The translations under genes and the position numbers were made by a program. Of a DNA stretch of 64,000 nucleotides, positions 1-64,000 are shown one piece after another. The notes beneath the pieces are model-generated. The model worked only from the letters and a program-made list of their open reading frames with translations. It was not told the origin of the DNA and did no database searches. How positions within the stretch are numbered: the first letter of the stretch is position 1; the number at the start of each line of letters is the position of its first letter. Source of the DNA: Mytilus trossulus (Eukaryota); assembly GCF_036588685.1 (NCBI RefSeq), contig NC_086379.1, positions 31,868,001 through 31,932,000 of the forward strand, given 5' to 3'.

Positions 1-3000
1 ATCTGCTTGAGTCATTTGTAATCCAGCATTAGCAAAAGGTGGGATGTTTAACTTTAGTTTGCAATCTTCAACTTCTTTATGAATATTAAAACCCTTGTCT
101 GCCATAATACCATCACCTTCCTTGATATGACCATGTTGTACTAAGTTTTGTAACATCTTCTTTAATCCTGATTGTTCAAATATATCTTTGTCTGATATAG
201 CACCAGAAAATAAACATGAAGTAAATAAAAGTGACCCTCTAGGATCAACTGCTACCAAAGCTTTTAAAGTGTTTGTAGACTTGTAATTTGAATATGACTG
301 TGACTGTGCATGCAGAGAAGAAGGCTTCTGTATTTTGATTTCTGTACCATCAATTATTGCCAAAGTATTAGGAAAATCCCTTTTATAATTTTCAGGCATA
401 TTTTTAATAATCATGTCACGTGGCGGCCAAGTACATACTGCTCCAAACCTTAAGTACATGAAATTTATCCAGTCACAAAAAAGTGAACTACAGTCTTGTG
501 TAGATATTTGAAATCTGTATCCCAAATCTGTAAAGTCCAAATTATTTCTCAATTTACATAATGTAAAAAAAAACTGGTCCTTGATTTTTATCTTTATCTT
601 CATATTCTTTGACATTTTTAAGGGATAATTTGATGAATCTGGCACTAAAAACTTAAAAACTGCATTAAATTCAGTATTGTTAAAGCCACTGTAGTATCTC
701 AACATTTTGTCATCTTTAGTAAAGTTTTCAGCTGAAAAAATTGACCTTTCCCTCTGTTGAACTTGAAATATTTTCTGGGATTTCCTGGATGCATTATTCA
801 ATGTTAGCTTTTCATTATCCAATATTTTTCTTGCAAGGTCTCTCTCCAAAATCTCCTTTTGCACTGTTAGAGACAGAATATCAATTGGGTCAGCCCCTGA
901 AATATAAAAAATATCATTAGATTCTTGTGACTTTTAAATATATGTTTGTAAAAGAAAAAAAAGTTGGAATCTGATTTTTTTTAGTTTCAAACAGATCAGA
1001 AAAAAATTGATTTGATGATGTTGTTTTGTCTATCAGTTCATAGACAAAATTTATTGATGTGAGCCTGATGTCGTCAACTTTATTTCATGGTTTACTCCAG
1101 TATAAAAGAGAATTTAGAATTAAATTATGAGAAAAAACTGATATATTTTATCTGTCAATTAGTAATAACATTAAATATTGTGGTGCAGACTTAAAAATAA
1201 AAAAAAATTGTAAGGGTTCCGCAGAACCCAGTGTTTCGCCTATTTTTACTATTAATCTCAGGCTCAACAAAAATGAGGCAAAAAATCAATGAAAATATTC
1301 CTCTTGATACTATCTTATGATTGTAAGAAGCTTCTGTCCAAGTTTGGTACAAACCAAGGATAGTTTAAGAAAGTTATTAATTTTTTAAAAACTTTAACCA
1401 GAGTGAATGTCATGTTTCCCCGCAGAAAAACTAAGTCCATGTAAGAGTAGAATACAGAAAAAATGGATTTATTTTTTTACAAAATTTACTTCTGGATACT
1501 ATTTTATGATCATAAACAAGCTTCTGTCCAAGTTTTGTACAAATCAAGTATAGTTTAAGAATGTTATTAAAATTCGAATACACAGAGTGAATGTAATGTT
1601 TCCCTGCAGAAAAAACTAAGTCCATTTATAAGTAAAATACGGAAAAAAATGGAACTTTATTTTTTTTAAATTTACTTCTGGATACTATCTTATGATCATA
1701 AGGCTAGACAAAAACCAGTGTGCACCATTTTTTATGTTATTTTATGAATGGCTATTATCTATTTTGAATTTATTGAACCATAAAACTAATTTTTGACTCT
1801 TCACATTGAATAATCCGCGAAGCGGATTATGTAAAATGTGAAGAGTCAAAAAATAGTTTTATGGTTCAATAAAATCAAAATAAATTATTGCCATTCATTA
1901 TAAATAAATTTCTATCAAAAATAAGGCTCAAAGACCTTTTAATATTATTTATACTAAAAATAACAACGTACACACATGTTGGCGTATGAATACACAACGT
2001 CAGAGTGGGCGTGTCGCCATCAAAATTGATAACATTGAAAATAAAACTAATAATTTTAACCAATCAGAAGACAGTAAAAACACCAAATTTATTTATTTCT
2101 CCATAAACAGAAAAATAATTTCAGTTATTTCCTTAAATATTAAAATTTTAACAATCCCCTTTCTTTTTAGGCAGACTTTTATTCACAGAGAGAGATAGTT
2201 CCAGTGGAAACTGTTTGTGGAGATTTAGTTTTTCCGAAAGAAAATGGTCAATCTGTTTTATCAGAAAAATACAACACTTTGATAGACACCATTTCAAATG
2301 ATGAAGTAAACATTATAGAAGAACAGACCAGAGAACAAGCTCAATGTGAAAAGTGGTTCAAGGAAAGAGAAAAGAGAATAACAGCATCAAACTTTCATAG
2401 AATTGTCAAAAGAAAAGCTGCAATTAATGACAAGTTCATTCTTTCCATAATGAAGCCAAAGCCTTTCACTAGTAAAGCAACATCATATGGAAGAAACAAT
2501 GAAATAAAAGCTAGAAACTCATATGTTCAAACTTCTGGCCATCATGTTCATGATTGTGGGTTTGTAGTTAACCCGAGGTACCCTTTTATTGGTGCTACTC
2601 CAGATGCCAAAATATGTGACAATGGTGTAACTGGAATTATGGAAATTAAATGTCCATTTAGCCAAAGAGATAACCTAATCACTGACGCAATGCAGGGTGC
2701 AGACTTTTGTTTAGAGTTGTCTGAAAATGGACCGAAATTAAAAATCAGTCATGATTATTTTATTCAGGTACAAGGTCAATTACTTGTAACAGGTTCTCAG
2801 TTTTGTGATTTTGTAGTCTATACAAAGAAGGACATCCATATTGAAAGAATTTATCCAGACAAAGCTGTAATGCAAAACATTCTTAATAAGCTTGCAGACT
2901 TTTATTTTGATCATGTACATTTATAATTTTATTCAGTGTGTAAGAAGTTTCTTGCAGGTTAATTCATTTCATGTTTGACAAAAAAAAATCATTTATAAGA

Positions 3001-6000
3001 ATACTAGTTGTGTCATTGGCATTCATATCACATTCTTATTTATATATTACAATGTTTTAGGTGAAATAAAAAAAATGTACAACTTATATAAATGATAAAA
3101 TGAATCAGAAAAGCATTACTTTAGGAATAAATATATAATTGGAAAATTTTATAGGTTTAATGCAAAGAACTCCTTATCAAGATATTTGATGTTAAGGAAA
3201 TGGCAGGGAAAGGATTTCTCAGACTTTAACCTTATATATTTGGCTTTTGTATTATTTGGGTCACAAATTGTAAGAAAAGAAATCTTCAGTTTGCTTATAT
3301 TTTGTAAATGATCATTTAAATATTTCTATAAAAAGAAAAGTGTGTGATGGGGCAAAATATTTAACCCTATGTCTTAGCTAGGGGAAACGCAAGAAGTTCG
3401 AAAATTTGACAAGGAAAAAAAACTGTTTGCAGGATGTTAAAAGCATAATTTTTAATTATTATATTGGAAGTTAAAGTTGTACCTAACACTTATTTAAGTT
3501 CAGGGGATTAAATCTGTTTTAATCACCTTGCATTGTTAATGAAATATAAAGCTTTTTAATTATCAGAAATAGTGTTTGTCAAACTACTATATCTCTTACA
3601 ATTTTTTTCTCAAGAGATTGGTTCAAGTTTTTTGAAATTTTTATATTTTTTTCAAAGGATCAAAATAAATATTTTGTAAACAAATTTATGAAAATTAAAC
3701 GAGCCAAATTAATTTAAGTCTAGGTGTTGGGTGACACCTAAATTGGTGTCATTTTGGTATATACATGTATAGTACATATAAATGGTTTGTCAAAGAACCC
3801 CTTCTTATTTTTAAGCCTTGGACATTTTTTAAGAATCCCTCTTCTTGCTGACTTCATGTCGAACATTCTTTTTAATTTGTACGATTATTACTTTATCAAG
3901 ATTTTCAGCATACCTAACACTGCAGGGAGAAAACTCTGTAAAATCAGCTAAACGTTTTAATTAACTTGCATTGTTAAGGAAACATTAAGCTTCTCAATGA
4001 TCAAAATTACTGTCTGTCAAACTGCTATGTAAGCAGTGTAAATTTCTGGTAAAATGGTACGGTTGGTTCAAATTTTTAGAAATTTTTATATTTTTGTCAA
4101 TTGATGATCAAAGTTAATACTTTGTCAAAATTTTGTGAAAATTAAACGAGCCAAATTAATTTTAGTAATAGTGTTAGGTTCCACCTTAAAAGTAATTAAA
4201 TTCTGAAAGTGATATATATCAATAAATAAATTTAGAGAAAACTTTAAAAAAAAAAAATCTACTATTTCAAAGTTTAATACAAGGTCAACAATAAAAGAGC
4301 ACTTATTTTATAACAAGATTGATTTTTTTAACAAAATTAAAATGTGTTTGTTTGTTGTACATGCTGTTTTCTGCTTCTTGGTTGGATTGTGGTCTTTCTG
4401 ACGCATACCCCATTTCAACTCACAATTTTATGTTATTGAATCACCTTGCATACTAACAACTGTATTAATAAACAGTACTGATCACAAACTTTGTGTTATG
4501 TCATTTATCATTTGTGTACCAAAAAATTGAACCATCAACAAATGAAAACATCTTTTTGAGAAAGTTTAGTAGTCCTGAAAAGGACTGTTTTTGTAATCAT
4601 TGTCATCCTCTGCTGTACAAATATCAGTCTTAGGCACACATTTCAACTTACATCCTCCTTCTGTTTGTATAGCAACAGTGTTTTCTTTGTTAAAATCTGG
4701 TGATATATTTTCTTTGTTGGAATCTGGTGTTATTTCTGTTGTTTGAATTTCTGATGTTTCACTGAAATAACAAGAAACAGTTAGTCAAAGGGAGACAACT
4801 CGAATTTGTGAAATTATTTTAAGCGATTTCTAATTAAAAAAGAAAGATATATGTAAAAGACCTTTGAAATAGGAGAGGGCCATTTCATAAAAAAATAATG
4901 AATATTGATAAAGGTACCTGTATATTATTTTATTTACAGTAATTTCTTAAACAAAGCTAGTGTGTCATATATTTCTGCATTTGCTTTTTACTTCTGCTCT
5001 AATTTAAAATAAATTAGGGTTTGTTGTTAATTACTGTTAATAGTTTCTTGAAATATTGACATGTCCAGACTTAAGATATAAAATAGGAATATCTTGTTTG
5101 ATTTCCAATGAGACAACTCTGTACATGAAACCAAATGACACAGAAAATTAACGACTGTAGGTCACTGTATAGCCATCAACAACAAGCAAAGTTCATACCA
5201 CATAATCAGCTGTAAAAGGCCCCGAAATGACAAATATTAAGCAAGAAAACAAGGAAACAAATGGATGTTACATGTAGTCCAGATGTATGTCACCTTTTAA
5301 AAACAATCATAACCTGTAATGCTTTATATTTTGGTTTATGGATAAAGTCACTGTATAGTTCAGTATTGATAAAAATGAATGACGGGAGAAAAAAAAAAGG
5401 TTTTTATGGGTTACATATTTATGACCAATTATTATATTTATAAGGGACATATTTTCATAAAATTTGCATCTACCTGTAGATCAATTTTCTTTTCACTTGT
5501 CTGTTTGGTGCAGCTTTTGGGGTTTCAATCACTCTTTTGGTGAGGACTTTTCTTGCTGGTTTTGGAGTTCGTCCATCAAATGGTATCGGGTCGGGATATT
5601 CTTCTGTTGGCCCATTTTTGTTGACAAAATGCTGAAATAGAGAACCTAAAAAATTGTACACTGTATTTACTGGAAGGATTATCAGTTAAATTATGAAACA
5701 GCAGCTTAGATTTGTTTTAAATCAATTAATCAACATCATAAAATGTGTGTGTACCTAGAATATGTGCGTTCTAGTGAGGGTCTATCTGACACATGTAATT
5801 TTTACAGGGTTTTATGTCTTTCTGATAACAAAGTTACCATAACCTGTTGCCAATTCAGTAGGATGAGTCAGTATAAAAAAAGACTTATACAAAAATACAT
5901 GTATGAGACATTTTTTAATCGTTAATGATTTAAACTTGTAATGAACTCTATCAGATCATAAATGCAGTTCAGTCTTTTTACACATTTTTCTTTCATTATC

Positions 6001-7453
6001 AATGAAAAATCTCCACCAAGGACCAAAAGTATATAACATAAACAGTTAAAGGTAATAGTAAATCCTTCAACATGGAACCTTGGGTCAAACTGCTTCAAGT
6101 GCCAATTAGACAATTGGTTGTTCATCACAATGTGTATTTCACAAATATCTTTCATTTCTATGGCCTAATTATTACTGCACTGAACGTTGGGATTGCCTTG
6201 TGCGATGTTTGCCATGGCAAATGTTTCAATAATAGAAATATATTTTGATCATGTTTGTTTTAAAGATAACATATTAATTTTGTTTAAAAAAAAAACAAAT
6301 AGAAAAGAGTAAATAAATAGTGCACTTTAGAGTACTGATTATCATTGTGTATGTGGTTTTAAAGCAAAACAGATAAGAAAACAACTGTGTATATATAAAG
6401 TAAAAAAAGTAATGGCAGTCAAATAAAACATTCATTTCCCTCGACTGTAGGAGATATGAAGATTAATTCACCCTCGAAAAGTCATATGCCCTCGTGAAAT
6501 ATGATTTTTTTGGGGTTAACAAATCTTTATATCTCCCTCAAACACAGGAAATATATGCATAATATTCTACCCCCAGGACGAAGAACACTTCTTTCCAGCT
6601 TAAATAATCCAATTGTCCCACCAGAAAAAAAACTAAGTCCAAATATCTGAAAAATTTCGCCAGCACGGCTCCTAGAAAAAGGGTTTTCAATATATTACGA
6701 GACAAAGACCAAAAGTTTGGGCAAAAGAAAGAAAGTATACCTAGAAGTGAGGGCAGTTCCCCTTATCCTAAAGGAACATACTTCTATGCAAAGAGATAGC
6801 TTTCAAAAATTCATGAATCAAGTAATTCCTTTTGTTAATTGACTTACCCTCTCTTGTGTATGCAAGGCATAATTAAATATTTGTAGTGTACACAAAAGTT
6901 ATCCAAACAGTGGAGGAAGATACAAAGATGATAACTAAAACATGGTTGGAAAATACATTGGACAGTTGGAAGGACTTTGTTACTGTATAATAAATGCTTA
7001 CATTTACATATTTGAAACCAATCTCTTGACAATTTATTTATTTTTATGTATATTCGTGTAAAGTTAATGTGTCGGTCGTGTTTGTGCATGACTTATGTTA
7101 TGACTTTAGGCACACAAAAAAGGGGGGGGGTATGGACTGTCACAGGCTGTGTTTTGGGGTCTAAGACATCAATTTTTGATCAATGGTTATATTTAAAACA
7201 AGAATACTGTTGAATCCTTTCAATTTAAAGTATTTGATTTGTTTCAGTATACCTTTGAACAAATGTAAGTTGCTCTCGTTATCCGTTCAACATTGAACTG
7301 TGAGTGCGGTCTTCCGCAGGCCTTTATCCATTTCAGACATTTTTCTAAGTTGTTTGACTTCTTCGGAAATGGCAAAAAACGTACACCGTCCTGAAGACGA
7401 TCCTCGTACCGACTGTCGGTGTTACAAACACCGTAACAACAGCGCTTTACCAT
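1..7453 (-). CDS. THAP-domain / HTH / DDE (PIF-Harbinger/IS5-like) transposase, 3' end outside the window
   Basis: Exons 7453-7253 (MVKRCCYGVC..FLPFPK..W..C..YICSK), 5631-5474 (HF..PDP, completes THAP), 4761-4652 and 896-<1, all GT-AG with phases 0/2/1. The last exon is an open frame of ~298 codons missing from the ORF track: YYSGF..DQFFFTLCKLR..DLGYRF (HTH), IIDGTEIKIQKP..QSYSNYKSTNTLK..SGAISD..MADKGF..LNIPPF (DDE core). Confidence 0.9.
1210..1700. repeat. Fragment of a Helentron/HINE-like element with ~185-bp internal tandem units
   Basis: About 2.5 copies of a unit containing gatactatcttatgat / aagcttctgtccaagttt / gcagaaaaaactaagtccat. A terminal hairpin gggttccgcagaaccc recurs at ~16210. 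Confidence 0.55.
1748..1895. repeat. ~148-bp fold-back palindrome (non-autonomous element)
   Basis: aatggc..ttgaaccataaaacta..tttgactcttcacatt pairs with aatgtgaagagtcaaa..tagttttatggttcaa..gccatt. The centre is ataatccGCGAAGCggattat. Confidence 0.8.
2171..2926 (+). CDS. YqaJ-like (lambda-exonuclease, PD-(D/E)xK) nuclease, terminal exon; upstream exons not seen in the window
   Basis: Polypyrimidine acceptor ttctttttag ends at 2170, followed by an open frame to TAA at 2926. Motifs WFKEREKRITASNF, YGRNNE, GATPDA, EIKCP, YFIQVQGQL. Confidence 0.9.
   Translation, partial: ADFYSQREIVPVETVCGDLVFPKENGQSVLSEKYNTLIDTISNDEVNIIEEQTREQAQCEKWFKEREKRITASNFHRIVKRKAAINDKFILSIMKPKPFTSKATSYGRNNEIKARNSYVQTSGHHVHDCGFVVNPRYPFIGATPDAKICDNGVTGIMEIKCPFSQRDNLITDAMQGADFCLELSENGPKLKISHDYFIQVQGQLLVTGSQFCDFVVYTKKDIHIERIYPDKAVMQNILNKLADFYFDHVHL
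3471..4190. repeat. Two adjacent copies of a ~270-bp MITE
   Basis: Copies at ~3471-3742 and ~3910-4190 share accttgcattgttaa..aaactgctat..aaaattaaacgagccaaattaattt. Ends acctaacac / gtgttaggt are inverted. Confidence 0.6.
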
Positions 7454-8042
7454 AATTGACCAAAATGTACACTCAGACAATTTCAGGCAGACGTCATTGT
7501 TTGTCTGAGTCTTGTTGTAGCAACAAAAATACGCGCGCGCATCTGCGATTTCATTGGTCGATAAATTATTATGGGCGGGGCGGCGATAGGTGAATTAAGT
7601 GATTACAAGTGGCACAATCATCAGACAATTGTTGAATAAACAAACCAATTATAGACTAATGATTTGGTTAAACAAGACATGAGACATCATGATGAGTTAA
7701 ATTTTAGCTACTCTGTGTGAGAAGTAAATAAAATAAAAATCGCCATGACATTCAAATATCTTCAAAGTCAACATGGAAAATATCTTCACATTTTAAAATA
7801 TGTTGCCTTTTTGTTGGAGTTAATATATGCTATACAAACAGACACAATTCACGTGACACAATTACAGTAACACTCAGTTTCGTATCCATTTAAAATAGTT
7901 CTTTAACTGGTACTCCAATACTTCACTTGCCTGCATGTTGTCATCCATCATCGACACTTTTTGCAAGTTCCGTTTGTTCTATACTGTTTAAATTTGTAAA
8001 AAATCCTCCATATAGTGACTATAGTTTATTCATATTTTATAA

Positions 8043-8160
8043 TGGGGCCGGATCGACTTGGGGCAGGATCGACGTGGGCCAGATCTACTTGGGCCGGATA
8101 GACTTTGGGCCGGAATGACTTGGGGCTGGATCGATTTGGGGCCGGAACGACCTGATACCT
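8043..8160. repeat. ~16-bp GC-rich tandem repeat (GGGGCCGGATCGACTT)n, probably a transposon subterminal array
   Basis: About 7 degenerate units ending in ggaacgacctgatacc. Confidence 0.65.
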
Positions 8161-8899
8161 GCAGTAAGGTGTCAACGGAAAAATACATGAGCCTTTCAAG
8201 ATGTCATAATAGACATATATACACTGGTATGCATATTTGTAAACCATAGGCATTAGCCATTAGCATTACGTAAACTTTGACATCACAATAAAAAAGAGAT
8301 TGTTCTTAGATGTCATAAAGTTAATTGGAACAGTTCTAAATTCATTGGAAGACAAAATTCAACTTTATACCCAAGTGTAAATACGTTTATTATTTAGACT
8401 ACTGACTGCAATCTGCACACCCACTGGCACTGTGACCCAGGTTGCTGGCTCAACTGTTCAATAAAATGGTCAATACCTATTTAACTGCTAACCCTTGGTC
8501 TAGGTTATTAACATGGGAAAACAAATGAAAACAAATATAAAACATTAACCTTTAAGTCTCTTTAACAGAGGATCATGCAGTGGCATTACATCTGGATGAA
8601 ATGTTCAGCATCGGCTGCTACGGAAGTTGATGTCAGCATCATTTGAAACGTTATAAAAGAAATCTGTTAAATTCGAAGATAAAGTTTTGCTTTCTAAGAT
8701 GTTATAATTTGTTTCTTAAATATACTGTATATTCAATTGATATTTAATTCATGCATTGAAAACATAAAGTTAGTATGAAAACTGTTAGATGAGGCATGCT
8801 ATAAATTAATTTCGATTAAAACTGATAATAATTTCTGTATTTAATTTAGCTACACCGAAAGCTAAAGTTATTTCCCTTGGCTTTCGACACCGTGCCGAA

Positions 8900-11800
8900 A
8901 TGACCTCTTTTGTATTATTAGGAATTATTGATGAGCCATGTAGTTCCTTACAGATAGATTTTTCATCAAGTAAAATAGGCGGAAATCCCGTAAGATTTAT
9001 CTCAATATATTATGAAAAGGTGTTCCCTGTCGGAAAGTAAAAATGGTATCGGGTTCGTTCGCACCCTATTTTTATCCATATTTTTTAAAATACACATATT
9101 TCATTGTTAGATTTGCTTAGAAGTATAAATCAAAACATTTATACTTTCATGAATATTTTGAAAAATATTTTGTTCATGATTAGTTGATTGAAAACATGAA
9201 TTGTTTATTGTATTTACATTGGTAAACTGAGCGAATGTGGGACAACTCGGCCCGGAGACAACTCGGTCCAAATAATAAGTCAACTCGGTCCACCTATATC
9301 AATGTATATAAAGTTAATTTTGATAAAGACAACATTGACTGTCTATAAAGTCATCTTGAACCATTTTAATGCTAACTCAGACTAACTTAAAAAGAGAATT
9401 TGAACTGATTTTAAAACATCTGGTAAATGCTGGTATCAATGCCAATAGAGTTGGTTAATAAAAAACAATTTACATTTATTTTTCATAGAATTTTCATTTT
9501 ATTCATTATAAAAAGATCGATATTCTGACCATCATGACTGTAAGTAAATATTCATACAAAATTCCCTTGATGTCAAAAGAGATGGCAAAAAAAGAGTTTT
9601 CCTGTTGAATAAAACCCAGAACTATTGCAAACTATTTTGAAGCAATATCCCACAAAGAAATAACGTAATTGCCGTAGACTGAAAATTCTAATGCAATTTG
9701 GATGTAACAATTTTTTTCATTGGCTAAAAGTGGCCGTCAAATCCACAGTTGACCAGGCGTAACTAAGGAGGGACCCGCCATTTTGAATTGATGAATCAAC
9801 AAATGTTCGATAACTACTATATAATCGAAAATAAAACAACACCTACCTCGAATTCGCCGTTTTAATGTAATTTTATCCGAATTTGAAGCGTACAAGTAAC
9901 GTCATAACCTCCAGCTTGTAAGTTTTCATTTGTATGACGTCACGTTTAGCCATGATGTCTTTGTGCCAAAATCATTCATGAAGATTCGCGGATTTTTTTT
10001 AATCTGACAAATTTAGACATTTTTTCAAGTTTTATCGTATTTTTTCTTTTTGTAGTGCATTAGAATCGGAATAACAGTACTGTAGTTGAAGAGTTGCCAC
10101 CGTCAATTTTGATTTGACGGTCGCAAATCTCCGTTTTACTGTCTCCGCTACGCGTCGCCAGTAAAACTGCATTTGCGACCGTCAAATCTACAATTGACGG
10201 TGGCAACTCTTCAACTACAGTACTGTTATTCCTTAAATCCCCTAATTGACAGTAGAGCAATTTGATTGGATATAACGAATTGACATCATGTGATTTTGAC
10301 GCCATTGAAATTTTAATGTAAACAAACAAGGTCAGAAGGTTCAGTATGGAACAGCATCATACATATAGTTACTGACAAACAATTACGAGTTATTAAGCTT
10401 GACAATGCATGGTTATAAAAAATGAAAGCTAAGTCTACAGAAAAAATTAGAAAAAAATAGCCTTAGTATAACGACTTATCATTACACCTGGATATCCAGA
10501 GCAAAATTTTGAAAATAGTTATTTTCATTTTTTTCATATTTATTCACTATTATATAAATTATTTGGATTCAGTCTGAAGTAAAAGATTTTCTGTCATCAT
10601 AAACTTTATCAAACCTACATGGAATTTTATGAAATTTCAACAAAAGCTTGATAATGTCCAAAATACATTATCATGATTATACAGAGCAATTATTTTTATA
10701 CGACCGCAAATTTTGAAAAAAATTTCGTCGTATATTGCTATCACGTTGGCGTCGTCGTCGTCCGAATACTTTTAGTTTTCGCACTCTAACTTTAGTAAAA
10801 GTGAATAGAAATCTATGAAATTTTAACACAAGGTTTATGACCATAAAATGAAGGCTGGTATTGATTTTGGGAGTTTTGGTCCCAACATTTTAGGAATTAG
10901 GGGCCAAAAAGGGCCCAAATAAGCATTTTCTTGGTTTTCGCACTATAACTTTAGTTTAAGTTTATAGAAATCTATGAAATTTTGACACAAGGTTTATGAC
11001 CACAAAAGAAAGGTTGGGATTGATTTTGGGAGTTTTGGTTTCAACAGTTTAGGAATTAGGGGCCAAAAAAGGGCCCAAATAAGCATTATTCTTGGTTTTT
11101 GCAAAATAAATTTAGTTTAAGTATATAGAAATCAATGAAATTTAAACACAATGTTTATGACCACAAAAGGAAGGTTGGTATTGATTTTGGGAGTTTCGGT
11201 CCCAACAGTTTAGGAATTAGGGGCCAAAAAGGGACCCAAATAAGCATTTTTCTTGGTTTTCGCACCATAGCGTTAGTATAAGTAAATAGAAATCTATGAA
11301 ATTTAAACACAAGGTTTATGACTATAAAAGGAAGGTTGGTATTGATTTTGGGAGTTTTGGTCCCAACAGTTAAGGAAAAAGGGGCCCAAAGGGTCCAAAA
11401 TTAAACTTTGTTTGATTTCATCAAAATTGAATAATTGGGGTTCTTTAATATGCCGAATCTACATGATCTAACTGTGTATGTAGATTCTTAATTTTTGGTC
11501 CCGTTTTCAAATTGGTCTACATTAAGGTCCAAAGGGTCCAAAATTAAACTTAGTTTGATTTTAACAAAAATTGAAACCTTGGGGTTCTTTGATATGCTGA
11601 ATCTAAAAATGTACTTAGATTTTTGATTATTGGCCCAGTTTTCAAGTTGGCCCAAATCAAGGTCCAAAATTAAACATTGTTTGATTTCATCAAAAATTGA
11701 ATAATTGGGGTTCTTTGATATGCCAAATCTAACTGTGTATGTAGATTCTTAATTTTTGGTCCAGTTTTAAAATTGGTCTAAATTAAAGTGCAAAGGGTCC

Positions 11801-14800
11801 AAAATTAAACTAAGTTTGATTTTAACAAAAATTAAATTCTTGGGCCTCTTTGATATGCTGAATCTAAACATGTACTTAGATTTTTGATTATGGGCCCAGT
11901 TTTCAAGTTGGTCCAAATCAGGATCTAAAATTATTATATTAAGTATTGTGCAATAGCAAGTCTTTTTAATTGCACAGTATTGTGCAATGGCAAGAAATAT
12001 CTAATTTCACAATATTGTGAAATAGCAAATTTTTTTTTAATTAAGAGTTATCTTTCTTTGTCCAGTATAGTTAGCAAGAAATATCTGCAAGAATTTTTTT
12101 TAATTGGAGTTATCTTTCTTTGTCCATAATCAACTTAAATCTTTGTTATATACAATATACAATGTATATTCACTTTTTCTACCAACTGATAAATTTAAAT
12201 AATCTTTACCATTCAGTGATAACAAGCAGTTTTTTTACATCTTAATATTTTATGATGTATTTAAATGAGTAGTAATTGTTGCAAACTTCATTAGAATATT
12301 CTAATTGAAATTAGTTTTGGAATAAGGGAAAGGGGGATGTGAATAAAAAATTGGGTTCAATTTTTCTCATTTGAAATTTCATAAATAAAAAGAAAATTTC
12401 TTCAAACATTTTTTTGAGAGGATTAATATTCAACAGCAGTGAATTGCTCTAAGAGAAAACAAAAATTTTAAGTTCATTTGAATACATTCATTCTGTGTCA
12501 GAAACCTATGCTGTGTCAACTATTTAATCACAATCCAAATTTAGAGCGGAATCCAGCTTGAATGTTGTGTCCATACTTGCCCCAACCGTTCAGGGTTCAA
12601 CCTCTGCGGTCGTATAAAGCTACGCCCTGCGGAGCATCTGGTTCTATATTCTAAAGATAAATTAACTTTAGTCACTGTGTATCATCAGTACAGCTGATAT
12701 TGGTACTAACCAAGTAGGCATGATCGATTTTGACCCTACAAGGTAACAAAAATCTTTGTTTTGCTTTATCAATATTGAAAAATAAATTTCTTAAGATTTG
12801 CAAATCCTGCTCCCAAATAATTTTCACATCGATTTTTTCCTATTTATAAAACAACTTTGATATTCTTATTAAAACAATTAACTTGTAAATGCACAAATAG
12901 TTGTGAATGTCAACACCGACTTTCAATTTCTATACAGTTATCGAGACATTTATCATGTTTACATGTTTTATCTGAAAGAAAGCTAATACAGGACAAAAGT
13001 AATAGTTTCCAATCAAAACCTACCTGTGATTACTCATTTCTTGAAATTTTTGGGTAATAAATGAGTATGAAAATAAAGTTGTTGTGTACAGTGAAGGCAA
13101 CTTAACTTTGCACCGTACAGAAGGATTTATGTGGTCAGCTAAACACTGTACACAATGCTTCATTTCTTAATAAAATAAAAAAAATTAAAAATATGCATGA
13201 AAGATTTCAATGCCAATTATTGAAGCAGCCATATTTTCAATGAATATAGAATTATATCGGATGAGACGAGAGTCAACTTTGACAAGAATTTTTACATGTT
13301 TTTATACGACCGCAAAAATTGAAATTTTTTTTCGTTGTATATTGCTATCACGTTGTCGTCTGCGTCGTCCTCGTTGTCCGAATACTTTTAGTTTTCACAC
13401 TCTAACTTTAGTAAAAGTGAAAAGAAATCTATGAAATTTTAACAAAAGGTTTTTGACTACACACAAAAGGAAGGTTGGGATTGATTTTGGGAGTCTTGAT
13501 CCCAACATTTTAGGAATTAGGGACCAAAAAGGGCCCAAATAAGGATCTTCTTGGTTTTTGCACAATAACTTTAGTTTAAATGAATAGAAATCTATGAAAT
13601 TTTGACACAAGGTTAATGACCACAAAAGGAAGGTAGGGATTGATTTTGGGAGTTTTGGTTCTAACAGTTTATGAATAAGGGGCCAAAAAAGGGGCCAAAT
13701 AAGCTTTTGTTTATATAGATTAGACCGTTGGTTTTCCCGTTTGAATGGTTTTACACTAGTAATTTTGGGGCCCTTTATAGCTTGTTGTTCGGTGTGAGCC
13801 AAGGCTCCGTGTTGAAGGCCGTACTTTAACCTATAATGGTTTAATTTTTAAATTGTTATTTGGATGTTGAGTTGTCTCATTGGCACTCACACCACATCTT
13901 CCTATATCTATTATTCTTGGTTTTTGCACAATAACTTTAGTTTAAGTAAATAGAAATCAATGAAATTTAAACCCATGGTTTATGACCTCAAAAGGAAGGT
14001 TGGTATTGATTTTGGGAGTTAGGGTCCCAACAGTTTAGGAATAAGGGGCCAAAGGGTCCAAAATTAAACTTTGTTTGATTTCATAAAAAAATAAATAATT
14101 GGAGTTCTTTGATATGCTGAATTTAAGTGTGTAAATAGATTCTTTATTTTTGGTTCTGTTTTTAAATTGGTCTACATTAAGCCTAAGGTCCAAAGGGTCC
14201 AAAATTAAACTTAGTTTGATTTTGACAAAAATTGAATCCTTGGGGTTCTTTGATATGCTGAATCTAAAAATGTACTTAGATTTTTACTTATTGGCCCAGT
14301 TTTCGAGTTGGTCCAAATCGAGGTTCAAAATTAAACTTTGTTTGATTTCATAAAAAATTTAATAAATGGGGTTCTTTGATATGCCAAATCTAACTGTGTA
14401 TGTAGATTTTTTTTTTTGGTCCTGTTTTCAAATTGGTCTACATTAAAGTCCAAAGGGTCCAAAATTAAACTTAGTTTGATTTTAACAAAAATTGAATTTT
14501 TGAGGTTCTTTGATAATATGCTGAATCCAAACATGTACTTAGATTTTTGATTATGGGCCCAGTTTTCAAGTTGGTCCAAATCAGGATCCAAAATTATTAT
14601 ATTAAGTATTGTGCTATAGCAAGAAATTTTCCATTGCACAGTACTCAGCAATAGCAAGAAATCTTCAATTCCACAGTTATGTGCAATAGCAAGAAATTTT
14701 CAATTGCACAGTATTGCACAATAGCAAGAAATCTTCAATAAAACAGTATTGTGCAATAGCAAGTATTTTCAATTGCACAGTATTGGACAATATTGTGCAA

Positions 14801-17800
14801 TAGCAAGAAATTTCAATTGGAGTTATCTTTCTTTGTCCAGAATAGTAGTTGAATCAACTTAAATCATTGTTTTATACAATATACAATGTATTTTCACTTT
14901 TACTACCAACTGATAAATTAAAACAATCTTTACCATTCAGTGATATCAAGCACTTTTTTTACATTTTAATATTTTATGATGTATTTAAATGAGTAATTAT
15001 TGTTGCAAACTCCATTAGAAATTTGAATTGAGATCGGTTTTGGAATAAAGGAAAGGGGGATGTGAAAAAAAATTGGGGGAGGGGGGGGGGGTCAATTTTT
15101 CTCATTTGAAATTTCATCAAAAAAAAAAAGAAAACTTCTTCAAACATTTTTTTGAGAGGATTAATATTCAACAGCATAGTGAATTGCTCAAAGGCAAAAC
15201 AAAAATTTTAAGTTCATTAGACCACATTCATTCAGTGTCAGAAACCTATGCTGTGTCAACTATTTAATCACAATCCAAATTTAGACCTGAATCCAGCTTG
15301 AATGTTGTGTCCATACTTGCCCCAACCGTTCAGGGTTCAATCCCTGCGGTCGTATAAAACTGCGCCCTGCAGAGCATCTGGTTAAGTACATGTAGTTGTT
15401 CTTGTTTTTGAAAAATAATGAGACATCTTTAATCATCAACCTACGACCAAATCATTTCTTAAAACAACAGTTATGTTTAGATTGAAGTACACATTGATAT
15501 TATGTGAACAAAACAAAGATTTTCGTTACAGTGTAAGGTCAAAATCGCTCACGCTTGGTTAGTACATTTGTACCTATATCCGCTGTACAATGATACACAG
15601 TGTTAGTTTTCTTGTTTTAATTGTTTTACATTGTCACAATATCTGGGCCTTTTATAGCTGACTATGCGGTATGGGCTTTGCTCATTGTTGAAGCCCATAC
15701 AGTGACCTATAGTTCTTAATTTCTGTGTCATTTTGGTCTCTTGTTGACAGTTGTCTCATTGGCAATCATACCACATCTTCTTTTTTTATAATTAGTTTCA
15801 CACTAACATGACTAAACAATTAGATACAGTCTGCGGTTAAGTTTGTTTCACATCAAATACTTTGTCAAACCTCCATAGAATTTTATGAAACTGTAGGAGA
15901 AGCTTTTTTATGATTAAAAAATAATGTTTTTTTCATTTTCAGTTTATTTCTAATACATTTTTAGATGAAAAGTTATTTTTTTACAGTTAACATTTACAGA
16001 CAGTCTGGGATTAACTTTTTATGGCATGATACTGATAAGATTGTAATTATATAAACCTTCATGGATTTTTATGAAACTTAAACAGAAGCTAATCTCATAG
16101 ACAAAGAAAAATTTATTTTAAATTATGTATTTTACTGACGAATGGACGATCTCTTTTATAGTGAACATTACACTTTTACACAGACAGCATTAATCATGGG
16201 CAAGACACAGGGTTCTGCAGACCCCTTATGAATTTTTAGTTTAACTAGTTATTGCTATACTCCTCAGAAAATATAATGAATATTTGCAAAAGATTTTTTA
16301 CTTTATCATGTTTTAATTTTAGTAAAGACTTTTCATTAAAAAATAAAAGGTTGTTTCCATCTAGGTATTCACCAATGAAAACTCTAAGATAAGACCTAAT
16401 ATGTTATAGAGACTAAACATCTTTTTATTTGTGAAACAAATTCTTACAGCAGTAAAAGTTTTCAGTAATCTTTTCCAGGATTGGATAATACCTCAAACAA
16501 ACCCATTATGTGCTGAATGTGATAAACCAATGGTACTGGTTGTACAACTTTACTGTCCATTAGATGGTTCAATATACCACAGGACACTTTATGTATTTAC
16601 ATGTGTCAACTGCAAGGACAATAAGTAAGTATTATGAGTATAATACATTTTTTTCTAGTCTCAATCATGTCAATATTAAAGATATATAGAATCAATTAGA
16701 TTCTTTTAAAATCTCATAACTTTTTAATCATTCTAACTCAATAGTTGTTTTTGGCAAAACCTTAATGCTCTTGCACAAATTGCACCTAATATACTTTATT
16801 TTGCCTTTTTAGCTTTTTTCTTTTAACCTTCACTGATGAGTCTTTTCAAGACAAAATGTGTGTCTGAGGTTATAAATATTAATCCTTGTATATATCTATG
16901 ATGAGTTTATCTGGGATAACTATAAAGGTTTTAATACTCATAATGGTCATTGTCCATTTGTCTATACATTGTATATGCTATTATAGATTATTGTTTAAAA
17001 ATCAGATCTTCGATAATTTCTGTTTATTTTATTCACAATTTTAATATTTCCAATTTAGAGCTTGACATATTATATGGAACTATAATGTATTAACATGATT
17101 AAAGCCTTATTATTGTTGAATATTGTATAGGTACTTTTTATACTACATTAATTGATTATTTGTGTCATCAGTGGACATATTATATTATTACATAAAATTT
17201 CTTAAGAATTTCAATATTCTTTTAAAAGATGTATTAAATAATTTTGTAAAACAATACCTATTTCAAGAAAAAGAAAATTTTAACCACTTAAATAAGCACA
17301 GATTTCTAGCTACATGTGTGCTGCATAATATTTGTTATTTGCATTTTACATGTTTAAAGGATTATCCAAATAGTATTCACACTAATATTGATAGAATAAT
17401 TAATCCAAGAATTCAAATATAGAAAAAAATCTTTTAGATTAATGACAGACATGACAGAACAACAAATTAATTCACAAACACACATAGCAGATTAGATAAT
17501 TGTTAGTATAATGAAACTGCATGCACCAAGTTGAATGTTCTTTCATTTTTGTCGAGCCTGCAACTTTTGTTGCAGAAAGCTCGACATAGGGATAGTGATC
17601 TGGCGGCGGCGGCTACGGCGGCGGCGGCGTTAGCTCACTTCTTAAAAGCTTTATATTTTAGAAGGTGGAAGACTTGGATGCTTCATACTTTGTATATAAT
17701 TGCTTCATGTTACGAAGTTTCCGTCAGTCACATGTCCAATGTCCTTGACCTCATTTTCATGGTTCAGTGACCACTTGAAAAAAAAGTTCAGATTTTTTGT

Positions 17801-20800
17801 AATGTTGAATTCTCTCTTATTATAAGTAAAAGGATAACTATATTTGGTAAGTGCGTACCTTGCAAGGTCCTCATGTCTGTCAGACAGTTTTCACTTGACC
17901 TCGACCTCATTTCATGGATCAGTGAACAAGGTTAAGTTTTGGTGGTCAAGTCCATATCTCAGATACTGTAAGCAATAGGGCTTGTATATTTGGTGTATGG
18001 AAGGAATGTAAGGTGTACATGTCCAACTGGCAGGTGTCATCTGACCTTGACCTCATTTTCATGGTTCAGTGGTTATAGTTAAGTTTTTGTGTTTTGGTGT
18101 GTTTTTCTCATACTAAATGCAACAGGTCTACTATATTTGTTGTATGGAATGATTGTAAGGTGTACATGTCTAGCGGGCAGATGTCATGTGACCTTGACCT
18201 CATTTTCATGGTTCAGTGGTCAAAGTTAAGTTTTCGAGTTTTGGTCTTTTTATCTAATACTATATATGCCATAGGTCAACTATATTTGGTGTATGGAAAT
18301 ATTTTATATCTTTATGTCAGTCGTGCAGGTTTTATTTGACCGTGACCTCATTTTCACGGTTCATTGCACAGTGTTAAGTTTTTGTGTTTTGGTCTATTTT
18401 TTTTCAACTATACCTAATAGGTCAACTATATATGTTGTATAGAAGCATTGTTAGCTGTACATGTCTGCCTGGCACGGTTCATCTGACCTTGACCTCATTT
18501 TCATGGTTCATTGGTCTTTGTTTAGTTATCTTGATTAATGTTAAGTTTATGTGACAGTTGTAATAAAGCTTTATACTTAGGACTATCAACATAATATCAA
18601 TGATTAGTACAGAAGGCGAGACATTTCAGCGTGTGCACTCTTGTTTAAATCTCAGATTATGTTTGTTGTATTGTCTTTTTAATCATCATCATCATCATCA
18701 TCATCATCATTCAGTTAATGGGAATAAAGTAGAAAATGCAAGGAACTTTTTCTGCACATTCTCAATTTGTATTTTGTATTACCCAATATCATGAATTTAA
18801 TAATGAAGTCATTAGTTTTATATATATTTTATTTTATTTTCAAAAAGATGGACAGTAATACGTCAACAAAGTCTGAGCATAACTGAAAGTAAAACAATAG
18901 AAAAAAAATTACCATCTACAAAAAGTGATGATGATTGGGGTGTTAAAACAGATGATTGGGGAAGTGATATGGATGATTGGGGAGCTGAAGCAGATGATTG
19001 GGGAACAGATGCAGATGATAGGGGAGGAGAATCTAACGTAAATGGTCTAGCTGATAACACATTGGACTTCAGCACAGAACACAAAGATTCATATAGCACA
19101 GAGTCAGTTACTGGTAAAAGTCACGAAGAATGCTTTAGAAGCAATATGAATAACAATCATCAGTTAGTAACCTGCTCAGACTTAAACAAACCTTCAAAAT
19201 CAAGCTTGTTGGTGGAAAACATAGGTAGTGTGAACAATGATGAAGAAGAATTAGTATCAGGATTATCAAATATAGAAGTTGATTCTGAGAATTCTATGAA
19301 TGTCATAGTTGAGGATGATATGGTTGATACAGACAGATTATATGAGGTAATGTCAGTTATAAAAGAGGAATCTAACAGTGTTGACAATACTTTACCTAAT
19401 GAACTGAGTTTACTCTCATTTTATGTCAATGTTTTGGAGGAGCCAGAAGATAGTTTGGATAGAGAAGAGGAAAAACATATAAAACAGTTACTAAAAAGTT
19501 ATGAGAGGGAGCAAGGAGCTGTTGATGAGGAAATGCAGGCAAGGTTTGAATGTTTGTTATTCCTAACTATCTATACAGTCATTGCAAATTGTCAGTTCAG
19601 TTTTCAATGTTCACAAGAATGTCAGACAGGCTCATTTTTTTTTTACAATTTTCAAATTTGTAGTACACATTTCCTAAGTAACAAACATTGAAAAATGATG
19701 TTTAATTCAGATTAGAAAAATTTTCATTGTGAGATGATTATCGGTTAACTAGAAAGGTATAAGACATTGTGACAAAACTAAGTATACCAATAAGTATAGT
19801 TTGCTAACTGGAAAACTAAAGATTAGAACATTGAAAAAACTATTGTTACAAGGTACATTTAACTCGAGAACATGAAGGAAGTATAGAAATTAGAATATAT
19901 GAGTTAAAAAGTGCATCCCAGACCTGGACATAATACTGATATGCTACAAGTATATAGAAATATTTAAATGGAGTGAGATAAAGCTTAAAAAAAGATAAAA
20001 TAAAGCAAGAAGAAAAAGCAAACATATATCATATATCATGTATATTGGCACAAAAATTGAAACAAAAATGGTGAAATGATTGAAAAGTTGAAAATGCAAT
20101 TGATAAAAATTCAATATAGATCAATATAGTAGTTACTCAAATGAAAAAAGACAGGCACAGCTCTAGCTATTTTGAAAAGAGGGGTTCCAACAGTGATTCA
20201 ACCCCCAGTACACCTTGAAACATTCACATATAAATGAAAAAAAAAATTGAGGAAAGGGCGATCCAACTTCTGGATATTTATATTTTCGTTGGTTAAAAAG
20301 CTTAACAAGTAGTGTTCACAAATAATTATTTTCTTTCAGAGGCAATAGTAGTGCTGGTGAGAAATATGAGAAAGCAAATCGGGCTGATGATTATTTTCAT
20401 AAATTTTCCAAGAGAATAGGAAGATATCCACCACAGATAATTAGGTCAGTTTATTTAATTTAAAAAAAAATAAATACAAATCATAAAGGTGTTTATGTCA
20501 AAAGAATTTGACTTATTAACATATAAAAAACTTAACAGTTCATATATGGTGAAGTATCATCTATGATAAACTGAAGTTGGTGACAGCTGTTTAGTAAGCT
20601 AACATCAATGTTATTATTTGATCTCTGGTGGATAGTTGTTGTATTGGCTATCATACCAAGTATCATTTTAGCTTTCAGTGGTAAGATTTGTATATGCCTG
20701 CTAAGTTAAAATCTTTCCACTCCAATAAGGAGATATGGTATGCTTGTCAATGATATTGCATATAAACTTTCTCACAGTGTATCATCAGTACACCGGATAT

Positions 20801-23094
20801 AGGTACTAACCAAGCGGGCATTATGGATTTTGACCTTACAAGGTGACGAAAATCTTTGTTTTGCTTTATCAATATTCAATGTACATTTCTCTTCCTTTGA
20901 AATTCCTGCTCTCAAATAATTTTTGCATCGATTTTTTCCTATTCATAGAACAACTTTGATATTCAAATAAGAACAAATAAATTGTTCATGCGCAAATAGT
21001 TGTGAAAATCAACACCCACTTTCAATTTCGATACAGTTGTTGAGACATTTACATGTTTTATCTGAAAGAAACCTAATACAGGGTAACAGTAATGGTTACC
21101 AATCATAAACCTACCTGTGAATACTCATTCCTTGAAACTGTTTGGGTAATAAACGAGTATAAAAATAAAGTGTTTGTGTACAGTGTAAAACAAACTTAAC
21201 TATGCACCGTACATAAGGATTTATGTGGTCAGCTAAACACCGTACACAACGCATCTTTAGGAATAAAATATCGAAAAATAACATATGTATGAAAGATTTC
21301 AATGCCAATTATTGAAACAGCTATACTTATTATACACACACATTGACCTTCTATCAGAAAAAGAGTTGCAATGGATATAGAATTATATCGTATGAGACGA
21401 GGGCCAATTCTTTTACAAGTATTTGAACATGCTTTTAGTAATCTCTCTAATCATTAACCTACGACCAAATGATTTCTTAAAACAGCAATTATGTTGAGAT
21501 TGAAGTACACATTGATATAATGTGAACAAAGCAAAGATTTTTCGTTACCTTGTTAGATCAAAATCGCTCACACCCTCTTGGTTAGTACCTATATCGGCTG
21601 TACGATGATACACAGTGTTCCTTTTTGATTTAAAAAAGGTGTGTAGTTCTAAAGTTATGGGACTTTTAACAGTTAGATATTTGACACACTATCTACACTC
21701 ATTATGGTATTCTCACACATGTATTCAACAAAGCCATTTTATTTGCTGATTATATGCTAATATCCAATTTATTTTTGCAACAATATCAATATACACAAAA
21801 AAGGTGAACCATGCATTCTTAATTAGCACAGCTTAGTACAAAATTCTAAACTGATATGTTTCCAAAATTGATACATAAAGCTCCAAATCTAAGCATGAGG
21901 GCTATATTGCATTCATTATGTCTGTCTGTTTTTTCTGTCAGATACCTACTTCCTGTTTGCCAATAATCATTATTTTCAATTTTCATTTATTTTAGATATC
22001 AATGGAATGGAAGCCCTCTGTATATCAGCAAACCTGATAAAGACTTATCTAAAGCTTCACAAGGAAAATGCCACTGTTGTGGTAGTGAACTTGTTTATGA
22101 GTTTCAAATAATGCCAGGACTTATAACCAAACTTAGCTTTAGCAAAAAGAAAGGTGAGTTCTGCTTTTTGCAGTAACAGGCAATATAAAAAATCCAAATA
22201 ATTTAGTATTTTTTTTCATTTTTCAATCCTTTTTCGTATAAAAAATGTATCAGCTCTTCAAAGAATCAATTGATTTTTGATTTTTTTTAAGAATAAGTAC
22301 ATGAAGTAAGACTGATTTTGTTCTGTTTTGCTGACACATTCTTGTCAATATAATTGAGTTTTTATGCGATATCCATTCAATCATTTGATGTATTTGAGCT
22401 ATTGATTTTGCCATTCATTAAAGGGTTTTCTATTTTGAATTTTTCATTGGAGTTCAGTATTTTGATATTTTACTTCTTAAATGGCTAGCAAACATACTGT
22501 CTTTCACTACTAACATCTGCTCATATCAAAACTAGGATCAGAACATGGTTTTCACATTTTGTATAAAGGAATGATTTGATATTTAATCTTGACCTTCTTC
22601 ATGGTGAGATGAACTTGGTAAGCTATTTTCAGGTCTGGCATGCAATCACTTTCTCTTTGAAGGTAGTTGAATTTTTTTATACATAACCAGCATGATAACA
22701 AAGGGAAATACTTAGCAAGACATGGTGCACAACTCTGGTTTTTTTTAAATGTCATTGTATTCTTGAATAGAGCATGCAAGTGACAGAACATGTTAAGAAG
22801 TAATTAAATAATCAAATAAAACAACTTTATTTAAAAAAAGAAATTATAAATTTGGCTTAAAATTAATAAGGTGCACAGAGATTTCGAGCATTAGCAAATG
22901 CATATGAATCCAAATTGGTATTGAATATTCTAATCAATGATTAGATTTTCCTTTCATCTTTTACAGGAATTGGTATAGAATATGGAACAGTAGTTATATA
23001 CACGTGTAAAGCAAGTTGTTGGACTGAGTCAAACAAAGGGTATACTGAACATTTGTTTATACAGTCAGATCCTGATCAGCATTTGTTGAAATAA
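8900..23094 (+). CDS. PDCD2L: Programmed cell death protein 2-like (PDCD2L/TSR4 family, uS5 chaperone), ~440 aa
   Basis: Exons 8900-8989 (MTSFVLLG..SKIGGNP), 16479-16624 (DW..CAEC..LVVQLYCPL..YHRTLYVFTC), 18848-19543 (W.V.R.Q, DDWG repeats, FYVNVLEEP), 20340-20444 (EKYEK..FHKF.KRI..P.QIIR), 21996-22153 (YQWNGSPL..CHCCG..YEFQIMP) and 22967-23094 (EYGTVVIYTCKASCW..QSDPD). Phases are consistent and the total is 1323 nt. Confidence 0.92.
10068..10232. repeat. 165-bp fold-back palindromic element
   Basis: ggaataacagtactgtagttgaagagttgccaccgtcaatt..tttgacggtcgcaaat is inverted almost perfectly. The centre is ccgctacgcgtcg. Confidence 0.85.
10693..12643 (+). mobile_element. Non-autonomous Helentron (HINE/DINE-1-like) element, copy 1, with internal satellite arrays
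   Basis: Starts in a T-run with TTTATACGACCGC, followed by a (GTC)n microsatellite, a ~150-bp tandem array (10780-11390) and ~125/250-bp units (11390-11930). The 3' end has the inverted subTIR GCGGTCGTATAAA, a short GC-rich tail and TT. Confidence 0.8.
12673..15602. mobile_element. CACTGTG-ended MITE (Transib/RAG-like), copy 1, split by nested insertions
   Basis: TIRs CACTGTGTATCAT..GTACAGC..GTACTAACCAAG at both ends and a perfect 5-bp TSD TTAGT. The internal sequence is collinear with 20773-21617 once 13299-15383 is removed. Confidence 0.85.
13299..15383 (+). mobile_element. Non-autonomous Helentron (HINE-like) element, copy 2
   Basis: Same termini and arrays as 10693-12643. It has an expanded ~33-bp array (gtattgtgcaatagcaagaaatttcaattgcaca, 14605-14820) and a ~200-bp retro-fragment inserted at ~13705-13911. 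Confidence 0.8.
17546..18646 (+). mobile_element. Second HINE-like family with (GGC)n and ~150-bp tandem units
   Basis: 5' ttttGTCGAGC..GCTCGAC hairpin, a GGC microsatellite, ~6 units containing gaccttgacctcattttcatggttca, and a 3' end ggcgagacatttcagcgtgtgcactcttgtt. Confidence 0.7.
18682..18710. repeat. (ATC)n microsatellite
   Basis: About 9-10 perfect units. Confidence 0.95.
20773..21617. mobile_element. CAC(A/T)GTG-ended MITE (Transib/RAG-like), copy 2, 845 bp, uninterrupted
   Basis: ~42-bp TIRs. Flanks are TTTCT and TTCCT, a 4/5 match to a 5-bp TSD. Confidence 0.85.
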
Positions 23095-24906
23095 TTGTAT
23101 TAAAAAAACCTGATGACAAACTTGTTTATTCTTCATATTCATATAGATATAGGCAACAGTAGTATACCACTGTTCAAAAGTCATATCTATTATCAATAGT
23201 CATGACAGAGCATCACACATAAGCTTCTGGAAATGAGACTAACAGCAATGTCTGTCATTTAAAAAAAAAGGATATCTTTTGAATGTACATCCAATGGTCT
23301 ATTGAGTTTACCAATTGTATCATAGAAGGAATTTTTATATTTCCATTCTAAAAACAAGGGCTTTAGTGCACTAACCTTTCCATTCATTTGGGGATTTTTT
23401 TTACATTCACATATATTTTGTCACACTTTTCCCAGGAACTACAAACTGATTAGAATGACTTCATATTTGGTCTTCAGATTGACAGTGGTTTGTTATATTG
23501 TGAGAGAGCTTTCTGTTCTGTCTGAATATAAAAAAAGAAGAGGTGGTATTGCCAATGAGACAACTCTCCACATGAGACCAAAATGGTACAGAAATTAACA
23601 ACTATAGATCACCACACGGCCTTCATAAATGAGAAAAAAATCATACCACATAGTCAGCTATAAAAGACCTGAAATGACAATGTTTAATAATTCTTTCTTC
23701 TTCTTCTTCCTGTTTTTTTTTTAGTTAAAAGTTAACTAGAGACTCTAAAGAGCCTGTGCACTCACCTTGGTCTATGTGCATATTAAAAAATGGACACACA
23801 TTAATATAGACAATAATAAATTTCATGACAAAATTGTGTATTGGTGATGGTGATGTGTTTGTAGAACTTACTTTACTGGAAATTATTGCTGTTCACAATT
23901 ATCTCTATCTTTAATGAACTTAGCCAAGTAGTTTCAGAGGAAAATATTTTGTAAAAATTTATGAAAATTGAGATTTTTATCATAATTACACTTTCAACTT
24001 CTATTGCTACTTGTGCGGTTCTGTCTTCTGTAACAAATACCCTATGATCTGCACACTTGATCTCAGAAATCAAATTTAGTTCTATCAAATATTGTCAAGT
24101 TATACGCCAAAAGACTGAAATCTATGGTAAATTCAAAACAAGAGAAGTCTATTTTACCAGACTCAATCAAACACTTAAACAAGTTGAACGGTAAAAATTG
24201 GAAACAACTGTTACATTCCTGACTTTCCCTAAAAAATGATTAAAATAATTATAATTAAACCCAGTACATTTGTTGTGGTTGACCCCTTACAGCAAGTGTT
24301 AATCAACAGTAGGATCATGGCTTTTTTGTTATCTATAATACCTGTATTAAAGAGTTATGTACATAAAGTTTTTCCACTGATCATGATTAAAAGAGGAAGG
24401 ACTATTTTCAACATCACTACACGTTCAAATTCCCATGCCTATTTCAAGGCAGAAATCTCATTAATGGTTGTCTTGTTACATCTTAATTATTTTCTGATTT
24501 AGAGAATAGTTTTATTTTAATGTAAATGAGCTGTGTAATTTAATTAGATAATTAACTTTTTGAAAAATTATGAATATTTCAAAATACTAGAGAAAAAGTA
24601 AATTCACAAAAATTCTAAATTCGATGAAAATTCTAAACGGAAAGTCTCTAATCAAATGACAAAATCAAAAGCTCAATTACTACAAACGTAGGGATAAGAA
24701 GTGTCATATTCCTAACTTGGTACAGACATTTTCATATGCAAAAAATGGTGAATTTAACATGATTTTTTGCCTAGCTAAATATCAGAAATATATTGCTTAT
24801 GTGAATGTCATACAAGTGAGAGATTTAGCAAGCTATAAAAACAGGTTAAATCCACCATTTCAACATTATATAATGCATGTACCAAGTCAGGATTATAAAA
24901 GTTTTA

Positions 24907-25695
24907 TTTCGATATGAGCGTCACTGATGAGTCTTATGTAGACGAAACGCGCGTCTGGCGTACTAAATGATAATCCTGGTACCTTTGATAACTATTTAAA
25001 CCACTGGGTCGATACCACTGCTGGTGAACGTTTCGTATCAGCAGCCCAGTAGTCAACATTTCGGTGTTGACATGAATATCAATAATGTGGTCATTTTTAT
25101 AAATTTCCTGTTTACAAAACTTTGAATTTTTCGAAAAACTAAGGATTTTCTTATTCCAGGCATAGATTACCTTAGCCGTATTTGGCACAACTTTTTGGAA
25201 TTTTGGATCATCAATGCTCATCAACTTTGTATTTGTTTGGCTTTTTAATATTTCGATATGAGCGTCACTGTAGAGTCTTATGTAGACGAAACGCGCGTCT
25301 GGTGTACTAAATTATAATCCTGGTACCTTTGATGACAATTTAAACCACTGGGTCGATGCCGCTGCTGGTGGTCGTTTCGTGCCCGAGGGTATCACCAGCC
25401 CAGTAGTCAACATTTCGGTGTTGACGACATGGATATCAATAATGTGGTCATTTTTATAAATTTCCTGTTTACAAAACTTTGATTTTTTCGAAAAACTAAG
25501 GATTTTCTTATTCCAGGCATAGATTACTTTAGCCGTATTTGGCACAACTTTTTGTAATTTTGGATCATCAATGCTCTTCAACTTTGTATTTGTTTGGATT
25601 TTTAATATTTCGATATGAGCGTCATTGATGAGTCTTATGTAGACGAAACACGCGTCTGGCGTACTAAATTATAATCCTGGTACCTTTGAAAACTA
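24907..25695 (+). mobile_element. Tandem non-LTR retrozyme-like array (~344-357-nt monomers delimited by hammerhead ribozymes)
   Basis: About 2.2 head-to-tail units, with hammerhead motifs starting at 24916, 25260 and 25617. Confidence 0.85.
24916..24963 (+). ncRNA. Minimal type-I hammerhead ribozyme (intact core)
   Basis: GCGUCA-CUGAUGA-GUCU(uaugu)AGAC-GAAA-CGCGCG-UC^-UGGCGU. Predicted cleavage is after 24955. Confidence 0.88.
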
Positions 25696-27436
25696 ATTAT
25701 TCCATCTGTTTGAAGTGTTTCAGCTTTTGAATTTACTGTTTGATAAAGGACTTTCCGATTTGAATTTTCCTTGGAGTTTGCATTGGCTTATTTTTTTATT
25801 CTGCGCCTATTATAATTTTGAATCCTCAGTTCTTATCAACATCTTAAATTATTTGACATTTTTAACTTTTTTTTTATTAGAGCGTCATTCACGGTCTCTT
25901 GTAGACGAAACACGTCCAGCGTTATTTGAATTCTGGTATCTAAGAAGAGATCTATTACTGATTTAGAATTTCTATGTTGGTGTTTTAATCACATAAACTA
26001 TTGATGAACTGGTAGGAATACCACGAAATATCATACATAAAAAAGTATATATATTTGTTCTTTGTGTTGTCCTTATTTTACTTCATAGTTTTAGCATTTT
26101 CACAAGGTAATAGTTATTACTATTGGCCGAAATGAGAATCAGGTAAAATACCTTGTCAGCCTCAATTTGAAATGAATGTTTAATCAGGTAAAATGCCTTG
26201 TCAGCCTTAATTTAAGATAATTGTCATTCAACGCAGTTGACCTTGTTTCATTTTAAAAGTCGGGAACATAGTAGGCAACAAGACTCGTTGGAGGTCTACT
26301 GGACAGGACTAGCTACATTGTTGTTATGCTTCGAGTTCTGCTAAAAGTCTAAATAGGACGGCACCTGGGTGATCATGGTACTGTATGCTCCCTTTATACA
26401 AGTCATGGTATGATGTTGTACGTTTCTATCAGCACAAATTATACTGTACTTTAAGCTCATTCTTTGAAAAAGTTACAACTGCAGAAAAAAGGTATTTGGA
26501 AGTGTTAACAAAGAGTATTGAAGGTGAGTATTTAAACTAATTACACCAATTACTTAAACTTTTGTTTACAACCTACTGAGACTTTCTGCTTAATGATAGT
26601 CTCAGATGGTTTTCTATATATAACATTGTAAAATCAATACTTTGAATGCCTATTGGGCAAACCATTTTTCTATTTCAATTTTGCATTTTACCTTTAAAAA
26701 GAAAGTCTTAAAAAATAGCAAACATGACTTTTTATTTTAGTTGATATGGTCTGAAACACTATTCAGCCCCTTTTAGGCATTAAACTAGGATTTTTAAACT
26801 ATTTTTTGCGTTTAAGGTAAAACCTATAGTAGATAAACAGAAATTTGAAAAAGAAAACAAATATCAGCAGGTTCTGACCTACCAAAAAGTCTCATATATG
26901 TCCTTTCATGAGTTATTGCCCTTATAAATTATAATGAAAAGTTTGTACTTTGATATGCATTTTTTTGGGTCAAAAACTGTAGAAGTGAGAGAATATTAGC
27001 AATGAAGCTAATGAAGCTAATCACCATAGCACAGAGTTTTATTCATGAATTATATTTCTAGTCATTTTGTTGGGGGAAGGCCATTGTTGAATATGCACAT
27101 AGACTGGGACCAGATGAGCTACACAACCTCTTTAGATTTTCTCAGTTTCTTTTCTGTTTTGTCTTTTCATTTTTGTGCCTTAATATGTATATGGACTTCA
27201 CATCAATATGATATCAGTTTGATTTCTAAAAATTCCATTATTTAACGTGACATATGCACTATTGAGTCACTCAAAGGGAAGTATATACTATTTTAAGACC
27301 AATTTATCACTGGATATGCTAATCTAGTTTTGTATATTCTTCCTTATATAATCATTGAATTTTTCTGTAAACCTTTTTGAACTTCCTTTTCAAAATAACT
27401 TTAATATAATATTACTTGTGCTTGCGTGTTTGCAGA

Positions 27437-30400
27437 ATGAAAGGGTTTGCCGTTTTCTGCTTGCTCGCTTCCCTGGTCTTTGTTTGGACAACATCATGTG
27501 CAGCTGAAGGTAAACAATAGATAATCTAAATACTGTTTTGTGGTATTTACAGCTGCGTTTCTCTTTTTTACGTCCGACTTTTGATGACTTGAATACGACA
27601 GTCGTTGTCTATTCGTTTGATGTGTTTTATCTTTTGATTTTGTCATTTGATAATGGACTTTCCGTTTTGAATTTTCATCGAAGTTCAGTATTTTTGTAAT
27701 TTTACATTTTGACATAAGATAAAAGGTAATAAAATCATATCAAAAGTAATGATTTATCATTAAGGAGACATTTGAACTTTAATCATATTCATGTCTCAGT
27801 TTCTAATAGAAATGTCTTTATTTTGCGTAGTTTTTTTCGGGGAAATTATTTAACATTAAAAAAAGATGCATTCATACTAAAAATCATAAAGGGTTATACG
27901 TTCTACAATTTCAGAACTGTGGATCTCGCTTACGTACTATTGCTGCCGTCAGTTTAAAAAAAAATTAATTGCCTTGGTATGATTGTAAAACTTTTTTGCT
28001 AATGACATGTTTCGTTAATGGACTGCGTTTAGTTTTAATCGTTTTCATGATTAAACTTGTCACAAATTATAAATTCACATATGTTCCAAGTAAAAAAACT
28101 ATTATAAATATATAAAAAAAAAATGTTCCAAAAATACAACACAAGATTTAGAATGGGCAAAGGTATTTCTCAACTAACTATATATATTAAAAACATGACT
28201 GAGTAGCTTAGGTGGACACAGTGTAGTTGTAGCTGTAACGAATGGGTCCACATTCCGCTGAAGGGAGGACACACATTTTGCGATAGCTCAAGCATAGTTG
28301 AGATAGATATTAGACAATATATTCCCCTCCAATATCAAATGGAGATTGTCAGTCGTAGAATTGTCAATATTTGTGTTGACATATATGCATAACGAGAAAG
28401 AGGGAGAGAAAACAACTATAACCAAGACCACAATGTTGAAGATGTTAACATTGATAGATTTTCAAATTTAGATCAACTTATATACTTGTGGTTACATAAT
28501 TTCACAAAATATACATACCTTCTGAAATATTTCAATTGAATAATTACAAAATCGTTTTAAAATTTGAAGGCAATGTGACAGAGAGTGCCTTGGACAGCTT
28601 TTTAGGTAAGTACATTTCGTGTAAGTCATAGAAACGGAATAGTTTCTGTAAACACAATAAACTTTAGTACGCCAGACGCGCGTTTCGTCTACATACATAA
28701 GACTCCTCAGTGACGCTCATAACAAAATATTTATTAAGCCAAACAGGTACAAAGTTGAAGAGCTTTGAGCAACAATTTATAAAAGTTAATCATTATAGGT
28801 CTATAGGTACGGCCTTCAACACGGAGACTTGGCTCACACCGAACAGCAAGCTATAAAGGGCCCAAACAATTACTAGTGTAAATCCATTCAAACGGGAAAA
28901 CTAACGGTCTAATCTATATAAAAAACGAGAAACACTTGTGAACCACACGAACAGACGACAACCACTGAACATCAGATTCAGTATACATTGTCAACGTTGC
29001 ACTGATAGGAACGTTCAAATAGTATGATATCGGTTCTCTTTGTGTAGCACGTATAGTTTTATCAATATAAAATATTAAAAGTAAATCGTATGACAAACTG
29101 TTACAAATCTTTTCCTTATATAATGATACATTGAAATATCATTTATCAATACCAGAAAATATTGTTTTATATTAAAAACTAGAATTTAATATGAAACATT
29201 CCCATTTTGTTCTAAAGATTGATAAATGAATATTTAGTATTAGAAAATAATTTTTAATATAAAAAATATGAATTATTAACACTGTATTTGTCTCAATATT
29301 TTCCTAAACTGTTATACGGAGTTACTTACCTCTCCCCCTTCCCTGCATTTATAAAAATAATAATCTAAGGGCTCATTTTCATAAACTGAAAATTCATGTT
29401 TAACTTTTTTTTCTGTTTTCAATGCAACGGAAAATCTATAAAAGCAAATTTAGTTTCTACAAAAGAACTATCGACAGAATTAGTCATATATGCCTCCATA
29501 ACCAAATATTACTTTGTTTGCACTCTGCTTTGTCTTTGTGAGGGCAACCCTTATAAAACAAAAATTAAATATGGCTTATATAATTACTAACTATGTACAG
29601 TGACTTTTTTTTTAGAAAAAACTCTTTATTTGTAGAAAATTTGAAAGACCACACATCTAATGTGTTGAAATTTGAGCCTAGACCTGTTGCAGGGACTTGC
29701 CGCTGTGTTAATGCTTCTTGTGGATGTTGTCAGACATTGTCCATTGCAAAATTACATATAAAGAAAGAAGGTAAGGATTAGCAAGGTGATATATCACCTT
29801 ATCATGTACACTTGTGTAAATGAGTACGTTATTGGGTCCTTCTTCACTTTGCATCAGCAAAATAGGCACTATTTGGCACTAGAGGAATTTATATTTTAAA
29901 AAGACTGTTTTATTTTCGTAGAAAAAAACGTTTCTCATTGTACGAAAATTGTGGCTTTTAAGAACCAAATACCTTGACATTTAAAATGAAGCAGCATCAC
30001 AGTAAAAACCTGCTGTACTAGCTATATTTACACCAAACAAAATATGGAGCTTTACTACAACTATTCTGAAAAACCGATGTGACTTTCTCATTTAACTAAA
30101 TTTATTTTGTTCTTGTCGTTAAAATGAAATTATAGGAAGAAGACCTGTTGATTTTAATATTAAAAGAAATGAAACTGTTTTCTAAAAGGACATGGTTTTA
30201 TAATTATTTATACACATATCAATTGAACCATATTTCTCACCATGATGAGGAAAATTAAAAAAAAATAATAGTTAAGATTGTATTTGTCATTTTGAAAATT
30301 GATATGAATGTCTTTATTTTCCTATATAAAAGTTTTCCACAAAGCATGCACGCCATCATAATCATAATCATTACCACTCATTACCGTTCTACCATGATAA

Positions 30401-31682
30401 AAATTATTATTCTATGGTCGCATTTCTAGTTCGCTGATTAAGTATAAAGTTTCATTTCTCTCAGTCTAAATAAATATACGCAGAATAAAGGCAACAGTAC
30501 TATACCGCAGTTCAAGGGTCTAAACTTGATTTAAGCAAAAACTGAGGGAATCACATCAACTATAAAGGGATAAAACGTAACAACCGGGAATAACCAACAA
30601 CGGAAACACTGAACTGCACAAAAAAAACCGCCAACATACCTAGGGACGTACTGTTTAATAACAACTGCCATGTTAACTGATTTTCACAGATCTTAAACAT
30701 TTTAAATGAAAACATTTTTTTTTTCATTTTTAGAAACAAGATCATATAAACTTTAAAGTTTAATATTTGTTGGATTTCCAAAATAACTATCCAACCAGTA
30801 TTTTGCGATTCAATGCTAGCACGATTTAAATTTAAATATCCCGTTCATATATAAACTAATTGTATTTCAAGTTAATTCTTTAGTTTTTGTATTCTACAAA
30901 ATGTTGCCATCGTTAACTGAAATGATTGCCATTAGTTTATCTACACAATTCTACAATAACACTTCTGTAATTCATTTTAGTTTGCATCAATGTTAAGTAT
31001 CTGAAGAAAGAGATTGGATTCCTTTTGACCGTCACTTTAGATGGAAAATCCATAATAAACAAAGAGGTGTCAGGTACGTCTATCAACTGTTTATGTATCT
31101 GGTTTTTTTTATATTAAATATAATAAAGGATTTATTAACCTTTCATTCTTTTATTAACATATAAGAGAAAGAGAGGATGAGAGAGTTTTTCTAGAAATAA
31201 TAAGAAATTGACCGAAATCATAAAATTTATTTGATATATGTTTCCTATGAATTTATATTAATCGTTTTTTATTTTTACTTTAAACAGTCCAAAATCCACC
31301 ACCGATCTGTCTCAAAGTTCCTCTCGTGAAAAAGCTGAAGAAACTTGCTAGCATATGTATTGAGTTTTCCGAAGTACATGTTGGGAAAGATGGCTTATCC
31401 GGATGTTCTGAGCTTACTGTACACTTTGTGTTTATCAAAGTGTTAAAGTTAAAAATGGGATGCTTCAGAATTCCATTCTCTGAGTACGAACTAAATATAA
31501 TTCAACAACAAGGAGTTGAATATTTGATACCAGGCATTGACCAGTCAAAGGGATCAAAAACTAAGAAAATGGTTAAATCCAACAGTATTCTCTTCCAAAA
31601 TAGTGATGGATGGAACACCATGTTATATGAAAGAAAGTCTGATTACTATAGTTTGTATATTACATGCTCATTCAATGTTTAA
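27437..31682 (+). CDS. Secreted Cys-rich DUF4773-like protein A (signal peptide + 1 domain, ~231 aa)
   Basis: Exons 27437-27509 (MKGFAVFCLLASLVFVWTTSCAAE), 29636-29770 (CRCVNASCGCC), 30981-31073 (VCINVKY..VTLDGK..KEVS) and 31288-31682 (NPPPIC..C..GC..MGCF). All introns are phase 1. Confidence 0.8.
28667..28718 (-). ncRNA. Minimal type-I hammerhead ribozyme, family 1
   Basis: Reverse strand reads GCGUCA-CUGAGGA-GUCU..AGAC-GAAA-CGCGCG-UC-UGGCGU. Confidence 0.8.
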
Positions 31683-32240
31683 TTTACAATATCAAGTGTG
31701 TCTGTACATTTGTACTCACAATTAACAATACCTGCCCCACTCGGACTAATCTTTATGGTATATAGTTTTTCATTTCATTATTTTGTTACTGCAATCAACC
31801 ATATGGCTAATAACTTTGAAGATAAGCTGAAATGTTAAACTTTTACTCACAGATTGTCCAAACGTATGGCAATTTGAAATGAGCAATTTGGAACTTTTGT
31901 TATTTTGAAAAACGTTTTATTGTTTGATTAAAGTGTATACTGCATCCCATTTTATTCTATATATCTACATAACATGTCTATTTTAAGTAAATACCTAAGT
32001 CCAAATTTCATTTTCGTTAATTCTAACAAATTGTTTTCTGAAATTACTTTTTAAAAAGTAAAACAATTTTTATCCAAAACATTTCCTTGTTCTACAATAT
32101 CACGCATGCAGATGTTTTTGACTAACAACAGGAAATTATCCATTAAATGGACTATAATAAGATATACAATGATTGACAACTTCCTATTTGCACAATAGTG
32201 CAATTGACTAAAGGAAGAATATGAATTTCCTTTTCATTAA

Positions 32241-32276
32241 ATAAATAGCTTGGGAACAGAGTTCGCACTCTCAGTT
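32241..32276 (+). promoter_or_regulatory. Putative TATA-like + Inr core promoter of DUF4773-like gene B
   Basis: TAAATA at 32242 and TCAGTT at 32271 are ~30 nt apart, 20 nt upstream of ATG 32296. Confidence 0.5.
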
Positions 32277-32295
32277 ATAAGGTTTAGGTCGAACG

Positions 32296-35200
32296 ATGAA
32301 GACCTTGGCTGTTCTTTGGGTCACTTTATTATTGTTGGTGGATCTATCCTTTTGTCTAGGTTTGTTCAAATTTATTCATTTAGAAGAGGATTCAAATGTC
32401 AACTTGAAAAATCATCTGAAACTTTAGATAATTTATTTACGGAAAACTAAATGGTTGCCTGAATACATATCATATTTTCAATATACAAGAATTTAAAAGA
32501 ACTTTATCATTTACAATTTATAATCGCATAACAACAATTTAAAAAAAACCATTTTACATGAGTCTTGATTCAGATTTTTTTTTAAAGTTTTACCAGAAGC
32601 TCAGCCAGCAGAAGAAATATATATTGGTGACGATCTATCTATTGGTGATGAAATAGTAGCTACAGAAGATGGATGCCATTGCAGCGGGCAAAGTTGCAAT
32701 TGTTGCAAAACGGTGACCCTGAAATTAATTTCATTGACTAAACAAGGTACTTGAATATTTACCCCTTAAAGGAATAGCACACACGCCCGCACACAACGCC
32801 CAATTTTCTGCGAAATAAAAAAAATGTAATAAGATCAGTTGAAATAAAAAAAAAAGTAAAATACCGATAATACCGAAAAATTAAAAACGGACAGTCCCTT
32901 GTTATGGCAAAATCAAAATCTTAAACATATCAAACGAATGGAGAACAGCTGTCATATTCAGGATTTGGTAAGTCTTTAACCTATAGCTATATGTAGAAAA
33001 TGTTGGATTAAACCTGGCTTTAAAACTTACTACATCTTCACCTAAAACACCTAAATCACCTAATGATAGAAAACCTTTCATACAAGCAAGTGACAGACTG
33101 ATATAGTTTCATAACATTTAAAGTTATATACAATAACTGATAATTTTGTTCTTTCTTTAGTATGTGCCAACCTTGTATTTGACCAACAGGGTCTGGGATT
33201 TGAACTCCAGCTTTCGATTGACGGAAAGGTAGTCCTTCGTCATAAAGTTGAAGGTGAGTTATAAAGCTTTAACATAATTTAAAATTGAGAATGGAAATGG
33301 GGAATGTGTCAAAGAGACAACAACCCGACCAAATAAAAAAACACAACAGCAGAAGGTCACCAACAGGTCTTCAATGTAGCGAGAAATTCCCGCACCCAGA
33401 GGCGTCCTTCAGCTGGCCCCTAAACAAATATATACTAGTTCAGTGATTATGAACGCCATACTAATTTCCAAATTGTACACAAGAAACTAAAATTGAAATA
33501 ATACAAGACTAACAAAGACCAGAGGCTCCTGACTTGGGACAGGCGCAAAAATGCGGCGGGGTTAAACATGTTTGTGAGATCTCAACCCTCCTCCTATACC
33601 TCTAACCAATGTTATTATTTCTAATTCGAAAAATTAACGACAATATGAAACAGAAAAACATGTATGTACAAATATTGTAAAACTATAACGATTCTTTGTT
33701 TATTTGTATGTATATCGATTTGTTTTACTGTTTTTCTTTTTGTTTCTTTTTTTTATTATTCTATTCGAGAACTTTGTCTTCATTATATATGTATCCTGTA
33801 GTTGGTGTGGCTACATATTTTGAAGGAATTCGATGTTTGGTGTATCACGGTAGACTTAAATGTACTTTTTGACAATATAACTGAATGAATATGTTATGCA
33901 TCCGTGTATTAATTATTGGTATATGAACGCTTTAGTAAGGCGAATTTGCTGAATAAAGTCACTAAGTTCGTTTTCTTTCGAAGCTTAAACTTTTTATTTC
34001 TACCAAAACGCTAATAAGACATCGGAAATGCTGGCAGATAGGTTTTAGTAATTCAAAAAACATTTTGGTTAATGATTCTTTGATCGCAATTACAGAAAAT
34101 ATTATGTTCTCCCTGCTCAATTAGTCACTAATTTTTATTTTCACATTAATCTATTATTGAATGGAATCTTACGAAATTTGGTTGGTTGAAGTTATTATTG
34201 CTTCATTTTTACCTGTTTATCTTTTGAAATTCCTGCGTGTATTATGCCAGAGTGTGAAATCTAATCATGTAACATTTATTGTAAATAAAGACAGTGATGA
34301 CAGCTCTGAAGTTCGAAATGATTTAAGAAATATTATTTTTATAGTGACATTTGTATGTTCACTGTAAAAAATATATTTGTTATTTGTTCTATCCTCATTT
34401 TGTCACCAACTTTTTTTCATGATTTACGCCGGTTTAAAATGGAATTTAGAATCGAATTATAAGAAATAACTGTAATATTTCGTCTGTCTATTCGGAATGA
34501 CATAAAAAAAAATGCGGTGCACACTGTTAAATAACACGCTACGTAGACAGAAAAAATGTTAAATCATTTCTTAAACAATGTATAAGTCGAAAATATTTCC
34601 CCTATGATATATGTAAAAATTTGCATTTTTTAAGTGTCTATGTGGTATGGGCTGTTTTGAATGTGCAAGACCGTACAGTGACATATACTTGTTAATTTCT
34701 GTGTCATTTTGGTCTCTTGTGGAGAGTTGTCTCATTGTTATTAATACCGCGTCTTCTTATCTCAATAAAAGTTTATAATGTAAAATAAGTCTGAATTTGA
34801 TAAAAACAAATCTAAAAAAATAAAACCTTTAGAATACAATTTGTCTTCAAAACGAACAACTTGATGTTTGAACCAAACAGGTTAATTAGCATTTTCAGAG
34901 TTCATATTATTGTTATTAATAAAAACAAGGGATTTTGAAAGTTTTGTTTTGCCAGTTCTTACTTTTTTTACAACATTGTCATAATACAGAAAATTTGTAC
35001 AAGCACTTCTGAAAAAGTATTTTTAGTCTCATTTTGCTGATATCATTAATATTAAACCAACACAGAAGAAGTGAGTAAAACAAAGACCGATCTGCGTTGA
35101 AAGTCAATTTGATAGTTTAAAATCAAGATCAGTCTAAATCACAGATTCTTACCAGCACTGTCACAATGTATGCTACTTCGCTTTAATTTTAATTTGTATA

Positions 35201-38200
35201 ATTGCCTTTGTAAAATTGAGAATGGAAATGGGGAATGTGTCAAAGAGACAACAACCCGACTAAATCAAAAAACAACAGCAGAAGGTCACCAACAGGTCTT
35301 CAATTTAGCGAGAAATTCCCGCACCCGGAGGCGTCCTTCAGCTGGCCCCTAAACAAATATATACTAGTTCAGTGATAATGAACGCCGTACTAATTTCCAA
35401 ATTGTATACAAGAAACTAAAATTAAAAGACTAACAAAGGCCAGAGGCTCCTGACTTGGGACAGACGCAAAAATGCGGCGGGGTTAAACATGTTTGTGAGA
35501 TCTCAACCCTCCCCCTATACCTCTAACCAATGTAGAGGAGTAAACGCATAACAATACGCACATCAAAATTCAGTTCAAGAGAAGTCCGAGTCTGATGTCA
35601 GAAGATGTAACCAAAGAAACGTTAGGGGTTCAATATCATAACATCGTAACACATATGAGAAGAAAATAACCCGTGTCATGCCAACAACTGTTTTAAGAAT
35701 AAATGTGTTTAGTTCCGATGCAAAGACCTTATCAGTGACTCAATATTAATGCCAAAATATGCAATATTTAATGACTTGACAACAGTATCGTAATTATATC
35801 CCTTCTCAATAAGTCTATTCAAAGGTATTGTAAGTTTCTGAGGTGAATACTGACACCTTTGTGCTTTATAAAGAATATTTCCATAAAAAATTGGATGTGA
35901 AATACCTGAACGTATAAGAAGTCTGCATGTTGAGCTATATTTACGAATGATGTCTTTATACCGATGATAAAATTTGGTAAAAGTTTTGACTAGTTTGTGA
36001 TATCAAAAACCCTGGTGTAATAATTTTTCAGTAATACATAAATTTCTCTCGTTAAAATCTAAAACATTGTTACATACACGAGCGAATAGCACAAGTTGAG
36101 ATATATAAACACCGTAAGATGGTGACAAGGGAACGTCACCATCTAAAAACGGATAATTAACGATAGGAAATGAAAAATCATCCCTTTTATCATAAATTTT
36201 AGTAACAGCTTTCCGTTAGTGATATAGATATCAAGATCGAGGAAAGGGCAGTGGTCATTGTTAGTATTAGCTTTATTTAAAGTAAGTTCAACAGGATATA
36301 TTTCATTAATATACATACTGAAGTCGTCATTATTGAGAGCCAAAATATCATCCAAATATCTAAAAGTATTATTAAATTTGTTTATCAGAAGTTGTTTCGA
36401 TGGGTCTTCGCATATTTTTGTCATAAATTGTATCTCATAACAATACAAAAACAGGTCCGCAATAAGTGGTGCACAGTTAGTCCCCATTGGAATTCCGATA
36501 ATCTGACGATATACGGAATCCCTAAAGCGAACAAAAATGTTATCTAGTAAAAATTCAAGGGCATATATAGTATCAAAGCATGTCCAATTAACATAGTTTT
36601 TTTGTTTATTGCTACTAAAAAATGACCTAAAAGAGTTCGAACATATATATTCACATTCTGATTTTTTGAATGCCCATTTAATTAGGTGTGTGAATTTTTT
36701 CTTAATGAGAATGTGAGGCAATGTGGTATACAGGGTAGAAAAATCAAACTTTGAACAGATTCAAAATCACCAATATAAGAATGCAATTTATCAAGTACTT
36801 CCAACGAGTTCTTGACACTCCAAAAGTAATTTATTCCACTATTTTCGAAGGCTTTATTTGAACAATTTATTATCAGGTTTTTAATTGTACCAAGTGTGCT
36901 GGTAAGAAGAATAGACAATTTAGTAGTTGAACAATGGCTTGAAGACGAAATAAATCTATATTTGTAAGGGGTTTTGTGTAGCTTCGGAAGCCAATACATA
37001 GTTGGGACTTTCATTGTATTTGATTCTGCTTGTAAAGCGGTGGCTAAAAGATTATGTTTGTTACAGATTTCGTTTTCTGAAAATGGAGTCAGTTGGAATG
37101 TTGATGATTTGGTGATTTCCTTTTTCAGAACCTCAATGTAAACTTTACGTCAAACAATAATAATATTATTAGCAGCTTTATCGGCCGGAACAAAAACAAA
37201 TTCCTTGTCTAGTTCTTTTAGTTTATGTTTGATACGAGAAATGGGTTTATTGTGGTTATTGTTAATAGTAAAATGTTCTTTAAAATGTTGAATACGTATA
37301 TCAACTATCTTCATTACTGAATTAAAAAAAGAGTCCAAAGATTTTTTGTCAGCTTTTTCCCGTTTTATCCATTTCATACAGTAAGTATGGAGTGAGTCGT
37401 GGATGATATTACGACACTCATTCCAATTAATAATTGACGGGGGACGATATTTAGGTCCTTTACAGAGGAATGATTTTAACTCTCGGTCTTGAACGATGTT
37501 AAGATCCCCTGTTTTAACATTAGTGAACATACGGGCGGTGTTCATAGGGGGACAGTTAACACCAAGTCTTTACACGCTAAAAGTATTCAGTAACTCTTGA
37601 AGAAGGAGTATCAACTTCTGCGCATTGCTGATATTGTGTCAATTGAAAAAGAAAGATATCAACATTGGCCAACAACCTCATAACAATTAGAGGCAACAAT
37701 ACCTAGCGATGTTATAATTTCATAAATTACTTCAATTCAAAAATTACAAATCAAGGTAAATACAAAATATAAAGGGAGCAATACCTTATCAGTGTAAGCC
37801 TCTATGGCTATGATATCACCATAATACTACATAATTTTTATTCTCTTCTCAATAGAAAAAATGTTGCTTGATAATTTTTTTCAATCAATTTTGCTCTTCA
37901 GCAAAGAATCCATCACCTGTTTGTGTAGAGATTCCACTGCATGGAATGCAAATCAAAGCTTGTATTGAATTCACGAACTTGAAAGTGAGCACCACAGCCA
38001 TGTCTGGATGTCTGGATCTTAGCGCAAAGATGAAGCGAGAATACAAGTTCCAACTTGGATGCTTCAAAATCCCTCCTACAGGTATGACAGTAAAACAGTT
38101 TCTCTAATATTTATATGTTATTCAAAAATAATAGAGAGCTGGTGTTATTTGAATCTTAAGATTACGCTTAGCTTGTTTCGAAAAAAATATGTAGGTTACA

Positions 38201-40729
38201 ATCGTCATTTTAGGGTGTTCTCAAAATAAGTATGTTTTAACCGATAAAAATTAAATGTTGCTGATTCCTAATTAAAAACGATATTTTTGTATTAACACTT
38301 CTTCAATAAAATCACGAAAAAATCTATTTGAATAGTTTGCAAACAAACCATGCTCATCGTGAATATGGTCAGTTCTTTTTTCAATCTACGACGTCAACTA
38401 CCACGAAGAGAAACTATAAAAATCCGAAGGGACTGTTCATCGAATATAATCTGGAGAATCATATTGGTGATAAATGAAATGCCAAGAAGACTTCAAAATC
38501 ACAACGAAATACATAAAAACATGCAAGCAGCGACAATTCAAATTCTAACAATAACAATATAAGGCTGTGACACGATTTGAGTCATTACTATTCAAATTAC
38601 TAGTAATAAGTATCTTATTTCTTTTCTGAATAGATCATCCCCTTAGTGACCTATTATCTGAAAGTGGGGTTGTTGTAACAACAGGGGAAGGATGCACGTG
38701 TTCTGCTAATGGTTGCAACTGTTGCAAGACGATAACGATGAAAGGAATCACAAAGACAGGTATGTGTTTAACATCAAAAGAAAACAGACTCGAAAAAGTA
38801 AGATAACAAAATACTAAAAAAAACTCCGATGAAAATTCAAAAAGTCCAAAATCAAATGGCAAAATCAAAAGCTCACGCAAAAGGCATGCAGAAATGTTTG
38901 ATATCTATTATTCGGTATATTTAGATATCTTATTAAGATTAACATCTGATACAAATATTTAGCGACATGAGAAAATTGAAAAGTTAGTAAAATGTACAGG
39001 GGTTTTAATTTATTGAAGTGACACCGTAAGGACTAATACAAGTGAAGGTACACATGCTATTGGTGTTTTGTGTTTTTAAGTAATTTGTAAACGGAAAATA
39101 ACATAATCAGTTGAACTGAATTAAAATTATTTCTGTAATTAATTATCGTTATTATTTCTGTGAAAGACCATATTCAAGATACTTTGACGCTTTTCTTTCT
39201 TTTTAGTGTGTATTAATATGCACTACAAAGGATTGAACATCGACGTTAAACTCCAAGTTGACGGAAAAGTTTATTTTTCCAAGGAATTCGAAGGTATTTA
39301 TATGAAAATAGTTGGTAATAATTTATTTTGAGTTGTCTTAACCTTTTTTTGTGTAAATTCGATATTTTGAATGAAAATCGAACAGAGTGATACAGCTGAT
39401 TTAGTAATATGTTGGTTTTTTTTACGTTACGATACCCCGTATGTAGCGATAGAAATATTTCATATTACAGTTTTATACTTTTATATATATATATACACGA
39501 GTCTAAATTGAAAACTACGTCCAAACCTATGATTGCTTTGGATAAAAACCGCAATTTTTTTACGTGTGCATTTAAAACAAATTTCGTTGTAGAAGGGTCT
39601 AAAAACAGCACAAACAACATTTTCGAAAAGATCCAAAAAGTGAAAAAGTATATTTAAACAAAACGCATTTGACTAACAGGTCGAACAACTGATGTTCTTT
39701 AACCCTTCTTACTGCCATTGTCGATTGCTAAATAAAATTGATCACAAGATGCAACAAAATGGATCTTAATATAAATTTAATACTAAACAGAAAAAAATTT
39801 ACTTGTGGGCACGATGTTATGCCACAAACATAAGGTGTCAATATTTTTTTAGTACACCAGATCCGGATTTCGACAATAAATGTCTCTTCAGTGATGTTAG
39901 GGATCGAAACAGTATAAGGAAGGCCATATAAAAAGTACCCTCATTTTTAGATAAACTCTCAAATTTTAAGAGTCAATATAGGATGAACGGATCATATAAA
40001 CCGGAGGGAAAATATGATACAAGCCCAAACGAAAAAATAAACGAGTCTAAATTGAAAACTACGTCCAAACCTATGATTGCTTTGAATAAAAACCGCAATT
40101 TTTATGCGTATGCATGTAAAACAAATTTCGTTGTAGAAGGGTCTGAAAACAGCACAAACAACATTTTCCCAAAGATCAAAAAAGTGAAAAAGTTGTTTAA
40201 ACAAAACGCATTTGACTAACAGGTCGAACAACTGATGTTCTTTAACCCAGCTGACAAAAGAGACAGTAGATACCAATGAGAACATTTAAATCACACATTT
40301 TGAAGAAAAATTAACAACGTGCCGACAAAAAAAAAAGACGAAAAAACAAACAAGTCCCTGAAAAGCTACAAAAAACCCATAAAAAAACGTAGGTAAACCG
40401 GTGCTATCGAAACGAGCGACCAAAACTATTCTATTCTTAAAAGTAGTATTTATTTTTGATATAACACACATTTAATATTTATAGTCAAGAGTCCACTACC
40501 AAACATGTGTACAACCATTAGCCTCAAAGGAACATCTGTTAAGGTTTGCGTTCTGCTGACTGATTTCAAGATTGAAAGCAAAGATGTATCTGGATGTGTT
40601 GGTGCTTCCGCTTCAGCACTTGGTCAACATTACGACGTTAAAATCGGATGTTTCAAGATGTCACCTGCTCAGTACAGAATATTCAAATCGTCATACATCT
40701 TTGAAAGTGAAATAGATTATGCAAAATGA
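32296..40729 (+). CDS. Secreted Cys-rich DUF4773-like protein B (signal peptide + 2 tandem domains, ~314 aa)
   Basis: Exons 32296-32359 (MKTLAVLWVTLLLLVDLSFCL), 32597-32746 (CHCSGQSCNCC), 33161-33253, 37902-38081 (NPSPVC..LGCF), 38634-38759 (CTCSANGCNCC), 39207-39293 and 40485-40729 (..IGCF..). All introns are phase 1 and the total is 945 nt. Confidence 0.82.
33281..33611 (-). repeat. Short copy of the Penelope-like element 3' region
   Basis: Near-identical to 35211-35532 (aaaattgagaatggaaatggggaatgtgtcaaagagacaac...). Another copy lies in the opposite orientation at ~41665-41815. Confidence 0.75.
35211..37512 (-). mobile_element. 5'-truncated, frameshifted Penelope-like retroelement in intron 3 of gene B
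   Basis: Broken RT ORF: GDLNIV..KGPKYR..VPADKAANN / YWLPKLHKTPYKYRFI / QIIGIPMGTNCAPLIADLFLY..FRYLDD..FLDL. The thumb region continues to a stop at ~35709, followed by the common 3' repeat. Confidence 0.85.
35709..37512 (-). pseudogene. Penelope-like reverse transcriptase pseudogene
   Basis: ORF fragments 37150-37545, 36682-37014 and 36143-36721 are joined by stops and frameshifts. The catalytic motif is YLDD. Confidence 0.85.
39497..40249 (-). mobile_element. ~544-nt unit with ~210-bp direct terminal redundancy, carrying a second hammerhead family
   Basis: acgagtctaaattgaaaactacg... is repeated at 39497 and 40041, abuts (TA)n, and has a hammerhead between the repeats. An inverted partial copy lies at ~53925-54200, also next to (TA)n. 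Confidence 0.7.
39853..39898 (-). ncRNA. Minimal type-I hammerhead ribozyme, family 2
   Basis: Reverse strand reads ACAUCA-CUGAAGA-GACA(uuuau)UGUC-GAAA-UCCGGA-UC^-UGGUGU. Confidence 0.82.
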
Positions 40730-42016
40730 TATTTCCTGTCTTTAAGTACACACCAAAGTTTGTTCTCAATGTTGCAAACGAAAATGTTTCTTACAAATGA
40801 GTATTATGGTTTCGGTTGAGTATAATTGCAAAGAATATGTAATGTTTGATCATATAATGGTACAAAAATATTTACATTTAGATGCTTTCAAAACTTTTGT
40901 ACTTAGTGGTACTTTTGTCTAATTTCATTTTTAGCTAAAAGACTGAAATCGTAAATTTAAATAAAGATATTTAATTTTATTATCATGTTGGTCCTAATGT
41001 GAGTAGGAAAATATCAACTTCACAGAAAAATCTACTTCTTAATAACACAAAATATCAACAATTGAAGGAAAATTCATGTATTGATTGTGCTGAAGACAAT
41101 CTTAGAAGTAAGTACTGGATTCTGGTTGAAAAAATGTATTTTTTCCCCATAGATATACCCGTTTAAACTAAATTAAATTATGAAACCTTCAGTAAAAATC
41201 ATGTAAATCAGTTGAATGAAAAAAGCTATATACACATTTTTTGTATATTTTGTAATACTAATAATAGGAATGAATTTGAATATTATTTCTCCCATCAGAA
41301 AGACAAACTAGAAAATGGCCTAAGTTTGAGAATAGTTATCGTGGTCGACTTTGGAGACTAATATCAAACAATAACTTAAATTTTTAATAGTTTAAGATAA
41401 TGATCATGAGTTTTGCATATTTATCAGCTGTGACAACTGATATAAATATGGATTGATTTTATTGCATTTTTTTCAATACTTTATCAACTACTTCTTTTAA
41501 AAACAGACTTAAAACTGAGAAATGCAGACTTGCCTGTTTGTTTTAAACTTGCCTCTTCAACTTACATGATATTTTTATTATAGATTTTGTTTGTACATTA
41601 TACTTTGTATTGTTATTTGTTTATTTGTTTGTAATAAATATTCAATTTCTTATCCCCAACCGTTATATTTGTTTTGGGGCCATCTGAGGGACGCCTCCGG
41701 GTGCGGGAATTTATCGTTACATTGAAGACCTGTTGGTGACCTTCTGTTGTTGTTTTTTTCTGTGGTCGGGTTGTTGTCTCTTTGATACATTCCCCATTTC
41801 CATTCTCAATTTTATACACATCTTAACCTATTTCATGAAATTCCTGCATAAAACAACTAGTTCTTTTTATCACCGTTTTCACACGTCAATACTCGTCTTC
41901 CAAATAAACTTTATTACACAACTACATAATTACACAATGCAATTTGATTAATTGATATGGATATAATACAACGATTTTATCATAATTTGAAGTATAAGTA
42001 CAATAATTAAAATCTA

Positions 42017-42335
42017 GTATCTATGATGAGTGTATTTACAACCACTTGGTCGATACCACTGCTGGTGGAGATATATTTCACCGAGGTTATTACAAGCCCA
42101 CTGTTTACAAATTTTTGAATATTTTGAAATACTAAGGCTTTTCTACCTCAGGCATAGATTACCTCAGCTGTATTTGGCAAAACTTTAAGAAAATTTGGTC
42201 CTCTTCAACTTCGTACTTTATTTGGCCTTTTTAACTTTTTTGGATTCGAGCGTCACTGATGAGTCTTTTGTAGACGAAACGCACGTCTGGCGTATACTAA
42301 ATTTAGTCCTGGTATCTATGATGAGTGTATTTACA
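42017..42335 (+). mobile_element. Single permuted retrozyme-like monomer with hammerhead (42248-42295)
   Basis: Homologous to the 24.9-25.7 kb unit, with a 24-nt terminal redundancy gtatctatgatgagtgtatttaca. The core CUGAUGA..GAAA is intact. Confidence 0.78.
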
Positions 42336-43734
42336 TAAACAACCATGGAAAATTAGATGCTGTTATGTCAGAGTACAATAACGTTTCGCAGTTTTAATAC
42401 TATCAGGTACTGTGACCTCATTTGGAAATATTCTTGATTGATATTTTGTTCCCTTAATGTCTCGTGTCAAATATTGAATCCATAGCAAGGACGAGAACAA
42501 TTTCAGCAGCGCATATCAAGCATAGATTCAGAAAAAAAGACAACAGTAGTATACCACTGTTCAAAAGATTGATATACAAATCCGGGTTACAAACTGAAAC
42601 CAGGGGAAACAAATAAACTATAAAAGGAAAACAACGGAACAACAGAAACAAAGAAGTCCAAATAGCACAACACTCTCCTGTTCAGAGCTCTGAGTTGAAT
42701 TTCTCCATTTAATCTGGATCTGAATACTACTCCCAACAGGGATCTCACTGTACCATATTAATATTCTAGTCAACTATTCGTGTCAACCTATTTTCCTGCA
42801 TTAGATGTGCGTTTCGACCATAATATTTTTTCAGTGATGATTGCGCGAGGCGAAACAATTTGAAAATCCAAAACTTATTATCAAAATATAAAACTTATAA
42901 AAAATGACAAAAGGCATAGCCGAAACTGGACAAGGAACCGGAGCTTCGTATGAGGGAGATAACAGTATATGTATAACAGTTTGACTTTGTTTTTACATAC
43001 AACTGGCTTACTACTTTTCATTTCGCTTCAGTATCTGGTATTTTTCTTGTGTCATTATAATATGCAAAAAGACTTTTTTAAATTACAGAACTCCGAGTAA
43101 AATTCAAAACGGACAGTCCCTAGTCAAATTGCAAAATCAAAAGCTAAAAGACATCAAATGAATGGATAACAACTGATATTTCCTGACTTGGTTTAGGCAT
43201 TTTCTTAAGTAGAAAATTGCGTATTAAGCCTGGATTATAGGTAGCTAAATCTCTGACTTGTATGGCATCGTATAACATTCCATTTTATTGACAACAACGA
43301 TGTGTTGTCAAAATAAAACCACACAATATACAATGATGGGATGTATAAGTACCACGCCACGTGAAATGGATATTACCAAAAAAAGACCAAACAGTAAAAA
43401 TAATTATACAAAAAGACAAATAAAGGAACACTCTTACACGTTATAGAGTTGATAAACAACGTCAGTAACTAGAATCTATACTTCAAGACCATTGTGAAAT
43501 TGATACCAAAATATGATTTTTTTAGAATAAAAACGAGACGTCTTTTGACATACCCCTGGTTCACCAACTTGTACCTCAGACGCTTTCATTTGTTACTAAC
43601 ACCATAAATGTCCAAAAATAAAATATCTTGTCAGACAATTAAAGGTCGTTGATTAATCACTGTATATCTTGGTTTTAGAAATTTAACTGTAATTTTAAAT
43701 ACGAAAATATATTCCATTTCAAATATAGCTATGA

Positions 43735-44255
43735 TATAAAAAAGAAGATGTGGTATGATTGCCAATGAGACAACTATCCACAAAAAAACAAAAAGAAACA
43801 AACCTTGACAACTATAGGTCACCGTACTGCCTTTAACAATACGCAAAGCCCATACCGCAAAGTCAGCTATAAAAGGCCCCGATAAGATCATGTTAAACAA
43901 TTCAAACGAGAAAACTAACGGACTTATTTATGTAAAAAAAAAATGAACGAAAAACAAATATGTAACACATAAACAAACGACAACCACTGAACTACAGGCT
44001 CCTGGCTTGGGACAGGCACATACATAAATAATGTGGCGGGGTTAAACATGTTAGCGGGATCCCAACCCTCCCCCTAATCTGGGACGGTGGTATAACTCAA
44101 CAACATAAGAAAGAACTATAAAAAATCAGTTGAAAAAGGCTTTACTCATCAGATAGACAAAAAATACAAGTGGACGTGACCGGGTACTTATATACATCCC
44201 GACACAAAAAGACACAATAAACAGATCTGAGAGTACTCGCAGTTATCTGACAGCT
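43735..44255 (-). repeat. Dispersed retro-derived repeat (aagatgtggtatgattgccaatgagacaac family)
   Basis: Related fragments at ~5090-5240, 13705-13911, 15650-15790, 23530-23685, 28795-28980, 52632-53010 and 55530-55812. Confidence 0.65.
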
Positions 44256-44717
44256 ATGATGCTTTCTTCTACAATGTATATCAAAATGTTTTCCTAGATT
44301 TGAACAAGCAGGAAAACACGATATCATTGCATAAAATTCCGGAAAATTTTTGGATGAAATTATATGAGATAAATGAGCAACAAAATAACGTCAAAAAAGA
44401 TAACAATTTATTATTTGCATCACAAACCAAATTAAGTACGGACACAAGTCTTAAAATCATGTAACAAATATAAGTCTGTATACTTCAATTCTATAAAATC
44501 CTACTGTTGATCTCTATTGAGACACGATCACTAGTGGTGTCAAAAGATCATTTTTTTTTACTGTTCACCAGGAAAAATCATGATTGATTTCTCATGGTTA
44601 ACTGTATACAAAACTGTTATTAACATGTTGTTGCACTGTGTCTATCAGGTTTTTGGTTGTGTTAATTGCTATTGTGCGTGCAATTCCAAGGTTTACAGTT
44701 TTGTTGACTCTGGTAAC

Positions 44718-47700
44718 TTAACTGCTTCGTCGTTCCATAATCTCGTCATTCGATAAGACATTTGAAGAAACTACAAAAATAAAATGCACTGTTAAATATC
44801 ACTTAAACTCGTATTATTGATTGGTTGTTTTAAATTTTTGCTTATCGAGCAGAATTTCGTTTATATTCAAAACAGAAACGAGTAAACAATTAATCAACCT
44901 ATATTTTTATTAGTATTAGCGACAGTAGTTTGACAATGTTCTAATGTATACAACAAGGGCAACAGTATAGAATACCATTGTTCGAAAGTCAGAACTTGAT
45001 TGAGAGAAAACAAATCCGGGTCACAAACTAAAACCTAGGGAAACACATCAACTATAAGAGGAAAACAACGAAACATCAAAAACATCAAATAGCAACAAAA
45101 ACCAAATGACAATGAAAGACACACATATTCTGAAACGAATTATAAGATAACAAATGTCATTTCCTGACTTAATATTGGACATTTTTAGAAAAAATGATGG
45201 ATTGAACCTGGTTTAGTGGCTAGCCAAACCTCGCGCTTTTACAAAAAAGAGGCACAAGGTAACAAAGTGGCAATCACACCCATAAATCGAAAATAAACTG
45301 GATAAAAATTAAAGTTGGAAAATAATTAGAGTTTCAGCTTCCAAGTTGAGTTTCTGAGTTTATCAATCAGATTCATTGTAGATAATGGTCATGAATGTGG
45401 AAAAAGGATTGGGTTGTGTCTTTGCAAAATTGGAAACATACACTCAGAAGTATCTTTACGAAAGAAAACGACTAAAATCGACACTATTTAAATATAACCG
45501 TCGTCATTACGTATTTGTGGCAGATACGTTGTGTTGGTGTATCAACTCACTAGCCACTGATTACAGCGGTCCTACTCCTTTATATATGAGAAAAGCCATA
45601 TGTTCATCTTTTGCAGGTGTTGTTTGAAGTTAAATATTGAAAGTTTACCTGATGGCATTGCTTTTGTCGTAGTCGTTTTCTTAGATAAAACTATTACGTT
45701 GCAATTTTTTTTCGTTCCTTAATATGAAAGTTTACCCAACGTAAGTTTTCTTCTTGATTTTATCTTATAAAGGTTATCAAATAAAAACGTATCTGCTCAG
45801 TTACATAAAACGTTTTTCTAGATGGTTAATGTTATAATTTCATTTAATTGTGACTAGGCTCTGCTTACATTATTTACTTTTTTACTTAATTAATTTGAAG
45901 TTAAAATGAAAGATTAAGATTAGTAAAAAAATTAAGAAAAAAAAATACATGCTATTTACAAGTTTATGTGTGGTAAGTTCTAGTCGAGATATAACTTGCA
46001 GTTTCAAGCTGGTGTATTACACTGTTATTTCCCCGTGCAGGTTTCCAACTCACAACCTCTGTATACACACTAGTGATACAATGGGTGATTTAATTGAACC
46101 ATTCGGCCACCGATTTCGACTTTTGTTGAATAATAACTATGATCCTTACAGATCAAATGTGGTGAAGATCCTATATACTATCCCTAGAAATTTTCAATAC
46201 TAGTATTATATTGTGTTTACATACTTTTTCTCCAGAAGACGTTCGAGATCGTAGAGTCGGTGTTAAATCATCGCCTGTCTGAGAAAAAAAAATTGAATAG
46301 ATATTAGATAAATAAAGGCAACAGTGGAAAATTCTGTTCAAGAGCCATTAAGCGATTTGGCGAAAAACAAATCCGGGTCACAAATCAAACGCGAGGGAAA
46401 CATATAAACTATAAGAGGAAAACTACGAGACAACAGAAACACTGAACTGCTACAAAAAAAACCGCCAACAAACGAAGAAACGAAATATTTAATAACTATT
46501 CCCAGAAAATATATATTAGGCGGAAAATGATATAAAATGTGTTTACTTCATCCTGGATATTTACTAATCAAAAGGTCACGCTTATTGACTATTCTCATCT
46601 TTCGACAGCACTATAATGATTTCGACATTTAACTCGGTTGTCTCTGAAATAATAATGAATGTAACAATTTTCACAAACAAATAATTCATAGGGAGACAAC
46701 GGTAAAATCACAAAAATACTGAACTCCGAGGAAAATTCGATCGGGGTTAGTCCCTAATCAAATGGCAAAATTGCAGAAAATGGTGGATTGAACCTGGTTT
46801 TATAACGCTAATCCTCTCACTTGTAAGATAGATGCATCAAATTCCATTAAATTGACAAAGATGCGTGAACAAAAATGTCAAAAATAGGGGCACTACAACA
46901 CGAACTCCACCTAAAACTGGGGGGATTTCAGGTGCTGCTCGACACGTGGCACCCGTCGTGTTGCTCATGTTATTAATAAGTCGGTAAATAGACTTAATAC
47001 GGTAGGTCATAATCGTGAAAAGGGAACTGGATTGTGGTTACGACATAAGAAACATATACGATATCATCTGTATGACGGATATTTCACACAAGATACCAAA
47101 AGAACATTCAAACTCATTAGACGAAAATAAACTGACAATGTCATGGTTTAGAATAAAAACCAACAGACAAACAATATTACACAAAACACACACCATAGAA
47201 AACTTAAGACTGAGCAATACGAACCCAATCAAAAACCGGATATGATCTAAGGTGATATGGAAGGGTAAGTAGATACTGCTCTACGTATTACAACCTTATA
47301 GCTACCTGCTATCCAGCTTCTCTTGAAACATCTAGCTTAAAATTGAATAGCATTTTTCAAAACTATTTCAAAAACACTTCACAATGGGCTTTGAGAGATC
47401 CATTATATAGAAGAAAAAGCAAAACGCGTGATAATCAAAATTAAAAAAAAACGCTTTCACTCCAATCTTTCCAATGTTTCGACAAGAATTGTAGAATATC
47501 GATGGTATGCCCTTACCTTTTCTAATGTATCAGTTATGCTACCAGAACAATCATCTGTCCATTCTCCAGAATCTAATTGTTGAAACAGAAAAATATATAC
47601 ATGTATGTATAGTGCAGTATGTCGTAATTTGTCATGAACCGTATTTTGAAAATGTCATAGTTTTTGCACATATTATAGTTTTCTACCACCTTATTTCAGT

Positions 47701-50700
47701 AAAAAATTATTTGTTTGCATCCTAGGGTATTTAATTATGGTTGTTATTGAAATAAAGAAACGGTTGTTTTGTGACCGTCATTATTCATAGAATAAGGATC
47801 TTTGATTATGTCTTTTAATTATTCGCAAACTTTTGAAGAATCTTTGTTAATGCAGATATTTGTTAATGCAGATAGTTCAAAGTAATGTTTCCAAGATAAA
47901 ACAGTATATCATTTACATTTTCTTAATCATGCTTCAAGAAACGGTATTCTAACTCAGTCTCACCTTGCGACACTTTTGAACGTCGGTCTGAGTTGATCCT
48001 CCGCTTTTCTCGTATACTAACATTGGCATAAGGGTAGTCGAGCTGTAAAATATTTTCCAGTTTTAATCAATTTGTTTAACTATGCTCTATCACTCACACA
48101 TTATTTGTACTAATATTCTCGAACTGAATCATTATGTGTTATAGTAGTACAACTACTTATATAATTTGTCCTACATTAATGTGAATGAGAAGTGTCGGCA
48201 GACCTTTTTCGCGCGTGACACCATCGTGCTACTGTAAATTACGATGTCGAGTAATATCAATTAGACACAGTAATGTCGTAGGGTATTTCTTTTTGACGAT
48301 AAATGTAAGTTTAAAAATTCGTTAAAACGCTTTTTATCAATATTTCTAAAAGGTTACCGTAGTGTACTACTTTTGGGACAAATCATATTGTCATCACAGA
48401 AGACTTCATTGGCAAAAAACTCAAAATATGGACAATTTCACTTTCAAGGGGTTATGAATTCTGATTCACAGTTGCAGACATAACTGGACAAACTCACTAC
48501 TTTACTTCAAAATTGATGACCAAAGTTTATTTTCATTGTAATGAAAGCCTAATTAAGGCATAAAATCCAAAGAAATATGTTTGGAAGTATAAATAAAGGC
48601 AACAGTAGTATACTACTGTTCAAAACTCATGAATCCATGGACAAAAAAAACAAAATCGGGGTTACAAACCAAAACCGAGGAAAACGCATTAAATACAAGA
48701 GGAGAACAACGACACAACATCAAAATGCAACACACTAAAACGGACCAAGCACCAGACAAAATCCCACAGACAAACGTGTTTAAGCATCGCACAATAGCCG
48801 ATTTGTTATGCACTCTTACACTTACACTAACACAACACCGAATGTGAAAACCATCGATTTAGATCTTTTTAAACCCAAAACCGTGACCGAATAAATCATT
48901 TTTTTACAAGACTGTAACCGATAATAGCAGTACAGATACTTTTAAGAGCATCACACATCCCTTTTAAAGAAAATAAGTGTGGATTTTATGTGCCCCTGAA
49001 GGGTAAGCAGATCTTTCTCCCCATGTGGTCCCTATCATTTTGTTCTTGTTAGTACAAATTGAGTTACAAATCTCTTGTGGTGATGCCACGATCGAGAAAA
49101 AGAGGACTTGGTTGTTGTTGCAACAAAAGGAACATCTTAATCGTCCGTAAAACAGATATTCCATGACGGTTAACAATCTCGTGATGTCTTCCCTTCCCAC
49201 AAATTAGCACTTTGTACCCTTGATTGGATAGTTAGCATGTTAGTAACAACCTTTCTTTGATGATTATAGGAATGACAAACACTAGAATATCGTATCAATT
49301 GGATATATACCATATATGATGGTGCTGCTGGAATGTTTCTACATATAAATGGGAGATTTATTATTCAAACAAAGGCAACAGTAGTATACCTTAATCCATG
49401 GACAAAAAACAAAATCGGGGTAACAAACTAAAACCTAGGGAAACGCATTAAGTATAAGCGGAGAACAACGACACAACACTAAAATGTAACATACACAGAA
49501 ACGGACCAAGCATCAGACAAAATCTCACGCGAATAACAAATATAACATTAAAACCAAATACATGAATAAGCTGAAACCCCTCGTTTGTGGTCAAGTTCTG
49601 TTTTCAACTGACCTTTAATGTCAATTTTTAGAAGAAGTTAAGTCATTATATGTAGCATACTTAACTATTGTGCGGTATCGTGTATTCGAAATTCGAGGGG
49701 ATATTTAATTATTTACTGGGAGACGATGATTATTTACAAAGCAAAACCTGATTTAACGGACAAAATTAGCTTTTCTCATTTGCCTCCTGAAAAGCGCCTG
49801 TACACGTGTAGTCTGTATCGTGTATAATGGATAACGTCGGCAATATGAGGAACACAGTTGGTTAAAATATGCATGAATGTCTATTCTTAGTTGAAAACAT
49901 GTCCTCAGTAAAACGTAAATGTTTTTTAGGAATATTAATTTACTTGAATTATGAAAAGTTTAAATAGGATATTCAAGGTACTGTATATGTTTTATAAACA
50001 CTTACTGATACATCAGATAATTGACTACTTCTTCTTGGTAAAACTGGTTTGTCCTTCTCTAAAGAATGAAACAAATATATTTTACATTGTTAAAAATATC
50101 ATACATATTTTTACAATAACAAGTCTGGAATTTTTATAGCAGAAAAGTTTTTAAAATGTTGCTATAGAAATAAACAATAACAGGTAGGTTTCGTAATGAT
50201 AGAATGAAAGCGCGAGTGACCTCAATGAGACTGCACGAAAAAGACACAATTACACTGAATATATGGAGATTCCCAGTTTATGTTCAGTAATATACATATA
50301 CTAGCACCTATATTAATGGTCAAACTCCAAATAGCCTTGCGTTTAGACAAGTAATAAATAATCCAAAAACGATATCAAATGTTTGACACATCCACCCAGT
50401 TCTCAATAGACTGAACCCCCGACAGACGCTTAAACATGCTGAAGGAAGATGTGAAATAAAAATGCGCATCTGGTGCAAGAAAATTGGTACCGTTAATTTT
50501 ATTATGGAACAATACCCCAACGAAAAAAAATAGACATCAATGAGACAGTTACCCATCAAATAAAAGTACCAGCAAACCAAAACCTAAGAAGTCAACATAC
50601 AGTTTTCGACAACAGGTTGACATGTACATTATATGTCGCGCTCTAAATAGACCGAGTCTAATGAAGATGTAAAAAAAAATAAGCAAATGCAATCAAATAT

Positions 50701-53700
50701 CGAAGAGTAAACCAACCTATGTTAATAAAAAAAAATCTATAAGATGTAACAATAGACAACACATGACGGGGTTCCGTATTTAGGTAACGGTCTCTCTTTT
50801 TGAAAGTCATGCATTTTCTCAGTTTCTGAACTGTCTTTCATTTTCATCTCTAACAGTCAAATACTATAGAAACAGGACTTTGATGCTAATTTACCAGTAA
50901 ATCTTAACTAGGAACACTCATTTGTAAAGTCGATACAGTTATGCTAATAATTCAGGGGACCATTGGAATAGTCAAATTAATCTTAACACTAAAATACTTA
51001 AAAACAAATCAGCTGAAAAAGATGACATGTAGAATAAAGTTAATTTACTTACTGTCCCCTCTTATAGCTTCCATAGCAACATAATGGTCTGCAAAATAAA
51101 ATGAGCATGCATATCTTGAATTATTCTGAATATCTATTATAAATTTCAACGACACAAAAAAAATACCTTATTTGAAAAGATGTTAATTATTTTTTACATA
51201 AAATGTAATTGCGTTTGCTTAATGTATACATTTATTGCTACCTGACAAAAAGAATGTTTGCTTATAATGAGATATGGGTGGTATGGAAATATTCAACGAA
51301 AGAAAACAAAAAAGATATTATCAGATGTTAGTCTTATAATTTATTTCTTGTAAAGTTTTAGTTCGACGTATTTTTAAAATAGTTTATAAACAAAAGCGTA
51401 GCATTGGCTAATATTTGTTAAAGATTTTTATTTATGGCATAAGTTGGCTCCGTTAATAATTTGTATGTCTTCATTATTAGACGGAACTTAAAACAATTAT
51501 AGTTGTCTGCGCCCTCAAAGTGCTTAAAAAGGGAATATTTGCATTCGAAGTAAAAATTAAGCCACTGTCGTCTATTTGGGGAAAAATGTCATATAAACAA
51601 GTTAAGAATTAAAGAGTTTTAGTCGGATTTATGCTATAGTTCAAATAAATTAATAATGTACATTTTCAATCATTTGTATACCGGTATGGTTGTTACATTG
51701 ACAGAATGTACAGTATTAAGAAAACATTTGTGTTAAGAATAACTATACGAAAAGGTAACCTCTGTTGAAGAGAAAATCAACACTTAAGAATGCCTGCTCA
51801 TCTGTTTGAGAATAATAAGCTTTCAAAAAACTTTGATAAATAAATAAATTTAAAAAGCAGAAAACAATCATAGGTCAGTGTTTTTGTAATTGATTGAGTT
51901 AAAACCAATTCAAAACTTGGCGGGAAATGATTCTCTCCAGATTTTTCAAAGATTGAAATTGACACCTTTTACTTTCAAAAACTATGAAAAATAACATGGA
52001 TTTTATATAACTTTTAATAATGGCTAAAAAGGGGAGGGCAGTAGACAAAATTCTTATGGCACTACATGGATAAATAGTTATCAAAAGTACCAGAATTATA
52101 ATTAAGTACGCCAAACGCGCGTTTCGTCTACACGTCTACAAGACTCATCAATGACGCACATATCAAAATAGTTATAAGGCCAAACAAGTACAAAATTGAA
52201 GAGCATTGAGGATCCAAAATAAAACTAGAGGATTCCGAATATCTGACAAAAAGTAAAAAAACAAGACTAGCGAACTTCCTTATCAGACACAACATTGTTC
52301 TGTAAAAATGCTTACCCTCTGCATCTTCAGATGTGTCGTCCTTCTCTTCTTTAACATCATATTCCAGCTGGAAGTTTAGAAAGAATTGAAAAACTACCAA
52401 CTAATGCTCCTCGCACTTTTGAGAAAAAATGTATTTCAAGGTTCAAAATACTGGTATGTTTTTAAAATAACAAATAAACCATGTACTATCATTGCTTATT
52501 TTATCCTTTATATTTGTGTTACTAAATGGGATACTCGTCTCGAGTTATCATTCAAACACTACACAACTGAGGACGGGCTTTATACTACGGGGAGTATAAA
52601 AAGGTAGGTTTCTAGATACCAAAATAATCCTAGATATAGGAAGATGTGGTGTGAGTGCCAATGAGACAACTCTCCATCCAAGTAACAATTTAAAAAGTAA
52701 ACCTTTATAGGTTAAAGTACGGCCTTCAACACGGAGCCTTGGCTCACACGGAACAACAAGCTATAAAGGGCCCCAAAATTACTAGTGTAAAACCATTCAA
52801 ACGGGAAAACCAACGGTCTAATCTATATAAACAAAACGAGAAACGAGAAAGACGTATATATTACATAAACAAACGACAACTACTGTACATCAGATTCCTG
52901 ACTTAAGACAGGTGCAAACATTTGCAGCGGGATTAAACGTTTTAATGGATCCAAACCTTCTCCCTTTTTCTGAAACAATAGCATATATATAACATCACAA
53001 CATAGAAAAAGTATGTTATTTGTCCCAATATGCATTAACACCCATAAAGGGCATTTTCTCAAATAAAATATGGCATGAGTTCCCCAGTCTTTGGCTAACG
53101 TGTCAAGTCATGAAGCCCATACCAAACAAAATCATTCAAGAAAAATAAGAAAACATATTCAAGACATTCATCCAGAAACCAAAATTGTAAAGAGTTTCAT
53201 ACTATGTACAGATGACCGTATCTACGTACTTGACCAAAAATTTGGACCAATCTAAATTATAAGGGTACGTTCATCAAATTGTATATATAAGTTTTATTAA
53301 ACCTAAAATATCACACAGATACAACAAGATGCAGTTATATTTTCTTTATTTTCAGTCTTTTATGCTTTCCAGATACATCAATTGATTTATAATTTGACTA
53401 AATAAATGCCATGATTAATTCTTTACTTACAAGGATATTGTCTGCAAGATGTGTGAATTCCCCAGCAATTGCTAATTTGTATGGTGTTTTTCCGTTGTTG
53501 TTTTTTATTTTCAATGCGTGTTTTCCACCAGGAAAAGTTAATAAAGTAGTACATAATTGTTCTAAACCATATTTTGCAGCAAAATGAAGCAATGTTGGTA
53601 GTTCGCTCTGTTTATGTATATCTGTATTAGATAAAGAAAGTTATGTATGTTATTGTCAACTAATGAAGTACACGTACGTGTACTAGTGTTAAAAACTATT

Positions 53701-56700
53701 TTCATAGCGTTTTTGTCATTGATTCTTTTGTTTATCTTAAAGTTTTCAATTTTATTTTAAGAACGTTGTGGTGTGTTCCTTTATAAAATAAAAAAAAAGT
53801 CAATGGAACTGAGGACAGGGGACTCTTTAATATTTACCTGAATTTGTATATATACACACCGTATGTTTGTGGCATAACATCGTGGTCACAAGTAAAATTG
53901 TTTTTTTCTGTTTAGTATCAAATTTATATTAAGATCCATTTTGTTACATCTTGTGATCAATTTTATTTGGTAATCGCCAATGGCAGTCAGCAGGGTTAAA
54001 GAACATCAGTTGTTCGACCTGTTAGTCAAATGCGTTTTGTCTAACTATACTTTTTTCACATTTTTGGTCTTTTGGAAAATGTTGTTTGAGCTGTTTTTAT
54101 ACCCTTCTACAACGAAATTTGTTTTACATGCACACGTATAAAAAATGCGGTTTTTATCCAACGCAATCATAGGTTTGAACGTAGTTTTCAATTTAGACTC
54201 TTATATATATATTTATTGAATTACTTAGTTATTGTCTTTATTTGTTTTTGTTGTTGGTATATGTCACAAACTGTAAAGTTTATATGGCAATAAAACTTTG
54301 AATTGAATTGAATTGTTATCGTCTGAATTTTTGGTATGTTATTCATTTTGTTCAATCTGTGATTAACGAGTCTGCGTTGTTGCTTGGAACATTTTTTAAC
54401 TTCACATTTTTTGTTTAGTGACTATGTGTTTATTTGTAATTTGGGACACAGAAGTGTTCAAATAAATCGAATAACAGAATGGAACAGAAAGAATGTAAAC
54501 CATGTTCTTTAAACCCCGCACACTATTATAATGGTTATTAATCATTAAGTCTTTGGGTTTTTTTTTGGTCTTTTGTGTCGATGAAAATAACACTTAATTG
54601 AGAAATAAGTGCTCTTCTTTATAAAACTTCATCTAGAACGCCCAAACCAAAACAACCTTTAGTGCTTTATAAAGTGTTGAAATGTTTGCCATGACGTTGT
54701 CAGTTTCTTGTGAGTTTTGAATTTACTCTTAGTATCTTCCGCCTCTTTTTATCTTAAATTGGTGTCTTACCATGAAAAGAATATATATTTTGAAGAACTT
54801 TCTGCTGATTTAAAATATTTTTGCAATTCACTATTTCAACAAACCTGAAGTAAAGTCGAAGTTTTCATTTGCATATTCAGACAACGGATTCGATCCACCA
54901 TTTGTAAATATATCGTTGAGTTCAAGGTCGACACATTCTCGTGATCTTGTTTCGATATTTAATGTTTGGCAAAGAAGTTCAATAGGGTTGACAACCTCGT
55001 GTAAAAGACGATTCAGCATCTCAATTTTGGATTTTATATTTAGGTAACTTCGTCCTACTGTTTTACCATTCAAAAAAACTTCAACTTTTTTCCTCCCAGG
55101 AGCAAGACCTTAATATAACAATAACATTATTGATGGCTTACTTATCATTTAGATTTTGTGCATTTATTTATTTATAGTTAATCATTATACAGCAATTTTT
55201 AAGGACAAGACTAAAATGAAATCGTAAACAAGATCCTCTTAGATTGTGTAGATGGAGGTGCAATCTGTATATATTTGTGGTAACATCTGTTTACCGATGA
55301 TCATACATGAATAAGACACAAAGCAAGGCAAATTTCTTCTCGTCTGAAATACAAGGCCAGATTTCTAAAATATTTTAAAATTCATTACAAGAATGTATTT
55401 GTATTGTGACATATATCAAAGTTTTTCGTTCAGTGTATGCTTGCTTTTTTGTTCAGTCATTTTAAATTTTATTTTCATAGTTGTGTCTTTCTATATTGTT
55501 ATGTTTACTAAAACGTTAAAACCCGATGAATTTGTTTGAAACTGCCCTAAGTCAGGAACATGTTGTTTAGTGACTGTCGTGTGTTCGTAAGTGGTTATCG
55601 GCCTTTTTTTAAATATTGATTAGACCGATGGTTTTCCTGTATGAATACTTTACTTTAGTCATTATTGGGCCCTTTTTAGCTTGTGTTCTTTGTGAGCCAA
55701 GGCTCCGAGTTGAAGGTCGTACTTGAGCCTATAATGGTTTACTTTTTGCACATTGTGAATTGGATGAAGAGTTGTCTCATTGGCACTCATACCTCATCTT
55801 CTTATTTCTATTAAAAATGAGTCAACAAAGGCTTGAATTTAGAGACATGTCAGCAATGATCCAACGACCCCTCTCCTACCGGTCTTTATTAGAAAACGTG
55901 TCATCAGAAAAGAAGAAATAAATCTTAAACGTGACCAATTTTTAATTTAATTTTTTTTTTTAGATATTTTCTAAAGTCGAGATTGTACCAAATCAAGGAG
56001 ATTGAATGATAAATACAGTGTCACATGTCATTAGAATTCTAGTCTAGCAGGACTTTTTTGATGACGTGTTCGTTTGAAAATCTAAAGATTAATTTCCTTT
56101 TTATAATCGACCTATATATATATGTACATACTATTGACTTTTAAAAGAATGATATAGCTTATCTAGACCGCCTTTTCCTCTCACATATATTTATATATCC
56201 TTGGCGTTTCAAACTTTGAAATTCATAGTGAAAGATGTACTTGAGTGAGATTTTGAAATTTGTGTCAGATTTTCGGACTCCTTCGTGTTTTTCCATACGA
56301 TACACGGTAAATTAACTTATTTTGATGTCTAACTAAGGCCGTGTTCACACCAAACGTCGTGTAGAGTAAACATGTTTACAATTAGTTTAGTGTAGTGTAC
56401 ACTGGTTTCACATTACATTTGTTCACATCTATACACCTTGTTTAGCTACCTGTACATAAGATTTGTTCCCACTTGTAAACTATATGTCATTTAAATGTTC
56501 ATTACGTAAAACTGAATTCAAAATTGTTGGACAATTTTTCTAGCGGTAAGGAAACAACCATTTGACTTCAAAAGGGGGGTTGGGGTGGGAATGGAAATAT
56601 TCCGATCCCCAATTTGATAAAAAAAAAAATAAAAAAAAATGGTCATACAGATCATAAAAAAAAGTACTTGATCACCAGCATGGAAAAAAGGAATAAAAAC

Positions 56701-59700
56701 GCACGCGCGAAAAAAAATCTGACTCAGATAAAAAAAATAACCCTCCCCCTTTTTTTAAGTTAAGTGGTTGCTACTTTATGCAAGCCATTTTTATAATTTG
56801 CAGTAGTTTGAATATACTAGAGATGTCTCGATTACGCATTAGAAAACGTTAGCTGCAGCAGCGTGCTTAAAGCCGAAAAAAGAATTGAAATATTAGGGAT
56901 CACTTCATTTTTATCTTTTCTGTTGGTTTCAAATGGTATTTCTTCTCCAAGGAGTATTTGGTAACGGAATAAGGTAACGTTTTTTTTTTATTTATTTAAG
57001 TGTTATTTTACGGATCTGAGATACTAGACAAACATATCATTTACCTCACACTTGTTTTAGTAAAGACCAGTGGCGAATATTTCTGTGTACGTCAAGTCGA
57101 TTTGGGAGGACCTTTTCAAATTAATTAGGCAGCAACTATTTACTTCATTTTTTAGGGAGGGAGCCGGGGGGGGGGGGGGGTTAGGTGGCGTGGGCAATTA
57201 ATATTTTTCAGGACAAATTTTGATGACAAGTCGAAATCAATTTTAGCATTATATATAGTGGCAGCTGAGGGTGAAACAAACAAATGTTTTTTTCAGGGCC
57301 CAAAACTGGATACATTTTTTGTTTCCATAGCTCACCACCCCAACCCCCTTGCCTTTATGTTTTCTACTCAACTATACATTATATATAGTGGCAGCTGAGG
57401 GTGAAACAAACAAATGTTTTTTTCAGGGCCCAAAACTGGATACATTTTTTGTTTCCATAGCTCACCACCCCAACCCCCTTGCCTTTATGTTTTCTACTCA
57501 ACTATAAAAGCCCCCCCCCCCCGAAAATCAATTGGTTGCTGCCTTATGGGTTCGGAAATGATGCTGCTTTAAGTCTTGATCAGGGGTTAATAAAGTACGT
57601 TAATTTTTTTTAACAAAAAACAATCTGTAAAATTTAGACAATAATTTCTGTAAAGAACTATAGATACTAATAATTATCAAAAATATCAATTTTACTCAAA
57701 AATAATTTCCTCCTTAAATATATACACGGTAAAACTAATGTCCTAAATGCCTAGTTTTGTGTACAATTAACCTACACAAGGCCTACATTGACTATCGACT
57801 GTGTGCAGATAAAACGTGATTTAAACTACATGTAAACATTTAGTTTTATCAATGGGAACGCAATTGTGTTTAGTTTACGTGTGAGTTACATTAACACAAC
57901 ACCGAATTTAGGTCAATGTGAACACGGCCTAAAGCTTTTCCATCTTATATATAATATCAACTTAAAATTCTTGATTTATTTAATTTCACCTAAGTACATT
58001 CTTAAATTACCTGAAGGGCTAAACGCAAAGGTTGAAGGATTGGTCTGTCTGATATTTTCAATCTTTCTTTCTAACGCAAAGTCCGTTATTTGTACTTCTA
58101 CTTTTTCTACAGATGATTCTTTTCTTAAAATTATAAAAACCTCATCATTTGTCTAAAAAAAAACCACACATGATTAAAGATAAACAAACAAATTTGTAAC
58201 ATCATTTAAACGGAAAAGTGATACCGTTTTCATAGTGAACTATCAAACATTTCTAGAATCAGTTGTATTAGGTTCCTTTCAGGAGTAAAACATTTGGAAC
58301 CGCTCACACCCGGTCCCTTTCCCCAACGCAAAAAAAAACATACAAACAAAAAACCATAAATAATAGTTCAACCACTTTGCAAACAACATGATTAGAACAA
58401 AAGAAAATCTTATATAGTTAACTCTGAAAGCCAATATGTGTTAGTGTGTTCTTCTTTTTGAATAAACTTACATTCCATATTTGTGTTGGTGCTAATGTAA
58501 ATTGTTTCAGAACCGGAAGTGATTCTGGTTTGTCAACAATCTTCACAATTTTTAACAACGCTTTCTTGAAATCATAATCACTTTGTCCTAATGAAATGAA
58601 TATCCAGGAGGTGCTTTGAGGGAGAATATCACTTATAGCTCTCTGTCTGTCTTCTTTATCCAACTCGATCAGTGGATGATATAGTATTATCAAATTTGAA
58701 GCACCAATAAAGTTTGATAACAGAGACTCTATCTTTCCTTCAAGCATTTGTGCATGGAACTCCGGTGTCAGGAATATAACTTGTAAACATTTCACTTTAA
58801 TAATATTAAGTAAATTTCCCAAAGTTATGTTATATAATGTCACTGCTATATGGTATATTTCGGAACTAAGCTTCGTTTTAATATATTCAGCAATATCCTC
58901 GCCGTCGTCCGCATGAAAGAAACTAATTTGGTCTTCTTGAAAGCCTGCAAAAAATAGCTGTATTAAGCAAACATGTTCATTGGCATCATTCGTTTAGTCG
59001 GTTAAAATGTAAGAAAGAAAAAGCATATTTCACCTCTTCTGCATACTACAGAATGAAGAGGGTTAATTTATCTCTGGCTTCCTCAGTTTATCTGCTTATT
59101 AATTGATTGATTGATTGATAATTGCTTACTGTCCAACGATAGATGATTTACAGGCCGACCACAAAACAACAGTTAATACAGTTAGTAGGTTCTGTAAGGC
59201 AGTTGGACTGGGTTGTCCCAAGTCAGGAGCCTAAAGTTCAGTTCTTGTCGTTGGTTCATGTCTGTAATATTTGTTTTTCGTAAACATTTACAAATGTTAT
59301 AAATCAGTCCTTTAGTTTTCTTAGTTGAATTGTTTCATGTTTTTCATGTCGGGGCCTTTTATAGCAAACCATATGGTATGGATTTTTCTAATTCTTGCAG
59401 ATCATTTGATTGCCTATAATTGCTTACATCCACTTCTTTTGGACTTTGGTGGATAGTTTTCTAAGTGACAATCATACCACATTCCTTATTTTTATATTTT
59501 ATGTTTACTTTTAAATTATGACATGTTTGATAGAGGCAGAATTTCAACGCCATGCGACGGACTCCATAGAGAGTCGAATTATTTGCTTTGACTTAGACAG
59601 GACATCGGATTTGACGATTCAATTCAGATCAGACATAATTTCTTATTACATTAAGTTCCTTTTGCTTTTATACCTTATCTAAAACATTTAGTCAATTAGT

Positions 59701-62443
59701 ATATGCTCTCTGCTAGCATTGATACATCGTGTAGGTTATACATGCTTTGCCGATACCACTGACCTATATTGAAGCGTATTCTATTATTCGGTGGTTCTTA
59801 CTCTCGAATGTTTGAAATAATAAACAGAAGAAACGCATGTCCGAAATACTCTTCGTTGAAGTTGAAGTTGAAATACATGAAAAAGCTGTCAGTGTCATAT
59901 CTTTTAAACCAGACGTGATCGGTTTGGTCATAATGTTGAATCAAAGTTTTTTGATTTTAAAGTCACTAAATAAAAACTTCCCAAACAAAAAATGAACAGG
60001 AAAATCCATTATTTTCCTTACAAAAAATCCAAAGAGAAACCAGAAAATAATAATTCTGATATTTTTTTTTAATCTTTTATACATATTGTAAGTTACCATT
60101 TTTTGCAAAGTTTAAAAACTGACATTTGTTAAGTAACAAGTTATTTAGTCACTATAATTTTATACTTTTTACATTTACTTTCTATATTTCTATAACAGAC
60201 ATAAAACCGTGTAATTTACATACTAGCAATTGACAAATATACTAACTATATCTCTCTATTTGGAAAATGAGCCTGACTTAAAGTCATAAGAAACCTCAAA
60301 TCAGAAAAAATAATGCATATGTTTTTTATAACTCAATGGATAGTTTTCATTATAAAACTTATGTACATATACTTTTTTCTGAAGAAAATTCTTTAATTTA
60401 TTATTTAGAAGAAGTTTACTTTATTTTAATTGCTTGCTCCCAGCAACCAATTCCCCCGACATATTTTCCGTATGCAAAGTGACCTCAGTGTGACCCATCT
60501 CGTAAAAATCCGGTGATCACAATACGCATGGATGTCCTTAAAATAAACTATTATCTGAATTCACATGTTAAACACGTGCTCTCTTTCCATGCTTTTTTGT
60601 TTATTTTTTGTCGATTGTTGACAAACAGGTGACCATCGTTAAACTTCGGCTTCAAAACACGAACTTAAATTACCTGCCATATTTACACAACAACACTGAC
60701 CGATTGAAAAAAAAATTGACGATTAAACCAAATTTACACGAAAAAAATGATAAATTCGTGCACAGAAGACTAAGTTTATGATGTGTGTATGCATTGGTTC
60801 AAGAATTGGAAGAACATAATTTTTCACCGGTCACTCGTTTCTTATGACTATAATAAAAATCGAAAAAAAGAACGATATCGATGAGAGTTAAGAAATAATT
60901 TTGGCAAGCTACACAACAAACATCATCATCCAGATACGACTTCTTAAGTACACGCCTTCAAAGCATGACACCGGGAAAATATGAAATTAGAAATAAAAGT
61001 CTTTCGTGAACAGGGATCTGGTACAAAAAGATAACACGACACATTATCTTTATTATTATTTTGATCTTAGATTACGTAAATAACCTCATCATAGATACCT
61101 GGACTAAATTTTGTATATATGCCAGACGCGCGTTTCGTCTACAAAAGACTCATCAGTGACGCTCGAATCCAAAAAAGTGAAAAAAGCCAAATAAAGTACG
61201 AAGTTGAAGAGCATTGAGGACCAAAATTCCTAAAAGTTTTCCCAAATACAGCTAAGGTAATCTATGTCTGAGGTAAAAAAAAAAAGCCTTAGTATGTCAA
61301 AAATTCAAAAGTTTTATGAACAGTAAATCTAACACGTAAACTATAATAATAAAAATACACATATATATATCTTGATTAAAAGCTAATTTACATATCAGCT
61401 ATATATAACATATAATGCGTTATTCTAAACGTACAATAGCCAATATACGGTCTTTGAAAGAGACATTATTTGAAACTTGTGTATTCAACTCAATTCGACT
61501 GAAATATTTATTGTGTTTAAAAGTTGAAGATACACAGAGAAGAATCGAATTACATGCATAAGTCGAAGAACGACAGGCAAATACCATTCTTTTTGTTTCT
61601 AAGTTTAGTTCTCAACCTATCCCCTTATATCCCTTTCATTCAGAAAAAACACTGTTCACACAAAATTGTATGTCATTTAAATGTTCATTAAATAGAATCG
61701 AATTGCAGTGATGAAAGCCATTTTGATGATTTGCACCTATTTTAAAGATGTCTAGATTACCAGAAGCGGATAAAGGCATTTTTAAAATACATGGGGTTAT
61801 AACATTGATCGGTTCATAAAAGGGGGTTCAACCCCTCGGAACCCGTCCCCATCTAAATCCTCAACTACTTACACAATAAATCACGAAGGCTGAAGGATTG
61901 AGATGTGCACACTAACACAACACCTTACATAGGAATTTTTATAAACAAACAGGTCAACATGAGTTATCCAAAATCATCCGGCTTTCAATAACTCGTAGCT
62001 TACTGTACATGTTCCATTTGTCAGACCATATATTCGAGTTGATTATGAGTTTCCAAAACAATTGTAAATATGATTATAAAATTATATGATTTAAATAAGA
62101 TTTTATATATAGAATTCGTTATATTTTCTCGTCTTCACGTTTTCAGTGCAGAGATCTGCTATGCTGGCAGAAAATAAGATTTTTAATCTAAAATCGTTTT
62201 AGCCAAAATTGTTTTTGTGAATGTATTCAGAACCTAAGTTTTGCACATGTTGTAAGGGATTGGTTGACTTTTCAATTGCTCAAATGTTTCCAGCTTTTTG
62301 AACTTTTCATGTGTAAACAGCAACACCATTGAAATGATAAAACTACCAACCACTACAAAAGAATAGAAAGAAACCACTCAACAAAAAGTGAATTTTCAAA
62401 TACTTCTGACCGAAGTCTAATATCACTTACTTGATCTCTCCAT
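44718..62443 (-). CDS. BCAP/BANK1/Dof-like adaptor (divergent TIR, DBB, ankyrin repeats, YxxM tail), ~498 aa
   Basis: Exons 62443-62431, 58944-58472 (FFHADDGEDIAEYI..LQVIFLTPEF), 58152-58011, 55108-54845 (NPIELLCQTL), 53621-53431 (ELPTLLHFAAKYGLEQLC..NNNGKTP), 52367-52316, 51088-51053 (YVAM), 50058-50006, 48042-47964, 47572-47517, 46278-46225, 45679-45649 and 44770-44718. Phases chain into a 1497-nt ORF. The small exons are less certain. Confidence 0.8.
56337..57929. mobile_element. PIF/Harbinger-like MITE with nested insertions
   Basis: TIR GGCCGTGTTCACA / TGTGAACACGGCC with TAA on both sides. Nested TIR elements lie at ~56548-56775 and ~57125-57546. Confidence 0.75.
57247..57506. repeat. 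Perfect 130-bp tandem duplication
   Basis: 57247-57376 appears identical to 57377-57506. Confidence 0.9.
60282..60849. mobile_element. TTAA-flanked (Kolobok-like) MITE
   Basis: ttaa|AGTCATAAGAAAC ... GTTTCTTATGACT|ataa. Confidence 0.6.
61119..61164 (-). ncRNA. Minimal type-I hammerhead ribozyme, family 1, in a partial retrozyme copy (~61076-61330)
   Basis: Reverse strand reads GAGCGUCA-CUGAUGA-GUCU(uuugu)AGAC-GAAA-CGCGCG-UC-UGGCAU. Confidence 0.82.
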
Positions 62444-64000
62444 TTTTCATCGAACAATGAACTTGGGCAATTTGATGTACACAATTAATAGTGATTATAT
62501 ATATACGGGTTTTTATAATTATCTCTTTAAAGGTTATCAATATAGATAGTAAAAGTGTTGTGTGATACGGTTATTTTAATATATGTAGTCATTTGGTACA
62601 GGTTACGACAATCTCGCAAACACCAATTGGTATGCTTTTATTAATAACACAACATGATCATATAAGCATTAAAATATTTGAACTTTACTTTTACGGTCAA
62701 ATTATTATTGTATATTAACCTATATGCAAAGTCGTTTGGTGGCCATTGAAAAGTCTACATATTAGAATTTTTCAAATTTTTCTTATTTTTTTATGTCAGA
62801 CGTGAAAGAAAATAAGTAGTTTGATTTCCACTATTGTTCTGGATTTTTATAAGCAACTAAACTTTTTTTTATTGTTTATCTAAATAGTTGACCAGTACAG
62901 AAAATTAATAGTTTCGATCTCCAACATTTCATCTGCTTATTATAAATAAACTTTCATTTAATGATATTTTTATTCCTATGTTTAGATCACCATTTAAGGT
63001 TTCGGGGTTTATATTTATAGGAGTCTGGGCATTAGTTTTTTTTTTATGCCAAATGAATTGAAACTTTTTAAAACTATTTTGGATTTGCCAACTTTTAATA
63101 ATTTTTACGTCAAGATGTGCATACCTTTTTACGAAAATAAAAATGTCAATGTTTTGTTTTCATCTTACATCGATGTGGAATAATTGGTAGCCAATAACGT
63201 ACATCAAGCAACAGGGATGCTTTCTTATATCTATTATCAAAATTCCATTAAAAATAAACTCTTACTTTGATGCCAATATGAGCCATAGTTTGTTGCTGTG
63301 TTGACACATAAACTATGCAATTTATCTATATGTGTAACTTACAAATGTTCGGTCAAGAAAAGTATTTTCCTTTTGGTCGTATGTATTAACAAAACATTAA
63401 CATATTAAGTCTGTTTGGTTTGCACATCATTGTCAATATAATGGAATTTTATGCGACTGTCATACAAAGGAGAGTTTAATATATAGTCATGTGTAGTTCA
63501 CCATTTTCTACGTAAGAAAATGCCTATACCATGTCAGGATATGACAGCTGCTTGTGATTTTCACTTTTATTTTGGGATTTTCCGTATTAAATTTACATTG
63601 CAGTTTGGTGTTTTTTTTGTTTTTTTACCTTTTTTTACCAACACTTTAGAGCTTATAGCGCTTACCTGGTATCTATGATAAGGCTGACCATTGTTTCTGT
63701 TAGATTTTATTTAAGAAAGAGAAGATACTTAAAGATTTGGGGTTGAGAAGATGCAGTGTAGAAGTATTTGTACTAATAACTCCCACAGAGTAAAGACAAT
63801 GACTCAACGACGGGTCTTATTGGCAGGTGTTTAAATACCTAAACTGACAGTACTGTGTAGGATAGACACCGTGTTTCATTACATACAATGATTTCTTGCA
63901 AGACTTTTCAGGAATACAATTGCATGATATTTTATTTATATTGATTTGTTCAAGATATATTTATATATATTATATATAAGTACGTCTGAACTATGACGAC

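Follow-up and report, generated by a model that had tools for sequence, protein, structure and literature searches.

The left part of the window belongs to an ISL2EU transposon that is intact and was copied recently. Its two genes, one for a transposase and one for a YqaJ nuclease, face inward and are interlocked. In our reading, this layout is old in its clade, is likely kept because it cannot be undone in one step, and likely dampens the expression of both genes. We assign this combined reading a probability of about 0.6, and we hold the interleaved architecture itself with high confidence. The window is the whole stretch of 64,000 nucleotides that was analysed (G000:C7:31,868,001-31,932,000), in a genome of 1.3 Gb. 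Coordinates of zero or below lie to the left of the window, and the C7 position is 31,868,000 plus the coordinate.

Structure of the element and its genes

The edges of the element, -5338 on the left and 7593 on the right, are the limits of its similarity to copies on C2 and C5. The features are as follows.

G000:C7:31,862,662-31,875,593, whole ISL2EU element, 12,932 bp, defined by similarity to the C2 and C5 copies
1..7593, portion of the element in the window; the remaining 5,339 bases lie further left
C7:31,862,662, left of the window, left terminal inverted repeat (TIR), 12 bp, preceded by the AT duplication
-5251..-4962 (C7:31,862,749-31,863,038), plus strand, YqaJ exon 1, by homologue mapping
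-3335..-3105 (C7:31,864,665-31,864,895), plus strand, YqaJ exon 2, by homologue mapping
-1771..-1630 (C7:31,866,229-31,866,370), plus strand, YqaJ exon 3, by homologue mapping
-1629..2170 (opening at C7:31,866,371), plus strand, YqaJ intron 3, 3,800 nt, containing the whole transposase DDE exon
896 to -182, minus strand, transposase exon 4, Pfam HTH_Tnp_4 and DDE_Tnp_4, with the stop at its left, 183 bases beyond the window
897..4651, minus strand, transposase intron 3, 3,755 nt, containing YqaJ exon 4 and skipped in RNA contigs of X1 and X8
1743..2087, insertion of 345 bp, a hairpin with 64-nt arms
2171..2926, plus strand, YqaJ exon 4, nuclease domain, a 251-codon open frame, stop included
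4652..4761, minus strand, transposase exon 3, 110 nt
5474..5631, minus strand, transposase exon 2, 158 nt
7253..7453, minus strand, transposase exon 1, Pfam THAP, with the ATG 140 bp inside the right end
7497..7512, subterminal inverted repeat, 16 bp, with its partner about 60 bp inside the left end
7582..7593, minus strand, right TIR, 12 bp, followed by the AT target duplication at 7594-7595

The earlier note had taken 2171-2926 for a YqaJ catalytic exon behind a splice acceptor, with its 5' exons to the left of the window and the DDE exon inside a YqaJ intron. All three points hold. The exon matches the Pfam YqaJ domain (PF09588, E 2.7e-19) and is preceded by a pyrimidine tract and AG, and extension to the left (20 kb examined) recovered the missing exons 1-3, which homologues map there. 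Joined at GT-AG sites, the four exons give an open frame of 472 amino acids, colinear with five full-length homologues, with aligned D and ExK motifs and a 46% match to the Haliotis protein P0002 over 470 amino acids. The gene does not start within 897-2170; its start codon lies 87 bp inside the left end of the element, and the first Met of the 2171-2926 frame lies well within the YqaJ domain, with no usable ATG ahead of the domain. AATAAA motifs follow exon 4 at 3065 and 3126.

The transposase gene on the opposite strand also has four exons with GT-AG introns, and its joined frame is open over 515 amino acids, so that both frames are intact as had been proposed. Pfam finds THAP, HTH and DDE (DDE_Tnp_4) domains in the window exons and in a 99% identical model (P0020). 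An independent NCBI Mytilus edulis model shares all three junctions, with 437 of 440 residues identical, and agrees with the exact boundaries of the intron (897-4651) in which the YqaJ exon was said to lie. The label of this model suggests a Mytilus mussel as the host.

Four of the 24 listed RNA runs (X1, X8, X21 and X24) were compared with the locus, as contigs and reads. In an X1 contig of 1,767 nt, the THAP exon and the DDE exon (895 to -348) are separated by 269 letters, the combined length of transposase exons 2 and 3 and one further base. An X8 contig, from a different study, has 111 letters between exon 2 and position 895, one more than the length of exon 3. YqaJ exon 4 is skipped in both contigs. 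The predicted splicing of the THAP exons to the exon at 896 is thus observed from exon 1 in X1 and from exon 2 in X8, with the expected lengths. The transposase RNA reaches -348, which is 349 bases left of the window and short of YqaJ exon 3 (-1630).

The crossing splice between YqaJ exons 3 and 4 (-1630 to 2171) is supported indirectly. At the exon 3 donor, one X1 contig stops and another, which starts 29 bases earlier, enters the intron; in a third, the alignment begins only at 2171, with the 30th letter of the contig. A spliced branch in a 31-mer graph would leave breaks of this kind. The break at 2171 is not explained by DNA variation, as the genomic copies already match from 2088. The X1 contig with exon 3 runs unspliced into intron 2, and joins of exons 1-2 and 2-3 were not seen in the RNA contigs. 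Over both last exons, most first mates of the stranded run X21 map to the minus strand (depth below 4, 90% threshold); with the usual library chemistry, this weakly points to plus-strand RNA covering the DDE exon. Run X24 has almost no exon coverage.

Both TIRs and the duplication that were to be sought are located, the left end outside the window. Exact matches to the end patterns number 10 for the left and 11 for the right end genome-wide, and AATT adjoins the core TIR at 8 of the 10 left ends and at all 11 right ends. The window family alone is compatible with a 4-bp AATT duplication too; the ends of the C11 sister family (AAT then A) agree only with a 2-bp duplication. On the evidence of the sister-family ends, the preferred reading is an AT duplication within A|AT|T and a TIR of 12 bp. 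The 16-bp subterminal repeat is a possible transposase-binding or promoter site. Insertions inside the introns, noted earlier, are real; the 345-bp one is present in the window copy only, among the copies compared. The assignment to ISL2EU stands on the THAP-HTH-DDE transposase with a YqaJ gene, the short TIRs and the A|AT|T target.

Near-identical copies are dispersed with differing flanks and carry TIRs and target duplications. Three copies, including that of the window, are full-length with both ends. The other two have an open YqaJ frame and a disrupted transposase, the lesions being a 128-bp insertion (exon 1) and a 1-bp deletion (exon 2); among the three, both frames are open only in the window copy. 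Against five of the six other copies, the window exons differ by 0.3-5.1% and the sequence outside exons by 2.9-9.7%; against copy C5a the values are 0.3% and 1.65%. For the four closest copies the ranges are 0.3-1.1% in exons and 1.7-3.3% elsewhere. The pN/pS ratio is 0.00-0.33 in 11 of 12 gene-by-copy comparisons, and the exception, YqaJ against C5a at 0.77, comes from four changes. The lower divergence of exons and the low pN/pS indicate that both genes were kept by purifying selection in a recently mobile lineage.

Interleaved and plain families

From the listed matches, 145 of 150 for YqaJ and 149 of 150 for the transposase were used for pairing within 12 kb, with second pieces of loci dropped. 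Among the matches listed there are at least 107 paired loci, at least 91 of them tail-to-tail and at least 16 with the last exons swapped, and 38 are unpaired. Also among the matches listed, all 16 swapped loci have a transposase identity of at least 50%, and all 91 tail-to-tail loci one of 45% or less. Fifteen loci of the swapped group were examined. Seven have the full order of YqaJ 5' exons, DDE exon, YqaJ last exon and THAP exon, seven are decayed with parts of that order, and one has the DDE exon only. Interleaving was seen in none of the 26 control tail-to-tail loci examined.

The swapped loci form four families with 37-58% identity and interleaving in common. Since three further families have the same exon order, the layout in the window is not due to chance. 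The sister families are 3.7-9.8 kb long. The crossing YqaJ intron has the same position, with a phase 0 donor and acceptor, in all four, and the crossing transposase intron has the same position and phase in three of four and was not located in C11. The TIRs start with TC in the window family, with TG, TC and AC in the sister families, and with AG in two tail-to-tail families; in L091 and L112, the tail-to-tail families where ends were found, an AAT flank stands ahead of the TIR. The TIR search gave none or unclear ends for the C14 loci and most tail-to-tail loci.

In the trees, where all L loci carry the label 'convergent', the interleaved families form one clade for the transposase (SH-aLRT 100) and one for YqaJ (97 and 99/96). 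Public proteins from scallops, pearl oyster, clams, abalone, amphioxus and five teleosts, known from proteins alone, fall within the clade. In a transposase model of the scallop Ylistrum, residues 164-218, directly ahead of the DDE exon, correspond to antisense sequence of the last YqaJ exon (56%, E 5e-13), which suggests that this scallop has the genes nested in the same way. When the antisense peptide was used as a query, only P0016 and one 115-aa protein matched, so that the layout evidence outside the mussel genome is one gene model. No clade members were found in the viral and prokaryotic contigs scanned. The metagenome scan gave six loci of a distant family, of which four are tail-to-tail, one is without a transposase and one has both genes on the same strand. 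Judged from these trees, interleaving appears to be an old trait of the whole clade.

Possible origin and consequences of the interlock

With the start codons only 87 and 140 bp away from the ends of the element, we infer promoters in the termini, within 90-140 bp of each end. Each polymerase would read the catalytic exon and 3' end of the partner in antisense before its own last exon, and each gene would splice out the partner's last exon. The primary transcripts would overlap by at least 3.3 kb (-348 to 2926). Since the transposase RNA seen extends to -348 and the YqaJ AATAAA at 3065 lies far short of 4652, the mature mRNAs are predicted not to overlap and the spliced mRNAs to share no complementary sequence. 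The conflict would be limited to nascent transcripts, or to mRNA against an excised intron, and head-on transcription would dampen both genes. As to the products, knowledge of the family suggests cut-and-paste insertion into A|AT|T by the transposase and processing of broken ends by the YqaJ nuclease.

The earlier note had proposed self-limitation through polymerase collision or double-stranded RNA, and that the two genes are locked together. Either effect, collision or self-limitation, would be plausible. Genes transcribed towards each other are not necessarily repressed, as reported elsewhere (PMC11735407). A real damping of expression by the layout is in our view nearly an even matter, leaning slightly against, and damping as the selected reason for the layout is unlikely. 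Double-stranded RNA could form from nascent RNA or excised introns, but the mature mRNAs are predicted not to overlap. The locking holds against a single crossover, which cannot part the intact genes, but not against deletion, as in a decayed C10 relative where the YqaJ last exon was not seen. By geometry, any single crossover between the outer exons gives at least one chimeric protein; in the tail-to-tail families, one crossover exchanges whole genes. The layout would persist because no single crossover or inversion undoes the interlock, and it likely keeps both genes inherited together.

Geometry rules out a single inversion as the origin, since both strands are kept. The order can be reached by a tandem duplication that takes in the two facing 3' ends, or by a nested insertion, with reciprocal loss afterwards in each case, and such a route would also serve a layout that arose once, has no regulatory effect and persists since its undoing needs several steps. 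This explanation is a real contender, although we lean away from it. Interleaving is unnecessary, as 91 of the 107 paired loci among the matches listed are plain, one inversion cannot yield the order, and expression is low, so collisions may be rare; however, the layout has been kept through four families, probably across molluscs, and the obligatory antisense overlap amounts to several kb. Alternatively, the YqaJ catalytic exon may come from another ISL2EU lineage, inserted in the transposase intron and replacing the resident exon. YqaJ exons 1-2 and likewise the DDE exon cluster with L095/L098 (96, 97), and when joined they do so at 100/99 with the alternative rejected (p-AU 0.003); exon 4 groups with L106-L109 (94-95; 90/94), and L095/L098 are without an intron at the crossing YqaJ position. 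Yet grouping of exon 4 with L095/L098 is not rejected (p-AU 0.38, 0.33), and its support for L106-L109 drops to 47/89 in one tree. Moreover, L107-L109 have their introns about 35-40 codons downstream of that position, and L106 lacks one there. The mosaic signal in the trees is suggestive only, and we regard such a replacement as possible but rather improbable.

Two further explanations concern the copy in the window. The exon at 2171 might be a separate short gene or a passenger insertion that is not joined to the left exons, as the indirect support for the crossing splice and the contig running unspliced into YqaJ intron 2 would allow. This is very unlikely given the colinearity with the five full-length homologues, the phase-0 donor and acceptor kept in four families, the contig that leaves the genome exactly at 2171 though copies match from 2088, and the lack of a usable ATG ahead of the domain. 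The earlier note had also offered a young or domesticated copy. Youth agrees with the dispersed near-identical copies, the closest differing by 0.3% in exons. A host-domesticated gene pair would fit the open frames, the low pN/pS and the transcription, but it is contradicted by the TIRs and target duplications, by the dispersal of three full-length copies, each with both ends, to sites with different flanks, the transposase being broken in two of them, and by the number of ends genome-wide (10 left, 11 right); the single copy with lost ends that marks a domesticated transposon gene is not what we found. We consider domestication extremely improbable. The reading we prefer remains that of a mobile, interlocked ISL2EU element.

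Relation to known elements and significance

The ISL2EU group, including IS4EU, belongs to the PHIS superfamily (PMC4482050, Han et al. 2015; PMC4122938, Han et al. 2014). Its members have two ORFs, the second of unknown role, an AT duplication within A|AT|T, TIRs of 6-259 bp that usually, as a tendency, start with GG, and a mean length of about 4.8 kb (PMC4482050). The proteins have 534 and 477 residues in ISL2EU-11_CGi and 475 and 515 in IS4EU-2_DR (PMC4482050 Table S2). The mussel element is alike in its THAP-HTH-DDE transposase, YqaJ second gene, short TIRs (12 bp, within the known range), A|AT|T target, animal host and similar protein sizes. It is unlike them in that its TIRs start with TC and not GG, its length is 12.9 kb and its genes are interleaved, whereas the texts consulted describe just 'two ORFs'. 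The tail-to-tail ISL2EU families L089-L114 share the genome and the same two inward-facing genes, but their last exons stand tail-to-tail, without visible interleaving in all 26 examined. KolobokE (PMC9587614) is similar as a DDE transposon with a lambda-exonuclease-like accessory nuclease. The TWA duplication and Myb/SANT second gene of PIF/Harbinger were not found here, and Spy, with no duplication, an AAA|TTT target and a single ORF, does not fit an element with an AT duplication and two genes.

Host genomes contain interleaved nested genes and convergent sense-antisense pairs, in which exons lie in introns of the opposite strand and only the pre-mRNAs overlap. The mussel genes differ from these in that both lie within one mobile element and move together. 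We found no description of interleaved genes within one cut-and-paste transposon in the literature searched; such an exon order may already be recorded in Repbase feature tables of fish or oyster families. The portions consulted of the ISL2EU-related papers do not mention interleaving (PMC4482050, PMC9179366, PMC4122938, PMC5718144, PMC9587614, PMC3673617). The new part is a structural variant, an interlocked gene layout in an otherwise known ISL2EU type.

On a broader and doubtful view, a widespread and so far undescribed lineage in mussels, scallops, clams, abalone and probably teleosts would use the interlock as a governor that couples the outputs of the genes, hides antisense and forbids partner swapping, with the nuclease exon derived from a nested ISL2EU. 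The layout also misleads annotation: public gene models include antisense YqaJ sequence or host exons as spliced parts of these genes. The window copy, with both frames open and selected, is a good substrate for the question of what the YqaJ nuclease does. Interleaved and plain families side by side in one genome offer a natural comparison of layout with expression and with module exchange.

Repeats around and within the window element

A short GC-rich repeat is present as inverted copies, about 480 bp beyond each end of the ISL2EU element of the window:

Window 7596-8160: right flank of the element, with the GC-rich repeat
L011, about 4165-4660: matching left flank of the element, with the GC-rich repeat

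Because these copies are inverted outside both ends, the ISL2EU element seems to be nested in an older inverted-repeat element of about 1 kb. The element also carries an internal repeat at window 1196-1742, with subunits of about 190 bp, which is probably a separate non-autonomous element. This repeat is strongly represented in RNA reads originating from other loci, and an inverted copy of it lies outside a related ISL2EU copy on contig C29. Elsewhere in the window, positions 10693-15383 and 17544-18645 are arrays of repeated units of about 135-160 bp, which are also present at other loci; one part of the first array is similar to a repeat within YqaJ intron 3 of the ISL2EU element.

Neighbouring and compact interleaved families

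Right-end fragments related to the family of the window element were found at three loci on contig C14 (near 72.95, 73.02, and 73.05 Mb), each immediately adjoining elements of a second interleaved family. At the single locus compared, the fragment matches the window family at 82-88%. The loci L077-L078 (G000:C11 near 17.72 Mb) represent a compact interleaved family of 3.7 kb. Their mature mRNAs may overlap, since less than 100 nt separate the transposase end from YqaJ exon 3.

Pipefish homologues and diversity of ISL2EU

The YqaJ and transposase proteins of the pipefish Syngnathoides biaculeatus (NCBI models P0001 and P0027) are nested among mollusc sequences, with identities of 45% and 53%, respectively, and horizontal transfer is a possible explanation of this placement. 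The pipefish YqaJ model is a fusion with a Sec1-family host exon. Another gene model, P0015, joins transposase exons 3-4 from a copy of the window element's family to unrelated host-like exons. Genome-wide, the Mytilus trossulus assembly (G000) contains at least 107 paired transposase-YqaJ loci, which come from numerous families that have diverged from one another, so that its ISL2EU complement is highly diverse.
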